This document shows, piece by piece, positions 1 to 64,000 of a DNA stretch of 64,000 bases. The notes under the pieces are model-generated. The model saw only the letters and a program-made list of their open reading frames with translations. It was not told where the DNA came from and made no database searches. Position 1 is the stretch's first letter; every line of letters starts with the position of its first letter. The position numbers and the translations under genes are program-made. Source of the stretch: Neoroseomonas eburnea. GTDB lineage: Bacteria; Pseudomonadota; Alphaproteobacteria; Acetobacterales; Acetobacteraceae. Where the stretch lies: the NCBI RefSeq assembly GCF_018129005.1, contig NZ_JAAEDL010000002.1:77897-141896 (forward strand). Reading direction: 5' to 3'.

Positions 1-93
1 GGCACAGGCGGCAAGCACCATCCAGTCCGCGATGCGGCCGAAGACGTCGTTCACCGAATCCACGGCGCGGCTGAAGCCGAGAAGTGCACGCAT
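1..93 (-). CDS. 5' end of an unidentified gene running off the window (the N-terminus MRALLGFSRAVDSVNDVFGRIADWMVLAACA is visible)
   Basis: ATG at 93-91 on the minus strand, with an open frame to the window edge. The N-terminus is hydrophobic, possibly the start of a small membrane protein. No family assignment is possible from 31 aa. Confidence 0.3.
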   Translation of the reverse strand, partial: MRALLGFSRAVDSVNDVFGRIADWMVLAACA

Positions 94-290
94 CTAGCGT
101 CTGACCGGGCCGTTCTTCGGCCCCGAATGGCGGCGCATGGCGCGCGGCCCCCCCGTGTGTGACCTTGTCCCCCGACAGGCGAGGCCCCCTCCTAGCCCCG
201 ACGGCCAGGCAATGCAAACCGGGTCATATGTTTGGCGTGGCGGCAACGCGGAGCCTATCCTGCCAGGGTGACTCGGTCCTGCCGCCGTCC

Positions 291-2306
291 ATGCTGACGG
301 CCCTGGCACTGCTGGTGGCTACCCTGGCGGCGCTCGGTTTCGCCGGGTTGGCGCTTGCCCGCCGCCCGGCGGGGGCGCGGCTGCTGCATGGCGCCTGCGC
401 CGTGGCCGGCTTCGCGCTGGTCGCCGGCGGCGTTGCCGGGCTGCTCGGCGGGCCACAGACGATCGACCTGCCCTTCGGCCCGCCCTGGGGGCCGGCGCGG
501 CTGGCGCTCGATCCGCTCTCCTCCTGGTTCCTGCTGCCGCTCGGCATTGCCGTGGCCTGCGCCTCCCTGTTCGCCCTGGGCGGCATCCACGGGACGGTTC
601 CGGCGCGGGAACTGGTGCCCTGGCCGCTCTTCATCGCCGGCATGGCGCTGACCGTGCTGTCCGCGGACGGCTTCACCCTGCTGCTGGGGTTCGAGGCGAT
701 GTCGCTCGCCTCCTGGGCGCTGGTCGCGCACGACCACGCGCAGGCGGAGAATCGCCGGGCGGCGAGGATCTACCTCGGTTTCGCCGGCTTCGGCGGGCTC
801 ACGCTCATCCTGGCGATCGGGCTGCTGGCCGGCGGCGCGGGGGATGTCGCCTTCGCGGTCCTGCGGGAAGCCCCCCCCGAAGGCCTGCGCGCCATCGGGG
901 TATTGTTGCTGGTGCTCGCCGGCACAGGCTCGAAGGCCGGGCTCGCGCCGCTGCATGTCTGGCTGCCGCTCGCCCATCCCGCGGCGCCGAGCCATGTCTC
1001 GGCGGTGATGTCGGGGGCGATGACCAAGGTCGCGCTCTACATCCTTGCCCGCTTCGCCTTCGACCTGATGGGGCCGGCGCAGCCCTTCTGGATGGGGGCA
1101 CCGCTGATCGCCCTCGGTGCCGCCTCGGCGGTGATCGGGGCGCTGAGGGCCAATCTGGAGGACGACACCAAGACCCTGCTCGCCTGCTCGACCATCGAGA
1201 ATGTCGGGCTGATCGCCATGGGGCTCGGCCTGGCGCTCGCCTTCCGCGGTTCGGACCTGACGGCGATGGCGGCGCTGGCGGCCGGGGCGGCGCTGCTGCA
1301 TGCGCTGAACCACGCGGTCTTCAAGACGCTGCTCTTCCTCGCCGCCGGCGAGGTGCTGCACGGCGCGCTGTCGCGCCGGCTCGACCGGCTCGGCGGGCTG
1401 ATCCACCGCATGCCCTGGACCGCCTGGGCTGCGCTGGTCGGCACCGCGGCTGCGGCCTCGCTGCCGCCGCTGTCGGGTTTCGCCTCGGAATGGCTGCTGC
1501 TGCAGGCGCTGCTGGCCGGCTGGCGGGTCGGCGACCTCGCCTTCCAGATGGGCGTGGCGGCGGCGACGGCGCTGGCGGCGCTGGCCGCGGCACTGGCGGC
1601 CTCGGCGATGGTGCGGTTCTGGGGTTTGGCCTTCCTCGGCCGGCCGCGCACGCCACGCGCCGCGGGGGCGGAGGAAACCGGGGGCGCCGCCCGGATCGCG
1701 CTGCTGCTGCCGGCCGGGCTCACCGTTCTGCTCGGGCTGGCGCCGGGGCTGATGCTCGACCTCGCGGAACCGGCGCTGCGGCTGATGGCCGGCGCCGCCG
1801 CGCCGCGGGCGGGGTCCCTGGCGATCGGCGCGGCGGAAGGCGGCGCCCGCTACTGGCCGCTCTTCGTCGCGGCGCTGCTGGCGGGGGCGATCGGGCTGGC
1901 GGTCTGGCTGGTGCGGCGCCGGGCGCCGGCGGGGGTCGCGCGCGGGCCGGCCTGGGATTGCGGCTTCATCGCCGCACCGCCGCACCTGCCCTTCGGCGAC
2001 CCGGCAACGCAGCCGAGCGCCGCCGGCTTCGGCCAGCCGCTGCGTCGGATGCTGGGCGAAAGCCTGCTCGCCGCGCGCGAGAGCGTCACCATGCCGCCGC
2101 CCGGCGACACCCGCCCCGCCCTGCTGCGGGCGAGCCATCACGACCCGGTCCTCGCCGCCCTGGAAGGCCCGCTGCCGCGCTGGCGGGAGGCGATCGCGAC
2201 CCAGGCGGAGAAGCTGCGGGACCTGTCCATCCGCCAGTGCCTCGGCCTCACCTTCGGGGCGGTGGTGCTGATGCTCGCCCTGCTCGCCTGGCTGGAGGCG
2301 CGCTGA
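291..2306 (+). CDS. Hyf/Ehr-type complex membrane subunit, HyfB/NuoL/MnhA-like proton-antiporter-type subunit
   Basis: The 715-aa ORF (159-2306) contains LAPLHVWLPLAHPAAPSHVSAVMSGAMTKVALY, the hallmark of the NuoL/M/N-HyfB family, and has many TM helices. The start is uncertain (ATG at 159 or 291); 291 was chosen because it begins directly at a TM helix. Confidence 0.8.
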   Translation: MLTALALLVATLAALGFAGLALARRPAGARLLHGACAVAGFALVAGGVAGLLGGPQTIDLPFGPPWGPARLALDPLSSWFLLPLGIAVACASLFALGGIHGTVPARELVPWPLFIAGMALTVLSADGFTLLLGFEAMSLASWALVAHDHAQAENRRAARIYLGFAGFGGLTLILAIGLLAGGAGDVAFAVLREAPPEGLRAIGVLLLVLAGTGSKAGLAPLHVWLPLAHPAAPSHVSAVMSGAMTKVALYILARFAFDLMGPAQPFWMGAPLIALGAASAVIGALRANLEDDTKTLLACSTIENVGLIAMGLGLALAFRGSDLTAMAALAAGAALLHALNHAVFKTLLFLAAGEVLHGALSRRLDRLGGLIHRMPWTAWAALVGTAAAASLPPLSGFASEWLLLQALLAGWRVGDLAFQMGVAAATALAALAAALAASAMVRFWGLAFLGRPRTPRAAGAEETGGAARIALLLPAGLTVLLGLAPGLMLDLAEPALRLMAGAAAPRAGSLAIGAAEGGARYWPLFVAALLAGAIGLAVWLVRRRAPAGVARGPAWDCGFIAAPPHLPFGDPATQPSAAGFGQPLRRMLGESLLAARESVTMPPPGDTRPALLRASHHDPVLAALEGPLPRWREAIATQAEKLRDLSIRQCLGLTFGAVVLMLALLAWLEAR

Positions 2307-2307
2307 G

Positions 2308-3267
2308 ATGGCCGTGGTCTGGGGCATCCTCGCGCAGATCCTTCACCTCGCGCTGATCCTCGCCGCCGCGCCGGCGCTGACCGGCGTGGTGCGCTGGCTG
2401 AAGGCGCGGATGATGGGCCGGCAGGGGCCGCATCCGCTGCAGCCGCTGCGGGACCTCGTGAAGCTGCTGCGCAAGCGGCCGGTGCTGGCGGAGAACGCCT
2501 CCGCCGTCTCGCGCGCCGCGCCCTATGTCGCGGTCGGCGCGGCGGTGGCGGCGGCGGCGCTGGTGCCCTCCTTCGCCCGCGGCATGGCCTTCGCGCCGCT
2601 GGCCGACCTGATCCTGGTGGCGGGGCTGCTGGCGCTCGGGCGCGTCGCCATGGCGCTCGCCGGCATGGATGTCGGCACGCCCTTCGGCGGGCTCGGCGCG
2701 GCGCGGGAGATGAGCTTCGCGGCGCTCGCCGAACCCGCGCTGGTGGTGGCGGCGCTGACGCTCGCCATCCTCGCCGCCTCGACCAACCTCGATGCCATCG
2801 CCGGCGCCGTGCGCGACGGCGGGCTCGGGCTGCGCGTCTCGCTCGGCCTCGCGCTGGTCGCGCTGCTGGCGGTGGCGGTGGCCGAGAACGCCCGCATCCC
2901 GGTGGACAACCCGGCGACGCACCTGGAACTGACCATGGTGCACGAGGCGATGATCCTCGAAGCCTCCGGCCGGCACCTGGCGCTGTGGGACTATGCGGCC
3001 ATGCTGCGGCTGACGCTGTGGCTCGCCCTGCTGGCGGCGGTCTTCCTGCCGCTCGGCCTGGCGCCGCCGGGTGCTGCGCCGCACCATTGGATCCTCGGCC
3101 TGCTCGCCTGGGGGGTGAAGATGGCGGGGCTCGCCCTGGCGCTCGCCGCCTTCGAGAGCGCCATCGCCAAGATGCGCGTCTTCCGCGTGCCGGAATTCCT
3201 CGGCGCGGCGCTGCTGCTGGGGCTGCTCGGCGCCATCTTCCTCTTCGTCTCGACGGGGCTGACGTGA
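2308..3267 (+). CDS. HyfC/NuoH-like membrane subunit of the Hyf/Ehr complex
   Basis: 319-aa polytopic membrane protein immediately downstream of the HyfB-like gene, separated by 1 nt. Its architecture matches HycD/HyfC/NuoH. Confidence 0.75.
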   Translation: MAVVWGILAQILHLALILAAAPALTGVVRWLKARMMGRQGPHPLQPLRDLVKLLRKRPVLAENASAVSRAAPYVAVGAAVAAAALVPSFARGMAFAPLADLILVAGLLALGRVAMALAGMDVGTPFGGLGAAREMSFAALAEPALVVAALTLAILAASTNLDAIAGAVRDGGLGLRVSLGLALVALLAVAVAENARIPVDNPATHLELTMVHEAMILEASGRHLALWDYAAMLRLTLWLALLAAVFLPLGLAPPGAAPHHWILGLLAWGVKMAGLALALAAFESAIAKMRVFRVPEFLGAALLLGLLGAIFLFVSTGLT

Positions 3268-3932
3268 GCTTCGGGCAGCTCCCCTACGACGTCGCGCACC
3301 TGCTGGGCGGCGGCGTGCTGCTGTTCTCCTTCGTGCTGCTCTACCAGCGGCGGATCGGGGCGGTGATCAACGCCTTCGCGACGCAGGGCACGCTGCTGGC
3401 GATCGCCGCGGCCTGGCAGGGCTACGTGCAGGGGGCGCCGGGGCTCTACGTGACGGCGGTGCTGGCGCTGGCGGCCAAGGGCGTGCTGATCCCGCTCGCC
3501 CTGCACGCCATCGTCCGGCGGCTCGACCTGCACCGCACGGTGGAGACCGCGCTCGGCATCGGGCCGTCGCTGGTGGCGGGGGTGGGGCTGGTGGGGCTCG
3601 CGATCCTCGTCGTGCTGCCGGCGACCGAGGGCGCGCGCGCGCTGGCGCGGGAGGACCTCGCCCTCGCCCTGTCCGTCGTGCTGCTGGGCATGCTCATGAT
3701 GATCACGCGCCGCAACGCCATCAGCCAGGTGATCGGGCTGCTCAGTCTCGAGAACGGGCTGATCCTCGCCGCCATCGGCGTCGCCGGCATGCCGCTGGTG
3801 GTGGAGCTCTCCACCGCCGCGCTGGTGCTGATGGTCGCCGTCGTCGCCGGCGTCTTCGCCTTCCAGATCCGGGAGCGCTTCGACACGCTCGACACCGGCA
3901 GCCTGGAAGAACACCGCGGAGAGCGGCGCTGA
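3264..3932 (+). CDS. HyfE-like small membrane subunit
   Basis: GTG at 3264 overlaps the TGA of the upstream gene. About 222 aa, hydrophobic throughout (VSFGQLPYDVAHLLGGGVLLFSFVLLYQRR...). Position and size match HyfE. Confidence 0.55.
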   Translation: MSFGQLPYDVAHLLGGGVLLFSFVLLYQRRIGAVINAFATQGTLLAIAAAWQGYVQGAPGLYVTAVLALAAKGVLIPLALHAIVRRLDLHRTVETALGIGPSLVAGVGLVGLAILVVLPATEGARALAREDLALALSVVLLGMLMMITRRNAISQVIGLLSLENGLILAAIGVAGMPLVVELSTAALVLMVAVVAGVFAFQIRERFDTLDTGSLEEHRGERR

Positions 3933-5368
3933 TGCCGCTGCAATGGGCCATCGTCTTCTTCGCCTGGGGCGGTGCGGTCGTGCTGGCGGCGATCCCGAAC
4001 CTGCGCCATGCGACGCTGGCGAATGCCGCGGTCAGCGCCGGGTCGTTCCTGCTGGCGCTCGCTCTCGCCGCCCAGCCCTTCGCCGAGCATGGCTGGACGC
4101 GCACGGATGCGGTCAACCTGCCCTTCATCCTCGTCTCGGCCTTCGTCGGGCTGACCACCTCGGTCTTCTCCGCCGCGACGCTCGACCAGGAAGGCTTCGA
4201 CCACTGGCGCATCCGCGCCTATCACACCGCCTACCAGGTGTTCATGGGGGCGCAGACGCTGGCGCTGCTGGCGGACAATCTCGGCGTCATGTGGGTGGCG
4301 GTGGAGATCGCGACGCTCGCCACCGTGTCGATGGTCGCGGTGCACCGCACGCCAGCGGCCTTCGAGGCGGCGTGGAAGTTCTTCATCCTCTGCGGCGTCG
4401 GCATCGCCCTGGCGCTGTTCGGCACCATCGTCCTCTATCTCGCCGCGCAGCCGCTGCTGCACGAGGAAACCGGGCTGTCCTGGGCGGCGCTGATGGGCGT
4501 CGCGGCGCAATGCGACCCGGGCACGCTGAACCTCGCCTTCGCCTTCCTGCTGCTCGGCTACGGCACCAAGGCGGGGCTGGTGCCGCTGCATTCCTGGCTG
4601 CCGGATGCCCATGCCGAGGGCCCCGTGCCGATCTCCGCCGTGCTGTCGGGGCTGTTGCTGAACGCCGCGATGCTCGCGGTGCTGCGGGCGAAGTCGATCG
4701 TCGGCGCGAACCCGGAGGCGATCGCACCGGGACCCTTCCTGCTGGCGCTCGGCCTGGCCTCGGTGCTGCTGGCGGCGCTGGCGCTGTGGCGGCGGCGCGA
4801 TGCGCGGCGCTTCTTCGCCTGGTCCAGCATCGAGCACATGGGCCTCGCGGCCTTCGCCTTCGGCCTCGGCGGGCCGGCGGCGAACCTCGCGGGACTGCTG
4901 CACATGATCGGCCATTCTCTGGTGAAGAGCGCGATCTTCTTCGGCGTCGGCCGCGCCGCCCAGGCCAAGGGCAGCCAGAAGATCGCCGACATCGGCGGGC
5001 TGGTGGCGACGCATCCGGCGCTGGGCTGGGGGCTGGCGCTCGCCATCGCGGCGATCGGCGGGCTGCCGCCGGCGCTGATCTTCGCCTCGGAATTCCGGCT
5101 GCTCTCGGCGGCGGCGGCGGAGGCGCCGTGGCTCGCCGTGCCGCTGGCCCTCGGCATGATCACGGCGCTGGCGGCGCTGATCACCGTGCTGCAGGCAATG
5201 TGCTTCGGAACGCCGACGCCGGACGCGGCGACCGCGCCGAATGGCTGGCGCGAGACGGCGGCGGCGACGCCGCTTTGGCTCCATCTGGCAGTCGCGGCGG
5301 GGCTGGGGCTGGCCATGCCGGGGGCGCTGGCGGCGCTGCTGGCCGAGGCTGCGAGGGTGATCGGATGA
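3932..5368 (+). CDS. HyfF/NuoN-like antiporter-type membrane subunit
   Basis: 478 aa. ATG overlaps the upstream stop (TGATG). The motif LVPLHSWLPDAHAEGPVPISAVLSG is typical of NuoM/N-HyfF. Confidence 0.8.
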   Translation: MPLQWAIVFFAWGGAVVLAAIPNLRHATLANAAVSAGSFLLALALAAQPFAEHGWTRTDAVNLPFILVSAFVGLTTSVFSAATLDQEGFDHWRIRAYHTAYQVFMGAQTLALLADNLGVMWVAVEIATLATVSMVAVHRTPAAFEAAWKFFILCGVGIALALFGTIVLYLAAQPLLHEETGLSWAALMGVAAQCDPGTLNLAFAFLLLGYGTKAGLVPLHSWLPDAHAEGPVPISAVLSGLLLNAAMLAVLRAKSIVGANPEAIAPGPFLLALGLASVLLAALALWRRRDARRFFAWSSIEHMGLAAFAFGLGGPAANLAGLLHMIGHSLVKSAIFFGVGRAAQAKGSQKIADIGGLVATHPALGWGLALAIAAIGGLPPALIFASEFRLLSAAAAEAPWLAVPLALGMITALAALITVLQAMCFGTPTPDAATAPNGWRETAAATPLWLHLAVAAGLGLAMPGALAALLAEAARVIG

Positions 5369-5383
5369 GCGCCGTGATGAAAG

Positions 5384-5516
5384 GAAGGTCGGGGGAGGAG
5401 AACCTCCCCCGATCCCCCTCCCTTCCTTGTCCCTTGGGAACTGACTTCGGCTGTCAGTCCCCAGGTGCCAGAGAAGGTTGGGGGGTGCGGGGGGAAGTTC
5501 CCTTCCCCCCGACCTT
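5384..5516. repeat. Intergenic repeat family A, copy 1 (three-hairpin palindromic element, about 130 bp)
   Basis: The left arm gaaggtcgggggaggagaacctcccccgatccccctccc is an imperfect inverse of the right arm ggttggggggtgcggggggaagttcccttccccccgacctt. The central hairpin is gggaactgacttcggctgtcagtcccc. It sits between the hyfF-like stop and the large-subunit start. Three further copies are listed below. Confidence 0.8.
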
Positions 5517-5525
5517 TGTCGCCCC

Positions 5526-7034
5526 ATGACCGCAACCGCCCTCATCCGCGGCGGTGCCCCGCAGGGCGCCCGGCCCTTCGAGCGCTTCCTCCTCACTGCC
5601 GAGACCTGGGCGGAACTGCCGGCGGCGCTGCTGGCCGAGCCTTCGCTCGCCTTGCTCGGCCTATGGGCGGAGCCCGGCATGGTGCATGCCGCGTTCATGG
5701 ATGACGAGACGAACGCGGCGCTGCTCGCCTCCGCCCCGGCCGGGGCCGGCCGCTACACCGCCCTCTCCTCCGCCCGCCCCGGTGCCATCCGCTTCGAGCG
5801 CATGATCCGCGACCTCTGGGCGCTGACGGCGGAGGGCGCGGTCGATCTCCGCCCCTGGCTCGACCACGGGCGCTGGGGCCTGGAGGGCCCGATGTCCGGC
5901 CGCCCCGCGGTGACGGGCGGCGAGCCGCCGCAGCCCGAATTCCTCCCCGTCGAGGGCGAGGGCGTGCATCAGATCCCGGTCGGCCCGATCCATGCCGGCG
6001 TCATCGAGCCCGGTCATTTCCGCTTCCACATCCAGGGCGAGCTGGTGGTCCGGCTGGAGGAGCGGCTCGGCTACAAGCACAAGGGCACGCTCGGGCTGAT
6101 GCTCGGCAAGTCGCCGCGCGCCGCGGCGGCCTTCGCGGCGCGGCTGTCCGGCGATTCCACCGTCGCGCATGGCTGGGCCTTCGCCGCCGCGGCGGAGGCC
6201 GCGCTCGGCGCCGAGGTGCCGCCCCGGGCGCTGGCGCTGCGCGCGGTGATGGGCGAGCTCGAGCGCATCCACAATCACCTCAACGACTGGGGCTTCGTCT
6301 GCAACGATGCCGCCTTCGCCTTCCCGCATGCCCGCTGCGGCTGGCTGCGCGAAGGCGTGCTGCGCGCCTGCGAGGGCGCCTTCGGCCATCGGCTGATGAT
6401 GGACCGCGTGCTGCCCGGCGGCGTGGCGCCGGACATCGCGCCGGGCGGGGCGGAGGCGATCCTCGCCGCCCTCGACGCCGTGGAGCGCGAGACGCCCGCC
6501 CTGATGCGCATCTATGAGAGCCACGCCAGCCTGCAGGACCGGGTGGTCGGCACCGGGTTCCTCGACCCTATGCTGGCGGCGCGCTTCGCCGCCGGCGGCT
6601 TCGTCGGCCGTGGGTCGGGCCGGCGCTTCGATGCGCGGCGGGGGCCCGGCTACGCGCCCTTCGACGCCATGGTTCCGGCGCTCGCGGTGGAGACGGGCGG
6701 CGACGTCGATGCGCGGGTGCGGGTGCGGGTGGCGGAGATCGGTACCGCCATCTCGCTCGTGCGGCGCCTGCTGATGACACTGCCGGAGGGCGAGACGCTG
6801 CTCCCGCTGCCCTCCCGCGCCGGGGAAGGCAGCGCGATGATCGAGGGCTTCCGCGGGGAGTGCCTCGCCTGGGTGCGGCTGGACGAGGGCGGGCTGATCC
6901 GCGCGGTCTTCCTGCGCGACCCTTCCTGGCTGCAATGGCCGCTGCTGGAAGCCGCGATCGAGGGCAACATCGTCGCCGACTTCCCGCTGTGCAACAAATC
7001 CTTCAACTGCTCCTACAGCGGGGTGGACCTGTGA
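5526..7034 (+). CDS. NuoC-NuoD/HycE-like large subunit of an energy-converting-hydrogenase-related (Ehr-type) complex, lacking the [NiFe] cysteine ligands
   Basis: It contains PVGPIHAGVIEPGHFRF and ERLGYKHKG (NuoD/large-subunit signatures). At the position of the N-terminal RxCGxCxxxH motif the sequence is RLSGDSTVAH. The C-terminal DPCxxCxxH motif is replaced by DFPLCNKSFNCSYSGVDL. The start was set at ATG 5526; the upstream in-frame ATG at 5478 reads through repeat A. Confidence 0.85.
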   Translation: MTATALIRGGAPQGARPFERFLLTAETWAELPAALLAEPSLALLGLWAEPGMVHAAFMDDETNAALLASAPAGAGRYTALSSARPGAIRFERMIRDLWALTAEGAVDLRPWLDHGRWGLEGPMSGRPAVTGGEPPQPEFLPVEGEGVHQIPVGPIHAGVIEPGHFRFHIQGELVVRLEERLGYKHKGTLGLMLGKSPRAAAAFAARLSGDSTVAHGWAFAAAAEAALGAEVPPRALALRAVMGELERIHNHLNDWGFVCNDAAFAFPHARCGWLREGVLRACEGAFGHRLMMDRVLPGGVAPDIAPGGAEAILAALDAVERETPALMRIYESHASLQDRVVGTGFLDPMLAARFAAGGFVGRGSGRRFDARRGPGYAPFDAMVPALAVETGGDVDARVRVRVAEIGTAISLVRRLLMTLPEGETLLPLPSRAGEGSAMIEGFRGECLAWVRLDEGGLIRAVFLRDPSWLQWPLLEAAIEGNIVADFPLCNKSFNCSYSGVDL

Positions 7035-7414
7035 CCATCCGCTTCGACCAGACGATCCCGATCCTGCGCATCTTCGATCTCGCGAAGGCGCGCGAGTTCT
7101 ACGTCGACTTCCTCGGCATGAGCTGGGACTGGGAGCATCGCTTCGAGCCGGACCTGCCGGTCTTCGCGCAGGTCTCGCGCGGGGGGCTGCTGCTCTTCCT
7201 CAGCGAGCATTTCGGCGACGGCACGCCAGGGACCAAGCTGCTGCTGCGCATGGGCGGACTCGATGCCTTCCGCGCGGAACTTCTCGGCAGGGCCTATCGC
7301 CATGCCCGGCCTGGCATCCACGAGCGGCCCTGGGGATGGCGGGACATGGAGGTGACGGACCCCTTCGGCAACCGGCTCGTCTTCTCCGAGCGCATCGGGG
7401 AGACATGCGACTGA
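7032..7414 (+). CDS. Glyoxalase/bleomycin-resistance/dioxygenase (VOC) family protein embedded in the Ehr operon
   Basis: GTG at 7032 overlaps the large-subunit stop. About 127 aa. VTIRFDQTIPILRIFDLAKAREFYVDFLGMSWDWEHRF...LFLSEHFGDGTPG is a typical VOC fold sequence pattern. Its 3' end overlaps the next gene by 10 nt. Confidence 0.65.
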
Positions 7415-7947
7415 TGCTGTGGCCCCGCCTCGCCCGCGCCCTGCTCGGCAAGCCGCTGACCGATGCACCGCCGCCCGTGCCGCAGCATACGGTCGTCGCG
7501 TTGGGGGAACGCCTGGCCGCGGCCGCCCGCGTGCGGCTCGGCCGCAGCCTGGCGATCCGCGAGGTGGACAGCGGATCCTGCAACGGCTGCGAGCTGGAAG
7601 TGAACGCGCTGCAGAATGTCGCCTATGACCTCGAACGCTTCGGCCTGCGCTTCGTCGCCTCCCCCAGGCATGCCGACGTGCTACTGGTGACCGGCCCCGC
7701 CTGCCGCAACATGACGGAGGCCCTGCAGCGCGCCCTGGACTGCACCCCGGACCCGAAATGGATCGTCGCGGTCGGCGACTGCGCCGTCGATGGCGGCGTC
7801 TTCAAGGGATCCTATGCCATTGAGGGCGGCGTCGGCGCGGTGCTGCCGGTGGATCTGCTGATTCCGGGGTGCCCGCCCTCCCCCACCCAGTTGCTGGAAG
7901 GGCTGCTGGCGCTGCTGGAAGCCGAGGCGGCGCCGGCCCGGAGATAA
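7405..7947 (+). CDS. NuoB/HycG-like small subunit (Fe-S cluster N2-type)
   Basis: The motifs GSCNGCELE, GDCAVDGG and PGCPP provide the conserved NuoB-type cysteines. ATG at 7405 (MRLMLWPRL...). Confidence 0.85.
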   Translation: MRLMLWPRLARALLGKPLTDAPPPVPQHTVVALGERLAAAARVRLGRSLAIREVDSGSCNGCELEVNALQNVAYDLERFGLRFVASPRHADVLLVTGPACRNMTEALQRALDCTPDPKWIVAVGDCAVDGGVFKGSYAIEGGVGAVLPVDLLIPGCPPSPTQLLEGLLALLEAEAAPARR

Positions 7948-7952
7948 AATTG

Positions 7953-7980
7953 GGCCGGCCGGATCGCTCCAGCCGGCCCA
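7953..7980 (+). terminator. Candidate stem-loop terminator after the Ehr operon
   Basis: gggccggccggatcgctccagccggccc forms an 8-bp GC stem 6 nt after the stop. There is no U-tract, as is common in high-GC alphaproteobacteria. Confidence 0.3.
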
Positions 7981-8191
7981 AGAGCCCTTCCAGAGGAAGG
8001 ACCGGAAACGGTGGCCTGCCGGGAATAAGCCACCGTGACGGAAAGACCTTCGCAGCCGGCACCTCACGGCATGGTGGCAACCGCCTTAACTTCCTGCAAC
8101 CATTGTGCGAAGGGCTCCACCTCCCGCCATGCCCCCTCCCGCTGCCGTGATGCGGTATGGTGGGCGGCGGAATACCCGGAAGCGGGAGGCC

Positions 8192-9553
8192 ATGATGCGG
8201 AACGCAGCCTGGCGGACCGGCGCGGCGGCGAGCCTGCTGCTGAAGGCGGCTGTGGTGCTGGCGGTGCTCCTGGCGGCACTGCCGGCGCTCGCGCAGCAGC
8301 GCGTGGCGCTGGTGGTGGGCAACGGCGCCTACCGCGCCGTGCCGCGGCTCGCCAACCCCGCGGCGGATGCGGCGGCGATCGCCGGCGCGCTGCGGGCCGC
8401 GGGCTTCTCGACCGAGCTGGTGCGGGATTCCGCCAAGGACGGGATGGAAGCGGCGCTGCGCCGCTTCGGCGTGGCGGCGGAAGGCGCGGAACTCGCGGTC
8501 TTCTACTTCGCGGGGCACGGCATCCAGGTCGGCGGCGAGAACTATCTCCTGCCCGTGGATGCCCGGCTGTCCCATGCACGGGACGTGGATTTCGAGCTGA
8601 TCGGCCTGCCGGTCGTGACCCGGGCGATGCAGCCGGCGCGGGCGCGCGTGCTGATCCTCGATGCCTGCCGCGACAACCCGCTGGCGGCGCAGATGCGCGG
8701 GTTGTCCGGCACGCGTTCGGTCGGGCGGGGGCTCGCGCGGGTCGAGACGGTGGACCTCGGCACACTGATCGCATTCTCCACCAGCCCGGGGGCGGTGGCG
8801 CTGGACGGCACGGGGCGCAACAGCCCTTTCACCGCGGCGCTGGTGCAGCACATGGCGACGCCGGGCATCGAGATCCGGCAGTTGATGACGCGGGTGCGCC
8901 GCTCCGTGGTCGAGGCGACGGGCGGCCAGCAGGTGCCCTGGGACAACAGCAGCCTGATCACCGAGGTGGTGCTGCGGCCCGGGCGCGCCCCCGCCGCGCC
9001 GGCCCCGCCGCCGGTCGCCCTGGCGCCGCCGGCATCCCCCGTGCCGCAACCCACGCCGCAGCCCGCCCCGCGCGGCCGTGAGGCCACCATCGCTCCGACG
9101 GCCCCGGCCGTGCCGCTGCGTTTCGCGGCAGCCCGGCAGGTGGCGGCGAGCCAGGGCATTCCCCTGCCGGCCGACCTGCCGGCCGAGGCCGGCCGCGGTG
9201 CCCACCCCCTGCTCGGTGCCTGGGGCGGCACGCCGCGCTGGAACCGGACCGCGCGCGACTATCTGCTGATCGTCCTCGCCGTGGATGCGGCGGCCGGCTC
9301 GGCGGACATCCTGCTCGCGGCCGGCCATGGCACGACGCGCAGTTTCTCCGAAGGGCTGCAGCCAGGCTGGAGCCGCCACCGCGCGGCGCTGCGCGGCGAT
9401 TCCCTCATCTGGCAGGATGCCCTGGGCGACAGGTTCGAGGCCCGCCGCAGCGACTTCTTCGGCGAGGCGGTGGAGATCATCCACCGGCGGTCGGGCAGCG
9501 GCGGCCGCATCGTGAACGCCCAGGGGCAGATCGGGCTGGGCCGGATCGAATAG
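8192..9553 (+). CDS. Secreted caspase-family (peptidase C14) protein with a Pro-rich linker and an uncharacterised C-terminal domain
   Basis: The N-terminal signal/TM is AAASLLLKAAVVLAVLLAALPALAQQ. The caspase His-Cys dyad context is YFAGHGIQ and LILDACRDNP. Then comes a PAAPAPPPVALAPPASPVPQPTPQPAP linker followed by a domain of about 160 aa with no family I can name. Confidence 0.8.
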   Translation: MMRNAAWRTGAAASLLLKAAVVLAVLLAALPALAQQRVALVVGNGAYRAVPRLANPAADAAAIAGALRAAGFSTELVRDSAKDGMEAALRRFGVAAEGAELAVFYFAGHGIQVGGENYLLPVDARLSHARDVDFELIGLPVVTRAMQPARARVLILDACRDNPLAAQMRGLSGTRSVGRGLARVETVDLGTLIAFSTSPGAVALDGTGRNSPFTAALVQHMATPGIEIRQLMTRVRRSVVEATGGQQVPWDNSSLITEVVLRPGRAPAAPAPPPVALAPPASPVPQPTPQPAPRGREATIAPTAPAVPLRFAAARQVAASQGIPLPADLPAEAGRGAHPLLGAWGGTPRWNRTARDYLLIVLAVDAAAGSADILLAAGHGTTRSFSEGLQPGWSRHRAALRGDSLIWQDALGDRFEARRSDFFGEAVEIIHRRSGSGGRIVNAQGQIGLGRIE

Positions 9554-9583
9554 GTCGCCGCGTCATACCAACGGCCGCCATTT

Positions 9584-9685
9584 GCGACCGCTGGCATCCG
9601 CCCTTTCGTGCCCTGAGACGCCGGGCGCAAACCTCCGGTTTGCCTGGCTTCGCCGGACCACCGGCGGGCCGCATTCCGGATCCGC
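9584..9685. repeat. Intergenic repeat family C, copy 1 (about 100 bp)
   Basis: The segment gcgaccgctggcatccgccctttcgtgccctgagacgccgggcgcaaacctccggtttgcctggcttcgccggaccaccggcgggccgcattccggatccgc reappears inverted at 30827-30921 with about 90% identity. It contains a small hairpin caaacc-tcc-ggtttg. Confidence 0.6.
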
Positions 9686-9721
9686 GGTCACGCCGCAAGG
9701 CAACGCGACCGGTTGCCCGTC

Positions 9722-9765
9722 GCGGCCTCGGCACGAGTCAAGAACTCGTGCCGCCGGTATCAGAT
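9722..9765. repeat. Repeat family D, copy 1 (about 44-bp conserved terminator hairpin that also supplies the stop codon of the DUF1489 gene)
   Basis: gcggcctcggcacgagtcaagaactcgtgccgccggtatcaga. The stem is ggcacgagt / actcgtgcc. A near-identical copy lies at 34955-34997. Confidence 0.55.
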
Positions 9766-10197
9766 CAGGCAGAGCTCCGCCAGGTCCCGCCGCAGCTTCG
9801 GCGGCAGCCTGTCCAGCCCGCGGGCGGCAGGGCGTTCCAGCGCGACGTCCGGCGGCGCTTCCTCCGGCTTGAGGTAGCGCCAGCCCTGGAAGGGCTTCAT
9901 CGGGCGCGCCTCCACCGGCACCAGCGTCGGGTCGAGCACCAGCGCCGCGCAGGCGGTGCCGTCGTCCCATTCCTCCTCGCGGATCTCGAGGATGCGCTGG
10001 CGCACCCGGACGAAGCCGGCGACCACCCAGTAGATCGAGCCGCCGTCGGTGACCTCCTCGATCCGCTTGGGGAACATGCGGGTCCAGGCGCGCAGCGGCG
10101 GGTCGGTGCGCAGGCGCTCCTGCTGGATCGCCGCCAGCGCGGCGACGTCCTTGGGCCCGACGGAGAGCTTGATCAGGTGCAGCACGGCCCCCTGCAT
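9760..10197 (-). CDS. DUF1489 family protein
   Basis: MQGAVLHLIKLSVGPKDVAALAAIQQERL...GSIYWVVAGFVRVRQRILEIRE matches the conserved alphaproteobacterial DUF1489 pattern. Start chosen at ATG 10197; the ORF extends further upstream to 10329. Confidence 0.55.
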   Translation of the reverse strand: MQGAVLHLIKLSVGPKDVAALAAIQQERLRTDPPLRAWTRMFPKRIEEVTDGGSIYWVVAGFVRVRQRILEIREEEWDDGTACAALVLDPTLVPVEARPMKPFQGWRYLKPEEAPPDVALERPAARGLDRLPPKLRRDLAELCLI

Positions 10198-10312
10198 GTC
10201 GCGCCGCGGGCCGAGTCGGCAAGCCCCATCCGTCGCAACGCTTCGTAACCGGCCGCGACGCCCCGGCGAAGTCCCGGCAGGAGCGGTCTTCAGGGCCGCG
10301 CCGGAGACCCCG

Positions 10313-11060
10313 ATGGCCCGTCCCGACATCCCGGCCGAGCACCGCCCGCGCCTCTATCGCTCGGCGCGGGACACGCCGCTCGATATCGTCCGCGGCTGGC
10401 TGCAGGTCTCGGTCTTCGGCGCCCATGCGGTGGGCTCGGCCTTGGGCGCCTGGGGCATCCACGCCGCCCGGCGGCTGTCCAAAGCTTCGGGGCAGTTCCT
10501 CTTCCTCTCGGGCTTCGTGCCCGGCTCGGTCCACACGCTCAAGGCGCATCGGAACGAGGTCGGGGCAGCCGGGCGGGACCCGCGGCAGCGGGCCGGCCGG
10601 GCGTGGCTGACGCACCGCCTGCTGTTCTGCATGTTCGGGGCGCTGATCCTCCGGGCCAGGATGGCCCTGCCCCTGGCCTTAGAGACCGTTTGGAAAGTCC
10701 GTCACCGGTCCGCACCCCCACCCGGCCACCCACGTCAGTATGCTCGAATGGGTGACCGGGTGGGGGTGCGAGCCGGTGACGGACCCGGAAACGCGCCGCG
10801 AGGGGCGTTTCCAAACGGGCTCTTGGAGGTGGACCGGCTGCAATGGCGGATGCTGGCGGATGCCCCCTGGACGGCGCTGCTGCTCCACAGGCCGAATTAC
10901 CACGATATCCTGCCGGTCTTCGTCCTGTGCATGCTCGCCTTGCCCGGCTTCCTGTGGCGGGTGGAGCGGGCGGGCGCGGCGGCGTGGCCGACGGGGATTC
11001 GGCTCGGTTCCGCTGCCGAGCCATGCCGGCCTAGGATGCGCGCGCAATCGAACGGGCGCG
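10313..11060 (+). pseudogene. Remnant of an acyltransferase-3 (OafA/OpgC-like) membrane protein gene interrupted by the repeat-B MITE
   Basis: The N-terminal RDTPLDIVRGWLQVSVFGAHA...GQFLFLSGF resembles the acyltransferase-3 motifs (R-x-D-x-L-R-G and FFV-SGF). The frame reads straight through the 141-bp palindromic element at 10682-10822 and then stops making sense before the sigma-factor gene. The total length is far too short for an intact 10-TM acyltransferase. Confidence 0.3.
10682..10822. repeat. Repeat family B, copy 1 (about 140-bp large palindromic MITE-like element)
   Basis: gagaccgtttggaaa-gtccgtcaccggtccgcacccccacccggccaccc-[loop]-gggtgaccgggtgggggtgcgagccggtgacggac-...-tttccaaacgggctc. 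The arms are near-perfect reverse complements. The second copy is at 37245-37373. Confidence 0.75.
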
Positions 11061-11062
11061 CC

Positions 11063-11617
11063 GTGACGGCAGCACAGGACGGCCGGTGGGAAGCATGGAT
11101 GGCGGCGGCGCAGGCGGGGGACGCCCGCGCCTACGACCTGCTGCTGCGCGACTGCCTGCCCTTGCTGCGCGCCATCGCCCGCCGCCGTATCGCCGACCGG
11201 CACGAGGCCGAGGACGCGGTGCAGGACACGCTGCTCACCATCCATCGCATGCTCGCCGCCTACGACCCCGCCCGCCCCGCCCGCCCCTGGATCGCCGCCA
11301 TCGCCGAGCGCCGCTGCGTGGACCGCCTGCGCCGGCGCGGTCGCGGCGCCGGGCGGGAGACGCCGATCGACGACCATGCCGAGACCCTCGCCGCCCCGCC
11401 CGGCACGACGGGGGAGGACCGCATCGCCGGCCGCCAGTTGCGCGATGCCGTGGCGGAGCTGCCCGAGAGCCAGCGCACCGCGCTGCGCCTCGCGAAGCTC
11501 GAGGATCTGCCGCTGGCCGAGGCGGCCGCGCGGTCCGGCCTGTCGATCGGCGCGCTGAAGGTGGCGACGCACCGCGCGCTGAAGACGCTGCGCCGGCGCC
11601 TGGGCGGGGAGGAGTGA
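11063..11617 (+). CDS. ECF (sigma-70 family) RNA polymerase sigma factor, SigF-like
   Basis: Region 2 is [38 protein letters not shown]. Region 4 is [46 protein letters not shown]. The start is GTG 11063 (the alternative is ATG 11099). Confidence 0.85.
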
Positions 11618-11619
11618 CG

Positions 11620-12282
11620 ATGGAGACCGAGGAGCTGATCGGCCGCCTCACCGCCGGGCTCCGCCCCGTGCGGCGCCTGCCGCATCCGCTGCGCCGCGCG
11701 GCCACGTGGATCGGCTTCGCGCTGGCCGTGATCGCCGTCTTCGTCGCCGCCTTCGGCCCGCGCCAAGACCTGATGGAGCGCCTCCAACGGCCGCACGAGG
11801 TCGCGCAGCTCCTGTTCTGCCTGGCGACCGGCGTGCTGGCGGCGATCGCCGCCTTCGAGCTCTCCCTGCCCGACCGGTCCGCGCGCTGGGTGCTGCTGCC
11901 GCTGCCGGCGGCGGCGGCCTGGGTGGCGAGCCTCGGCATGGGCTGCCTCGCGGACATCGCGCGGATGGGGCCGCAGGCGCTGGTGTTCGGCGCCTCCTGG
12001 GGGTGCTTCCGATTCATCGTTCTGATGGGCGTGCCGCTGGCGCTCTCGCTGGTGTGGATGCTGCGCCATGCGGGGCCGATCCGGCCGGTGCCCGTTGCCG
12101 CCCTGGGCGGGCTCGCCGGCGCGGCGTTGAGCGCGGTCGGGCTGTCGATCTTCCACCACCTCGACGCCGCGCTGATGGTGCTGGCCTGGCATGGCGGCAC
12201 GACGCTGCTGGTGGTGGCGGGCTTCCTGCTCGCGGGGCGCGCCTGGGGCGCGCGGTCGATGCCGGGCTTCACGGCAGCTTAA
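11620..12282 (+). CDS. NrsF-family (DUF1109) membrane anti-sigma factor
   Basis: It begins 3 nt after the sigma-factor stop. 220 aa with six predicted TM helices and a conserved Cys pair ([25 protein letters not shown]). The gene order sigF-nrsF matches the Caulobacter heavy-metal stress module. Confidence 0.7.
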
Positions 12283-12335
12283 GGCGGTACCCGCAGGATG
12301 GCTCCGTCCATCCAGCCCGGGGGGGGTCCCGTCCC

Positions 12336-14657
12336 ATGCGTGCGTTCCTGAACCTGCCAGTCGGCCTCAAGCTAGGTGCATCGGGCCTCGTGGCCCTGCT
12401 GATGCTCGGCGGTATCATCAGCGCGATCCATGTCACCGGCACGACGGTGCAGGAACGTCTGCACGAGCAGGAGCGCGTCACCGAAGCGGGCGCGCTGCTG
12501 TCGAGCGCCTCCACCTCGGCCGCGGAAGCGCCTGTCCATGCATTGACACTGCGCGCCGCCAACACGGCCGAGGAGGTGGAATCCTCCCGCGCAGCGGCGC
12601 TCGCCGCGGTCGAGGCGGCGGCGCGTCTCGCCGGCGAGGCCGCCGGCAAGGTCGGCGACGCATCGGCCGCGCGGCTGATGACCGAGGTCGGCACGCGTGC
12701 CGAGGCCTACGGCGCGGCCGTGAGCGAGCTGGCGCAGCAGCGCCTGGCCATCCTGCGTGCGCGGGACGAGGTCTTCCTGCAGCGGTCGATGGAATACGAC
12801 CAGGCCTTCGAAGGCGCCAACGCCACCATCGAGTTCGACCTCACCGGCCCGACGCAGGAGGATGTCCGCAACCGCTTCGTGTCCTTCCACCAGGGCGTGA
12901 ACGACATGCGGGCCTCGGCGCTGCGCTACCTCGCCACCGGGGATACGCGGCAGGCGCAGCGCGCACGGCGCAGCCTTGCGCAGGCACGGGTGCATGTGCG
13001 CGGCGCCGTCTCCGCCGCGCAGGCGCATGCCCGGGTGAAGGAGGAGCTGGAACGCATCGCCCGGCTGGCCGACCAGGCCGGAGAGGGTGCGATCGCCGCG
13101 ATCGACACCGGAGCGGCACTGCACCGCTACGCCGAGGAGACGGGACGACCCGCGCGCGATGCCTTCGGCGCGGCAGTGACCGCGGCGAATGCACGGCTCA
13201 GGGAGCTCGACCGCGGCTCGGCGGCGGCGGTGACCAATGCGCTCTCGCACCAGTCGAGCATCGTGTTCGGCGTGGCCGGCGGCATCGCTCTGGTGCTGCT
13301 GCTCTCGGCCTGGGTGATGACGCGCGCGATCGGCACGCCGCTGCGCCGCCTTGCCGGCGCGATCGGCGGGATCGCCGAGGGCCGCAGCGACATCGAGGTG
13401 CCGGACCGCGGCCGCCGCGACGAGATCGGCCGCATCGCCGAGGCGCTGGAAGGGCTGCGCGGCAAGGTGGCGGAGGCCTTCAGCCGCAGCCAGATGATCG
13501 AGCAGTTGCCGATCGGCGTGGTGGTGGCCAACCCGAATGACGGCTTCCGCATTTCCTATGCCAATGCCTGCTCGCTGGATCTCGCGCGTGGCATGGAAAA
13601 GGACATGCGCGTGAAGCCGGAGGAGATCGTCGGGCAGGCCATCGACATCTTCTACGACCGGCCCGCCGAGGCGCGCGCCATCCTCGCCGACGCCACCCGC
13701 CTGCCGCACAAGTCGCGCGTGCGCATGGGGGCGGAGGTGCTGGACCTCAACGTCTCGGCGCTGCGCGATGCGGGCGGTGCCTACAGCGGCGCGATGCTGG
13801 CCTGGTCGCGCGTGACCGAGCAGGCGCGGCTCGCCGACACCTTCGAGGAGGAGGTCGGCGCCGTGGTCAATTCCGTGGCGGCCGCAGCGGGGCAGCTCCA
13901 GCATTCGGCGCGCGCGCTGACCGATGCGGCGGCCGAGGCCGGGCGCGAGGCGGTCGCGGTCTCCGAGGCCGGCGCGCAGGCCAATGCGGATGTGCAGGCG
14001 GTCGCCGCCGCGGCAGAGGAGATGGCGGCCTCGGTCGAGGAGATCACCCGTCGCGTCTCCGAGGCCGCCGAGGTTGCCCGCCGCGCCGTCGCCGAGGCCA
14101 AGGCGACCGATTCCACCGTGCGCGGACTGGCCGAGGCGGCATCGCGCATCGGCGACGTGGTGCGGCTGATCGGCGAGATCGCCGGGCAGACCAACCTGCT
14201 CGCGCTCAACGCCACGATCGAGGCGGCGCGTGCCGGCGAGGCCGGCAAGGGCTTCGCCGTGGTGGCGAGCGAGGTGAAGAACCTCGCCGGCCAGACCGCC
14301 AAGGCGACCGAGGAGATCGGCCGCCAGATCGCCGAGATGCAGGGCGCGACCACCCAGGCGGTGGAGGCGATCCGCGCCATCGGCACCACCGTGGACCGCA
14401 CCAGCGACATCGCCACCGCCATCGCCGCCGCGGTCGAGGAGCAGGGCGCCACCACGCGGGAGATCGCGCGCAGCGCCGCGCAGGTGGCGCAGGCCACCGA
14501 CACGGTCGCGCGCAAGATCGAGGGCATCCGCGCCGCGGCGGATTCCACCGGGGAATCGGCCGGGGCCGTGCTGCAGGCTTCCGGCGCGCTGTCCGGCGAT
14601 GCCGAGACACTGCGGGCGCGGGCCGACGGCTTCCTTCGCGCGGTACGGGTCGCCTGA
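12336..14657 (+). CDS. Methyl-accepting chemotaxis protein with periplasmic sensor, HAMP, PAS-like and MA signalling domains
   Basis: Two TM segments flank a periplasmic helical domain of about 260 aa. HAMP is [24 protein letters not shown]-like segment follows ([26 protein letters not shown]...). The conserved MCP signalling core is [31 protein letters not shown]. Confidence 0.9.
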
Positions 14658-14691
14658 CGCGGGGCCTTCCCACCCCTCACCGGCATGTCCT

Positions 14692-14723
14692 GGAGCGGTT
14701 TCCACCCGGGTGGGAACCGCTCC
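14692..14723 (+). terminator. Near-perfect 16-bp-arm palindrome downstream of the MCP gene (candidate terminator)
   Basis: ggagcggtttccaccc-gggtgggaaccgctcc, flanked by catgtcc direct repeats, 35 nt after the stop. Confidence 0.4.
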
Positions 14724-14838
14724 AGCCATGTCCCGGCCGGCATCTGCGCGCATGCGGCCGATTTCCAGCCATGCGCGATCTGCTCTAGACCCCCCTTCGC
14801 GCGGCACTGCGGCCGCGCGAAAGGTCAGGAGCTAGCGC

Positions 14839-15870
14839 ATGGGCTACCGGGTCGCGGTCGTCGGCGCCACCGGCGCGGTGGGGCGGGAGATGCTGAAGAC
14901 GCTCGCCGAGCGGAACTTCCCGGTGAGCGAGGTGGTCGCCCTGGCCTCCGGCCGTTCCGCGGGCGCCGAGGTCTCCTTCGGCGAGAAGACGGTGCTCAAG
15001 GTGCGGGACCTCGAGCGCTTCGATTTCACCGGCATGGATATCGGGCTGTTCTCGCCCGGCGCGGCGGTCTCCGCCGTGCATGCGCCGCGTGCGGCGGCCG
15101 CGGGATGCCTCGTGATCGACAATACCTCCCAATTCCGCATGGAACCCGGCGTGCCGCTGGTGGTGCCGGAGGTGAACCCGCATTCCATCGCCAGGCGGCC
15201 GAAGAAGGGGATCATCGCCAACCCCAACTGCTCGACCATCCAGATGGTGGTGGCGCTCAAGCCGCTGCACGACATCTCACGCGTGAAGCGCGTGGTGGTC
15301 GCGACCTACCAGTCGGTCTCCGGCGCGGGGAAGGAGGCGATGGACGAGCTGTGGTCCCAGACCCGCGGCGTCTTCGTCAACGACCCGCCGCTCGCGGAGC
15401 AGTTCACCAAGCCGATCGCCTTCAACGTCATCCCGCATATCGACCGCTTCATGGACGATGGCGCGACGAAGGAGGAATGGAAGATGGCGGTGGAGACACG
15501 GAAGATCCTCGACCCCGACATCCAGGTGATGGCGACCTGCGTGCGCGTGCCGGTGATGATCGGCCATGGCGAGGCCGTGCATGTGGAGTTCGAGAATCCG
15601 ATCACCGAGCGCCAGGCGCGCGAGGCGCTGCGCGACGCGCCGGGCATCACGCTGCTCGACAGCCGTGACGATGGCGGCTACGCGACGCCGCTCGAGATCG
15701 CCGGCGAGGATGCTGTGTTCGTATCGCGGCTGCGGCGCGACCCGACGGTGCCGAACGGGCTCGCCTTCTGGTGCGTGGCGGACAACCTGCGCAAGGGGGC
15801 GGCGCTGAACGCGGTGCAGATCGCGGAGGAAGTGCATCGGAACGGAAGCCTGAAGGTTGGGGGAGGGTGA
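14839..15870 (+). CDS. asd: Aspartate-semialdehyde dehydrogenase
   Basis: MGYRVAVVGATGAVGREMLKTLAERNFP...IANPNCSTIQMVVALKPL...ATYQSVSGAGK are canonical Asd motifs. Confidence 0.95.
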   Translation: MGYRVAVVGATGAVGREMLKTLAERNFPVSEVVALASGRSAGAEVSFGEKTVLKVRDLERFDFTGMDIGLFSPGAAVSAVHAPRAAAAGCLVIDNTSQFRMEPGVPLVVPEVNPHSIARRPKKGIIANPNCSTIQMVVALKPLHDISRVKRVVVATYQSVSGAGKEAMDELWSQTRGVFVNDPPLAEQFTKPIAFNVIPHIDRFMDDGATKEEWKMAVETRKILDPDIQVMATCVRVPVMIGHGEAVHVEFENPITERQAREALRDAPGITLLDSRDDGGYATPLEIAGEDAVFVSRLRRDPTVPNGLAFWCVADNLRKGAALNAVQIAEEVHRNGSLKVGGG

Positions 15871-15980
15871 ACCTCCCCCAGACCCCCTCCCTTTTCTGGC
15901 TTCTGGGAACTGACATCGGAAGTCAGCTCCCAAAGGACAAAAAAAGGAGGGGGACCGGGGGAGTTCACTCCCCCGGCCTT
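15852..15980. repeat. Repeat family A, copy 2
   Basis: gaaggttgggggagggtgaacctcccccagaccccctccc ... gggaactgacatcggaagtcagctccc ... ggagggggaccgggggagttcactcccccggcctt. It overlaps the last 19 nt of asd and the stop of the convergent DMT transporter gene. Confidence 0.75.
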
Positions 15981-16840
15981 TTCCCCTTCGGCCAAGCCAG
16001 CACCAGCCCCGCCGCGGCGATCAGCGCACATCCCGCCAGCGCCCATGCATCCGGGAACCGCGCGAACAGCAGCGCATCCAGCCCCAGCGCGAAGACGATC
16101 CGCGAATAGTGCCAGGGCGCGAGGCCCGAGACCTCCGCCCGCCGCACCGCCCCGGCGAGGCACAGCAGCGCCGCCGTCTGCACCGCGGTGTAGAGCGCGA
16201 CCAGCGCCAGCGCCGCCAGGTCCGGCGCCCGCCACAGGAAGGGCATCGCCGGGCCGAGCATCGTCACGCCGACCAGCGCGCCCTGCAGCGTCGCGTCCCA
16301 TTCGCTGGCGACGTCCCGGATGCGGCGCGTCAGCACCTGGTAGAGCGCGTAGATCAGTGCCGCCAGGACAGGCACGGCGGCGGTCCAGGTGAAGAGCTCG
16401 CCGTCCGGCCGCACCACCAGCAGCATGCCGCCGAAGCCGAGCACGACGGCCACCCAGCGGCGGCTGCTCACCTTCTCCCGCAGCACCACGGCACCGAGCG
16501 CGACCAGGATGATCGGGGCGGTGAAGCCGAGGGCCGAGGCTTCGGTCACCGGCACCAGCGCATAGCCGAGCACGGCGATGGTGGTGGAGACGATCAGCGC
16601 CACGCCCGCCAGGCGCTGGTCCCTTGCGCGTGCCGGCACGATCAGCCGGCGGACGGCCCCGGCCGGGTCGGCGGCGCGCGGCAGCCACAACGCGGCGGCC
16701 GCCAGCACCAGCACGGAACGCAGGAAGGTGATCTGCACCGGATCGAGCGTGGCGGAAAGCACCTTCGCCAGCGCATAGCCGAGCGTGTAGAGCGCGCCCG
16801 CCGCCAGCGTCAGCAGGATGGCGAGGACGGGTTGGCTCAC
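15965..16840 (-). CDS. DMT-superfamily (EamA-like) transporter
   Basis: Ten predicted TM helices with the two-repeat EamA architecture. GTG start at 16840 overlaps the upstream stop (GTGA). Confidence 0.75.
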   Translation of the reverse strand: MSQPVLAILLTLAAGALYTLGYALAKVLSATLDPVQITFLRSVLVLAAAALWLPRAADPAGAVRRLIVPARARDQRLAGVALIVSTTIAVLGYALVPVTEASALGFTAPIILVALGAVVLREKVSSRRWVAVVLGFGGMLLVVRPDGELFTWTAAVPVLAALIYALYQVLTRRIRDVASEWDATLQGALVGVTMLGPAMPFLWRAPDLAALALVALYTAVQTAALLCLAGAVRRAEVSGLAPWHYSRIVFALGLDALLFARFPDAWALAGCALIAAAGLVLAWPKGKRPGE

Positions 16841-17481
16841 CGGCTGTCCGGGTAGTTGCGGCCCGGCCGGGCGCGATAGGCCGGCAGCGACCAGCCGGTG
16901 ACGATCGCCACGGCGCGCGCGCCGAAGGCGAGCAGCCCGCCGAGACTCACCGCGACCTCCCGCGCCACGCCGGCGTCCTGCAGCAGGACGCAGACGAGGG
17001 CGCCGAGGGCGGCGGCGGTGGCGTAGATCTCCCGCCGCAGGATCAGCGGGATCTCGGCGCAGACGATGTCGCGCAGCATGCCGCCGGCGGTCGCGGTGAT
17101 GGTGCCCATCAGCACCGCGACCCAGAGCGTGGCGCCGGTCCGCAGCGCGGCTTCCGCCCCCAGCACGGCGAAGAGGCCGAGGCCGACCGCATCGGCCCAG
17201 AGCAGCACGACGAAACGGCGTTCCAGCAGATGCGCGGTGAAGAACACCACGAGGGCAAGACCGGCGGCGAGTGCGACCATGCCCGGCACCGCCAGCCAGA
17301 AGACCGGCTGGTTCAGGATGACGTCCCGCACCGTGCCGCCGCCGAAGGCGCAGAGGCAGGCCACCAGCATGAAGCCGACCGGGTCGAGCTGCTTGCGGGA
17401 GGCGCTGAGGGCGCCGGCGACTGCCAGCACGGCGACGGCGGCCCAGGTCAGCGCGGCGAGGAGGTCGTCGAAGACGATCAT
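16837..17481 (-). CDS. UPF0126/TRIC-family (trimeric intracellular cation channel-like, YadS-type) membrane protein
   Basis: 214 aa with two repeated glycine-rich TM motifs (CAFGGGTVRDVIL and TATAGGMLRDIVC) typical of the UPF0126 duplicated domain. Confidence 0.65.
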   Translation of the reverse strand: MIVFDDLLAALTWAAVAVLAVAGALSASRKQLDPVGFMLVACLCAFGGGTVRDVILNQPVFWLAVPGMVALAAGLALVVFFTAHLLERRFVVLLWADAVGLGLFAVLGAEAALRTGATLWVAVLMGTITATAGGMLRDIVCAEIPLILRREIYATAAALGALVCVLLQDAGVAREVAVSLGGLLAFGARAVAIVTGWSLPAYRARPGRNYPDSR

Positions 17482-17704
17482 GCGGTGGGCCGACGAGGGC
17501 GCCGCCCCCGAATCCCCGCCCGGGGGCCAAAAGGCCCCCGGCCCCCCATGACATGGGCGGGGCGCGCGACGGGAATGGTGCGTCCGTGATCGTTGCCGGG
17601 GCTGTCGAGCCCCCGCCGCACCCCGACCATGTCGAGGGTTCGAGGGGCCCTGAGCCCTTGGCGGGAGGGTTCCGGAAGGCAGCGCCCTCCCGAGGCGGCC
17701 GGCA

Positions 17705-18928
17705 TCACTCCGCCGGCGCCGGCGCGGCCCGACGGCTGCGTGCCTCCGCCTGGGCGGATCCGGCGCAGAGCAGCGAGAGCCCCAGCAGGCCCGCGACCAC
17801 CGGCAGCACGAGCTGCGGGTATCCCATGTCGATCAGGAAGCCGAGCGGCACCGGCGTGATCGCCCCGCCCAATGGCAGGCCGGAGGAGACGAAGCCGAAC
17901 ACCTTGCCGATCTGCCCCGGCGGGGAGGCATCCTTCAGCATCACGTCGCGCGGCGTGCGGGAGGCGCCCATGGCCAGCCCGCCGAGCAGCCCGACCAGCG
18001 GCAGCACCAGTTCCGGCAAGGGCAGCAGGCCGAGCGCGAGGATCATCGCCATGGCGAACAGCGTGAGCACGACGACGAAGCCGATGAGGCTCTTCTTCGT
18101 GCCGTCGGCGATCCAGCCGCCGACCAGCGTGCCGCCGGTGGCACCCACCATGTAACCGGTCAGCACCGTCGAGGCGACCGCGACCGGCGTGCCCCACAGC
18201 TTGCCGAGCACCGTGATGACGAAGGCCTGGATGCCCGAGCCCGCCATGGAGGAGAGCAGGAAGAAGGCGAAGAACATCAGGATGGGGCGGGAGAGCAGGA
18301 TCTCGCGCCCCGTGGGCTCGTCGCCCGTCTTCTTCGGCTTGGCCTGGTCGCGCAGGATGCGGCTCTGCACCAGGATGGCGGCGACCACCGGCACGCCGAG
18401 CAGCCCGACCAGCAGCAGCGCGGGCCGCCAGCCCATGGCCGCGGCAAGCAGCGCGATCACCGGCGGCGCCAGCGCGAAGCCAAGGTTGCCCGTGAAGGTG
18501 TGCAGCGCGAAGGCGCGGCCCATGCGCGACTTGTCGATCGACCCCGCGAGGATCGCATAATCCGCCGGGTGGATCACCGAATTGCCCACGCCGGAGAGCA
18601 CCGCCAGCGCCCAGATCGCCCAGATGCCGGGCGCCGCCGCCATGGCGGAGACCGCGAGCGCCATCAGCAGCGTTCCGCCCACCAGGAAGGGTCGCGCCCC
18701 GTGCCTGTCCACCCAGAAGCCGACCGGCGTCTGCAACAGCGCGGTGGTGCCGGACATCAGCGCGACGGCCAACCCGAGTTCGGCGAAGGAGGCACCGAAT
18801 TCCTCCCGCCAGAACAGGAAGAGCGGCGGCAGGCACAGCATGTAGAAATGCGACAGGAAATGCCCCGTCCCGATCAGGGCGATGATCCGCGCATCCTGCG
18901 CGGTGCCGGGCTTGGGATCGGCGCTCAT
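17705..18928 (-). CDS. MFS transporter
   Basis: 407 aa with 12 predicted TM helices and the MFS loop motif between TM2 and TM3 (GFWVDRHGARP). Confidence 0.85.
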   Translation of the reverse strand: MSADPKPGTAQDARIIALIGTGHFLSHFYMLCLPPLFLFWREEFGASFAELGLAVALMSGTTALLQTPVGFWVDRHGARPFLVGGTLLMALAVSAMAAAPGIWAIWALAVLSGVGNSVIHPADYAILAGSIDKSRMGRAFALHTFTGNLGFALAPPVIALLAAAMGWRPALLLVGLLGVPVVAAILVQSRILRDQAKPKKTGDEPTGREILLSRPILMFFAFFLLSSMAGSGIQAFVITVLGKLWGTPVAVASTVLTGYMVGATGGTLVGGWIADGTKKSLIGFVVVLTLFAMAMILALGLLPLPELVLPLVGLLGGLAMGASRTPRDVMLKDASPPGQIGKVFGFVSSGLPLGGAITPVPLGFLIDMGYPQLVLPVVAGLLGLSLLCAGSAQAEARSRRAAPAPAE

Positions 18929-19207
18929 TCAGGCATCCGTTGTGAAGACCCCGACAACGCTGCGCGCCGGCCGCTTCCCCGTCAACGGCACGGCGGCCCG
19001 GCAAGGCTGGCATGAGTATGGCGCGAGCCATCACGCCGGTCCTGCCGGGCGGCGGCGCGGTGCGCTGGGAGTGCGGCGATGAGTAGTTGAGAATCGTTCG
19101 CGATGCCTCCGCGATTTGACGCTGCGCCGCGCCGCACCATACAAAGACCCCGCAAAGGCCGGCTCCGGCTCGGGATCGGGGCACGCGGCCACCTGGAGTT
19201 CGGACCC

Positions 19208-19654
19208 ATGTCCAAGATCACCGACGCGCGGGAGGCCGTGATGGTCGGCCGCCGGTCGGACGGCACGCTCGTCCGCCGTCCGCTCTCGCCGCATCTGCAA
19301 GCCTACGACATGCTGCAGATGACGAGCGCGCTTTCCATCACCCACCGCATCACCGGCACGATCTGGTCGATCGGCCTGGTCTTCCTGGTCTGGTGGCTGT
19401 GCGCGGCCGCCGCCGGCGAATCGGCCTTCAACGCGGTGCAGTGGGTGCTCGGCTCCTTCCTCGGCGTGCTCGGGCTGATGGCGGTGACCGCCGCCGCCTG
19501 GTACCACACGCTGGCGGGCATCCGGCACCTCTACTGGGATTCGGGGCGCGGCTTCGACCTGCCGACGACCTACCTCACCGGCCGGGCCGTGCTGATCGGC
19601 ACCGCGGCGCTCACGGCGCTGACCTGGCTGATCATGCTGATCACCTGGATCTGA
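19208..19654 (+). CDS. sdhC: Succinate dehydrogenase cytochrome b556 subunit
   Basis: RPLSPHLQAYDMLQMTSALSITHRITG is the conserved SdhC heme-ligand region. It is the first gene of the sdhCDAB cluster. Confidence 0.85.
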   Translation: MSKITDAREAVMVGRRSDGTLVRRPLSPHLQAYDMLQMTSALSITHRITGTIWSIGLVFLVWWLCAAAAGESAFNAVQWVLGSFLGVLGLMAVTAAAWYHTLAGIRHLYWDSGRGFDLPTTYLTGRAVLIGTAALTALTWLIMLITWI

Positions 19655-19659
19655 CGACC

Positions 19660-20052
19660 ATGGCCGAGCCTTCGATCCGCACCCTTCGTTCCCCGCTCGG
19701 CCGCGTGCGCGGCCTGGGGTCCGCCAAGGGCGGCACGCATCACTGGTGGATGCAGCGCGTCACCTCCATCGCGCTGCTGCCGCTGACGATCTGGCTGGTC
19801 TTCTCGCTCGCGCGCATGCCGGACAGCACCTGGCAGGAAGCGACCGCCTGGATCGGCCGGCCGTTCAACGCCGTGCTGCTGCTCGCCTTCCTCGCGGCCG
19901 CCTTCCACCACGCCGCCTACGGCCTGCAGGAGGTGATCGAGGATTATGTGCGCGGCGAGCTGACGCGCATCGGCGCGCTGCTCGCGGTGAAGGGGCTCTG
20001 CCTGCTGCTGTGGCTCGCCTCGACGCTCGCGGTGCTGCGGATTGCGGTCTGA
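19660..20052 (+). CDS. sdhD: Succinate dehydrogenase hydrophobic membrane anchor subunit
   Basis: 130 aa with three TM helices (HHWWMQRVTSIALLPLTIWLVFSL). It lies between sdhC and sdhA. Confidence 0.8.
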   Translation: MAEPSIRTLRSPLGRVRGLGSAKGGTHHWWMQRVTSIALLPLTIWLVFSLARMPDSTWQEATAWIGRPFNAVLLLAFLAAAFHHAAYGLQEVIEDYVRGELTRIGALLAVKGLCLLLWLASTLAVLRIAV

Positions 20053-20148
20053 CGCGCGCCGCGGCGCGCATGCTGACTGGGTTGGTTCGAGGAAAGTACG
20101 CGGGCCGGAGGGCACAAGCCCCGCCGCGGAACGGATGAGACGGGTGCG

Positions 20149-21960
20149 ATGAACGCGATCAGCAAGCCTTCCAACGGCGCCTACCGCATCGTGGACCACA
20201 CCTACGACGTCGTCGTCGTGGGCGCGGGCGGCGCGGGGCTGCGCGCCACCTTCGGCATGGGTGCCGCCGGCCTCAAGACCGCCTGCATCACCAAGGTCTT
20301 CCCCACCCGCAGCCACACCGTCGCCGCGCAGGGCGGCGTCGGCGCGGCGCTCGGCAACATGGGCGAGGACGACTGGCGCTGGCACATGTACGACACCGTG
20401 AAAGGCTCGGACTGGCTCGGCGACCAGGACGCCATCGAATACATGTGCCGCGAGGCGATCCCCGCGATCATCGAGCTCGAACACTACGGCGTGCCGTTCT
20501 CCCGCACCGAGGACGGCAAGATCTACCAGCGCCCCTTCGGCGGCCACATGAAGCACTACGGCAAGGAACCCGCGATGCGGGCCTGCGCCGCGGCCGACCG
20601 CACGGGCCACGCGATCCTGCACACGCTCTACCAGCAGTCGCTCAAGCACAATTGCGAGTTCTTCGTCGAGTACTTCGCCCTCGACCTCATCATGGACGAT
20701 GAGGGCGCCTGCCGCGGCGTCACCGCCTGGTGCCTCGAGGACGGCTCGATCCATCGCTTCCGCGCGCAGACGACCGTGCTCGCCACCGGCGGCTACGGCC
20801 GCGCGTACTTCTCCTGCACCTCGGCGCACACCTGCACGGGCGACGGTGGCGGCATGGTGCTGCGCGCCGGCCTGCCGCTGCAGGACAACGAGTTCGTGCA
20901 GTTCCACCCGACCGGCATCTACGGCTCGGGCTGCCTCGTCACCGAAGGCGCCCGCGGCGAGGGCGGATATCTCACCAACTCCGAGGGCGAGCGCTTCATG
21001 GAGCGCTACGCGCCGACGGCGAAGGATCTCGCCTCCCGCGACGTCGTCTCCCGCGCCATGTCGATGGAGATCCGCGAGGGGCGCGGCGTCGGTCCGCTCA
21101 AGGACCACATCCACCTGCACCTCGAACACCTGGGTGCGGACATCCTGCACGAACGGCTGCCCGGCATTTCCGAGACGGCGAAGATCTTCGCCGGCGTGGA
21201 CGTGACGAAGGAGCCGATCCCGATGCTCCCGACCGTCCATTACAACATGGGCGGCATTCCCACGAACATCCATTGCGAAGTGCTGGCCGCGACCGGCACC
21301 GACCAGGACAAGGTGGTCCCCGGCCTGATGGCCGTCGGCGAGGCGGCCTGCGTCTCGGTGCATGGCGCGAACCGCCTCGGTACCAACTCGCTGCTCGACC
21401 TCGTGGTGTTCGGCCGCGCCGCCGCGCACCGCGCCGCCGAGACGATCAAGCCGGGCGCGAGCCAGGCGCCGCTGCCGCCCAAGGCCGGCGAGGCGTCGCT
21501 CGACCGCTTCGATCGCGTGCGCAATGCGAAGGGCTCGACCTCGGTCTCCGAGCTGCGCCTGAACATGCAGCGCACGATGCAGACGCATGCCGCCGTCTTC
21601 CGCACCGCCGACCTGCTGAAGGAAGGCGTGGAGAAGATGAACAAGGTCGCCGCCGGCTACAGCGACATCAGGATCGCCGACCGCTCCCTGGTCTGGAACA
21701 GCGACCTGATGGAGGCGCTGGAACTCGACAACCTGCTCGGCAATGCGCTGACCACCATCACCGGCGCCGATGCGCGCAAGGAATCCCGTGGCGCCCATGC
21801 GCATGAGGACTTCCCGGAGCGCGACGACGTCAACTGGATGAAGCACACCCTGGCGCGCGTGGACGAGAACTACCGCGTGAGCCTCGACTACCGCGACGTG
21901 AAGATGCGCACCCTCACCAACGAGGTGCAGGTCTTCCCGCCGAAGCCGCGCGTGTACTGA
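20149..21960 (+). CDS. sdhA: Succinate dehydrogenase flavoprotein subunit
   Basis: [15 protein letters not shown] (FAD-binding GxGxxG). The covalent-FAD histidine context is [10 protein letters not shown]. The C-terminal [19 protein letters not shown] matches. Confidence 0.97.
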
Positions 21961-21972
21961 GGATCCCGACCG

Positions 21973-22755
21973 ATGGCCACTTTCACGCTTCCGAAGAACT
22001 CCACGGTCGGCGAGGGCAAGACCTACCGCGCACCGGCCGGTGCCAAGAACGTCAGGTCCTTCAAGATCTACCGATGGGACCCGGATGCCGGCGCCAACCC
22101 GCGCACCGACACCTATGAGATCGACCTCGACCAGTGCGGCCCGATGGTCCTGGACGCGCTGATCAAGATCAAGAACGAGGTGGACAGCACCCTGACCTTC
22201 CGGCGGTCGTGCCGCGAAGGCATCTGCGGCTCCTGCTCGATGAACATAGACGGGCTGAATACCCTCGCCTGCCTCAAGCCGATCGAGGACGTGAAGGGCG
22301 ACGTCCGCATCTCCCCGCTGCCGCACATGCCGGTGGTGAAGGATCTGGTGCCGGATCTCAGCCAGATCTATGCGCAGCTCCGCTCGGTCGAGCCCTGGCT
22401 GAAGGCCGAGACGCCGCCGCCGCCCGATGGCGAGCGCCTGCAGTCCAAGGAGGAACGGGCGAAGCTCGACGGCCTCTGGGAATGCATCCTGTGCTTCTGC
22501 TGCTCGACCGCCTGCCCCTCCTACTGGTGGAACGGCGACCGCTACCTCGGCCCGGCGGTGCTGCTGCAGGCCTATCGCTGGATCGCGGACAGCCGCGACG
22601 AGGCCGCGGGCGAGCGGCTCGATGCGCTGGAAGATCCGTTCAAGCTGTATCGCTGCCACACCATCATGAACTGCACCCGGACCTGCCCGAAGGGGCTGAA
22701 CCCGGCGCAGGCGATCGGCGAGATCAAGAAGCTGATGGTCGAGCGCCAGGGCTGA
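21973..22755 (+). CDS. sdhB: Succinate dehydrogenase iron-sulfur subunit
   Basis: The 2Fe-2S motif is [15 protein letters not shown]. The 4Fe-4S/3Fe-4S motifs are [17 protein letters not shown] and [15 protein letters not shown]. Confidence 0.97.
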
Positions 22756-22775
22756 ACCGCCCGCGCCCGACGCGC

Positions 22776-22815
22776 CTTCGAGGCGCCGCGGCCCCTTCGT
22801 CGGGGCCGCGGCGCT
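22776..22815 (+). terminator. Stem-loop terminator after sdhB
   Basis: gcgccgcggcccc-ttcgtc-ggggccgcggcgc followed by tttgcat. Confidence 0.45.
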
Positions 22816-22889
22816 TTGCATGTCGAAATGATGGCTCTCCCGGGCACCGTGGCGCTAGCCTTCCGGCAACGCCATGACGGGAGGCCGGA

Positions 22890-24461
22890 ATGTCCAGGAC
22901 CATGCACGCCCTGCTCGCGGGGGCGCTCGCATTTGCCGCACCCGCGGCGATCGCACAGACGCTGACCCTCGGCTCCGCCGCCCCGGTCACCTCGATCGAC
23001 CCGCACTATCACAACCTCGGGCCGAACAACGCGCTGACCATGCACATCTTCGACCGGCTGGTGGAACGCGACGGGCGCGCCCGTCCGCATCCCTCGCTGG
23101 CGGAATCCTGGCGCGTGGTTTCCGACACTGTGTGGGAATTCAAGCTGCGTCGGGGCGTCACCTGGCACGACGGCCGGCCGTTCACCGCCGACGACGTGGT
23201 CTTCACCTTCTCCCGCGTGCCGAACGTGCCCAACAGTCCGGGCGGCTTCCAGGGCTTCCTGCGCGCCATCGAGCGGATCGAGGTGGTGGACCCCCACACC
23301 ATCCGCATCCACACCAAGCGGCCGCATCCGCTGATGCCGCTCGACCTCGCCTCCGTCTCGATCATCTCCCGCCATGCGGGGGAGGGCGCGAGCACCGAGG
23401 ACTACAACAGCGGCAAGGCCGCGATCGGCACCGGCCCCTATCGCTACGCCTCGTATCGTCTCGGCGACCGGGTGGAGATGGAGCGCAACCAGGCCTGGTT
23501 CCGCGGCGCCGAGCCCTGGGCGCGGGTGAACTACCGCATCCTCAACAACGACGGCGGCCGCACGGCGGCGCTGCTCGCCGGCGACGTGGACCTGATCGAG
23601 CAGATCCCGACCTCCGACCTGGCGCGGCTGCGGCAGGATTCGCGCGTGATCGTCACCTCCATTCCCAGCCTGCGCACGGTCTACATCGTGCCTGATTACG
23701 GGCGGGCCGGCGGCGACCCGCAGGTGACGGACAATTCGGGCGCGCCTCTGCCGGCGAACCCCTTCCGCGACCTGCGCGTGCGCCGGGCCCTCTCCATGGC
23801 GATCAACCGCCAGGCGCTCGCGGAACAGGTGATGGAGGGCGCCGGCACCGCGACCGCGCAATGGCTGCCGGAAGGCGCCTTCGGCTACGCGCCCGGCGTC
23901 CGTCCGCGTGGGTTCGACCCTGACGGGGCGAAGCGCCTGCTCGCCGAGGCGGGCTATCCGGACGGCTTCCGCGTGACCATCACCGCGCCCAATGACCGCT
24001 GGCCGAACGATTCGCGCATCGCGCAGGCGGTGGCGCAGATGTGGACGCGCATCGGCGTGCGTACGCAGGTGCAGACCTACCCGTGGACCGGCTTCGTGCC
24101 GCGCCGGATGCGGTTCGAATACCCGATCCAGCTCGCCGCCTGGGGCAGCAGCACCGGCGAGGCGTCCAACTTCCTCGCCAATGTCGTGGCGACGCGCGAC
24201 CGCGCACGGCTGACCGGGGCCAACAACAATGCCCGCTTCTCGGATGCGGCCTTCGACGACCTGCTGATGCGCGCCTCCGCCACGCTCGACGACGAGCGGC
24301 GCGAGGCGATGTGGCACCAGGCCGTCGCCCGCTATGCGGAGGAGGAGCCCTATATCCAGCTCATCCAGTACGTGAACACCTGGGCGGCGCGCCGGGGCTT
24401 CACGCACGACCCGCGGATGGACGAGCGGACCATCGCCATGGGGGTGCGCCCCGCGCGGTAG
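22890..24461 (+). CDS. ABC transporter substrate-binding protein, family 5 (peptide/nickel/opine type)
   Basis: The signal peptide is MSRTMHALLAGALAFAAPAAIAQ. The family-5 conserved N-terminal region is TLTLGSAAPVTSIDPHY...LVERDGRARPHPSLAESW...GVTWHDGRPFTADDVVFTF. No cognate permease or ATPase genes are adjacent. Confidence 0.85.
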   Translation: MSRTMHALLAGALAFAAPAAIAQTLTLGSAAPVTSIDPHYHNLGPNNALTMHIFDRLVERDGRARPHPSLAESWRVVSDTVWEFKLRRGVTWHDGRPFTADDVVFTFSRVPNVPNSPGGFQGFLRAIERIEVVDPHTIRIHTKRPHPLMPLDLASVSIISRHAGEGASTEDYNSGKAAIGTGPYRYASYRLGDRVEMERNQAWFRGAEPWARVNYRILNNDGGRTAALLAGDVDLIEQIPTSDLARLRQDSRVIVTSIPSLRTVYIVPDYGRAGGDPQVTDNSGAPLPANPFRDLRVRRALSMAINRQALAEQVMEGAGTATAQWLPEGAFGYAPGVRPRGFDPDGAKRLLAEAGYPDGFRVTITAPNDRWPNDSRIAQAVAQMWTRIGVRTQVQTYPWTGFVPRRMRFEYPIQLAAWGSSTGEASNFLANVVATRDRARLTGANNNARFSDAAFDDLLMRASATLDDERREAMWHQAVARYAEEEPYIQLIQYVNTWAARRGFTHDPRMDERTIAMGVRPAR

Positions 24462-24621
24462 AGCGGATCCCGATCAGGTGGCCTCGCCTGGACGGGTGAA
24501 GATGCTCGCGAAAGCACGAGGCTCGAGCGGCCGCCATGGGCCGGAGCGAGCGGAAACCGCTTCAGCCGGCCGGGCGGCGCCCCTGAGCGGGGCGTTCCGG
24601 GTGGTGCGGTGCCGGTGGCGG

Positions 24622-26844
24622 CTACAGGAAGCCCACCGGGTCCACGTCCACCTGGACGCGGACATTGTTCGGGACCTGGACCTTCGCGAGCCAGGCCTCC
24701 AGCAGCGGCTGCACCGCGATGTCGCGCCGCGTCTTCAGCAGCAGCCGCCGGCGATGCCGCCCGCGCAGGATGGCGAGCGGCGCCGGGGCGGGGCCGAGCA
24801 CCTCCACCCCCTCCCCGCCCGGCGCCGCCAGGCCGAGGTCCCGTGCGGCCCGGTCGGCCGCCCGCTCGTCCTCGGAACTGACGATCAGCGCGGCGAGCCG
24901 CCCGAAGGGCGGCCAATGGCCGGGCCGGCGGCCATCCGCCTCCGCGGCCATGAAGGCATCGAGGTCGTTCGACACCAGCGCCTGCATCACCGGATGCTCC
25001 GGCACGAAGCTCTGCAGCAGCACCCGGCCGGGGCGCTCCTCCCGCCCCGCGCGGCCGGCGACCTGGTGCAGCAACTGGACGGTGCGTTCGGAGGCGCGCA
25101 GATCGCCGCCGGCCAGGCCGAGATCCGCATCCACCACGCCGACCAGCGTCAGATGCGGGAAATGCCAGCCCTTGGCGACGATCTGCGTGCCGATGATGAG
25201 GTCCACCTGCCGGTCCTGGATCGCCTGCGCCGCCGCCGCGGCCGCGGCCGGGCCGGGGATCGTGTCGGATGCCATGACCAGCAGCCGCGCCTCGGGCCAC
25301 AGCGCCGTCGCCTCCTCCAGCACGCGCTCCACGCCCGGCCCGATCGGCACGGTGGAATGGGCGGCGCCGCAATTCGGGCAGGCCTCCGGGATCGGCTCCA
25401 CATGGCCGCAATGGTGGCATTGCAGGCGGCGGGCGGCGCGGTGCTCGACCAGCCAGGCGGTGCAATTGGGGCAGCGCAGCCGGTGCCCGCAAGCGCGGCA
25501 GAGCGTCATCGGCGCATAGCCGCGGCGGTTCAGGAACAGCATCGCCTGTTCCCCGCGTGCCAGCGTCTCCGTCACCGCCGCGACCAGCGGCGGGGAGAGG
25601 AAGCGCCCGCGCTCCGGTGGCGTGCGGCGCAGATCGACCGCCTCCACCACCGGCATTTCCGCCCCCCCGTGCCGCGCGGGCAGGTGCAGGGCGGCATAGC
25701 GGCCGGTCTGCGCATTGTTGGCGCTTTCCAGCGAGGGCGTGGCACTGACGAGCACGCAGGCGGCGGCCGACAGGCGCGCGCGCACCACGGCCATGTCGCG
25801 CGCGTGGTAGACGACGCCTTCCTCCTGCTTGAAGGCGGTCTCGTGCTCCTCGTCCACCACGATGAGGCCGAGATCCGGATAGGGCAGGAACAGCGCGGAA
25901 CGTGCCCCGACCAGCACCGGCGCCTCCCCTTCCGCCACGGCGCGCCATGTCTCCCGCCGGGTGCGGGAGGTCAGCTCCGAATGCCACAGCGCCGGCGCGG
26001 CGCCGAAGCGCGCGCGGAAACGGTCGAGCCATTGCGCGGACAGCGCGATCTCCGGCAGCAGCACCAGCGCCTGGCGGCCCTGGCGCAGGCATTCGGCGAT
26101 GGCCTCGAAATAGACCTCGGTCTTGCCGGAGCCGGTCACGCCGGTCAGCAGGGTGGTGGCGAAGGCACGGCGGGCCACGGTGGCCTTCAGGGCTTCGGCG
26201 GCCTGATGTTGTTCCGGGCGCAGCTCGGGGCCGGGCCGGTCGGGGTCCGGCGGCACGAAGCGCGGGCGGCGGGGCAGCAGGACGGGCTCGATCAGCCCGG
26301 CATCGGCCATGCCGCGCAGCACGGCGGGGGCGACGCCGGCCGCCTCCGCAAGTTCCCCGCCGGCACGGGCGGCGCCGTCGGCCAGCACCTCCAGCACGCG
26401 CCGGCGTGTCGGCGTGATGCGCGCCCCCCCGGGCAGCGCGGCGGCGCGGCGCCAGCCGGCCTGCGGCGCCGGGGGCTCGAGCGCGGAGGGCGCGCTCATC
26501 GCCATGCGCAGCACCGCGCCGGGCGGGCTCAGCGTATAGTCGGCCACCCAGTCCACGAAGCGGCGCAGCGTCGCCGTCATCGGCGGCGCGTCGAGCACGG
26601 AGAGGATGTTGCGCAACCGCTTCTCGGGCAGTGCCGGGTCGGGTTCCCCGTCCCAGGCGACGCCCAGCACCTCCCGCCCGCCCAGCGGCACCGCGACGAA
26701 ATTCCCCGGCCTCACCGCGAGCCCCGGCGGGACGCGGTAATCATAGGCATCTGCCAGAGGAAGCGGCAGCAGCACGCGAAGTCGTGGCAGTGGCGAAACA
26801 GGCGTTGCTGCCACATCACTGCGCGTTCTTTTCCCCTCCACCAT
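24622..26844 (-). CDS. priA: Primosomal protein N' (replication restart helicase PriA)
   Basis: Walker A is [18 protein letters not shown] is [15 protein letters not shown]. The PriA-specific Cys-rich insertion is [21 protein letters not shown]...CHHCGH...CPNCG. The true start may be an internal GTG near 26799 ([21 protein letters not shown]). Confidence 0.9.
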
Positions 26845-26917
26845 CGTCTATAGCGTGATCTGGATCAGTGTTCGCAGACGCATCTGCGTACAGATTGTTG
26901 CTGGAAGGTTCCGCATC

Positions 26918-27574
26918 ATGAAGTTTTTCGTCGACACCGCAGAGGTTGCAGACATCCGGTCGCTCGCAGCGGCCGGCCTCGTGGACGGCGTCACCACCAA
27001 CCCCTCCCTGGTCGCGAAATCCGGCCGCGACTTCAAGGAGGTGATCGCGGAGATCTGTGCCATCACCCCCGGCCCGGTCAGCGCGGAGGTCACCGCCACG
27101 GACGCCGCCGGCATGATCGCCGAGGGCAAGGTGCTGCGCGCCATCGCGCCCAATGTCGCCGTGAAGGTGCCGCTGACCGAGGCCGGCCTGGTCGCCTGCC
27201 GGACCCTGGCGGGCGAAGGCGCGATGGTCAACGTCACCCTCTGCTTCAGCCCCGCGCAGGCGCTGCTGGCCGCCAAGGCGGGCGCCACCTTCATCTCCCC
27301 CTTCGTGGGCCGGCTCGACGACATCTCGACCGACGGCATGCGGCTGATCGCGGACATCGTCCAGATCTACCGCAACTACCCCGCCCTGAAGACCGAGGTG
27401 CTGGTCGCCTCCGTCCGCCACCCGATCCACCTGATCGAGGCGGCGAAGATGGGCGCCCATGTCGCAACCCTTCCGCCGAACGTGATCCGGATGCTGCTGA
27501 AGCACCCGCTCACCGACCGCGGCCTGGAGGCCTTCCTGGCCGACTGGCAGAAGACGGGGCAATCCATCCTGTGA
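26918..27574 (+). CDS. tal: Transaldolase/fructose-6-phosphate aldolase (type 3 short transaldolase)
   Basis: [31 protein letters not shown]...[12 protein letters not shown]...[13 protein letters not shown]. The catalytic Lys context and the length of about 218 aa are typical of Fsa/TalC-type enzymes. Confidence 0.85.
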
Positions 27575-28251
27575 GCGAAAGCCTCCCCGCCAAGGGCGTC
27601 CTGACGGACCTCCAGGCGGAGGAGGTCGAAGCCTTCCTGCGCGCCCATCCGGGCTTCCTGGCGGAGCGCCCGGACCTCTACCGGGCGCTGCTGCCGCCGC
27701 GACGCGTACATGGCGAACGGCTGGCCGACCACATGGCCGCGATGCTCGAGGCCGAGCGCAGCCGCACCCGGGCGCTCGAGACCGAGATGTTCGCCGCGAT
27801 CGAGGCCGGCCGCGCCGGCGCGGGCCTGACCGTGCGCATCCGCCTCGCCGTGCTGGCGCTGATGCGCGCCCAGGACGTGCTGGAGGCGGTGACGCAGGAG
27901 ATCCCTGCGCTGCTTGGCGTCGAGACCTGCACCCTGGCCGCCGAGCCTTCCGGGATGTTGTTGCCGGCCCTGCCGGCCGGCATCCTGCCGCTGCCACCGG
28001 GCGCCGTCGTCCGGCTGATCGGGCGCGGCCGCGACGCGGTGGTGCGGTCCCACCCGACCGAAACGGTTCTGCTCCATGCCGAGGCCGCCGGCCTGGTGAT
28101 GCGCGACGCGCTCGCCCGCGTGCCCCTGTCGGTCGGCCCGCCGGCGCTGATCGCGCTCGGCGCGCGGGAACCGGCCGCCCTGCCCGCCCGGCAGACGGTG
28201 GCGATCCTCTCCTTCCTCGGCCGCGCCGTGGCGGCCGCGCTGTCGCGCTGA
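27571..28251 (+). CDS. DUF484 family protein (conserved partner gene upstream of xerC)
   Basis: GTG start overlaps the tal stop. 226 aa. The gene order DUF484-xerC is widely conserved in proteobacteria. Confidence 0.55.
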
Positions 28252-28252
28252 G

Positions 28253-29185
28253 ATGACCGGCGATCAGGCGCGCGCCGCCTGGCTCGCCTGGCTGGCGCAG
28301 GAGCGGCGGGCGAGCCCCAACACGCTGGAAGCCTACGGCCACGACGCCGCGGCGTTCCTCGGCTTCCTGACGCGCCACCTGGGCGGGGAGCCGGATCTCG
28401 TGGCGCTCGGCGCGCTGCGCCCGGCGGATCTGCGCGGCTTCCTGGCGGAACGCGCCGCGGCGGGCGATTCCAACGCGACGCGCGCGCGTCGGCTTGCCGC
28501 CATCCGCGGCTTCCTGCGCTACCTGACGCGGCGGCACGGCATGGCGGCACTGCCGGTCGGCGCGCTGCGCGGCCCGCGGCCGAAACCGCCCATCCCCCGC
28601 GCGCTGACGCCCGAGACCGCGCGCAGCGTCGCCACCGAGGCGGGCGATGTCTACGACCCCGAACGCCACGAGCGCGCGCCCCTGCAGGCGGCGCGCGACG
28701 TCGCGCTGTTCAGCCTGCTCTATGGCGCCGGGCTGCGCATCGCGGAGGCGCTGGCGCTGAACCTCGGCGATGCACCGCTGCCGGGCAGCGAGGCCGCGCT
28801 GCGCGTCATCGGCAAGGGCAGCAAGGAACGGCTGGTGCCGGTGCTGCCGGCGGTGCGCGCCGCGGTCGCCGCGTACCTGAAGCATCGCGGGCCGGGCGGG
28901 CCGGGGGAACCGCTCTTCATCGGCGCGCGCGGCAAGCGGCTCGATCCCGCCGTGGCGCAGCGATCGCTGCGGGAATTCCGCCGCCTCGCCGGCCTGCCCG
29001 AGCACGCGACGCCGCACGCGCTGCGGCATTCCTTCGCGACCCATCTGCTCGGCGCCGGCGCCGACCTGCGCGCCATCCAGGAACTGCTGGGCCATGCCAG
29101 CCTGTCCACCACGCAACGCTACACGGCGGTCGATGCCGCGGGGCTGCTGGCGACCTGGAAGAAGGCGCATCCGCGGGCGGGCTGA
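28253..29185 (+). CDS. xerC: Tyrosine recombinase XerC
   Basis: It begins 1 nt after the DUF484 stop. The catalytic motifs are HALRHSFATHLL and LGHASLSTTQRYT (R-H-R-Y tyrosine recombinase). The N-terminal core-binding domain is LAWLAQERRASPNTLEAY. Confidence 0.85.
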   Translation: MTGDQARAAWLAWLAQERRASPNTLEAYGHDAAAFLGFLTRHLGGEPDLVALGALRPADLRGFLAERAAAGDSNATRARRLAAIRGFLRYLTRRHGMAALPVGALRGPRPKPPIPRALTPETARSVATEAGDVYDPERHERAPLQAARDVALFSLLYGAGLRIAEALALNLGDAPLPGSEAALRVIGKGSKERLVPVLPAVRAAVAAYLKHRGPGGPGEPLFIGARGKRLDPAVAQRSLREFRRLAGLPEHATPHALRHSFATHLLGAGADLRAIQELLGHASLSTTQRYTAVDAAGLLATWKKAHPRAG

Positions 29186-29274
29186 TCGGCGCTCTACCGC
29201 CTTCCTGCATCGTCATGCGTCATGACACTGCCGTGAAGCGCCCGGCGCGAGGCGCGCGGCCGGATGGGATCACC

Positions 29275-30762
29275 ATGTTCGAAGCGGCCGAACTCGAGCA
29301 CGAGGTCAGCAAGGAAGACTACAGGAAGGAGGAGGCGGAGCTCCGCCGCGCCCTCCTGGCAGCGCAGCGGGAGCTCGGCCAGCAGCGCCGCTTCCCGGTG
29401 CTGATCCTGATCGCCGGCGTCGAGGGCGCGGGCAAGAGCGAGACGGTCCATCTGCTGAACGAGTGGCTGGACCCCCGCTTCATCGAGGTGAGCGGCTTCG
29501 GCCTGCCCACCGAGGAAGAAGCCGTTCATCCGCCCATGTGGCGCTTCTGGCGCGCCCTGCCGCCCAAGGGGCGTATCGGCATCTTCTTCGGCGCCTGGCA
29601 GACGGTGCCGATCCTCGAGCGCGTGCTGGGCAAGCTCGGTCCCGGCGGCTTCGCCACGCGCATGGAGGAGATCATGCGCCTCGAGCGCATGCTCGCCCAG
29701 GAAGGCGTGCTGCTGCTGAAATACTGGTTCCATTTGTCCAAGGCCCAGCAGAAGAAGCGCATCAAGTCGCTGGAGAAGGACAAGGAGACCTCCTGGAAGG
29801 TCACGCGCTACGACCGCACGCTGTTCGAGCACTACGACGACTTCATCGAGGTCTGCGAGCCCTACCTGCGCGAGACCTCGACCGGCGAGGCGCCCTGGAC
29901 GGTGGTGCCGGCGGCGAATGAGCGCTTCCGCGCGCTCTTCGTCGGGCGACACTTGCTGGGCGCGCTGCGTGCGCGGCTCGATGCGCCGGCGCCGGCGGCG
30001 GTGAAGGCAACGCCCGCGCCGCCGGCGGCGCCGGAGCAGGTCAACATCATCCGAGCCCTGACGCTGAAGCAGGAGATGTCGCGCGACGACTACGACAAGG
30101 AGCTCGCCGAAGCGCAGGGCCGTCTGGCCCGCGCGACGCGGCACAAGCGCTATGGCAGCATCAGCGTCATCGCGGTGTTCGAGGGCAACGACGCGGCCGG
30201 CAAGGGCGGCGCGGTGCGGCGGCTCGGCGCCGCGCTCGATCCGCGCGCCTACCGCATCGTGCCCGTCGCCGCGCCGACCGAGGAGGAACGCGCCCAGCCG
30301 TACCTCTGGCGCTTCTGGCGCCACGTGCCGCGGCCCGGAAGGCTGACGATCTTCGACCGGTCCTGGTACGGCCGCGTACTGGTGGAGCGCGTGGAAGGCT
30401 TCGCGGCGGAACCCGACTGGCGCCGCGCCTATGCCGAGATCAACGATTTCGAGGAGCAGCTCGTCACCAACGGCGCCGTGGTGGCGAAGTTCTGGCTGGC
30501 GATCAGCAAGGACGAGCAGCACCGCCGCTTCAAGGACCGCGAGGCGACCGCCTTCAAGCGCCACAAGATCACCGAGGAGGACTGGCGCAACCGCGAGAAG
30601 TGGGACGCCTACGAAGCCGCGGTCTGCGAGATGGTGGAACGCACCTCCACCGGCATGGCGCCGTGGACGCTCGTCGAGGCCGACAACAAGCTGCACGCGC
30701 GGGTGAAGGTGATCAGGACGCTCGCCGAGATGGTCGAGGACGGGCTGAAGCGGGCGAAGTGA
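29275..30762 (+). CDS. pap: Polyphosphate:AMP phosphotransferase (tandem PPK2 domains)
   Basis: Two PPK2 repeats, each with a Walker A-like motif (IAGVEGAGKSE and FEGNDAAGKGG) and a lid motif (WRFWRALPPKGRIGIFFGAWQ and WRFWRHVPRPGRLTIFDRSWY). Confidence 0.85.
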   Translation: MFEAAELEHEVSKEDYRKEEAELRRALLAAQRELGQQRRFPVLILIAGVEGAGKSETVHLLNEWLDPRFIEVSGFGLPTEEEAVHPPMWRFWRALPPKGRIGIFFGAWQTVPILERVLGKLGPGGFATRMEEIMRLERMLAQEGVLLLKYWFHLSKAQQKKRIKSLEKDKETSWKVTRYDRTLFEHYDDFIEVCEPYLRETSTGEAPWTVVPAANERFRALFVGRHLLGALRARLDAPAPAAVKATPAPPAAPEQVNIIRALTLKQEMSRDDYDKELAEAQGRLARATRHKRYGSISVIAVFEGNDAAGKGGAVRRLGAALDPRAYRIVPVAAPTEEERAQPYLWRFWRHVPRPGRLTIFDRSWYGRVLVERVEGFAAEPDWRRAYAEINDFEEQLVTNGAVVAKFWLAISKDEQHRRFKDREATAFKRHKITEEDWRNREKWDAYEAAVCEMVERTSTGMAPWTLVEADNKLHARVKVIRTLAEMVEDGLKRAK

Positions 30763-30826
30763 TGCGGTCGGTGCCCGCACCGGCCGCATTGCATGTGCGC
30801 TGGTGGGCGGCCAGGCGCCGGACAAG

Positions 30827-30921
30827 GCGGATTCGGGCCGCGGGTGGTCCGGCGAAGCCAAGCAAACCGGAGGTTTGCGCCCGGCGCCTGAGGGCACGAA
30901 ACGGCCGATGCCAGCGGTCGC
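30827..30921. repeat. Repeat family C, copy 2 (inverted relative to copy 1)
   Basis: It is the reverse complement of 9584-9685 with a few mismatches. It lies between the convergent pap and SPFH genes, directly abutting repeat A copy 3. Confidence 0.6.
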
Positions 30922-30939
30922 GAAGAGCGGCCGTTGGCA

Positions 30940-31069
30940 TGAGGTCGGGGGAGGAGAACCTCCCCCGATCCCCCTCCCTTCCTTGTCGGGGCGCATCGCC
31001 GATGGCGATGCGCAAGGATCCCAAAGAAGGTTGGGGGGTTCGGGGGGAAGTTCCCTTCCCCCCGACCTT
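30940..31069. repeat. Repeat family A, copy 3
   Basis: gaggtcgggggaggagaacctcccccgatccccctccc ... gcgcatcgccgatggcgatgcgc (a perfect 10-bp-arm central hairpin) ... ggttggggggttcggggggaagttcccttccccccgacctt. Confidence 0.8.
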
Positions 31070-32932
31070 TCACCGCGCCGGCAAGGGCGGCGGCCGCGTC
31101 GTCGGCACGTCCGCCGGCTGCGGCCCACGCAGCATCGCCGCGATCCCTTCCAGCCCCGTCCCCCCGCCCGTCACCAGCGTCTGCGGCACCAGCCGCGGCG
31201 CCAGCGAGATCAGTTCCGGCTTCTCCCGCAGCGTCGCCAGCACCTGCTGCAATGCCTGCAGCAGCAGCGCGTTGGACGGACCGAGCACGTTTGCCTGCGC
31301 TTCCTGGCCGCGCGCCAGCGATTCCAGGTAGCGCCGCTCCGCCTCGCCGAGGTTCTGCCGTTCCACCATCGTGCGTTCCGAGACCTGCACGGCGATCTGC
31401 GCGCGCACCAGTTCCCGCTGCTGGTCGGCGGTGGCGCGGGCCTGCTCGGTCTTCACCCGTTCCTCCTGCGCGATCGTCTCCTGCTGGTAGGCCTGGCGGA
31501 GCTGCTGCGCGAGCTGCTCGCGACGGCGGGCGACCAGCAGTTCCGGCGGGATGACGCTTTCGCCGAAACGGAGCTGGTTGACCTCCAGCCCGGCCTTCGC
31601 CGCCTCCTCCCGCACCAGGCGCTCGATCGTCGTCTCGATGGCGTCGCGCTGGTCCACCAGGTCCAGCACGCGGGTCGCGCGGCGCGTGGTGCCGACGACG
31701 ATCTCGGACCCCACCACGTTTCGCACGACGGAGCGGATCATCGGCGTGATGACACGGTCCTCGATCTCGCCGAGGCCGCCGACGGAGGCGACCACGAAGG
31801 GCGCGTTGGTCGGCGTCACCTGCACCAGCACGCGCAGTTCCTGCGGCACGTCCCACCCCTCGACCCGGACCATCACGGCGCGGTCGGCGGCCTCGCGCGG
31901 GACGGGAACGGGCTGCGTCGTGGCGCTCTGCTGGATCTCACCGCGCTGATCCACCGTGAGGTTGATCCGACGCTCGTCATAGCCACCGCGATATTCCCAG
32001 GTCTGCAGTCGGACATCGACCAGCGTCACCGCATAGGCATCGCGGTTCATGTAGTACGCGCCGGGAAGCAGCGGGTCGCGCCAGACGCCGCGGCAGCCGG
32101 CCGGCACCAGGGCGACGGTCAGCGCCTCGGCCTGGGCGGGGGCACGTTCCTCGCGGCAGTCGCGGCCGCGCTCGGTCACGTTGGACTTCACCACGCCGAC
32201 ATGGCCCGCCGGCACCTCGATCACCGAGGTCAGTTCCGTCTGCGGGCGCTCGTGGCGCACCACGCGCAGCCCGGCGCGGTCGTAGGTGACGGTGCGGTCC
32301 GGCTGCCGGATCTCGACCCGGAAGAGGTAGAGATTCAGCGGATAGCGACCGGGCTTCAGGATCGAGGTCTGCGCGCCGCGTTGCCCCCGAGGGCCGGCGC
32401 CGGCGCGTTCCTCGCCGAGGAAGAAGGTCGCGTCGAGCATGCGCGCGGAAAGCTCTTCCGGCCAGGAATCGGCCATCACCTGGTCGGCCGGCATGGGGGC
32501 GCCGTCGGCGGCCTGGATGCGGCCATAGGTGCCGTTCGGGATCTCCACCATCGGCAGCAGGTCGATGTCGTGCGTCAGGCGGATGAGCGGCCAGAAGGAC
32601 ACGCCCGGCGGCAGCACCTGCGCCTGGAAGCCGTTCTCGCCGCCCGTCGCGATGACGCGGCCGGCGGGCATGGAGCGGCCGCCGTAGATCTTGCGCAGGT
32701 GGCCGACCTCATCCGCGCCGACCTGCACGATGGAGGCACCGGCGAAGAGGCAGACCACGCCCGCGCCGGCCAGGATGCCGCTGGTCAGGCGCCAGCCCTG
32801 GGCGGCTGCGGCGCCTGCCGGCCCCTCCAGCGCCGGCGGGCCGCGGCGGCGCTGCAGCCAGATCCGCACCGGCAGCAGCACGGCCAGCGCAAGCGCCGCG
32901 ACGCCGGCCAGGAGAAAGAGGAAGGACAGCAT
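31070..32932 (-). CDS. SPFH/band-7 (flotillin-like) membrane protein
   Basis: N-terminal TM, an SPFH domain of about 250 aa, then a long Glu/Ala/Gln/Arg-rich coiled-coil (QQLRQAYQQETIAQEERVKTEQARATADQQRELVRAQIAVQ) typical of the flotillin C-terminal region. Confidence 0.65.
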   Translation of the reverse strand: MLSFLFLLAGVAALALAVLLPVRIWLQRRRGPPALEGPAGAAAAQGWRLTSGILAGAGVVCLFAGASIVQVGADEVGHLRKIYGGRSMPAGRVIATGGENGFQAQVLPPGVSFWPLIRLTHDIDLLPMVEIPNGTYGRIQAADGAPMPADQVMADSWPEELSARMLDATFFLGEERAGAGPRGQRGAQTSILKPGRYPLNLYLFRVEIRQPDRTVTYDRAGLRVVRHERPQTELTSVIEVPAGHVGVVKSNVTERGRDCREERAPAQAEALTVALVPAGCRGVWRDPLLPGAYYMNRDAYAVTLVDVRLQTWEYRGGYDERRINLTVDQRGEIQQSATTQPVPVPREAADRAVMVRVEGWDVPQELRVLVQVTPTNAPFVVASVGGLGEIEDRVITPMIRSVVRNVVGSEIVVGTTRRATRVLDLVDQRDAIETTIERLVREEAAKAGLEVNQLRFGESVIPPELLVARRREQLAQQLRQAYQQETIAQEERVKTEQARATADQQRELVRAQIAVQVSERTMVERQNLGEAERRYLESLARGQEAQANVLGPSNALLLQALQQVLATLREKPELISLAPRLVPQTLVTGGGTGLEGIAAMLRGPQPADVPTTRPPPLPAR

Positions 32933-33014
32933 CGCGGTCTCCGCCGTTGGCTACGCGCACCGATCCTACGGGGCGCGGCGGCGGCGAGCCATGACGATCC
33001 TCACGTGCGCGGCA

Positions 33015-34013
33015 CTACTCCACGCGAACATCGGCGGTGCGGATCACCTCGCCCCAGCGCGCGACCTCGGCGCGCAGGAAGTCACCGGTCGGGCCCGGCG
33101 GCCGGCCTTCGACGACGAAGCCGAGATCCTGCAGGCGGCGCGTCATGGCGGGCTCGCGCACGATGGTGGCGACCTCGGCCGCGATGCGGTCCAGCACCGG
33201 CTGCGGCGTGCGCGCGGGGGCGAGCAGCATGCACCAGGAGCTGGCGACGAAATCCGGCAGGCCGCCCTCGATGATGGTCGGCAGTTCGGGCGCGAAGCTG
33301 GGGCGGGTCGCGGTGGCGATCCCGAGCGCGCGGACATTGCCGGCCTCGAACTGCGGCTTCAGCGTCGAGTAGGTGTCGAACATCAGGCCGATATTGCCGG
33401 CCATCAGGTCCTGCAGCGCCGGCTGGGTGCCGCGGTAGGGGACGTGCTCCATGCGCAGCCCGGTGCGGAGCTGGAGCTGTTCCATCGCGAGATGCGCGGT
33501 GGCGCCGATGCCGCTCGATCCGTAGTTCACGCGGCCGGGGCGGGCGCGGATGTATTCGACGAAGCCGCGGAAATCCTCGGCCGGCACGTGCTTGGTGCCG
33601 GCCAGCACCAGCGGCGCCTGCACCACCAGGCTGACCGGCGCGAAGGAGGCCAGCGCGTCGAATGGCATCTTGCCGGCCTGGAGCGTGGCGTTCGCCGCAT
33701 GGGCCGGCAGCACCATCACCAGCGTGTAGCCGTCGGGCGGGGAGGAGGCGGCCGCGGCGGCGCCGACGATGCTGTTGGCGCCGGGGCGGTTCTCCACCAC
33801 CACCGGCTGGCCGAGCACGCGGGAGAGTGGTTCCGCGACCAGGCGCGTCGCGATGTCGGTCGTGCCGCCGGGCGTGTAGGGAACGATGATGCGCAGCGGG
33901 CGTGTGGGCCATTCCTGCGCGGAAGCGCCACGGGCGGCGAGCGCCAGGCCGGCGGTGACGCCTAGTGCCGCGCGGCGGGAGAGGCCGCGCCGCGGCGCGT
34001 CGTGGGTGGTCAT
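33015..34013 (-). CDS. Tripartite tricarboxylate transporter substrate-binding protein (TctC/Bug family) with Tat-type signal
   Basis: RRGLSRRAALGVTAGLALAARGASA (twin-arginine signal). The Bug-family core is IIVPYTPGGTTDIATRLVAEPLSRVLGQPVVVENRPGANSIVGAAA...PDGYTL. It is an orphan; no tctA/tctB genes are adjacent. Confidence 0.85.
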   Translation of the reverse strand: MTTHDAPRRGLSRRAALGVTAGLALAARGASAQEWPTRPLRIIVPYTPGGTTDIATRLVAEPLSRVLGQPVVVENRPGANSIVGAAAAASSPPDGYTLVMVLPAHAANATLQAGKMPFDALASFAPVSLVVQAPLVLAGTKHVPAEDFRGFVEYIRARPGRVNYGSSGIGATAHLAMEQLQLRTGLRMEHVPYRGTQPALQDLMAGNIGLMFDTYSTLKPQFEAGNVRALGIATATRPSFAPELPTIIEGGLPDFVASSWCMLLAPARTPQPVLDRIAAEVATIVREPAMTRRLQDLGFVVEGRPPGPTGDFLRAEVARWGEVIRTADVRVE

Positions 34014-34088
34014 GGTCGTTTCCCCGGATGGTGCATGTTGTGGGCTTGCGGCGCAGTCTATGGGGTTCGCGCGGGTGGGCAAGGCGCG

Positions 34089-34214
34089 AAGGTCGGGGGA
34101 GGAGAACCTCCCCCGAACCCCCCCTCCCTTCTTTGGTGTCTCTTGCGCATCGCCGCAGGCGATGCGCCCGGACAGAAGAAGGAGGGGGTTTGGGGGAGTT
34201 CACTCCCCCAACCT
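34089..34214. repeat. Repeat family A, copy 4
   Basis: gaaggtcgggggaggagaacctcccccgaaccccccctccc ... gcgcatcgccgcaggcgatgcgc ... ggagggggtttgggggagttcactcccccaacctt. It overlaps the 3' end of nfi by about 15 nt. Confidence 0.75.
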
Positions 34215-34886
34215 TGCGGCATTGGCGGCCGCATGCGCCGCGCGTATCGGCGCCGGCACCCGCCGCCCTCGCGTCGCCCCCAGCACGATCGCGACGGCGG
34301 TGGCAAGCGACACCCGATGCCCGACCGAGACGTAGAGCGGATTCGCCGCCCGCCGCGTGCGCAGTGCCGTGCCGATGCGATGTCCCTTCCACATCAGCGG
34401 CGCCATGTCGCCCGGTTCCGGCCCTGGCGTGCCCTCCCCTACCAGCAGCGACTTGGCGACGCCGATCGTCGGCACGCCGAGCACCACACCGAGATGACAG
34501 GCGAGACCAAGCCCGCGCGGATGCGCCATCCCCTGCCCATCCACCAGGATGACATCGGGCCTCACCGTGAGCCGCGCCCAGCAGGCGAGCAGCGCCGGCA
34601 CCTCGCGGAAGCCGAGATAGCCCGGCACGTAGGGAAAGTCGGCGCGGCGCGTTTCCGTCGCGGTGGCGAGCGGCGCGTCGCTCGCCGCGTCGAGCGTCAC
34701 GAGCGCGGCATGCACGCGCTTCGCGGGGTCGAAGCGCGTGTTGCTGACATCGGCACCGCCGAGGCGCGCGATGCGCGCCGGCAGGTCGTCCTCGGCGACG
34801 AGACGCGCGGCCATCTCCGCCTGGGCGGCGCGCGCCTCGGCGATGTCGCGCGGATGGAGCCAGTGCGGCGGCAGGTCCGATGCCAT
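34200..34886 (-). CDS. nfi: Endonuclease V (deoxyinosine 3' endonuclease)
   Basis: ADFPYVPGYLGFREVPALLACW...ILVDGQGMAHPRGLGLACHLGVVLGVPTIGVAKSLL matches the Nfi catalytic core (D..E..D..K). ATG 34886 was chosen; the ORF extends to 34967. Confidence 0.8.
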   Translation of the reverse strand: MASDLPPHWLHPRDIAEARAAQAEMAARLVAEDDLPARIARLGGADVSNTRFDPAKRVHAALVTLDAASDAPLATATETRRADFPYVPGYLGFREVPALLACWARLTVRPDVILVDGQGMAHPRGLGLACHLGVVLGVPTIGVAKSLLVGEGTPGPEPGDMAPLMWKGHRIGTALRTRRAANPLYVSVGHRVSLATAVAIVLGATRGRRVPAPIRAAHAAANAARLGE

Positions 34887-34954
34887 GCCCCGAGCCTGCC
34901 ACGCGGCGCGGCGCCTCAGAACCCGCTTGAGGATGCCGGCACCGGCCCGCATTC

Positions 34955-34997
34955 GCGGCCTCGGCACGAGTCATTGACTCGTGCCGCTGGTATCAGA
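34955..34997. repeat. Repeat family D, copy 2 (conserved terminator hairpin that supplies the stop codon of the OMP gene)
   Basis: gcggcctcggcacgagtcattgactcgtgccgctggtatcaga. In both copies the TCA in ggtatcaga is the minus-strand stop codon of the upstream gene. Confidence 0.55.
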
Positions 34998-36213
34998 ACC
35001 CGCCCTGGTAGCCGAGGCGCACCAGGATGGCGTGGGAGGTGCCGAGCGTCGCCGTCTCCTCCCGCACGTAGCGGCCGTACTGGTAGCCGACATCGAGCCC
35101 GAAGCCGCCGCCGATGTCGCGACCGACCGAGGCCTCGACGTAGTTCTCCGTCGGCATGGTGTCGACGCTCCGCTTGCGCTGGTCGCGCTGCCAGGCGAGC
35201 GTGCCGCGCCACGGCCCGTGGCGGTGCTGCACGCCGAGCGTGGTGAAGGTGCGGCGCTCCGCGAGCGTCGTTTCCGCCGTGCCTTCCACCTCCTCCCCCG
35301 TGCCGGGCTCGAAGGTGGTGGTGGAGACTTCCGTGAAGGGCCGGCCGCCGGCGCTGCGGAACTGCACGGCCTCGGCGAAGAGCAGCGTCGCCTGGTCGCG
35401 CGACCAGCGGTGCTCGTAGCGGATCGCGCCGGCATAGCCCCATTCGCGCGCCGTGCCGTCCACGCCGTGGCCGCGGCTCACCACGGCGAGGTGATAGGAG
35501 AAGCCGGGCAGCCAGGAGAAGCCATCCCCGTCCAGCGCGACGGCGAAGTTGTCGAGCCTGCCGGTGTTGCCCGGCCCGCCCTGCTGTTCGGTGTTGCGGT
35601 TGAACCGCTCGTAGCGCTCGTCGCAGCAGCGCCGGCGCGTGATCCAGGTGGAGGAGAGGAAGGTGCGGTCGAGCGTGAAGACCGCGGCGGAGAGGTCGTG
35701 CTCGCCGAAGGTGGGATCGGAGAGGAAGGTCCAGGATCCGCCGGCGCCGAGGCTGTCGCCGACCATCTCCACCTCATGCGCGCGCAGCCGGGTGAGGATG
35801 CCGGGGAAGTCGTGGTAGCCGCGGCCGAAGGGCGCGACGAAGCGGCCGCCGTAGAGCGTCAGGGCATCGGCCGGCTTCCATTCGGCGAAGAGCGCCTCGA
35901 GATAGGCGGCCTGGCGGCGGAAGAAGATGACGCCCCGATCGGGCGTGCCGCCGGTCGAATCCCCCTCGCCGATCGGCTCGAAGGCCAGCACGCCCTGGAG
36001 CGAGAAGTTCGGGGCGAGATGCAGGCCGGCGGCGAGTTCGCCGAAGAGATAGACGCTGGTGCCCTCGCGCACGGCGTCCGGGGCGGCGACGGTGGAGACG
36101 GAATAGAGGCCGATATCTGCCTCCGCCGAAAGCTGCGGGTAGGAGGGCGGCGCCTGCTGGGCGACGGCGGGTGCGGCGAGCAGGAGCGCGGCTGCGAAAG
36201 CAGTACGCCTCAT
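34993..36213 (-). CDS. Outer-membrane beta-barrel protein, co-transcribed with the ZnuA-like gene (putative Zur-regulated porin)
   Basis: Signal peptide MRRTAFAAALLLAAPAVAQQ. Alternating amphipathic beta-strands. C-terminal ...LVRLGYQGGF ends in Phe, as outer-membrane proteins typically do. ATG overlaps the znuA-like stop (ATGA). Confidence 0.55.
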   Translation of the reverse strand: MRRTAFAAALLLAAPAVAQQAPPSYPQLSAEADIGLYSVSTVAAPDAVREGTSVYLFGELAAGLHLAPNFSLQGVLAFEPIGEGDSTGGTPDRGVIFFRRQAAYLEALFAEWKPADALTLYGGRFVAPFGRGYHDFPGILTRLRAHEVEMVGDSLGAGGSWTFLSDPTFGEHDLSAAVFTLDRTFLSSTWITRRRCCDERYERFNRNTEQQGGPGNTGRLDNFAVALDGDGFSWLPGFSYHLAVVSRGHGVDGTAREWGYAGAIRYEHRWSRDQATLLFAEAVQFRSAGGRPFTEVSTTTFEPGTGEEVEGTAETTLAERRTFTTLGVQHRHGPWRGTLAWQRDQRKRSVDTMPTENYVEASVGRDIGGGFGLDVGYQYGRYVREETATLGTSHAILVRLGYQGGF

Positions 36214-37154
36214 CGCGCGCCACCCTGCATCGCCGGCACGAGCAACCCGACATTGTGGCGGAACATCGCCTCGTAGCTCGGCGCCGGGCCGTCGGGGGGC
36301 GAGAGCGCATCGGCATAGAGGCGCCCGCCGACGGCGATGCCGGCCTCCTGCGCCACGCGGCGCAGCGTCGCCGGGTTGGTCATGTTCTCCAGGAAGGCGG
36401 CGGTGATGGATTGCTCGCGGATCAGGCGGATCAGCCGGGCCACCTGGGCGGCGGAGGGCTCGCTTTCCGTCGAGATTCCCTGCGGCGCGAGGAAGGTGAT
36501 GCCGTAGGCGGCGCCGAAATAGCCGAAGGCGTCATGGCTGGTGACGACGCGGCGCCGCGCCTCCGGCACGGTCGCGACCTGGGCGCGCACCCAGGCATCG
36601 AGGTCCGCGAGGCGCGCGAGATAGGCTTCGGCGTTGCGGCGGTAGGTCGCCTCCCCGGCCGGGTCGGCGGCGATCAGGGCGGCGGCGATGGCGCGGACAT
36701 AGGATTGGCCGTGGCGCAGGTCCTGCCACGCGTGCGGATCCGGGACTTGGCGCGGGCCGACGCTGTGCTGGTGCCGGCGGCCGGCACCGCCGTGGTCGTG
36801 CTGGTGCGCTGCCATGCTGCGCGGCGTGATGCCGTCCGTGGCGGTGACCACCGTGCCGGACGGGCCGGCGGAGCGCAGCAGGCGGTCGATCCAGGCATCG
36901 AAGCCGAGCCCGTTGCGCACGACCAGGCGTGCGCCGCGCAGCGCCACGGCGTCCGACGGCCGCGGCTGAAAGCCGTGTGCATCCACATCCGGCCCGGCGA
37001 TGGTGCGCAGCGCGATGCGATCCCCGCCGATACGCGCCGTCATGTCGCCGAGGACGGAGAAGGAGGCGACGACCGGCAGGCGATCGGCGCCCTGGGCGGC
37101 GGCACGCCCGGCGAGCAGCAGCGCCGGCAGCGCGAGAAGGGAACGACGGTTCAT
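36210..37154 (-). CDS. Metal ABC transporter substrate-binding protein, ZnuA/TroA-like with His-rich loop
   Basis: Signal MNRRSLLALPALLLAGRAAAQ. The cluster-9 SBP core is LPVVASFSVLGDMTARIGGDRIAL...GPDVDAHGFQPRPSD. The His-rich insertion is HQHDHGGAGRRHQHS. No znuB or znuC genes are adjacent. Confidence 0.8.
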   Translation of the reverse strand: MNRRSLLALPALLLAGRAAAQGADRLPVVASFSVLGDMTARIGGDRIALRTIAGPDVDAHGFQPRPSDAVALRGARLVVRNGLGFDAWIDRLLRSAGPSGTVVTATDGITPRSMAAHQHDHGGAGRRHQHSVGPRQVPDPHAWQDLRHGQSYVRAIAAALIAADPAGEATYRRNAEAYLARLADLDAWVRAQVATVPEARRRVVTSHDAFGYFGAAYGITFLAPQGISTESEPSAAQVARLIRLIREQSITAAFLENMTNPATLRRVAQEAGIAVGGRLYADALSPPDGPAPSYEAMFRHNVGLLVPAMQGGAR

Positions 37155-37167
37155 GGTGGCGACCCTG

Positions 37168-37186
37168 TGATGTTATATTATAACGC
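37168..37186 (-). promoter_or_regulatory. Candidate Zur box overlapping the promoter of the ZnuA-like/OMP operon
   Basis: tgatGTTATAtTATAACgc is a 6-1-6 AT-rich palindrome 14-32 nt upstream of the ATG. It resembles alphaproteobacterial Zur operators. The surrounding DNA is about 70% GC, so this AT-rich palindrome stands out. Confidence 0.5.
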
Positions 37187-37244
37187 TATCTCTGCCTACC
37201 GATCTGCACAAGACCACCCTTGTCAGTTCAGTCAGCGATCGTTT

Positions 37245-37373
37245 GAGACTGCCCGCACCAGCCCCCCCGCGCCGGGCCAGCCATCCAGGATGCTGTCGCC
37301 GGTTGGCCGGGTGGGGGTGCGGGCCGGTGCCGGACCCCAAAACGCGCCGCGAGGCGCGTTTCCAAACGGTCTC
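37245..37373. repeat. Repeat family B, copy 2 (partially deleted left arm)
   Basis: gagact-gcccgcaccagcccccccgcgccgggccagcc...ggttggccgggtgggggtgcgggccggtgccggacc-ccaaaacgcgccgcgaggcgcgtttccaaacggtctc. The right half is about 90% identical to copy 1 and the left arm is shortened. Confidence 0.65.
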
Positions 37374-38126
37374 TCAGCCCTTGCCGAAGAGGCGCCGCAG
37401 CCAGCCGATCAGACCGCCGGCGGCGGGGTCCCTGCGCTGGTGCGTCACATGCGGCCGGCGCGCCGGCGGCGGCAGGGCGCTCGCCACGGTGTGGCGGCCA
37501 GCGTCATGCGCGGCGATCAGCCGGCGCTCGAGCGCGATGACCTGGCTGACCGCCTCGGACGGAGAGATACCGGCGAGTTCGGCCGCGGTGGCCTCCGCAT
37601 CCTGCCACGCCTCGGCGCGGCGGAGCGCGTCCACCACGCGGACCGTCTGCTCGGCATCGAGCGCCGGGCCGCTGCGCCACAGCGCCACGGCTTCCTGCCG
37701 CCAGGCGCTGGCAAGGTCAGCCCGGCCCGCATCGTCGGCCACCCAGGCCGCCTGCAGCGTGGCCTCGGCCGCGGCGTGCAGCGCGCCGGTCTCCTCCAGC
37801 ACCAGGGCCCAGGCGAGGAAGCGCCGGGCGAGCGGCGGATGGGAGGCATCGCGCAGCAGCGCGCGAAACGGCGCGGCGGAGACGGCGGCGGCGGCGGCCG
37901 GATGCGCCTTGGCGATCGACGGCGCCGCGTAGCCGCAATGCGGGCATTGCTGCAGCCAGCGCGCCATGGTGGAGCGGACCGGCTCGCCCGGCCGCAGGTC
38001 GAGGTCCGGCGCCTGTTCGGGCGGCGGCGGGCGGAACGGGGCCTGGCGGCTCTCGCGCCCGCAGACGCCGCAGGTCGATTGGCCGGCGGCGGCGGAACGG
38101 GACGAGGTGGAAGGCGTCTCTGCCAT
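37374..38126 (-). CDS. Hypothetical protein with N-terminal zinc-ribbon (CGVCG...CPHCGY) and C-terminal Ala-rich helical domain
   Basis: 250 aa with a C-x2-C ... C-x2-C pair near the N-terminus. No recognisable catalytic motif. Its 3' end abuts repeat B copy 2. Confidence 0.45.
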   Translation of the reverse strand: MAETPSTSSRSAAAGQSTCGVCGRESRQAPFRPPPPEQAPDLDLRPGEPVRSTMARWLQQCPHCGYAAPSIAKAHPAAAAAVSAAPFRALLRDASHPPLARRFLAWALVLEETGALHAAAEATLQAAWVADDAGRADLASAWRQEAVALWRSGPALDAEQTVRVVDALRRAEAWQDAEATAAELAGISPSEAVSQVIALERRLIAAHDAGRHTVASALPPPARRPHVTHQRRDPAAGGLIGWLRRLFGKG

Positions 38127-38229
38127 CGAAGCTTCATCCTAGACCAGAACCGCCGCCGCCGGAATCCGACAACGCCGGGCCAAGCATCGCGACGGGTGGC
38201 CCATTGCACAGGCGGCGCGGGTTGGGCAC

Positions 38230-39189
38230 ATGATCGGCATCATGCCCCGCGGCGACCTCTTTCCCGATATCGCGCCTTACGAAACCGGCTTGCTGCCGCT
38301 GTCGGGCGGTCACGTGATGTACTGGGAGCAGGTCGGCAACCCCCGCGGCCAGCCGGTGCTGTTCCTGCATGGGGGCCCCGGCGCCGGAGCAGGCGCGGTC
38401 CACCGGCGCTTCTTCGACCCGGGCCACTGGCGCGTGGTGATCTTCGACCAGCGCGGCGCCGGCCGGTCCCGCCCGCTTGGGGAATTGCGGGACAACACGA
38501 CGCCGCACCTCGTTTCCGACATCGAGACGCTGCGCCGCTTCCTCGGCATCGAGCGCTGGCTGTTGTTCGGCGGTTCCTGGGGATCGACGCTGGCACTGGC
38601 CTACGCGCAGGAACATCCGGAACGCGTCACGGGCTGCGTGCTGCGCGGCGTCTTCCTCGGCCGCCGGACGGAAGTGGAGTGGTTCCTCACGGGCCTGCGG
38701 CGGGTCTTCCCGGATGCCTGGGCATCCTTCGCCGAGCATGTGCCGGAACAGGAGCGCGACGACCTGCTCGGAGCCTACCTCAAGCGGCTCTGCCACCCCG
38801 ACCCGGCGGTGCACCTGCCCGCGGCACGTGCCTGGAGCCAGTACGAGGGATCCTGCTCGACTTTGCTGCCCTCGCCCGAGACGGTGGCGTCCTTCGCGCA
38901 GGACCGCTCGGCGCTGGGGTTGGCGAGGATCGAGGCGCACTACTTCGTGCACGACCTGTTCCTGCCGCCGGAGGGGCTGCTTGGGCGCATCGGGCGGATC
39001 GCCAGGATCCCGGCGGAGATCGTGCAGGGTCGCTACGACATGGTCTGCCCGGCGGAGACGGCCTTCGATCTCGCCGCGGCCTGGCCGGGGGCGCGGTTGA
39101 CGGTGGTGCCGGATGCCGGCCATTCGGCGCTGGAACCCGGCGTGCGGACGGCGCTGGTCTCGGCGGTGGACCGGTTCCGGCGGCGCTGA
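38230..39189 (+). CDS. pip: Proline iminopeptidase (prolyl aminopeptidase, S33 alpha/beta hydrolase)
   Basis: YWEQVGNPRGQPVLFLHGGPGAG...WRVVIFDQRGAGRS...LLFGGSWGSTLALAYA (the GxSxG nucleophile elbow) and a C-terminal D/H pair. Confidence 0.9.
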   Translation: MIGIMPRGDLFPDIAPYETGLLPLSGGHVMYWEQVGNPRGQPVLFLHGGPGAGAGAVHRRFFDPGHWRVVIFDQRGAGRSRPLGELRDNTTPHLVSDIETLRRFLGIERWLLFGGSWGSTLALAYAQEHPERVTGCVLRGVFLGRRTEVEWFLTGLRRVFPDAWASFAEHVPEQERDDLLGAYLKRLCHPDPAVHLPAARAWSQYEGSCSTLLPSPETVASFAQDRSALGLARIEAHYFVHDLFLPPEGLLGRIGRIARIPAEIVQGRYDMVCPAETAFDLAAAWPGARLTVVPDAGHSALEPGVRTALVSAVDRFRRR

Positions 39190-39225
39190 GCACGTGATAT
39201 AAGCCGCGCCGGTGGGTCCCCGTAG

Positions 39226-39302
39226 CTCAGCAGGATAGAGCACAGGATTCCTAATCCTGGGGCCGTGAGTTCGAATCTCGCCGGGGACGCCACTTCCAGT
39301 TC
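39226..39302 (+). tRNA. tRNA-Arg (anticodon CCT)
   Basis: Acceptor stem is gtccccg/cggggac, discriminator g, encoded CCA. The anticodon loop is ttCCTaa in stem cagga/tcctg. TTCGAAT T-loop. Total 77 nt. Confidence 0.85.
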
Positions 39303-39588
39303 GTCAAACTATGCTCTTGGCCCGGTGGCCTCGCCGTGAGGCGCAGGTTTCCCGTGATTCTTGTACGTGGGCTGGCCACCGGGCACAGGGACCGACGCCC
39401 CGAAATCCTCTCTCTCGGGCGGCCTCTCTCCGAACCTGGTGACTTGGCCGATTATCGAGCCACGCTGAAAGCCGCGGAAAACATCGACTTTCTGCGGCAG
39501 AAGTGCGGCGCAGTTGGCAGAGCGCATGGGGGAGCGAAGCAGTCTCCCACCGAATCGTTGATGGGTAGCCAACTGGTCAGCACCACCA

Positions 39589-42756
<3,168 letters not shown>

Positions 42757-42835
42757 CCTCTCTGTGACCGCCTCGGCGCCCGAAACCGGTCGCGAGATGC
42801 ACGTCTCGGGACGCAAGGCGCCTGCCGCGAGAAGG

Positions 42836-43447
42836 TCAGAGGCATGCCTCAATCCCCTCGCGGAAGACACGGAAGCTGACGGTGCGATTGGCGGAGGCAG
42901 TCATGTTCTCCGCGATTCGACGCGCGGCTTCGATCTTCTGGTAGGTGCCGGGATAGTAGCCGTGCTTCTTCAGAAACCTGTGCAGGGCCTCCCACGAGCC
43001 GCCATTCTCTGGGTTCCGGAACGGCGACGCCGCAAGCTTGATCTGCGGCAGCCTCGGAAATGTGACGCGCAGGGCGTCAGGATCCCCAAGAAACCAGGAT
43101 TCCAACTCTTCGATCGCTATGCGCGCCACAACCGTGAAGGGCGAGCCCCCGCGCGCGGCCGACTTCGTGATCAGTCCGGCCGCTTGCGCCGCCCGTTCCA
43201 TCTGGGCCTTCAGTGCCGTGCAGTCGTCCTGGTCGCGGTCCACCAGCACGAGGACGCGGAGATCCTCGCCGCCTTTCAGCCTGTCCGCATATCCGCGAAG
43301 CCGTGCCTCCAGCTTCTTGAGGAGGGCGTGCTTGCTGCCGAGATTGATGATCTTGATCCGAGCGCGCCCCTGCACGATCCGCGGCAGCAGCACCTGCAAC
43401 GCAGCTTCGGCCGAGGGCTCCTCCACCAGGACCTCGATCCGGCGCAT
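42836..43447 (-). CDS. DUF4276-like protein with TOPRIM-type acidic motifs (E...DxD), putative nuclease partner of the adjacent ATPase
   Basis: [24 protein letters not shown] (conserved Glu) and [12 protein letters not shown] (DxD) follow the TOPRIM pattern. About 204 aa. The start overlaps the ATPase stop (gTGAtg). Confidence 0.65.
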
Positions 43448-44646
43448 CACGCGGTCTCCGAGGCCAGCGGGTCGCCGACCTCGAAATGCCCTTCCATCCA
43501 GATCTCGCCCAGGCTCGCCCCCTGGTTGAGGAAGGCCATAGCGCCCGGCATGTCGGCCACCCGCTTGGCGGCAGTGTAGCCTTGGGCGTTACGGTAAAGG
43601 ACCCGGACTTCCTTCGGATCCATCGAATTGATGAAGAAAGGCGAGTGTGTGGTGATGATGAGCTGCGTGCGGGCCGAGGCGCTGCGGCATTCCTCGGCGA
43701 GTTCGGGCAGCAGGCGCGGGTGCAGGAAGTTCTCCGGCTCCTCGATGCCGATCAGGCGCGGCGGATTGGGATCGTAGAGCAGCGTGAGGTAGGCGAGCAG
43801 CTTCAGCGTCCCGTCGGATACGAAACGCGACAGCACGGGCGTCGAGAAGGGCGCGTCCTTGAAAAGCAGCAGCAGGCGGCTGTCCGCCAGCACCTCGGCC
43901 TCGACCTTCTCGATGCGCGGGACACGGCGACGCAAGGTCTCGAAGATCTGATCCAGCCGTTCGGGATGCTGATCGCGGAGATACTGGATGACGTTGGGCA
44001 GGTTGCTGCCGTCGGGCGAGAGCCTCTCCTCAGCGCCGGCTTCTGGGCTGCCGCGCGCGGCCTCGGCCGACAGGTAGGAGAGGTGCCAGCTGGTGATGAA
44101 GTTCCGCAGCGCGATGACGCGCGGGTTCTCGGCGAGCGTGCCGAGCGTGGAGACTGCAAGAACGTCGGGCCCGGCCAGTGAGCGTTCAACCCGGGTGTCC
44201 TTGTCCTCTGGTTGCTCGCCGGTGATGACGCGGCCCTGGCCGTTCTCGTAGTCCAGGAAACGGAAGGGCTTGCCGCCTTTGCCGCGCGTCCAGCTCAGGT
44301 ACTCGCGCGCGACGACCGGGCCTCGGCGCGTCTCGTCCAGCTCAAGGTGATACGTGATCAGCGGGGTCTTCGGGGCTTCGCGGTACTTGATCTCGATGAG
44401 GATCCGGCCTTCGCTGTCGCGGCTGCGCAATTCCCGGAAGCGGCCGCGCCGGTCCCATGGCTTGCGGATGCCTTCCTGGAAGGCTTCGGCTAGGAAGGCG
44501 AACACGTCGAACACTGTGGACTTGCCGCTGCCATTCGGGCCGAGCAGGACGGTGACGTCCGTCAGATCTTTCAGCGTCAGGTCGCGCAGCGCGCGGTAGT
44601 TCTGCACCTGTAGGCTGAGGATCCGCGGCGGGGGGGGAAGCGTCAT
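43447..44646 (-). CDS. ABC-type/AAA_21-family ATPase (OLD/AriA/PtuA-like) embedded in the Type I R-M operon
   Basis: Walker A is [11 protein letters not shown]. The ABC signature is like [14 protein letters not shown]. Walker B is [14 protein letters not shown]. The H-loop is IITTHSP. ATG overlaps the hsdS stop (ATGA). Confidence 0.8.
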
Positions 44647-45915
44647 GCGGCGGTTTCCATCAGGCGCTCGGCGTCGTGCACGCGGAGTTCGCCCGACATC
44701 AGACGAGGGAGGAGGAGGTCGCGGGTAGCGGCGAGGGTGCGGGACTCAAGGGAGTTGGCGAGGCTGCGCTGAAAAAGCGGCGCGATCAGCTCGTCGGCGG
44801 CCTTCATGATCTCACGAGATCCAATCACCGTCATCGCTTCCGAGAGATGGTGCCGCTGAATGTGCCCCATCGTTGTCGCCTTGGACGCCGCAATGGCCTG
44901 AAATCGAGGCAGGTGGTGGTCCACCCAAAGGTAGTGCAGCCACTTCGGCCACTCCTTGGACGTGACCTTGAAGAGGTGCTGGTTCAGCGCGCCGCGACCA
45001 CCCGTCCAGACGCGCTGGAGCAGGCTGCCTGACCAGGAGAACAGGATGTCCCCATCCTCGACGACATACTGCGGCGGGATGGCGCGCGAGGCACGGTCGC
45101 TGCCGCTCGGGCTGCCGGCCCGGAGCTCAGCGATCTTGATCACCGGCAGGTCGTCGTCGCCGGTGCCGGGGTACTTCTGAAGCGCGAGGCCGTTCAGGAA
45201 GTCCGCGATCTGGTCGAGCGGCACTTCGCGCCACCCCTCCGGCTTCCCCTCCGCGTCGAGGCGATCGGGGAACAGGGCCCAGAGGTCGGGGGCGAGGTAG
45301 GGCGGGCTGCCTTCCATCTTGGCGCGGGTGGGGCCGAAGGCGACGAACCAGTCCTGGAAGATCGCCCGCGCCATCGCCTCCAGCGTCTCGTTCATCCGCC
45401 GGTTCAACTCGATCTTGTCGTCGAGCGCGCCGAGGATCGAGGAAATCGCCTGCCGTTCGTGACGCGGCGGGAGCACGATCGGCAGCCGCGAGAGGTCTCT
45501 GAGGTTCAGGGTCGCCTGAACCGTTGTGTTGAGGCGGCTTTGAATCATCGACGCGGCGGCGGACGACCGAAGGCCAAGTTGGACCCAATACGGCCCAACC
45601 TCCGGCTTGACCGGCAATACGGCGATGGCGCGAGCCACATTCCAGCCGGCCATATCGGGTGGAACAATGGCGGTCTCGCCCACAGTCCCCACGATGGTAA
45701 TGAGCAACTCGCCGCCACGCAGCCGTGTGCGGCCGTACGCGCGCTCGATATCTGCCGAGACGCGCAGGGGCGACCGGACTTCAATGCGGCCGTTTCGCAC
45801 ATCGGAAACTCTGACGATCGGCACGCCATCAGGAACCGGTGATCCCGGCTGCACGATGCCGTATGAGATGCCGCGTTGTGGGTCCACCAACTCGCTGAGC
45901 GGAACGGATGGCCAG

Positions 45916-45926
<11 letters not shown>
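44643..45926 (-). CDS. hsdS: Type I restriction-modification specificity subunit (HsdS)
   Basis: Two target-recognition domains are separated by a central conserved helix, with a C-terminal conserved helix ([12 protein letters not shown]). The start was set at [14 protein letters not shown] (45926), overlapping the hsdM stop by 11 nt. Confidence 0.85.
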
Positions 45927-47760
<1,834 letters not shown>

Positions 47761-47903
47761 GGCTTCCCGGGATCATATTGGCGAAGCAGCCTGCCGATTC
47801 GGGGCTGCGGCGCGATATGATCAACCATGGGTGGAACGGATTCAATCGCGCGATGGATTATGCCTGGTCCGCGCGGGAATCTTGTCCGTGTGCCTGCCGT
47901 GCG

Positions 47904-48297
47904 TCACCCGAGAGCGCGACGTTGCTCCGCCCACGCGTCGTCGATCAACATCCCGGGCCGGATGCTGTTTGCGTCCACGGTCTGCCGGCCATCGAGGATG
48001 CCCTCCAACAGATCCGGCGCCAACAGGGTTAAGCGCAGCAGGCGCGCGACATAGGACCGATCTGCTCCCTCGGCGACGGCCAAGTCGCGCATGGAGGCGT
48101 ACCGCCCCTCCTCCAGCATCCGCCGCCACCGGAACGCCCGCGCCAGCGCCTTGACCAGGGCTGGGTCGCCGCTAGTGGCTTCCACACCCAACCCGTCCTG
48201 GCCAGCCCGCACCGGCGACCCATCCGGCCCAACGATCTGCTTCCGCCCTCCGCGGCGGCGAATCGTCATCGGCACCACTACCGTCACGCTGCTCATG
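47904..48297 (-). CDS. Small HTH (ParB/KorB-like helix-turn-helix) protein translationally coupled to the serine recombinase
   Basis: ATG overlaps the recombinase stop (ATGA). MSSVTVVVPMTIRRRGG...YASMRDLAVAEGADRSYVARLLRLTLLAPDLLEGI resembles the ParB-type HTH. Confidence 0.5.
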
Positions 48298-49624
48298 CTG
48301 CGATCGCCTCCCGCGGCTTCGCCGCCATGTCCCGCGCCAGCCCAGCGAGCCCCTCCAGGTTCAGCCGAATCTCTGCGCCCTTCTCGGTGACCGTCACACG
48401 CTCGACGAGCAGCCGCACGATCCGCTCCTGCTCGCCGGGGAACAGTTCGTCCCAAAGGGGATCGAGCCGCCCAAGCCCGTCGCGCACCTCCGCCTCGGTC
48501 AGGTCCGGCGCCTCCTCCCGCGCAGCCCGCCAGGTGCCGACGACGACCTCCGGCTGGCGCAGGAGCGCCCGGATCTGCGCCAGCACCAGCCCCTCGATCT
48601 CCCCGGCCGGCAGGCGCCGGAGCGGTGCGTCGTCTGCCCCGCCCTGCAGCACCGCCTGGCTGACGTAATAGCGGTAGAGCCGCCCCTTCTTTCGCGTATG
48701 GGTCGGCGACATCGCCCGCCCGTCCGGCCCGAACAGCAGGCCGCGCAGCAGCGCCGGCGCGGTGGCGCGGTTCTTCGCCGCGCGGGCGCGCGGGCTCTCG
48801 ACCATGATGGCGTGCACCCGGTCCCACAGCTCCCGCGGGATGATGGCGGCGTGCTCGCCGGGATAGGATGTCCCCTTGTGCACCGCCTCGCCGAGAAAGG
48901 TCCGGTTCACCAGCAGCTTGTAGACGGCCCCCTTGTCGAAAGGCCGGCCGGTCTTGGTGACGAGGCCCTCGGCGCGGAGGACGGGCAGCAGCCGCGTGGC
49001 GGATCCGATCTCGGCGAAGTTCTCGAACACGCGGCGCACCGTCGCAGCGCCCGCCTCGTCCACCACGAGCTTGCGGTTCTCGACCCGGTAGCCGAGCGGC
49101 ACCGGACCGCCCATCCACATGCCCCGCGCGCGCGAGGCGGCGATCTTGTCGCGAACGCGCTCGCCGATGATCTCCCTCTCATACTGGGCAAAGCTCAGCA
49201 GGATGTTCAGCGTGAGCCGGCCCATGCTGGTGGTGGTATTAAAGCTCTGAGTGACAGCAACAAACGTGACCTCGTTGTCGTCGAAGGTCTGCACCAGCTT
49301 GGCGAAGTCCATCAGCGAGCGGGACAGACGATCAATTTTATAACAGACGATGACGTCGATCAGGCCGGCCTCAATATCGGCCAGCAATCGCTTCAATGCG
49401 GGGCGATCGAGCGTGCCGCCCGACACGCCGCCATCATCGTAGCGATCGTGCACCAGCACCCAGCCCTCGGAGCGCTGCGACGTGATGAAGGCCTCGCACG
49501 CGGCCCGCTGCGCGTCGAGCGAGTTGAACTCCTTCTCCAGCCCCTCGTCTGTGGATTTGCGGGTGTAGACGGCGCAGCGGAGCTTGCGGATTTTCGCCGG
49601 CAGGACGGGTTCGCGGCGGGTCAT
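48293..49624 (-). CDS. Large serine recombinase (resolvase/invertase N-terminal catalytic domain plus recombinase and zinc-ribbon/coiled-coil C-terminal domains)
   Basis: The N-terminus is LRCAVYTRKSTDEGLEKEFNSLDAQR (catalytic Ser in the RKST context), then DVIVCYKIDRLSRSLMD. At about 443 aa with the C-terminal extension it is a large serine recombinase. Confidence 0.85.
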   Translation of the reverse strand: MTRREPVLPAKIRKLRCAVYTRKSTDEGLEKEFNSLDAQRAACEAFITSQRSEGWVLVHDRYDDGGVSGGTLDRPALKRLLADIEAGLIDVIVCYKIDRLSRSLMDFAKLVQTFDDNEVTFVAVTQSFNTTTSMGRLTLNILLSFAQYEREIIGERVRDKIAASRARGMWMGGPVPLGYRVENRKLVVDEAGAATVRRVFENFAEIGSATRLLPVLRAEGLVTKTGRPFDKGAVYKLLVNRTFLGEAVHKGTSYPGEHAAIIPRELWDRVHAIMVESPRARAAKNRATAPALLRGLLFGPDGRAMSPTHTRKKGRLYRYYVSQAVLQGGADDAPLRRLPAGEIEGLVLAQIRALLRQPEVVVGTWRAAREEAPDLTEAEVRDGLGRLDPLWDELFPGEQERIVRLLVERVTVTEKGAEIRLNLEGLAGLARDMAAKPREAIAA

Positions 49625-50109
49625 GCGCCGGGCTTCCGCAGCCCGAAGAACACCCAGCCATTCCAGCGCGTGCCGGTGATGGCGCGGGCGATGGCGGAAA
49701 GCGACTGGTAGGGGCGACCCTGGTATTCGTAGCCGTCGCGCGTGACGGTGACGACATGCTCGACGCCCTGGTACTCGCGGATCAGCCGCGTGCCAGCGAT
49801 CGGCCGCTGCTCGTGGCGGATGCGGCGCAGGGTGATATTCCGGCCGTCGAACTGCTCACCCAGTGCCTCGAGGCGTTCCAGCGTCTCCCTCTTCAGGCCG
49901 CCATAGGCCAGCTCCTGGATGCGATATGCGAGGCGGCTCTCCAGGAAGCGCCGATTATAGGGCGGCGGCTCGGTGCCGAAGAGGCTGCGCCATTCGGCCT
50001 TCAACTCGCCGATGGGCATGCCGGGCAGCGCGGCGAGGCGCGCCGGCACGTCCGGCTTCGGGAGGGCGGTGATCGTCGTCGTCATGGTGTTCGGCTTCGC
50101 GCGGGTCAT
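49621..50109 (-). CDS. DUF2924 family protein (conserved partner of large serine recombinases)
   Basis: Its stop overlaps the recombinase ATG (ATGA). LPGMPIGELKAEWRSLFGTEPPPYNRRFLESRLAYRIQELAYGGL fits the DUF2924 pattern. Confidence 0.6.
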   Translation of the reverse strand: MTRAKPNTMTTTITALPKPDVPARLAALPGMPIGELKAEWRSLFGTEPPPYNRRFLESRLAYRIQELAYGGLKRETLERLEALGEQFDGRNITLRRIRHEQRPIAGTRLIREYQGVEHVVTVTRDGYEYQGRPYQSLSAIARAITGTRWNGWVFFGLRKPGA

Positions 50110-50312
50110 GCGTCTCCCTTTCTCCTGGGGTTCGCACGAAGGCGCTGGCCGGGGACGGAGTGTAGGCGAACCACGCGCTCGCCGCCGGCCGCGGGCGCGG
50201 CTTCCTCGGGAGCGCGACTCCTCAGCCGCAGCAGCCCGCGGGCGAGAAGGTCGCAGACCTCGCGAAGGTGAGGCGGGAGGTGGGCGTTGATGGGACGGTC
50301 GTCACGCTGCAT
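50106..50312 (-). CDS. Small hypothetical protein (68 aa) translationally coupled to the DUF2924 gene
   Basis: ATGA overlap with the DUF2924 start. Arg-rich (PHLREVCDLLARGLLRLRSR). It is a possible small DNA-binding/excisionase-like protein, or it could be spurious. Confidence 0.3.
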   Translation of the reverse strand: MQRDDRPINAHLPPHLREVCDLLARGLLRLRSRAPEEAAPAAGGERVVRLHSVPGQRLRANPRRKGDA

Positions 50313-50397
50313 GGCGTGACAATACGAATCGGCGATCGCCGCGGGGAGTGCTGAGTTGTAGCGCTACGCAGCGCTCCCGCTGGCAGGCCCGTCCGGC

Positions 50398-51129
50398 TCA
50401 GGCGACCGAGACATCCGGCGGCAGGATCACCACCCGCGCCCCGATCGGGACGCGCTGGTACAGGTCGATGATGTCCTGGTTGATCAGCCGCACGCAGCCT
50501 GCCGAGGCCATGGTGCCGATGGTCCAGGGCTCCACCGTGCCGTGCAGGCGGTAATAGGTGTCGACGCCGTCCTGGTAGAGGTAGAGCGCCCGCGCCCCGA
50601 GCGGATTGCGGCCGCCACCGGGCACGCCGTCGCGGAAGGCGCCATAGCGCTGCGGATCGCGCCGGACCATGTCGGGGGTCGGGCGCCAGTTCGGCCAGGC
50701 GGCCTTGCGCTCGACAAAGGCTTCGCCCGTGAGGTTGAAGGCCTCGTCCCGGCCAACGGCGATGCCGTAGCGCATGGCACGGCGGCCCTCGAGGGCCAGA
50801 TAGGCGTAGCGGGCGGCCGTATCGACGACGATGGTCCCGGGTTCGTCGTCGCGCGGATAGGCCACCTCGCGGCGGAGGAACCGCGGATCGATGCGCCGGA
50901 GGTTCACCGCTGGGATCCAAAAGCGATCCGTGGTGATGGCCGCGTAGATCCGGCGATAGTCCGGCTCGGCCGCCGGCACGGCCGCGGGCGAAGGTTCGGG
51001 CGCGACAGGCGGGGCGGCATCCGCCTGCGGCGACACCACGCTCGGCAGGGATCGCGGCGCTTCCGACGACGCGCACGCCGTGAGCAGGCCAGGCAGGCCG
51101 GCGACAAGGCTCCTTCGGCTAACGCGCAT
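50398..51129 (-). CDS. L,D-transpeptidase (YkuD/ErfK family) lipoprotein
   Basis: The lipobox is GLLTAC. The catalytic region is GTVEPWTIGTMASAGCVRLINQDIIDLY (the conserved Cys in the SxGChR-like motif). Confidence 0.8.
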   Translation of the reverse strand: MRVSRRSLVAGLPGLLTACASSEAPRSLPSVVSPQADAAPPVAPEPSPAAVPAAEPDYRRIYAAITTDRFWIPAVNLRRIDPRFLRREVAYPRDDEPGTIVVDTAARYAYLALEGRRAMRYGIAVGRDEAFNLTGEAFVERKAAWPNWRPTPDMVRRDPQRYGAFRDGVPGGGRNPLGARALYLYQDGVDTYYRLHGTVEPWTIGTMASAGCVRLINQDIIDLYQRVPIGARVVILPPDVSVA

Positions 51130-51220
51130 CGATCGTCCGGAATCCCCTGAGCAGCAGCAAAACTGCTTGCGCCAAGTCAACGATATGGACGGCGGCTTTG
51201 TCCACCGCCTCGGCCGCTGC

Positions 51221-51997
51221 CTACGCGCCCACCTGCCGTCCGAGCCAGATCACCCGCCCGATGACATGGACGTCGTCAGCGGTCAGGCCGCGCTGCGGCT
51301 GATAGGCGGGGTTGTCCGACAGCACGCTGAGCCGCGGCGGCCGACCCAGTTCCACCTGCACCCGCTTCACCTGCAGGCCGTTGCCCGTGCGGATGACGTA
51401 GATCCCGTCCTTGTCCCCAGGCTGGTTCTGCCGGAAGTCGACCAGAACCGTGTCGCCGGTGCGTAGCGTTGGCTCCATCGAATCCCCGTCTACCGTGATC
51501 ACCGCCAGCTGGTCGAGCGGGGCGGTGGTCACTGTGCGGACCCACTCCTCCCGGAAGGCAATGCGATAGACGACGGCCTCCCGGTCGATCTCCTGGCCAG
51601 GACCGGCTGAGGCGCGGGCGTCGTAGACCGGCAGCAGCGCCCAGTTGTCGCCGCCCATGCTGATCACCTCGGCCGCGGCCGGGCCGGTGTAGGAGGTGGG
51701 CGGCCGAGGCGGCGCGGCCTTGCGTCGCACCCGCTGGCCGAGCACCGCAGCGGCTTCCTCCGGGGTGTTGATGGCGATGCCGGCGTCGCCGGCCTCCTTG
51801 CCGAACAGCAGCATCTGCCAGGTGATGCCGAGGGGCACGGCGAGCTCGCGTGCGGCACGCGCGGTGAGTGGGCGGCGGCCGCTCTCATAGGCGCGATAGG
51901 TCGCCTCCGGGACGCCAGCGAGGCGGGCCAATTCGGCCCCTGAATCAATGCCCTTGGCTTCGCGAAAGCGGCGGAGGCGGTCTGCGGTGGATTCCAT
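51221..51997 (-). CDS. CI/LexA-like repressor (XRE-family HTH plus S24 peptidase domain)
   Basis: The HTH is AELARLAGVPEATYRAYESGRR. The S24 signatures are VDGDSMEPTL (the Ser nucleophile) and ...QVKRVQ (the Lys). It is divergently oriented from a Cro-like gene. Confidence 0.8.
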   Translation of the reverse strand: MESTADRLRRFREAKGIDSGAELARLAGVPEATYRAYESGRRPLTARAARELAVPLGITWQMLLFGKEAGDAGIAINTPEEAAAVLGQRVRRKAAPPRPPTSYTGPAAAEVISMGGDNWALLPVYDARASAGPGQEIDREAVVYRIAFREEWVRTVTTAPLDQLAVITVDGDSMEPTLRTGDTVLVDFRQNQPGDKDGIYVIRTGNGLQVKRVQVELGRPPRLSVLSDNPAYQPQRGLTADDVHVIGRVIWLGRQVGA

Positions 51998-52097
51998 GGC
52001 GCTGCAATATGTAGCGCTTTCATCGCGATTGTGTAGCAGGTTTCTGCATATACAAACAGTCTTGTTTGCGTGCCGCGACGGAGCGTATCTGTCCCGC
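51998..52097. promoter_or_regulatory. Divergent CI/Cro-type promoter-operator region
   Basis: A 100-bp AT-richer spacer carries TGTAGC half-sites (52010 tgtagcgc and 52032 tgtagcag) and a 16-bp palindrome CAAACAgtctTGTTTG (52053-52068). Confidence 0.4.
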
Positions 52098-52394
52098 ATG
52101 CCCGACCGCATCGCCCTCCGCAAACGGCCCGCCGAACCGGCACGCCCGGCGCTGTCGCCCGCGCTCCCGCCGCCCAAGAGCTTTGCCGACGTGATCGCCC
52201 TGTGGCCCAGCGCCGCTGAGCTCGCCGCCCTGCTGGATGTCGAGGCGGTCACTGTCCGCGCCTGGCGTCGCCGCGGGATCCCCGCCCGGTACTGGGCCGC
52301 GGTCGCCGAGGCGGCGCGCTTCAGCGGCCGACCCGTCGATGAGCGGCTGCTCGCCGGCTTGGGCTCCATCCGCAAGGGCCGCACCCATGGGTAA
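52098..52394 (+). CDS. Cro/early-regulator-like small DNA-binding protein
   Basis: 98 aa, divergent from the CI-like repressor. The C-terminal region AVTVRAWRRRGIPARYWAAVAEAA is HTH-like. Its stop overlaps the next gene's start. Confidence 0.45.
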   Translation: MPDRIALRKRPAEPARPALSPALPPPKSFADVIALWPSAAELAALLDVEAVTVRAWRRRGIPARYWAAVAEAARFSGRPVDERLLAGLGSIRKGRTHG

Positions 52395-52812
52395 GGCGTC
52401 GCGCGACAAGGGCCTGCGCCGCGAGCGGGCCATCGTCGATGTCCATCGCAAATCCGGCATCCACGCCGAACGCGTGCCGCTGTCGGGGGCGCTCGGCTAC
52501 CGCGGCAACGATGCCGACGTCGATCTCTATGTGCGCGGCGCCGATCCGGTGAAAGCCGAGGTCAAGGCGCGTGCTGATGGGGCCGGGTTCAAGACCCTGC
52601 TGCGCTGGCTCGGGACCAAGGACGCGCTGGTGCTGATCCAGGACCGCACGATGCCCCTGGTCGTCGTCCGGTTCGACGTCTGGCTCGAGATTGCCCGGCG
52701 CAGTGCGCTGCTGCGGGATCCCGATGGCGATCGTGACCGCGATGAGCGTCGCCGCTCCGCCGAGCAGGGCCCGCTTCCGCCAACCGATGCCATCGCGCGG
52801 GAGGCCGCATGA
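52387..52812 (+). CDS. Holliday-junction-resolvase-like (Hjc/PD-(D/E)XK-type) phage protein
   Basis: KGLRRERAIVDVHRKSGIHAERVPLSG...DADVDLYV...AEVKAR follows the E...D-x-D/E-x-K layout of archaeal Hjc-type resolvases. This is an inference from motif spacing only. Confidence 0.4.
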   Translation: MGKASRDKGLRRERAIVDVHRKSGIHAERVPLSGALGYRGNDADVDLYVRGADPVKAEVKARADGAGFKTLLRWLGTKDALVLIQDRTMPLVVVRFDVWLEIARRSALLRDPDGDRDRDERRRSAEQGPLPPTDAIAREAA

Positions 52813-52945
52813 GCCGCCGCCCCCTCCGTGTCCGTCACCTGCAGCGTGCGCGCGATCTCGCCCGCACCGCCGCCGGTGGCGCCGTCCTAGCCGGCGGCTT
52901 CCTCGCCCTCTGCTGGGCCGTCGGCCTCGCCTCGATCCCCTGAGC
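52809..52945 (+). CDS. Small predicted membrane protein (45 aa), translationally coupled (ATGA) to the upstream gene
   Basis: MSRRPLRVRHLQRARDLARTAAGGAVLAGGFLALCWAVGLASIP has a basic N-terminus and one TM helix. It is absent from the supplied ORF track because of the length cut-off. Confidence 0.3.
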
Positions 52946-52971
52946 CATCCCCGCCTTCCGGAGACCCCTCG

Positions 52972-53445
52972 ATGAGCAACCGAACCACCCTGACCGATCT
53001 GCGCGGCATGGATGCCGGCCAGGCGTCCCGTCTGCCGCCCGCGCATCTCGCCCTCCTGCTGGAGGACGCCGCCGCGCTGCGCGCCGATGCGAAGCACGTC
53101 TCCGACCTGCTCGCCGACGCCCTGCATCGGCGCTACGGCCGTGTCGCCGCCGAGCGCCGGCAGGCCGAGGGTAAGGACACCGGGCGCGTCCGCTTCCTCG
53201 ACGCCGGCTTCGAGATCTCCGCCGATCTGCCCAAGCGCGTGGAGTGGGACCAGGAGCGCCTCGCCGCGGCAATCGCGACGCTCCGCAGCTGGGGTGAGGA
53301 TCCGGCGGACTACGTCGCCACCGAGATCAAGGTCCCCGAAAGCCGCTTCACCGCCTGGCCGCCGAAGCTGCAGGCGCTGTTCCAGCCCGCCCGGACCGTC
53401 GGCACCGGCCGCCCTTCCTACAGCCTCGAACAGGCGGAGTGCTGA
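52972..53445 (+). CDS. Hypothetical phage protein (157 aa) preceding the recombination module
   Basis: An RBS-spaced ATG and no overlap with the neighbouring genes. No family I can name. Confidence 0.45.
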   Translation: MSNRTTLTDLRGMDAGQASRLPPAHLALLLEDAAALRADAKHVSDLLADALHRRYGRVAAERRQAEGKDTGRVRFLDAGFEISADLPKRVEWDQERLAAAIATLRSWGEDPADYVATEIKVPESRFTAWPPKLQALFQPARTVGTGRPSYSLEQAEC

Positions 53446-53447
53446 GC

Positions 53448-53636
53448 ATGACCCACGAACTGCGCATCCGCGTCGCGATCCCGCTGGAGGGCGACGCCAT
53501 CGCCCGCGCGAAGGAGGTCGCCGCCTTCGAGGAGACGCTGGACGGCTTCGCCGAGGCGGTCGCCCGCGCCGGCGGCGACATCAGCGTCGACGTCATCAAG
53601 GCCAAGCCCCGCGCGCCGAAGCAGGAGACGCATTGA
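53448..53636 (+). CDS. Small hypothetical phage protein (62 aa)
   Basis: ATG lies 3 nt after the upstream stop. Its own stop overlaps the next start (TGATG). Confidence 0.35.
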   Translation: MTHELRIRVAIPLEGDAIARAKEVAAFEETLDGFAEAVARAGGDISVDVIKAKPRAPKQETH

Positions 53637-54430
53637 TGGCGATCTCCCTCGCCTCCCTGCGTCGCAGCGGCGACGCGCGGCCGCCGCGCCTTCTCGTCTA
53701 TGGCGTCGCCGGCATCGGCAAGACCCAGCTCGCTGCCAGCGCCCCGGCGCCGGTCTTCCTGCAGACGGAGGACGGGCTCGGCACCATCGCGGCCGACACC
53801 TTCGGCCTGTTGCGCGGCTTTGATTCGGTGATGGAGGCGATCACCAGCCTCTACACCGAGCCCCACGACTTCCAGACCGTGGTGCTCGACAGCCTCGATT
53901 GGCTGGAGCCCCTGATCTGGCAGCACACCGCCGAGGCCAATGGCTGGAAGGACATCGAGCAGCCCGGCTACGGCAAGGGCTATGTCGCGGCGCTCGATGC
54001 CTGGCGCGCCTTCCTCGATGGCATCAATGGGCTGCGCGACGACCGCGGCATGGCGGTGATCCTCATCGCCCACGCCGACATCCGGCGCTTCGACAGCCCG
54101 GAGACGGAACCCTACGACCGCTACCAGCCGAAGCTCCATGCCCGGGCCGCCGCGCTGGTGCAGGAACATGTCGATGCGGTGCTCTTCGCGAACTACCGCA
54201 TCACCACGCTGAAGTCGGACGCCGGCTTCGGCAAGAAGGTCGTCCGCGGCGTCACCGGCGGCGACCGCCTGCTGCACACCGTCGAGCGCCCGGCCTTCCT
54301 CGCCAAGAACCGCTTCGCCCTGCCGGAGAGCCTCGCGCTCGACTGGCCGACGCTCGCCGCCGGCATCCCCTTCTACGGCGCTCCCAGCACCTCCTCCCCA
54401 ACGCCGACCGCCCCGACCGACAGGAGCTGA
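53636..54430 (+). CDS. Phage Sak4-like/RecA-superfamily ATPase
   Basis: Walker A is LLVYGVAGIGKTQLA. Walker B is like QTVVLDSL, followed by AVILIAHAD. The size and position before an SSB-like gene match Sak4-type recombination ATPases. Confidence 0.6.
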   Translation: MAISLASLRRSGDARPPRLLVYGVAGIGKTQLAASAPAPVFLQTEDGLGTIAADTFGLLRGFDSVMEAITSLYTEPHDFQTVVLDSLDWLEPLIWQHTAEANGWKDIEQPGYGKGYVAALDAWRAFLDGINGLRDDRGMAVILIAHADIRRFDSPETEPYDRYQPKLHARAAALVQEHVDAVLFANYRITTLKSDAGFGKKVVRGVTGGDRLLHTVERPAFLAKNRFALPESLALDWPTLAAGIPFYGAPSTSSPTPTAPTDRS

Positions 54431-54433
54431 GCC

Positions 54434-54967
54434 ATGGCCTCCCTCAACGGCACCTTCGACGCGACCGGCGTCGCCCCCGCCCAGCCGATGGATCCGCTGC
54501 CGGCGGGGAAGTACCGGGCGCACATCATCGAGAGCGAACTGCTGCCGACGCGCTCGGGCGACGGCCAGTACCTCAAGCTGGTGCTCGAGGTGCTCGACGG
54601 CCCCTACGCCCGGCGCAAGCTGTGGGATCAGCTGAACCTGGTGAACGCGAGCACCCAGACCATGGAGATCGCGCAGCGGACGCTGTCGGCGATCTGCCAT
54701 GCGGTTGGGCAGATGCAGGTCGCCGACAGCGAGCAGCTGCACTTCAAGCCGATGCTGGTCAGCGTGAAGTACGAGCCGGCGGGCACCGACAAGCACGGCG
54801 TCTTCCATCAGGCCCGCAACAAGATCACCGGCTATGCGGCGGAGCGTGCCACGCCGGGGCTCGCGTCAGCCCCCGCACCACGCGGCCCGGCGCCCGCTCC
54901 GGCCGCCGCGGCAGCGCCGCCGCCCCGGCCGGCGACCGCCACGCCGCCCTGGCGCCGCAGCGCCTGA
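54434..54967 (+). CDS. DUF669-like phage single-strand DNA-binding/annealing-associated protein
   Basis: PAGKYRAHIIESELLPTRSGDGQYLKLVLEVLDGPYARRKLWDQLNLVN fits the DUF669 pattern. A Pro/Ala-rich C-terminal tail is present. Confidence 0.5.
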   Translation: MASLNGTFDATGVAPAQPMDPLPAGKYRAHIIESELLPTRSGDGQYLKLVLEVLDGPYARRKLWDQLNLVNASTQTMEIAQRTLSAICHAVGQMQVADSEQLHFKPMLVSVKYEPAGTDKHGVFHQARNKITGYAAERATPGLASAPAPRGPAPAPAAAAAPPPRPATATPPWRRSA

Positions 54968-54979
54968 CGCGGGGTTGCC

Positions 54980-55909
54980 ATGGCCGTGCTGCCGCCTCCG
55001 CCCGCCGCGACTGTCGCCGCCATCTACGCCGCCTATGAGGCGGCGGGCGATGCCGGCTGGCGGACTCATCTCGGCGCCTCGCAGATCGGCACGGGCTGCG
55101 AGCGCGCCCTTTGGTACGGCTTTCGATGGGCGACGCGCGCACGGCACACAGGTCGGCTCCTGCGGCTGTTCGAGACCGGGAATCTCGCCGAGGCACGCTT
55201 CGTCGCCGACCTCCGGCGTATCGGCGTCACCGTGCTCGACATCGATCCGACGACCGGGCGCCAGTGGACGCTGCGTGACCCCACCGGCCACTTCGGCGGC
55301 AGCATGGATGCGGTCGGCATCGGCTTTCCCGAGGCGCCGAAGGCTTGGCATGTCGTCGAGTTCAAGACGCACAGCACCAAGTCCTTCGCCAAGCTGACAG
55401 CGGAGGGAGTGGAGAAAGCCAGGCCACTGCACTGGGCACAGATGCAGGCCTACATGCATCTCGCCGGACTGGAGCGGGCCTTCTACCTCGCGGTCAACAA
55501 GGACACCGACGAGCTCTACCAGGAACGCATCCGCCATGATGCCGAAGCTGGGATGCGGCTCCTGGCGAAGGCGCAGCGCATCATCGCCGCCGTCCGGCCG
55601 CCGGCCCGGATCAGCGAAGATCCCGCCTGGTGGGAATGCCGCTTCTGCGACCATCACGCTGTCTGCCACGAGGGCGCCGCTCCCGAACGCCACTGCCGCT
55701 CCTGCCTGCACGTCTCGCCTGTCGCGGAGGGCGGCTGGCACTGCACGCGCCATGGCACGCCGCTGGCGCGGCGCGAGCAGGAGGCCGGCTGCGCGGCGCA
55801 TCTCTACATCCCTGACCTGGTGCCGGGCGAGCAGGTCGACGCCGGGGAGGATTGGGTCAGCTATCGCCTGCCGGACGGCAGCGCGTGGCGCGATGGGGTG
55901 GCAGCATGA
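54980..55909 (+). CDS. PD-(D/E)XK-family nuclease with C-terminal Cys cluster (Cas4/YqaJ-like phage exonuclease)
   Basis: The nuclease core is GSMDAVGIGF...WHVVEFKTHS (the D...E-x-K layout). The C-terminus has WWECRFCDHHAVCHEG...CRSCLHV...WHCTRHG (an Fe-S-type Cys cluster). Confidence 0.65.
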   Translation: MAVLPPPPAATVAAIYAAYEAAGDAGWRTHLGASQIGTGCERALWYGFRWATRARHTGRLLRLFETGNLAEARFVADLRRIGVTVLDIDPTTGRQWTLRDPTGHFGGSMDAVGIGFPEAPKAWHVVEFKTHSTKSFAKLTAEGVEKARPLHWAQMQAYMHLAGLERAFYLAVNKDTDELYQERIRHDAEAGMRLLAKAQRIIAAVRPPARISEDPAWWECRFCDHHAVCHEGAAPERHCRSCLHVSPVAEGGWHCTRHGTPLARREQEAGCAAHLYIPDLVPGEQVDAGEDWVSYRLPDGSAWRDGVAA

Positions 55910-57489
55910 CCCTGTCGCTGCGGCCCTATCAGCGCGCCGCGATCGACGCGCTCTACGACTACTTCGGCGGCGCCACCGGCAATCCGCTCGTGGTGATGCC
56001 CACCGGCACGGGGAAGTCGGTCGTCATCGGCGGATTCATCCGCGAGGCGATCGCCGCCTATGCCGACACCCGCGTGCTCGTCCTGACCCATGTGAAGGAG
56101 CTGATCCAGCAGAACTTCATGGCGCTGCTGCGCGCCTGGCCCGAGGCGCCGGCGGGCATCTACTCGGCCGGCCTGTCGCGGCGCGACATCCGGGCGCAGG
56201 TGCTGTTCGCCGGGATCCAGTCCATCCACCGCCATGCCCGGCAGGTGCAGCGCTGCGACCTGGTGCTGATCGACGAGGCCCACCTGCTCGGGCGCAGCGA
56301 CAGCGGCATGTATCGCTCCTTCCTGCAGCAGCTGAACGAGATCAATGGCGGGCTGCTCAAGGTGGTGGGCTTCACGGCAACGCCGTACCGGCTCGACAGT
56401 GGACTGCTGCACGAGGGCAAGGATCGGCTGTTCACCGACATCGCCTTCGAGGTGCCGGTGCTGGAGATGATCCAGCAGGGCTATCTCTGCCCGGTCGTGC
56501 CGAAGCACACCGAGACGCAGCTCGACGTCGGCGGCGTCGGCACCCGTGGCGGGGAGTTCATCGCCAAGGACCTCGAGGCGGCGGTCGACCGCGACGAGGT
56601 CACGCGGGCGGCGGTGGCGGAGATCGTCCAGCACGGCCAGGGCCGCGGCTCCTGGCTGGTCTTCTGCTCCGGCGTCGCCCACGCGCGACACGTCCGCGAC
56701 GCCATCCGCGAGCACGGTATCTCGTGCGAGACGGTGACGGGGGACACCTCCGCGCCCGAGCGCGACAGCATCCTCGCCGCCTTCAAGGCGGGGCGGTTGC
56801 GCTGCGTCACCAACGCCAACGTGCTCACCACCGGCTTTGACGCGCCGGGCACCGACCTCATCGCCCTTCTGCGGCCCACGAAGAGCGTCGGCCTCTACGT
56901 GCAGATGGTCGGTCGCGGCACGCGTCTCGCGGAGGGCAAGGATGACTGCCTAGTCCTCGACTTCGCCGGCAACACGGCGCGGCACGGGCCGATCGACAAG
57001 GTGGATGGCCGCAGGAAGGAACCGACCGGTGATGGCGAGGCGCCGATCAAGGTCTGCCCCGAATGCCAGACCATCAACCATGCCAGCGTCCGGCACTGCA
57101 TCGAGTGCGACTACGAGTTCCCGCCGCCGGAGGTGAAGGTCGCGGCGCAGGCGGCATCGAACGCTCTCCTGTCGATCCAGGAGCAGGCCGCGTGGTGCGA
57201 GGTGACGGGCATCCGCTACGCCCGCCACGAGAAGCCCGGCAAGCCCGCCTCGCTCCGCGTGATCTACGAGTGCGGCCTCACCTCGCACAGCGAATGGGTC
57301 TGCTTCGAGCACACCGGCTTCCCGCGCGACAAGGCGTGCACATGGTGGCGTCGCCGTGCACCGCATCTGCCGCCGCCGGACACGGTGGAGCAGGCGATGG
57401 CCGCGACCAGTGCGCTGCGCCAGCCGATCGCCATCCAGGTTCGCCCGGTCGGCCAATACACCGAGATCGTCAACGCGAGGTTCGTGTGA
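55906..57489 (+). CDS. SF2 DEAD/DEAH-box helicase with C-terminal zinc ribbon (phage-type)
   Basis: Motif I is VVMPTGTGKSVV. Motif II is LVLIDEAHLL. Motif VI is VQMVGRGTRL. The zinc ribbon is CPECQTINHASVRHCIECDY. ATG overlaps the nuclease stop (ATGA). Confidence 0.85.
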   Translation: MTLSLRPYQRAAIDALYDYFGGATGNPLVVMPTGTGKSVVIGGFIREAIAAYADTRVLVLTHVKELIQQNFMALLRAWPEAPAGIYSAGLSRRDIRAQVLFAGIQSIHRHARQVQRCDLVLIDEAHLLGRSDSGMYRSFLQQLNEINGGLLKVVGFTATPYRLDSGLLHEGKDRLFTDIAFEVPVLEMIQQGYLCPVVPKHTETQLDVGGVGTRGGEFIAKDLEAAVDRDEVTRAAVAEIVQHGQGRGSWLVFCSGVAHARHVRDAIREHGISCETVTGDTSAPERDSILAAFKAGRLRCVTNANVLTTGFDAPGTDLIALLRPTKSVGLYVQMVGRGTRLAEGKDDCLVLDFAGNTARHGPIDKVDGRRKEPTGDGEAPIKVCPECQTINHASVRHCIECDYEFPPPEVKVAAQAASNALLSIQEQAAWCEVTGIRYARHEKPGKPASLRVIYECGLTSHSEWVCFEHTGFPRDKACTWWRRRAPHLPPPDTVEQAMAATSALRQPIAIQVRPVGQYTEIVNARFV

Positions 57490-58001
57490 TGAACGCACCA
57501 TGGAGGCGCGCACCTGCGCCGACCCCGGAAGTCTCGTCGCCGATGACCGAGACGGACAAGACCGACGAAAAGAGGAAACGCAAGCGCGCGCAGCAAAGGG
57601 AGTGGGCGCGAAAGAAGCGGGCTGTCGACCCCGAGAGGTTCCGGGAGGCGTACCGGCGATGGTTGGCCGCGAACCCTGAAAAGGCTCGTGAAGCGACACG
57701 TCGCTGGCAAGCGGCGAATCCAGACAAGGCACTCGCAAACGAGGTGCTGCGACGCGAGCAAAACAGGGAGAAACTGGCCGCCGATGCCGCCGCGCGCAGG
57801 AAAGCGGATCCAGAGAAATATCGTGAAGCTGCGCGCAAGTACCGCGCCGAACATCGAGAAGAGCTGGCCGCCGCAGCAGCTGCGCGACGGAGAGCCGATC
57901 CAGAAAAGTATCGTGAGGCTGTGCGCAGGTACCGCGCCGAAAACAAAGAAAAACTGGCCGAGCAACGGCGCGTGCGCCGTGCTGCAAAAAAGGCTGAGTA
58001 G
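57489..58001 (+). CDS. Highly charged tandem-repeat protein (K/R/E-rich, about 29-aa repeats)
   Basis: The unit RRKADPEKYREAARKYRAEHREELAAAAAA is followed by the near-identical unit RRRADPEKYREAVRRYRAENKEKLAEQRR, preceded by three degenerate copies (DPERFREAYRRW, NPEKAREATRRW, NPDKALANEV). At the DNA level it is a direct repeat of about 87 bp twice at 57790-57965. Confidence 0.5.
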   Translation: MNAPWRRAPAPTPEVSSPMTETDKTDEKRKRKRAQQREWARKKRAVDPERFREAYRRWLAANPEKAREATRRWQAANPDKALANEVLRREQNREKLAADAAARRKADPEKYREAARKYRAEHREELAAAAAARRRADPEKYREAVRRYRAENKEKLAEQRRVRRAAKKAE

Positions 58002-58144
58002 CCGCAGACGGATGAATGAAATGCTGCACCTGCAGACGCCCTGCCTGGCACTGGCTGTGGTGGCACCCAGCGCGGTCGCTGCGCGTCCATTGGACAGTGC
58101 TGTCCTGCTCGCCGACGTGCCTGGCTCTCTGGCCGGAGCGCCGC

Positions 58145-58366
58145 ATGGTTGACCCGAACGAGCAGGAGGTCGCAGCGATGCGCGCGGCCGGAGACATCGC
58201 CGGGCAGTACATCGAGGCGGTCGGCCGCAGCGATATGGCGACCTGGTCGGCGGAAGACTGGCGCGGCTTTATCGAGGCGATCTGCGGCGCCTATGTCGAC
58301 TGCCTGGTCGAGCAGCAGGTCGCGATCAATCAGGCGCTGCACAAAGTGCAGGGGCTGCCGGGATGA
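58145..58366 (+). CDS. Small hypothetical phage protein (73 aa)
   Basis: MVDPNEQEVAAMRAAGDIAGQYIEAVGRSDMATWSAEDWRGFIEAICGAYVDCLVEQQ. Its stop overlaps the primase start. Confidence 0.35.
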   Translation: MVDPNEQEVAAMRAAGDIAGQYIEAVGRSDMATWSAEDWRGFIEAICGAYVDCLVEQQVAINQALHKVQGLPG

Positions 58367-60711
58367 CGATGCACGCCTCCTTCATGGCGGAGCACGGGGC
58401 ACGCCTGGCCGACAACGGCTATGCCGTCATCCCCATCATGCCAGGCGCCAAGGTGCCGGGACGCTGCAGCGGGGGTGAGTGGACGCCGTATCCCGACTGG
58501 TCACGGCACGCCGACCGGCCGACGAAGCCGTTCGAGATCGACATCTGGCAGCGCTGGCCTGGCTGCGGCGTCGGCATCGCCTGTGGCACGGTGGTCGGGC
58601 TCGATATCGATGTCACCGATGCGGCGCTCGCGATCCAGCTCACGGATCTCGCGACGGAGATATTCGGCGATACGCCCTGCCTCCGCATCGGCCAGGCACC
58701 GAAGCGGCTGCTGGTCTACCGCGCTGAGACACCCTTCGCCGGCCGGAAGCGCCATCCGCTCGAGGTCCTGGCACGCGGGCAGCAGTTCGTCGCCCACGCG
58801 ATCCATCCCGCCACCGGCCAGCCCTATAGCTGGCCGCAAGACAGCCTGCTCGACGTGCCGCTGGCGTCGCTGCCCGCGGTCACCGAGGCGCAAGTCATGG
58901 CCTGGCTCGACCAGGCCTATGCGCTGATCCCGGCGGAGATGAAGCCGCGCACCCTGATGGCCGACAGCGCGCCGGCCGGCGCGTGGAAGGGCCCGTCCGA
59001 TCCGCGCGGCACCTTCGAGGCGGTGCAGTCCGCCCTGCAGTTCATCCCGAACGAGGATCTCGACGGCGCCTCCTGGATCACCATGGGCGCGGCGATCAAG
59101 GCGTCGCTTGGCGAGGAGGGTCGGCAGCTCTGGCTGGACTGGTCCCGCCAGGCTTCGAAGTCGGGCGCTTCCGGGCGCAGCGACACGCCGGAGCGGCGCT
59201 GGAAGACGCTGCGCCCGCACAGCATCGGCGCCGGCAGCATCTACGCCATGGCGATCGAGCGCGGCTGGGTACCGCCGGCGGAGATCACCCTGAACGCCGC
59301 GGCGGCCGAACGCGCGGCGCAGCCCCATCCCGCAGCTGCCTTCCTCGCGACGTTGAACGCGAACCGCGCGAACCAGGCGGCTGAGCCGCTTCCGGTGCCC
59401 GCCAGCATCCTGCAGCCCGGCGGTGTCTTGCAGATGCTGGTCGAGGAATGCGTCAGAAGCGCGTTGCGACCTCAACCATTCCTGGCGCTCGGCGCCGCCA
59501 TTTGCGCCGTGGGCGCGCTCGCCGGGCGGAAGTACCGCACCAGCACAGACCTCCGCACCAATATCTACATCGCGGCCGTGGCTGAGAGCGGCGGAGGGAA
59601 GGATCACGCGCCGGAGGTGATCCGGCGGTGCTTCGATCTGGCGCGATTGGAGCGATACCTGGGCGGCGAGAACATCGCTTCAGGGCGCGGCATGCTGTCC
59701 TCCTTGGAGCAGCATCCCGCACGGCTATTCCAGATCGATGAATTCGGCCTGTTCCTCGGCACCGTCACGGGAGGCAGGGCTCCGGCGCACAAGGCTGAGA
59801 TCTGGTCCGAGCTCATGAAGCTCTACAGCCGTGCCAAGGGCATCTATCGCGGCACGGAATACGCCGACAAGAAGGACGCGCCGCGCGTCGACATTCACCA
59901 GCCCTGCGTCTGTTTCTACGGCACCACCACGCCCTCGACCTTTTGGAAGGCGCTGGAGGGCGGCGCGATGATGGACGGCTCGCTCGCGCGTTTCCTTGTG
60001 TTCGTGACCGACGTGGACCGGCCCGAGCGGAACCGGGGGGCTGGCATCGTCGCGCCGCCGGCAGGCTTGCTCGAGGCGCTGAAGGCTATCGCGCGCGGGC
60101 AAGGTGATCCGCCAGCACTCGGGAACCTCCCTGATGTGCACGTGGTGCCGATGTCGGCGACCGAGGAGCCCACGCCCTTCACCGTCCCACTCAGCGTCGA
60201 GGCAGAGGCAATCCAGGAGCGGAAGTTGGCGGAAGAGGACGCTTGGGCACGCCGCGTCGCCGGCACGCCGCAGGCAGCCATCGTTAATCGCCTGGGCGAG
60301 AATGCCAGCAAACTAGCGTTGATCTGCGCCATCAGCCGAGATCCGGCCCATCCGCAGATGACCGAGGCTGACGTGACCTGGGGCTGGGCGCTGGCCGAGC
60401 ATTGCGCCAGGACCGTGCTGCGCGATGCCCAGCGCTTCCTCGCCGACAGCGAGTTCGAGAAGCGGCTGAACAAGGCCATCCACATCATCGGCAAGCATGG
60501 TCCGTGCAGCCGGCGCGACCTGTTCCACAAGGGGCTCAAGCTCACCGCACGGGAGTTCGGCGAGGTGATCGACGCATTGGTGAGCAACGGTGTGGCCGTC
60601 GAAACGCCGCCGCCGCCTTACAGCGGCGTCGGCCGCCCTCCGGGCCCGCGATACGTCCTGGTCCAGCCCAACAGCGAGATGGCGGCCGAGCAGGCCGCGG
60701 AAGACGAGTAA
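58363..60711 (+). CDS. Phage/plasmid replication protein: bifunctional DNA primase/polymerase (Prim-Pol) N-terminal domain plus DUF3987-like C-terminal half
   Basis: N-terminal NGYAVIPIMPGAKVP...CGVGIACGTVVGLDIDV matches the Prim-Pol N-terminal domain. A central PriCT-like region is WITMGAAIKASLGEEG. The C-terminal half, about 400 aa, resembles DUF3987/D5-N-type primase-associated domains. Confidence 0.75.
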   Translation: MTMHASFMAEHGARLADNGYAVIPIMPGAKVPGRCSGGEWTPYPDWSRHADRPTKPFEIDIWQRWPGCGVGIACGTVVGLDIDVTDAALAIQLTDLATEIFGDTPCLRIGQAPKRLLVYRAETPFAGRKRHPLEVLARGQQFVAHAIHPATGQPYSWPQDSLLDVPLASLPAVTEAQVMAWLDQAYALIPAEMKPRTLMADSAPAGAWKGPSDPRGTFEAVQSALQFIPNEDLDGASWITMGAAIKASLGEEGRQLWLDWSRQASKSGASGRSDTPERRWKTLRPHSIGAGSIYAMAIERGWVPPAEITLNAAAAERAAQPHPAAAFLATLNANRANQAAEPLPVPASILQPGGVLQMLVEECVRSALRPQPFLALGAAICAVGALAGRKYRTSTDLRTNIYIAAVAESGGGKDHAPEVIRRCFDLARLERYLGGENIASGRGMLSSLEQHPARLFQIDEFGLFLGTVTGGRAPAHKAEIWSELMKLYSRAKGIYRGTEYADKKDAPRVDIHQPCVCFYGTTTPSTFWKALEGGAMMDGSLARFLVFVTDVDRPERNRGAGIVAPPAGLLEALKAIARGQGDPPALGNLPDVHVVPMSATEEPTPFTVPLSVEAEAIQERKLAEEDAWARRVAGTPQAAIVNRLGENASKLALICAISRDPAHPQMTEADVTWGWALAEHCARTVLRDAQRFLADSEFEKRLNKAIHIIGKHGPCSRRDLFHKGLKLTAREFGEVIDALVSNGVAVETPPPPYSGVGRPPGPRYVLVQPNSEMAAEQAAEDE

Positions 60712-60740
60712 CGAAAGGCAGCCGCTGATGACCAAGTCAT

Positions 60741-60884
60741 TGAAAACAGGCTTCTGTGCCTTCTGTGATTTCGTGCGCGGGCGCGGGGGTAAGACCCCTC
60801 CTCACGCAGGCACGGGCGCAGATCAGGACACCCCGCTACATAATCACAGAAGTAACAATATTATATATATCAATGAGATAGGAG
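60741..60884. other. Non-coding segment with a 10-bp inverted repeat bracketing a GC-rich core, followed by a strongly AT-rich tract (candidate phage promoter/ori/pac-type signal)
   Basis: cttctgtg occurs twice (60741, 60750), and ttctgtgatt (60751-60760) is the reverse complement of aatcacagaa (60842-60851). It is followed by taacaatattatatatatcaatgagatagg, which is less than 25% GC in a genome of about 68% GC. Confidence 0.35.
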
Positions 60885-60916
60885 GGTGTTCCGTGCCAGC
60901 CAGGGGGATTGCGTAG

Positions 60917-61363
60917 ATGCCGCTTCCCACCCGGCAGCGCCGCGCCCTGGAGATTAATGAAAGCGCGGAGCACGCGCGCGCCAAGCGCCGCCTGGCGCGG
61001 TGGCTGACCGCCCCGATTGCGGGATCGCGCGAGCCGCCGACGTACCGCGTCATGCTCGAATACCCCTTCACCGAGGGCGGCGGCGGCGTGATCGCGTGGG
61101 AGGCCCGCGGGTTCGGCCGTAAGCCAACCATCCCTATGCTGCGCAAGCGGTCCGGAGCGCTGATCTGCATCTGCGACCTGGTGCTGATCGAGGGGCAGAC
61201 CGTGACGACGGCGGTCGAAGTCGTGAAGACCAACGTGACGCCGCCCTGGAAGATTGGCTGGCTCCGATCACATGGCGTGGAGGTCTACGAGGCCAGCGCC
61301 GAGGCGATCCTGGAACACAACGGCAAGCCAGCGTCGCTCGACGCGCTGATGGTGCTCGCATGA
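60917..61363 (+). CDS. Hypothetical phage protein, possible VRR-NUC/PD-(D/E)XK-like small nuclease
   Basis: ICDLVLIEGQTVTTAVEVVK shows a D...E-V-K arrangement like small VRR-NUC nucleases. 148 aa. Weak inference. Confidence 0.35.
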   Translation: MPLPTRQRRALEINESAEHARAKRRLARWLTAPIAGSREPPTYRVMLEYPFTEGGGGVIAWEARGFGRKPTIPMLRKRSGALICICDLVLIEGQTVTTAVEVVKTNVTPPWKIGWLRSHGVEVYEASAEAILEHNGKPASLDALMVLA

Positions 61364-61587
61364 CCCTGCCAGGCGCTCCGCGACCGCCACGGTCGTCCCT
61401 CGACCTTGCCCGCAGCCCGACGACCAGCCCCGAGATGGAAGCCCTGCGCCGGCGCGTCTGGCGCGACCAGGGCGTGGTCTCGCTGGCGATCGACGACATC
61501 ACCGACCCCTGGCTGCGCCAGGCTGTCCAGAACGAAGCCACGCGGCGCTGGGGGCCGCGGAACGGAGGCGGTCAGCATGGCCGGTAA
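61360..61587 (+). CDS. Small hypothetical phage protein (75 aa)
   Basis: ATG overlaps the upstream stop (ATGA). Its stop overlaps the next start. Confidence 0.3.
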   Translation: MTLPGAPRPPRSSLDLARSPTTSPEMEALRRRVWRDQGVVSLAIDDITDPWLRQAVQNEATRRWGPRNGGGQHGR

Positions 61588-62158
61588 GCGCAGGACGAAG
61601 CAGCCCGCGATGCCGCGCGAGGATCTCGGCAGGCCGAGTGCGTGGCGGCTGCAGCATGGCAGCTTCGGAGATCCCGTACGCGAGGCCGATCCCGAGACGG
61701 GCACGCCGATCGCGCTGCGCCGTGCGGTCGACACGCTCGGGGCCATGCTGGCCAACGGCACCATCACCGCGCCGATGCACGACGCAGGGGTCGTGTTCCG
61801 AGGGCAGTTTCGCGCGGCGGCCCTCGACACGCTGCGCGCCATGCCGCTGATCCGCATCCCGGCTGGTAGCGGCGACCCGCTGACGGAGCGGCATGTGCAT
61901 GCACGTCGCAAGGTGGCTGCGGCCATGCACGTGTTGGGCGGGCAGGACAGCGCTGCGGGTTCCTGCGCCTGGCATGTCGTCGGCTGCGAGGCGTCGATCC
62001 GGGAATGGGCGACGCGGCAGGGATGGGGTGGAAAGCCCATCGGGCACAGCCAGGCGCAGGGCATCTTGATTGCAGCGTTGGGCGTTCTTGCATCGCATTA
62101 CGGACTTGCTGACCGGAGCAATGCCCTCTCGCGCAACGCTTCCAGCGCGGTGACGTGA
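61577..62158 (+). CDS. Hypothetical phage protein (193 aa, basic N-terminus MAGKRRTKQP)
   Basis: An ORF with an overlapping start in a tightly packed phage-like gene string. No assignable family. Confidence 0.35.
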   Translation: MAGKRRTKQPAMPREDLGRPSAWRLQHGSFGDPVREADPETGTPIALRRAVDTLGAMLANGTITAPMHDAGVVFRGQFRAAALDTLRAMPLIRIPAGSGDPLTERHVHARRKVAAAMHVLGGQDSAAGSCAWHVVGCEASIREWATRQGWGGKPIGHSQAQGILIAALGVLASHYGLADRSNALSRNASSAVT

Positions 62159-62222
62159 GGCGCGACAGCGCTACACCTTCGCACTCCCCGGTGGAATCCA
62201 CATGGAGTAGGTTTTTGCCATC

Positions 62223-62567
62223 GTGGATTGCTGCGCCGGCGGGGGCGACGTGATGCGGAAGTCAGCGCTGCGTATGCTGTCCTCCCGCATCGCGCGACAC
62301 GACACGCGCACCGCACTACCACCGCCGAAGCAGCCTGACCCGCACTACGGTTCCGCCGCCCATCGTGAATGGCGTGCCGCTGTCCTTGCCCGCGCTGGCC
62401 ATGCTTGCCAGCGCTGTGGGCGCCGCGGCGTACGGCTCTACGCCGACCACATCGTCGAACTGCAGGACGGTGGTGCGGCGCTCGACGTGACGAACGGCCA
62501 GGCGCTGTGCGGTGCCTGCCACACGACCAAGACCGCCGCCGCCCGCGCCGCGCGCATGGCGCGCTGA
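62223..62567 (+). CDS. HNH endonuclease
   Basis: CQRCGRRGVRLYADHIVELQDGG...NGQALCGACH carries the HNH zinc-finger cysteines plus the catalytic His (DHIVE) and Asn. The true start may be ATG 62253 (MRKSAL). Confidence 0.7.
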   Translation: MDCCAGGGDVMRKSALRMLSSRIARHDTRTALPPPKQPDPHYGSAAHREWRAAVLARAGHACQRCGRRGVRLYADHIVELQDGGAALDVTNGQALCGACHTTKTAAARAARMAR

Positions 62568-62682
62568 CCCCGCACCCCCTGCCGATGGGGAGGGGGGATC
62601 GGATCTCTGGCGCCTTGGGGCGCCCCTCCGCGACGGGGGACACGCAGGGATTTTTCCCTCCCTAAAAAGGCGGAGTTCACAC

Positions 62683-64000
62683 ATGCAGCGAGACTGGCCG
62701 GCCGATGCGGTGGAGCGGCGGCCGGTGGCGTCGCTGCTGCCCTACGCCCGCAATGCGCGCACCCACAGCGAGGCGCAGGTTGCGCAGATCGCCGCCGCCA
62801 TCCGCGAATGGGGCTGGACGGTGCCGGTACTGGTCGACGAGGCGGGCCAGCTGATCGCCGGCCATGGCCGCGTGCTGGCCGCGAAGTCCCTCGGCCTGCT
62901 CGACGTGCCGGCGATGGTCGCACGCGGATGGTCCGAGGCCGACAAGCGCGCCTATGCGCTGGCCGACAACAAGCTGACGCTGAACGCCGGCTGGGATGCC
63001 GATCTGCTGAAGGGCGAGCTGTTCGAGCTGCGCTCGGAGGGCTTCGACCTCGGCCTGACCGGCTTCGGCGCCGATGAGGTGGCGGGGCTGCTCGGTGATC
63101 TCGCAGAGGTGGCCGCGACGGACACGGGCGAGACCGGGGGCGGATCCGGCGGCGGCGGCGGCATCGGTGCTGGCGGTGGTGCCGAGAGGGACGAGGATCC
63201 CGCAGACGCCGAGCCGGTGCCGCCGCGCCAGGCCGTCACCCGCACGGGCGATCTCTGGCTGCTCGGCGAGCATCGCCTGCTCTGCGGCGACAGCACCGAC
63301 GCCGCCTGCGTCGCCCGCGTGCTGGGCGCGGACCGCGCGGCGCTGCTGTTCACTTCGCCGCCCTACGGCAACCAGCGCGCCTACACCACCGGCGGCATCT
63401 CGGATTGGGACGCGCTGATGCAGGGGGTGTTTCAGCACCTGCCGGCGATCCTCGCCGAGGACGGTCAGGCGCTGGTGAACCTCGGGCTGATCCATCGCGA
63501 CGGCGAATGGCAGCCCTACTGGCAGGGCTGGGTGGAATGGATGCGCGCGCAGGGCTGGCGGCGCTTCGGGCTCTACGCCTGGGACCAGGGGCCGGGCCTG
63601 CCGGGGGACTGGAACGGCCGGCTGGCCCCGGCCTTCGAGCTGGTGTTCCACTTCAACCGGAAGTCGCGCCAGCCGAACAAGATCATCCCCTGCAAATGGG
63701 CGGGGACGGAGAACAAGGGCAGCGGGCTGCGCGCTGCCGATGGCGAGGTGAAGGCCTACACCCATGCCGGCCTGCCGGTGCAGGAGATGCGCATCCCGGA
63801 CAGCGTGCTGCGCATCACGCGGCACAAGGGGCGGGGGATCGAGACCGAGCACCCGGCGGTGTTCCCGGTCGCGCTGCCGGAACTGTTGCTGCAGAGCTAC
63901 GCCAACCTCGGCGATGCAGTGTTCGAGCCCTTCGCCGGCTCCGGCACGACGATCCTGGCCGGGCAGCGCACGGGGCGGAAGGTCAGAGCGATCGAACTGG
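62683..64000 (+). CDS. ParB-like nuclease domain fused to a DNA methyltransferase domain (partial, runs off the window)
   Basis: The N-terminal ParB/Srx-like part is LLPYARNARTHSEAQVAQIAAAIREWGWTVPVLVDEAGQLIAGHGRVLAA. After a Gly-rich linker the MTase motif is LFTSPPYGNQRAY, with a C-terminal AdoMet-binding FEPFAGSGTT. Confidence 0.8.
   Translation, partial: MQRDWPADAVERRPVASLLPYARNARTHSEAQVAQIAAAIREWGWTVPVLVDEAGQLIAGHGRVLAAKSLGLLDVPAMVARGWSEADKRAYALADNKLTLNAGWDADLLKGELFELRSEGFDLGLTGFGADEVAGLLGDLAEVAATDTGETGGGSGGGGGIGAGGGAERDEDPADAEPVPPRQAVTRTGDLWLLGEHRLLCGDSTDAACVARVLGADRAALLFTSPPYGNQRAYTTGGISDWDALMQGVFQHLPAILAEDGQALVNLGLIHRDGEWQPYWQGWVEWMRAQGWRRFGLYAWDQGPGLPGDWNGRLAPAFELVFHFNRKSRQPNKIIPCKWAGTENKGSGLRAADGEVKAYTHAGLPVQEMRIPDSVLRITRHKGRGIETEHPAVFPVALPELLLQSYANLGDAVFEPFAGSGTTILAGQRTGRKVRAIEL

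Follow-up and report, generated by a model that had tools for sequence, protein, structure and literature searches.

A HEC-01-type ATPase and DUF4276 gene pair between hsdS and hsdR of a Type I restriction-modification operon in Neoroseomonas eburnea

Described systems of related composition

Class 1 of the OLD family is represented by P2 Old, class 2 by Gabija GajA and class 3 by retron Eco8, and PARIS is an OLD-like system of class 4. OLD and GajA carry both the ATPase and the nuclease module in one polypeptide, and GajA is partnered by the helicase GajB. PARIS, named for 'phage anti-restriction induced system' (PMC11464382), divides the modules between AriA, of about 464 aa, and AriB, a 35 kDa DUF4435 protein with a solved chain of 305 residues. 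Its trigger is Ocr, its target is tRNA, and it is often borne by phages or satellites. In PrrC an ABC-like ATPase and an anticodon nuclease domain are joined in a single protein, and its gene lies between the hsd genes of the EcoprrI locus. RloB, which is found in Type I restriction-modification (R-M) systems, has been assigned to the Toprim superfamily (PMC12065111). PD-T4-4 combines an ABC/OLD-like ATPase with a small nuclease gene; this nuclease, PD-T4-4_B, is of the PD-(D/E)xK type (PMC12137116, PMC10952713, bioRxiv 10.1101/2025.07.10.664194).

Two systems contain a DUF4276 or TOPRIM protein beside an ATPase in a methylation-based setting. MADS of P. aeruginosa has eight genes, including mad6-8, and within its operon the ATPase Mad3 and the DUF4276 homologue Mad4 (PMC12065111) accompany a methyltransferase and an S-like subunit. 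Deletion of either mad3 or mad4 lowered MADS defence, and mad5, encoding the S-like subunit, could be deleted only when mad2 or mad3 was also deleted (bioRxiv 10.1101/2023.03.30.534895). HEC-01 (Hma-embedded candidate 01, PADLOC-DB v2) was defined from Hma loci, although the paper surveyed Type I-embedded genes too, and consists of an ABC ATPase together with a TOPRIM protein whose metal site is OLD-like (bioRxiv 10.1101/2024.01.29.577857). In the first test of the system, a representative placed in E. coli gave no protection against the BASEL and classic coliphages (Payne et al., bioRxiv 10.1101/2024.01.29.577857). In a single cold-seep preprint, a HEC-01 representative, again a different family member from the one described here, gave E. 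coli B protection from one or more of the phages T4, T5 and T7, with no fold reduction given in the accessible text (bioRxiv 10.1101/2024.09.26.614923). The defence activity of the HEC-01 family is disputed. Earlier papers already describe this family, assign it to TOPRIM and record how it is embedded in methylation-based systems, and the locus described below is a new example of this known system type, not a new system.

Layout of the locus

The window is a stretch of 64,000 nucleotides of N. eburnea DNA (contig NZ_JAAEDL010000002.1, positions 77,897 to 141,896). It contains a canonical Type I R-M operon with hsdM, hsdS and hsdR all intact on the minus strand, as the earlier note had recognised. 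The hsdM gene (45916..47760), a 614-aa ORF for the methyltransferase subunit, matches Pfam N6_Mtase (4.1e-105) and HsdM_N (2.1e-22, with the first residue of the domain at 114) and PADLOC MTase_I (8e-202). The specificity subunit gene hsdS (44643..45926) matches Pfam Methylase_S (1.8e-13) and PADLOC Specificity_I (5.8e-87). The mechanical ORF of hsdS reaches 46043; the Specificity_I match begins at residue 40 of this long ORF and the homologue alignments at residues 20–74. The likely start is the ATG at 45926, which gives an 11-nt overlap with the end of hsdM in the junction sequence.

Two further genes on the same strand follow hsdS. The first (43447..44646) encodes a 399-aa ABC-type ATPase of the SMC/Rad50/OLD-like kind, corresponding to HEC-01A, and its start shares ATGA with the hsdS stop. 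The second (42836..43450) encodes a DUF4276 protein, a TOPRIM-fold predicted nuclease of HEC-01B type, which has 204 aa from GTG 43450 or 203 aa from ATG 43447; the ATPase stop and this start share GTGA or TGATG. Both ORFs were found as previously proposed, with 399 aa at 44646..43447 and 204 aa at 43450..42836. The ATG at 43447 is probably the start used, because a length of 203 aa prevails among homologues and the ATG is the annotated start in the closest relative.

The restriction/translocase gene hsdR (39589..42756) encodes about 1055 aa from ATG 42756, with Pfam domains HSDR_N, SWI2_SNF2, T1R_D3-like and T1RH-like_C and a TIGR00348 match of 2.2e-182. Its mechanical ORF begins at GTG 42870, and the overlap of hsdR with the DUF4276 gene that had been claimed arises from this longest-ORF start. 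Similarity to HsdR begins at residue 36–42 of the longest ORF in more than 20 homologous loci, with residue 39, the ATG at 42756, being the beginning in most of them. The closest relative likewise has a 79-nt gap between the DUF4276 gene and hsdR. ATG 42756 is therefore the probable start, and the two genes appear not to be translationally coupled but to lie on the same strand about 79 nt apart. The claimed coupling of the module thus holds on its hsdS side and is not supported on its hsdR side. The spacer (42757..42835, minus strand), which runs from the DUF4276 stop to the probable hsdR start, has no significant RNA structure (fold z-score -1.68) and contains neither a consensus promoter nor a consensus terminator. 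Scans for both kinds of element over 39–50.5 kb gave nothing exceeding the shuffled expectation. Through the overlapping start and stop codons the module would be expressed with hsdM and hsdS.

The ATPase and its DUF4276 partner

The ATPase contains, in order, Walker A (GPNGSGKST, residues 36–44), a signature-like motif (VSDGTLKLL, 276–284), Walker B (IGIEEPE, 299–305, within LIGIEEPE, 298–305) and an H-loop (TTHSP, 332–336). With the ABC head fold of its structure model, this places it in the SMC/Rad50/OLD-like clade of ABC ATPases. The motifs listed in the earlier note for both proteins are present, except that its signature, given as LSDGTLKLL, reads VSDGTLKLL. Alignments A1 and A4 show no variation in Walker A, Walker B or the H-loop. 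The Pfam families found are the expected AAA_21 and AAA_15, and PADLOC HEC-01A (PDLC04182) matches residues 7–392 over model positions 2–404 of 406 (E 5.1e-156, 517.7 bits). The structure model is of moderate confidence (pLDDT 71, with residues 187–218 and 264–277 below 50) and resembles SMC/Rad50 heads more than OLD. The label 'OLD-like' therefore comes chiefly from the partner domain and from Pfam AAA_15/21. Sequence similarity to the OLD family extends only over the P-loop and Walker B/H-loop regions. No close solved relative was found in a search of PDB sequences, where the closest match is PtuA (1.6e-09), over the P-loop and Walker B regions only. A transporter ATPase was considered and rejected, as there is no neighbouring permease and the fold is nearer to SMC/Rad50/OLD than to transporter nucleotide-binding domains. 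Pfam describes AAA_21 as 'putative AbiEii toxin, Type IV TA system'.

In the small protein, DUF4276 is the sole Pfam family at E<=0.01; TOPRIM_OLD and DUF4435, both suggested beforehand, have no match at that threshold. PADLOC HEC-01B (PDLC04202) matches residues 4–203 over model positions 2–200 of 204 (E 2e-68, 228.5 bits). Acidic motifs lie at residues 8–18 (11 residues) and 69–76 (LVDRDQDD). In 203-aa numbering E9, E10, D70 and D72 do not vary across alignments A1 and A4, D74, D75 and E113 are kept in at least 90% of sequences, and in the EELESWF block at 113–119 residues 114–119 are invariant. The alpha/beta core of the structure model has four strands, and a conserved Glu follows beta1 and a DxD follows beta3, as in Toprim domains of OLD type. 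On this modelled fold, which agrees with the TOPRIM fold expected from the acidic residues, the protein is an OLD-type TOPRIM protein and a predicted metal-dependent nuclease. DUF4276 has been placed in the Toprim superfamily (PMC12065111). The DUF4276 profile has no match among PDB sequences, and the literature found demonstrates no nuclease activity, complex, trigger or substrate for any DUF4276 protein.

The A and B genes are adjacent on the same strand, and PADLOC classes them as the candidate defence system HEC-01. As in HEC-01, the pair is embedded on the same strand in a methylation-based defence system, the host here being Type I R-M where HEC-01 was defined from Hma. The E-values for the features of the locus, from 1e-28 to 1e-156, are far beyond chance. 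An ABC ATPase with a separate OLD-type TOPRIM protein amounts to an OLD nuclease architecture split across two polypeptides, comparable to AriA/AriB, and this is probably what the module represents. The pair is, with similar probability, a self-contained HEC-01-type module carried as cargo in a horizontally acquired Type I cassette. The previous reading of the genes as a split ABC ATPase and TOPRIM-like candidate defence system is supported, each of the refuting tests proposed with it having come out in its favour. Homologues are labelled 'AAA family ATPase', 'DUF4276 family protein' or 'hypothetical protein', and none is annotated with a housekeeping function.

In contrast to OLD and GajA, the modules are encoded by separate genes, and no helicase accompanies them. 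The 399-aa ATPase differs from AriA in length and in its insert, and the 203-aa partner is DUF4276 where AriB is DUF4435. PADLOC AriA models match the ATPase partially, the best stretch being residues 190–340, and no AriB model is among the 15 matches that the small protein has in PADLOC. Having no DUF4435 partner and matching AriA only in part, the pair is therefore not PARIS. PrrC and RloA/RloB likewise lie between hsd genes, but the pair is not RloA/RloB, there being no match to Pfam RloB (PF13707) at E<=0.01. PD-T4-4, which had been tentatively suggested as a system of this type, was rejected because PD-T4-4_B is a PD-(D/E)xK nuclease and the partner here has a TOPRIM fold. PD-T4-4 models are found neither among the best 25 of the 144 PADLOC matches of the ATPase nor among the 15 of the DUF4276 protein.

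The likeness to MADS raises the alternative that the pair, like Mad3 and Mad4, forms integral accessory subunits that join HsdMS in methylation-dependent discrimination of self from non-self or in cleavage. The deletion phenotypes of mad3, mad4 and mad5 (bioRxiv 10.1101/2023.03.30.534895) are consistent with this, as are the translational coupling to hsdS and the matches of the ATPase to PADLOC mad3 (2.5e-25) and NCBIfam MAD3 (5.6e-39). The MAD3 score of 134.5 bits is, however, far under the cut-off of 420, and the match of the DUF4276 protein to PADLOC mad4 is marginal (E 0.0022). The HsdR of this operon is already complete, with nuclease, motor and C-terminal domains, and pairs standing alone are common. 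In NCBIfam, hsdM scores 45.2 against MAD2 (cut-off 720) and hsdS 28.3 against MAD5 (cut-off 400). Homologues of mad6-8 are absent from the window, and the neighbouring genes that were scanned have no such matches. With equivalog scores under the cut-offs and no mad6-8, the locus is not MADS, and a role as accessory subunits is quite improbable.

Distribution, context and proposed function

The ATPase gene is directly upstream of the DUF4276 gene in 79 of 80 genome loci, the remaining locus ending at a contig edge. The correlation between the identities of the two proteins is r=0.98, whereas that with HsdR is about 0.72. The dN/dS values are 0.05–0.07 for the ATPase and 0.17–0.26 for the DUF4276 protein. 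These comparisons indicate that the two proteins are strictly paired and co-evolve under purifying selection, with the ATPase under much stronger constraint. Searches found more than 1,100 DUF4276 homologues and at least 8,000 of the ATPase. The family is patchy across many phyla at 55–78% identity, with the nearest named relatives of the pair in Roseomonas and Acetobacteraceae. It has no matches in 50,697 phage records, unlike PARIS with its frequent phage or satellite carriage, and is found in only 8 records of the plasmid collection.

Roseomonas sp. GC11 shares only the 5-gene block, at about 76% nucleotide identity, and the flanks are unrelated. The R-M cassette bearing the pair is thus mobile and appears to be horizontally acquired. 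A mobile cassette would also suit a selfish addiction or toxin-antitoxin-like element stabilising R-M islands. This alternative, or a DNA repair role like that of RecF (ABC ATPase) with RecR (TOPRIM), or some other non-defence function, could further draw on the AAA_21 description and on the one heterologous HEC-01 test without defence. The patchy multi-phylum spread is that of horizontally moving accessory genes and not of core repair genes, the pair is repeatedly embedded among defence genes, and one positive phage assay of HEC-01 is reported (bioRxiv 10.1101/2024.09.26.614923). Toxin-antitoxin behaviour and abortive-infection defence can moreover coexist. Such roles are considered to have only a slight chance of being correct.

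About 25–27 of the 80 related loci are within or adjoining the same Type I family. Others lie between the Type III genes mod and res, or adjoin HmaC, PglX, DrmMI, Septu or PD-T4-6. The hsdS-hsdR interval of relatives also holds RhuM-Fic, IrrE with DUF4411, Abi_C, GmrSD and DarTG-like genes, and from these comparisons appears to be a hot-spot for defence cargo. Many pairs have no defence neighbours, such as those of nine Nostoc-group loci, which are flanked by PGK/Usp and Nudix genes. In one genome (L083) the pair stands alone among metabolic genes, with the ATPase 86% and the DUF4276 protein 70% identical to those of the window. In three others (L020, L023 and L031) the ATPase identity is 75–80% but that of HsdR 56–58%. 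On these contexts and pairwise identities, the pair moves independently of its host R-M system.

These contexts bear on the alternative of a PrrC-like guard, in which the Type I enzyme holds the pair latent, or the pair monitors the enzyme, and firing follows when an anti-restriction protein (an Ocr/ArdA-type DNA mimic or a Stp-like peptide) disables it. The pair would then serve this operon as its dedicated second line. Its position between hsdS and hsdR, overlap-coupled to hsdM and hsdS, is that of prrC in EcoprrI, and a single Type I family hosts the pair in roughly one third of related loci. Among solved systems that divide ATPase and TOPRIM between two proteins the closest is PARIS, which also takes its name from anti-restriction (PMC11464382). 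Pairs in Type III, Hma and BREX/DISARM contexts, on the other hand, cannot depend on one specific R-M partner, and neither the solitary pairs nor the ATPase identities, which do not track those of HsdR, fit a dedicated guard, which is therefore unlikely.

Under the preferred reading of a self-contained HEC-01-type module, complex formation, trigger, substrate and defence phenotype of this member are putative. The ATPase, probably an ATP-dependent dimer or oligomer, would keep the TOPRIM protein inactive and act as the infection sensor. A phage-derived cue may then shift the state of the ATPase, releasing or activating the metal-dependent nuclease. By analogy, the nuclease could cut DNA in the manner of GajA or tRNA in that of AriB, halting phage replication and probably killing the host cell. 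The module would in this way serve as a back-up of the R-M system. A more specific proposal, and a doubtful one, is that DUF4276 is a tRNA/RNA-targeting abortive-infection nuclease whose ATPase specifically senses when methylation-based immunity is inhibited, anti-restriction DNA mimics being one possible cause. This would explain the repeated insertion into Type I, Type III, Hma and BREX/DISARM operons. If true, HEC-01 would serve R-M-like systems as a portable 'guard' cassette whose mechanism differs from those of PARIS and PrrC. As a clean, intact and apparently co-expressed case of a widespread ATPase and TOPRIM module, the locus is a candidate for asking whether R-M-embedded OLD-like modules give back-up immunity.

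On the hsdR side the cassette adjoins a tRNA-Arg(CCT) gene (39216..39292, plus strand, ARAGORN), a possible island boundary; no direct repeat of its 3' end was found within the window in a search for att sites. On the hsdM side are genes, both on the minus strand, for a large serine recombinase (48293–49624; Pfam Resolvase 2.7e-39, Recombinase and Zn_ribbon_recom) and a DUF2924 protein (49621–50109; Pfam DUF2924 3.2e-53), which are likely mobility genes of the island. GC content drops from about 0.72 to 0.66 over 39.0–47.7 kb.

The restriction-modification operon and its embedded gene pair

The hsdM (47760..45916; N6_Mtase 4e-105 and HsdM_N), hsdS (ORF 46043..44643, likely start 45926; Methylase_S; PADLOC Specificity_I 6e-87) and hsdR genes (ORF 42870..39589; HSDR_N, SWI2_SNF2, T1R_D3-like, T1RH-like_C, TIGR00348 2e-182) are solid assignments, all on the minus strand. 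Between hsdS and hsdR are the minus strand ORFs of 399 aa (44646..43447) and 204 aa (43450..42836) that an earlier note had reported there. Its description and interpretation were essentially right, except for the coupling of hsdR, one signature motif and a link to PD-T4-4. In the window hsdM, the HsdM_N domain is preceded by about 110 aa of N-terminal extension (residues 1–113; 47425–47760). Nucleotide and tblastn similarity to this gene in Roseomonas sp. GC11 runs from about residue 107 onward; the extension may represent an additional small domain or reflect an incorrectly set start.

The hsdS stop and ATPase start share an ATGA, the ATPase stop TGA overlaps both GTG 43450 and ATG 43447 of the DUF4276 gene, and there is an 11 nt overlap between hsdM and the likely start of hsdS. 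The majority of the small protein's homologues have 203 aa and that of the closest relative (L082) is called from an ATG, therefore ATG 43447 is the likelier start. Translational coupling had been claimed on both sides of the pair and is seen at the hsdS/ATPase and ATPase/DUF4276 junctions, but not at hsdR. HsdR similarity begins at residue 36–42 of the long hsdR ORF in over 20 loci, in most of them at residue 39, which is ATG 42756. Four genes are thus overlap-coupled and hsdR follows after a 79 nt spacer, with a gap of the same length at this position in L082. Scans of the spacer for folds, promoters and terminators found neither a significant fold nor consensus promoter or terminator sequences.

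The 399 aa protein is an ABC ATPase of the SMC/Rad50/OLD-like clade, as its earlier description as an ABC-type ATPase had it, based upon its Pfam matches (AAA_21 3.7e-34, AAA_15 2.4e-19, and weaker SMC_N, AAA_23 and AAA_29) and its AlphaFold model. The model, at pLDDT 71.2 and pTM 0.76, is moderate in quality and has low-confidence segments at 187–218 and 264–277 within the insert. The motifs GPNGSGKST (36–44), LIGIEEPE (298–305) and TTHSP (332–336) are as first quoted, but the signature-like motif is VSDGTLKLL and not LSDGTLKLL. Membership of this clade led to rejection of a transporter-subunit identity.

The small protein, previously called DUF4276/TOPRIM-like, matches Pfam DUF4276 along its whole length (1.7e-28) and no other Pfam family at E≤0.01, including RloB, DUF4435 and TOPRIM_OLD. 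It contains the quoted motifs [11 protein letters not shown] (8–18) and LVDRDQDD (69–76). Its model is confident (pLDDT 84.8, pTM 0.82) and has a four-stranded alpha/beta core, with E9/E10 after strand 1 and D70-x-D72 after strand 3, all of which are invariant. DUF4276 and RloB have been assigned to the Toprim superfamily, with E and DxD residues (PMC12065111), and the PARIS paper's tree of AAA15/21 defence ATPases includes DUF4276 in its effector-domain annotation (PMC11464382). The predicted fold agrees with these assignments.

All catalytic-type residues of the two proteins are intact, being in invariant columns of the protein alignments A1 and A4. Purifying selection acts on both genes, with the ATPase gene markedly more constrained: dN/dS for the ATPase and DUF4276 is respectively 0.05 and 0.26 against L082, and 0.07 and 0.17 against L083. 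HsdS (44643–45926) shares only 41% identity with the L082 protein (941–2155) beside an ATPase that is 97% identical, which fits target-recognition-domain exchange.

Relationship to HEC-01 and other defence systems

Rather than being new, the module belongs to the published candidate family HEC-01. Full-length PADLOC matches are to HEC-01A for the ATPase (PDLC04182, E 5.1e-156) and HEC-01B for the DUF4276 protein (PDLC04202, E 2e-68). HEC-01 is defined as an ABC ATPase alongside a TOPRIM protein with an OLD-like metal-binding site, and was discovered via 'guilt-by-embedding' in Hma systems; embedded genes are also frequent in BREX, DISARM and Type I R-M (Payne et al., bioRxiv 10.1101/2024.01.29.577857). 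The fold assignment and embedding behaviour are therefore already published. A representative did not protect against the phages used in the same study, whereas a later preprint on cold-seep microbes reports protection of E. coli B by a representative from at least one of T4, T5 and T7 (10.1101/2024.09.26.614923). A 2026 survey still lists HEC-01 as an unvalidated candidate. The window module is noteworthy as a clean example of this experimentally disputed family.

The tentative link to PD-T4-4 is excluded, since the ATPase partner in that system is a PD-(D/E)xK nuclease rather than a DUF4276 protein. Mad3 and Mad4 of MADS are distant relatives only, the ATPase scoring 134.5 bits against the NCBIfam MAD3 cut-off of 420 and the DUF4276 protein matching PADLOC mad4 at E 0.0022.

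PADLOC PDLC04144, named HEC-01B, matches the ATPase (6e-117) and PDLC04143, named HEC-01A, matches the DUF4276 protein (5e-26). The A and B labels are therefore swapped in some of the HEC-01 models, which could mislead automated annotation.

Distribution of the pair and its possible role

At E≤1e-3 the DUF4276 protein has over 1,100 homologues; searching with the ATPase gave at least 8,000 candidates. Sources include Acetobacteraceae, Betaproteobacteria, Gammaproteobacteria, Desulfovibrionales, Acidobacteriota, Cyanobacteria, Planctomycetota, Spirochaetota, Actinomycetota and Methanomicrobiales. Few plasmids carry the family (8 records), and 50,697 phage records contained no member of it. Scanning species-representative genomes yielded 80 loci; in 79 of them an ATPase homologue is the immediate upstream neighbour of the DUF4276 gene, in the same orientation, and the exception is cut at a contig end. 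Across 21 embedded loci, ATPase and DUF4276 identities to the window pair are correlated at r=0.98, compared with about 0.72 for HsdR identity.

Homologues of the window hsd genes are present in 27 of the 80 loci, mostly in the order hsdM-hsdS-ATPase-DUF4276-hsdR. Roseomonas sp. GC11 has the whole cassette at approximately 76% nucleotide identity between unrelated flanks; the cassette therefore moves as a unit. The pair also travels independently of the R-M genes. ATPase identity is 75–80% in three loci (L020, L023 and L031) where HsdR identity is 56–58%, and in L083 the pair (ATPase 86%, DUF4276 70% identical) is alone among metabolic genes. Elsewhere it is between Type III mod and res, or adjoins HmaC, PglX, DrmMI, Septu or PD-T4-6.

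In nine loci of Nostoc and relatives (L068–L071, L074, L076, L078–L080) the pair is between PGK/Usp and Nudix genes, with no adjacent defence genes. These form a sub-clade with ATPases about 50% identical and a conserved position, having phosphoglycerate kinase / universal stress protein genes on one side and, in six loci, a Nudix hydrolase gene.

The evidence best supports an autonomous OLD-like module divided over two polypeptides. A PrrC-like guard would depend on the Type I enzyme, and an integral restriction accessory would resemble MADS, in which mad3 and mad4 deletions lower defence. These, and a selfish TA-like or repair function, are rated lower, mainly because the pair is so often without an R-M partner or has differing partners. 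In an autonomous module, by analogy with related systems, the two proteins would form a complex in which the ATPase senses the trigger and regulates the DUF4276 protein, a predicted metal-dependent nuclease effector. Its substrate may be DNA, as with GajA, or tRNA, as with AriB of PARIS; tRNA is given as the target of P2 Old in the title of a 2026 preprint. Co-expressed with hsdMS, the pair may provide a back-up layer of immunity.

Genomic setting and cargo of the hsdS-hsdR interval

The hsdS-hsdR interval is a hot-spot for defence cargo. In relatives it also holds RhuM-Fic, IrrE-like peptidase plus DUF4411, Abi_C, GmrSD-like and Schlafen/AlbA_2 proteins, and on a Meiothermus plasmid a DUF262 protein and a DUF4433/macro-domain (DarTG-like) pair are beside the ATPase/DUF4276 pair. 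Six pair-bearing Type I operons (L003:5792-6802, L012:8664-9707, L014:8606-12095, L023:8917-10347, L028:1963-6517 and L081:802-5703) have as cargo RhuM-Fic, Peptidase_M78/IrrE with DUF4411, Abi_C, GmrSD/DUF262, Schlafen AlbA_2-HTH, Fic-HTH, and the DUF4433 and macro-domain (DarTG-like) pair; in L081 the interval is hsdM-hsdR.

The window cassette (region 39000–50200) is in a block with a lower GC content, about 0.66, compared with 0.71–0.74 in the flanks. It has a tRNA-Arg(CCT) (39216–39292) on one side, and a large serine recombinase (48293–49624) with a DUF2924 gene (49621–50109) on the other. Together these suggest that the cassette is probably in a horizontally acquired genomic island. A search within the window for the tRNA 3' end found no tRNA-derived direct repeat at the far island end. 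Just past a YkuD L,D-transpeptidase gene (50398–51180) is a minus strand ORF (51221–52384) that carries HTH_3 and Peptidase_S24 domains and looks like a LexA/CI-type repressor. These domains occur only from residue 134, therefore the 387 aa ORF probably extends too far upstream. It may mark a prophage or other mobile element adjoining the island.

Follow-up and report, generated by a model that had tools for sequence, protein, structure and literature searches.

A four-gene serine integrase cassette at the tRNA-Arg(CCT) end of a probable temperate phage in Neoroseomonas eburnea, with a recurrent promoter box that may link it to CI/Cro

A stretch of 64,000 nucleotides from Neoroseomonas eburnea (GCF_018129005.1 NZ_JAAEDL010000002.1:77897-141896), hereafter called the window, contains a minus-strand operon of four genes that is probably the integration cassette of a temperate phage inserted at tRNA-Arg(CCT), with a control box most likely bound by the phage CI/Cro proteins. 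In order of transcription, the operon comprises a 68-aa ORF, a DUF2924 gene, a 443-aa large serine recombinase (LSR) and a 130-aa ParB-like HTH protein:

50106-50312, minus strand: small68, a basic 68-aa protein, the first gene of the operon (tblastn, structure model)
49621-50109, minus strand: DUF2924 protein (PF11149, E = 3e-53)
48293-49624, minus strand: large serine recombinase (integrase), 443 aa (Pfam Resolvase, Recombinase and Zn_ribbon_recom; phrog_95 integrase)
47904-48296, minus strand: p130, a small predicted DNA-binding partner (phrog_14161; structure model, Foldseek)

The initial annotation had proposed a module with overlapping ATGA junctions, and all three junctions indeed read ATGA on the coding strand (50106-50109, 49621-49624 and 48293-48296). 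The small ORF at its head, previously listed as a possible fourth member, is a real conserved gene: tblastn matches it in 123 of 164 fetched loci, 389 homologues are present in databases, and Gp5 of phage AcaML1 is a counterpart (31 % identity, E = 2e-4). The cassette as a whole is kept in about 160 fetched loci and in AcaML1, and the LSR is therefore assigned to a phage-integrase clade. It is also present on a Shinella “plasmid” (NZ_CP069303), where no tRNA occurs within 11 kb downstream of it.

The LSR, which is 100 % identical to a Roseomonas eburnea protein, lies at the short end of its family in length. It matches the Resolvase (PF00239, 2.7e-39) and Recombinase (PF07508, 1.9e-13) domains, and its zinc ribbon (Zn_ribbon_recom, PF13408) passes the threshold narrowly, with 26.2 bits against a cut-off of 25.3. 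The domain order appears to be that of Bxb1, TP901-1, phiC31, A118 and SPbeta SprA, with which the catalytic serine motif aligns; against the catalytic domain of the TP901-1 integrase (E = 4e-23), YTRKST is placed opposite YTRVST, the serine nucleophile motif. A transposon-type (Tn-associated) clade had been raised as the affiliation that would speak against a phage enzyme, but the LSR groups with phage integrases, which are also its best annotated relatives. A TnpX/TndX-like recombinase was likewise rejected, the match to TnpX being weak (6e-08) and the loci lying at specific tRNA 3' ends.

[quoted passage not shown] The features listed here run from that gene to the cassette:

39216-39292, plus strand: tRNA-Arg(CCT), the bacterial side of attL (ARAGORN, Rfam)
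39293-39544, plus strand: P' arm, the conserved non-coding element end of attP, about 255 nt (nhmmer profile)
39589-47760, minus strand: cargo slot with type I restriction-modification (R-M) genes and an embedded HEC-01 pair (Pfam, PADLOC, as for the five genes below)
39589-42870, minus strand: HsdR
42836-43450, minus strand: HEC-01 DUF4276 gene
43447-44646, minus strand: HEC-01 AAA_21 ATPase
44643-46043, minus strand: HsdS
45916-47760, minus strand: HsdM

At the tRNA gene the GC content drops from about 0.72 to 0.66. In relatives, a tRNA-Arg, -Glu or -Gly is found at the equivalent relative position, downstream of the cassette and on the opposite strand. An attachment site had initially been sought at 47.76-47.90 kb, next to the last gene of the operon, but this placement did not hold, as the element extends to tRNA-Arg at 39.2 kb. 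There are no repeats at 47761-47903, and homology to the relatives breaks off at about 47982, inside p130, to resume only at 39.5 kb. The slot thus bracketed holds unrelated cargo of 5–9 kb in the relatives, with homology picking up again at the P' arm. The type I R-M genes are accordingly cargo carried inside the element, and the interval between P' arm and cassette would act as a cargo hot spot.

The P' arm is detected by nhmmer in more than 50 loci, either directly 3' of an Arg, Glu or Gly tRNA or beside a P arm. It carries three CTCTC(C) repeats on the same strand (at about 39312, 39408-39416 and 39424-39431), and CTCTC is enriched 7-fold in the arm on that strand only. A role as a structured or guide RNA was considered and rejected: no Rfam family matches, the RNAalifold consensus fold is empty or weak, and the window strand folds with a z-score of only -1.7. 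Searches of the arm returned no conserved ORF and no type-specific match or complementarity to the tRNA ends.

The attP-like junctions consist of a pseudo-T-arm, a 6-nt core and the P' arm. In the window the core is ACGCCA (39287-39292), the last six bases of tRNA-Arg, which is common to these junctions. The sequence clusters of the LSR track the core hexamer of the tRNA exactly (ACGCCA in 21 of 21 cases, GCTCCA in 22 of 22). The P arm has a T-loop-like sequence, GGTTGGAATCC, at 24 nt from the core; the equivalent of the tRNAs, GGTTCGAATCC, is 19 nt away from it. Rutherford et al. reportedly described in 2013 an offset of 5 bp between attP and attB half-sites of LSRs; judged by sequence, the T-loop mimic of the P arm, 5 bp farther from the core than in the tRNA, matches this offset, and the short shared core is likewise a property of characterised LSR sites. 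In the proposed reaction, the LSR would recombine the phage site, whose left arm mimics the T-loop (GGTTGGAATCC), with the real tRNA, crossing over within its last six or so bases (ACGCCA). The predicted attR would then read CAGAGAAGGTTGGAATCCGGTTCCCACCGCT + ACGCCA + host DNA. Since no attR was found within the window or the fetched loci and no empty attB was seen, we infer where the crossover lies and that the far end encodes no further integrase.

Could the cassette be an independent serine-recombinase element, or a cargo invertase or resolvase, while the phage relies for integration on a different enzyme encoded outside the window? One end of the element is out of view, the cassette lies 8.4 kb from the other with variable cargo adjoining, several copies occur per genome, and two loci (L046 and L066) have the cassette in inverted orientation to their tRNA, all of which would suit such an arrangement. 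Yet the copies per genome are accounted for by tandem or multiple prophages, and the LSR clade agrees perfectly with the tRNA core hexamer. Moreover, a 6-nt core with a 5-bp arm offset fits LSR sites, not those of tyrosine integrases, the cassette of one relative (L018) lies about 1.1 kb from the tRNA, and that of AcaML1 is at the att end with no other integrase annotated. We therefore regard a separate integration enzyme as very improbable and retain the cassette as the probable integration system of this phage.

AcaML1 (JX507079) is a known temperate phage with the same arrangement. Its Gp5-Gp4-Gp3-Gp2 genes, with products named “site specific recombinase large/small subunit”, are the same four genes in equal order and att-proximal, with 54 % identity for the LSR, 44 % for the DUF2924 protein and 42–43 % for p130, besides the 31 % of the small ORF; the p130 counterpart is the one annotated as “recombinase small subunit”. 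AcaML1 is an inducible, active lysogenic phage that integrates in the tRNA-like ssrA gene with a 10-bp repeat (PMC3826726), and no tyrosine integrase is listed for it. It differs in having two p130 paralogues (Gp1 and Gp2), another set of regulators and no promoter box of the kind described below. Its att end has no detectable similarity to the P' arm and shows only CTCTCT/CTCTG motifs, about equally far from the core. In the Wolbachia phage WO, which has a distantly related LSR (37 % identity), a DUF2924 gene also lies immediately upstream of the recombinase (PMC10299305); its regulatory context is different. Paracoccus phage vB_PamS_Pami6, also temperate and from an alphaproteobacterium, has a serine recombinase too and targets tRNA-Met; the study describing it mentions neither accessory genes nor an arm (PMC6536676).

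How the three small partners contribute can be approached from their predicted folds. p130 has a ParB/Noc-like HTH core (residues 45-101) preceded by a basic N-terminal arm, and lacks the N-terminal CTPase domain of ParB. Foldseek ranks ParB/Noc/Spo0J structures on top, with a probability of up to 0.98 and an rmsd of 1.8 Å over 53 residues, but with an E-value of about 0.4, and the sequence match to SopB is weak (E = 0.7). The family is matched by 12,869 cluster representatives and has no Pfam model; p130 itself has no Pfam match. The possibility that p130 is the detached C-terminal domain of longer recombinases was rejected, as nearly all of the top 150 representatives listed are stand-alone proteins of 93–240 aa, most of them of 110–240 aa, with two more of 277 and 407 aa. 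The DUF2924 protein matches PF11149 over nearly the whole profile (180 bits against a cut-off of 31.2; profile positions 2-135 of 135). Its C-terminal half is RAMA-like and putatively DNA-binding; the RAMA match is below threshold, and a link between DUF2924 and RAMA domains has been reported (PMC11342252). For small68, whose family has no Pfam model, the structure model predicts a single helix at residues 14-37, with a disordered tail.

The initial annotation had invoked temperate phages whose serine integrases work with an accessory directionality factor; no result points to such a role for any of the partners, and all three are co-transcribed with the integrase. The characterised enzymes (Bxb1, TP901-1, phiC31, A118 and SprA) integrate alone at att sites of about 40–50 bp and are accompanied by a separately regulated directionality factor. 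In contrast, the LSR studied here is translationally coupled to three conserved partners, targets a tRNA 3' end and is associated with about 230 nt of conserved sequence past the half-site. The integration sites reported for phage WO are not known to be tRNA genes. The co-translated partners are predicted to be DNA-binding or adaptor subunits, and the conserved P' arm, which is unusually long and bears the CTCTC repeats, may be where they act. Taken further, this suggests a multi-subunit serine integrase that targets tRNA or tmRNA 3' ends via the T-loop, with the DUF2924 protein, p130 and small68 assembled on the P' arm in an intasome-like manner. We advance this reading tentatively, as a possibility rather than an expectation; such a complex would, as far as we know, be unlike all characterised LSRs.

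The second part of the argument concerns the control of the operon, for which these features are relevant:

50319-50367, minus strand: integrase-operon control region (sequence, conservation in 11 relatives)
50398-51180, minus strand: YkuD L,D-transpeptidase, an accessory gene between cI and the box (Pfam)
51221-51997, minus strand: CI-like repressor, HTH_3/HTH_31 plus Peptidase_S24 (Pfam, PHROGs)
51998-52097: cI-cro spacer (sequence, alignment)
52098-52394, plus strand: Cro-like small HTH protein, divergent from cI (weak YdaS/HTH_17 and phrog_8008 matches)
62168-62225, plus strand: second full box, GCGCTACA-N6-CACTCCCC-N18-TAGGTT, then 9 nt and the GTG of the HNH gene
62223-62567, plus strand: HNH endonuclease gene with a GTG start, followed by a ParB_N/N6_N4 methyltransferase ORF

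The palindrome GTAGCGCTAC (50358-50367) and a further AGCGCT (50370-50375) lie upstream of the cassette exactly where the initial annotation had placed them, and the half-sites that it reported from the cI-cro spacer are present as well (TGTAGCGCT at 52010-52018, TGTAGCAG at 52032-52039). The palindrome does belong to a motif that recurs, as had been claimed, but not as a dyad operator: what recurs is an asymmetric box. On the coding strand of the integrase operon, GCGCTACA (50357-50364) is followed by N6, CACTCCCC (50343-50350), N18, TATTGT (50319-50324), 6 nt and the ATG. This composite box, GCGCTACA-N6-CACTCCCC-N18-TAnnnT at 6–9 nt ahead of a start codon, is found at exactly two places in the window and in none of 100 shuffles. 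Only the composite is significant; the palindrome count alone is not, nor is that of the 8-mer GCGCTACA, found 3 times against 1.3 expected. Outside the full boxes, GCGCTACA or GCTACA is retained without the palindrome. A search for 10-mers common to the integrase-upstream region and the rest of each locus returned mostly noise of high-GC DNA and, in addition, uncovered duplicated promoters of two other types (L128 and L139).

The two full boxes have identical spacing to the -10-like hexamer, which would place them at about -52 to -31 of putative leaderless promoters, not over -35/-10. These promoter and leaderless assignments depend on weak hexamers and are provisional; a strict scan of 50.2-52.2 kb for sigma-70 promoters and intrinsic terminators found nothing. 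All four copies of the motif point with transcription; the 25 kb of visible element contain 3–4 copies.

The gene for the HTH plus S24 repressor faces away from a small HTH gene, with repeated sites in the spacer between them, which corresponds to a CI/Cro layout of the lambda type; the gene call of contig L166 agrees with that of cI. In the 100-bp spacer, GCGCTACA (52010-52017, minus strand) and GCTACA (52032-52037, minus strand) lie 22 bp apart in the same orientation, and the best dyad, CAAACA-N4-TGTTTG (52053-52068), differs in sequence from the box. All three are kept in the seven cI-type sequences aligned. Conservation in homologous elements had been named as a check on the palindrome, and it is invariant in 11 of 11 relatives with a matching cI/cro pair, amid variable flanking bases and with cI proteins 69–99 % identical. 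The YkuD gene, present in the window and in four relatives (L003, L004, L008 and L085), is an insertion upstream of the control region that leaves the box undisturbed; in three others (L006, L032 and L044) it is absent, and the stop codon of cI directly adjoins the palindrome or overlaps with it. The cI/cro pair accompanies 11 of 14 box-positive loci and Cro none of 150 box-negative ones, a co-occurrence that is not phylogenetically independent because the box loci form one phage lineage. The remaining three (L053, L058 and L065) have a variant box and no cI/cro homologue within 10 kb.

Because all 11 related loci with the cI/cro pair keep the box, repressor control of the integrase operon is plausible but unproven. 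Expression would start from a probably leaderless promoter whose upstream half is the box, GCGCTACA-N6-CACTCCCC, and CI/Cro bound there would couple the integrase and the HNH-led operon to the immunity switch. No terminator-like site was found between cI and the integrase operon, and it is for this reason that a box-bound regulator is also proposed to block read-through from cI. A comparable device is known from mycobacteriophage L5, whose “stoperators”, according to Brown et al. in 1997, are said to be asymmetric intergenic sites for the gp71 repressor, about 30 in number and oriented with transcription. The box resembles them in its asymmetry, intergenic position, orientation and occurrence outside the immunity region, and could similarly stop read-through in the lysogen; in comparison with L5, there are only 3–4 sites in the window, positioned upstream of promoters at fixed spacing to a -10-like hexamer. 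It should be added that the true CI operator could instead be CAAACA-N4-TGTTTG, a dyad that overlaps with the predicted promoter of cro.

Since the box appears to precede the putative -35 and -10 and not to cover them, an activator would fit it no less than a repressor. The box might be the target of a phage transcription activator that switches on the integrase and HNH-led operons together, for instance a lambda CII-type establishment factor or a GafA-like protein whose gene (61577-62158) immediately precedes the 62168 copy. We consider this unlikely. At about -52 to -31 the box can be seen as covering a non-consensus -35, as in activator-dependent promoters, and GafA binds -35 regions through its C-terminal domain (PMC9638019). 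Two of the loci with a variant box but no cI (L053 and L065) encode homologues of the 61577-62158 protein, and in L128, which represents another lineage, the promoter of the integrase is a duplicate of an early one located beside a phage sigma-like gene. The lambda CII promoters PRE, PI and PaQ offer a further likeness, with one site at the repressor region, one at the integrase promoter and one at a third promoter, all straddling a poor -35; they differ in site sequence and geometry, and the third copy here runs along the downstream genes instead of antisense to them. But no CII homologue was identified, and the DUF6456 match of the GafA-like protein, at 18.7 bits, falls below the curated cut-off of 26.3. 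Furthermore, of 10 loci with a homologue of this protein, only 4 carry the box ahead of the integrase operon, and only in the window does the box follow the gene itself. In L004, the sole relative reaching that region, the homologue is 70 % identical, yet the 62168 copy is absent and the box is kept only next to cI.

A different account sees in the box a promoter element for a host factor or alternative sigma, such that its recurrence would reflect a shared promoter type and not a shared regulator. The cI-cro copies would then be the -35 (GCTACA) and -10 (TACATA) of the cI promoter: GCTACA and GCGCTACAta lie 18 nt apart in the spacer, at -40 to -35 and -16 to -11 from the cI ATG. The uniform orientation of the copies with transcription and the conserved GANTC sites within both box promoters point the same way. 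Against it, GCGCTACA of the full boxes, at about -52 to -45, is too distant from the start for a -35, the box is confined to one phage lineage and is not general in Acetobacteraceae loci, and in one relative (L108) the second half is flipped with respect to the first, which a sigma element would not tolerate. We judge this account improbable, and CI/Cro remain the most likely ligands of the box.

Large serine integrases are prized tools of genome engineering because they use short sites and need no cofactors. The clade described here appears to be set apart by three constant small partners, two of them from large families without a Pfam model, by insertion at tRNA 3' ends with about six shared bases, and by a long conserved arm. 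Should the partners prove to be required subunits, the clade would form a mechanistic class of its own among serine integrases. Prophage mapping in Alphaproteobacteria has left the sites of most serine-recombinase prophages unassigned (PMC6536676), which a core this short may partly explain. The cassette also marks a slot for defence-gene cargo beside the att end. Finally, through the shared box, a connection of the immunity switch with both integrase expression and the HNH-led operon becomes directly testable.

In Roseomonas (Neoroseomonas) eburnea, recognised as the source by a 100% protein match, the cassette consists of four genes, which follow one another on the minus strand:

50312-50106, minus strand: small68, a 68-aa ORF, ATGA overlap
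50109-49621, minus strand: DUF2924 gene (Pfam, 3e-53), ATGA overlap
49624-48293, minus strand: large serine recombinase (LSR), 443 aa; Pfam Resolvase, Recombinase and a borderline Zn_ribbon_recom; integrase in PHROGs
48296-47904, minus strand: p130, a 130-aa protein, ATGA overlap; 'recombinase' in PHROGs

ATGA indeed occurs at every junction, as the initial annotation had described, and the 68-aa ORF is the fourth gene that it had left as a possibility. In a survey of 80 genome loci and 80 viral contigs retrieved via the recombinase, the order DUF2924-LSR-p130 is common to the fetched loci, the exceptions being a few short or truncated contigs, and the 68-aa ORF is present in the majority (tblastn). 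The 68-aa protein has 389 homologues in the database and carries a conserved helix, HLPPHLREVCDLLARGLLRLRSR. The p130 family, for which no Pfam model exists, comprises 12,869 matching representatives (50% clustering), nearly all of them small stand-alone proteins; for the confidently modelled core (residues 45-101), the best hits are the DNA-binding domains of ParB, Noc and Spo0J, with weak E-values. The idea that a partner protein serves as directionality factor found no support. On sequence grounds, the four-gene cassette is a conserved unit of phage origin.

The solved structures closest to the LSR are the catalytic domain of the TP901-1 integrase (4e-23) and a 500-residue 'Integrase' chain (9iu2), while those of the SPbeta and phiC31 integrases give weaker matches. 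TnpX matches only weakly, and small resolvases and DNA invertases match via the shared catalytic domain. On these matches, the objection that the LSR might belong to a transposon-type clade fails. All four genes recur at the att end of the inducible Acidithiobacillus phage AcaML1, where they are annotated as large and small recombinase subunits; this phage integrates at ssrA with a 10-bp repeat (PMC3826726). In Wolbachia WO, a DUF2924 gene directly precedes a recombinase that is 37% identical.

The att site had been sought in the gap at 47761-47903, which proved wrong. Homology to relatives breaks at about 47982, within the poorly conserved tail of p130, beyond which the relatives carry 5-9 kb of unrelated cargo, and returns only at 39540-39293, adjoining tRNA-Arg(CCT) (39216-39292). 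At this element end the GC content drops from about 0.72 to 0.66. The prophage sits at tRNA-Arg, and the cassette is its integrase module. In the window, the slot between cassette and att end (39589-47760) is taken up by defence genes, namely a type I R-M system within which lies a PADLOC HEC-01 pair (AAA_21 ATPase and DUF4276); other cargo occupies the same slot in relatives, and 31 of 150 other loci contain an HsdM-like methyltransferase at some position, often at only 25-32% identity (tblastn).

At the equivalent position relatives have a tRNA-Arg, tRNA-Glu or tRNA-Gly, with its 3' end toward the cassette. Past the conserved segment three types of flank occur: a whole tRNA (attL); a conserved pseudo-T-arm, CAGAGAAGGTTGGAATCCGGTTCCCACCGCT, joined via the tRNA-terminal hexamer ACGCCA or GCTCCA; and the 3' half of a tRNA preceded by foreign DNA. 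The second type, pseudo-T-arm plus hexamer plus arm, is an attP-like junction. Such junctions are found on viral metagenome contigs and also in chromosomes, where they suggest tandem arrays of elements at one tRNA, as may be the case in Sediminicoccus for L021 (L021:12936-21314) and L018, two loci of NZ_CP192601.1 that lie 64 kb apart and share one tRNA-Glu. Neither attR nor an empty attB was seen in the window, which ends inside the element, or in the fetched loci. Average-linkage clusters of the LSR track the core hexamer (21/21 for ACGCCA, 22/22 for GCTCCA), and the distance from the T-loop-like motif to the core is 24 nt in the P arm, the pseudo-T-arm side of attP, versus 19 nt in the tRNAs. 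In large serine integrases, the attP and attB half-sites differ by an offset of 5 bp; the same offset here, together with the clustering, ties the LSR to the tRNA sites. Two unrelated contigs (NZ_CP192601.1 and L120:12934-16212) have copper/silver efflux and multicopper-oxidase genes beside the P arm.

Each of the three tRNA types is followed immediately, on its 3' side, by a conserved non-coding segment of ~255 nt, the P' arm (39293-39544 in the window; L018:12536-12788). Its profile matches in more than 50 loci, with one polarity throughout except in L046 and L066, where the relative orientation is inverted and the tRNA, along with part of the arm, is found upstream of the cassette (L046:8043-11661, L066:20-3564). 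For an LSR half-site roughly the first 25 nt would suffice, yet the remainder is conserved too. CTCTC(C) occurs three times on the same strand, at about +25, +115 and +135, and the CTCTC count is 2.5 per arm versus 0.35 expected, while the opposite strand lacks enrichment. A weak parallel is seen in AcaML1, whose CTCTCT/CTCTG motifs are about as far from its core. Because the arm corresponds to no Rfam family, contains no conserved ORF, gives only a weak consensus fold and has no stretch identical or complementary to the target, we infer that it is protein-binding DNA, possibly a docking site for the three partner proteins.

Upstream of the operon, the palindrome GTAGCGCTAC is present at 50358-50367, followed by AGCGCT at 50370-75, and the motifs reported in the cI-cro spacer, TGTAGCGCT (52010-18) and TGTAGCAG (52032-39), are there as well. 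The half-site match between the two regions is real and conserved, but what recurs is an asymmetric unit, in every case oriented with transcription. This box occurs twice:

Upstream of the 68-aa ORF, coding orientation: GTAGCGCTACA-actcag-CACTCCCC-18 nt-TATTGT-cacgcc-ATG
62168-62213, second box: GCGCTACA-ccttcg-CACTCCCC-18 nt-TAGGTT

An HNH gene starts with GTG 9 nt after the second box, and a ParB/methyltransferase ORF comes next. The full pattern is absent from every shuffle of the window. Upstream of the 68-aa ORF, the blocks are invariant and the spacers variable in 11 related loci sharing the cI/cro pair (cI 69-99% identical). The window and four close relatives have a YkuD L,D-transpeptidase gene (50398-51180) between the cI stop and an intact box, whereas L006, L032 and L044 lack this gene and their palindrome directly adjoins, or is overlapped by, the cI stop codon; since the insertion leaves the box untouched, the box is assigned to the integrase operon. 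Within the cI-cro spacer, GCGCTACA stands beside the cI ATG and GCTACA 22 bp further, both in cI orientation and both kept in seven aligned cI-type sequences (the window and six loci). A separate conserved dyad, CAAACA-N4-TGTTTG, overlaps the likely cro promoter.

No Shine-Dalgarno sequence precedes cI, cro, the 68-aa ORF or the HNH gene, and each of their start codons has a -10-like hexamer 5-9 nt upstream (51998-52100, 50313-50324, 62208-62225); leaderless mRNAs are suggested across the phage's control regions. GANTC (CcrM-type) sites lie within both box promoters (50325-50329, 62194-62198). The phage also encodes a ParB_N + N6_N4 DNA methyltransferase (62491-64000, running off the window end).

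The cI/cro pair is found in 11 of the 14 box-positive loci and Cro in none of 150 others, a co-occurrence that is not independent evidence because the loci form one lineage. A variant box, GCGCTACA-N5-GCGCTCCC, occurs in L053, L058 and L065, three loci that have no cI within 10 kb. Binding of the box by CI/Cro is somewhat probable. An activator is an unlikely binder; one candidate is g61577 (193 aa, 61577-62158), just upstream of the second box, which has a sub-threshold match to DUF6456 (GafA-like), GafA being a binder of -35 regions. AcaML1 (Gp20) and 10 loci encode homologues of g61577, but only 4 of these 10 loci have the box, and L004 keeps the homologue with no box downstream while retaining a box next to cI. 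Less probable still is that a host factor reads the box as a promoter element. Downstream of several g61577 homologues lies a conserved GGAATCC-N8-GTAGATT element, and in L108 such a homologue is followed, some 110 nt downstream of 3601, by a long inverted repeat whose arms, GCTACA-N6-GGAGTGGGACAT, correspond to both box halves with the second flipped.

If CI or Cro does bind the box, a further role is conceivable. L5 stoperators are repressor sites that block read-through; as no terminator-like site was found between cI and the integrase operon, a box-bound repressor could also act in this way. Promoter copying before the cassette recurs in at least one other lineage, since in L128 (5984-6988, 9250-9298) the integrase promoter duplicates an early one: a 33-nt promoter-like TGATACGGATT-N11-GAGTAATGGCT stands in front of the integrase operon and again in front of the early replication operon, the latter copy adjoining a phage Sigma70_r2 (sigma-like) gene. 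Between the helicase and DUF6511 genes, the window also contains a 90-nt tandem duplication (57753-57932, 74% identity).

The proposal that the serine integrase is under immunity control has withstood the refutation tests set for it, and is as yet unproven. The literature searched contained no description of an obligatory three-partner architecture, of tRNA T-loop mimicry with a six-base core or of a long conserved att arm in an LSR system. The three-partner set, the T-loop mimicry and the long arm appear to set this system apart from known LSR modules.
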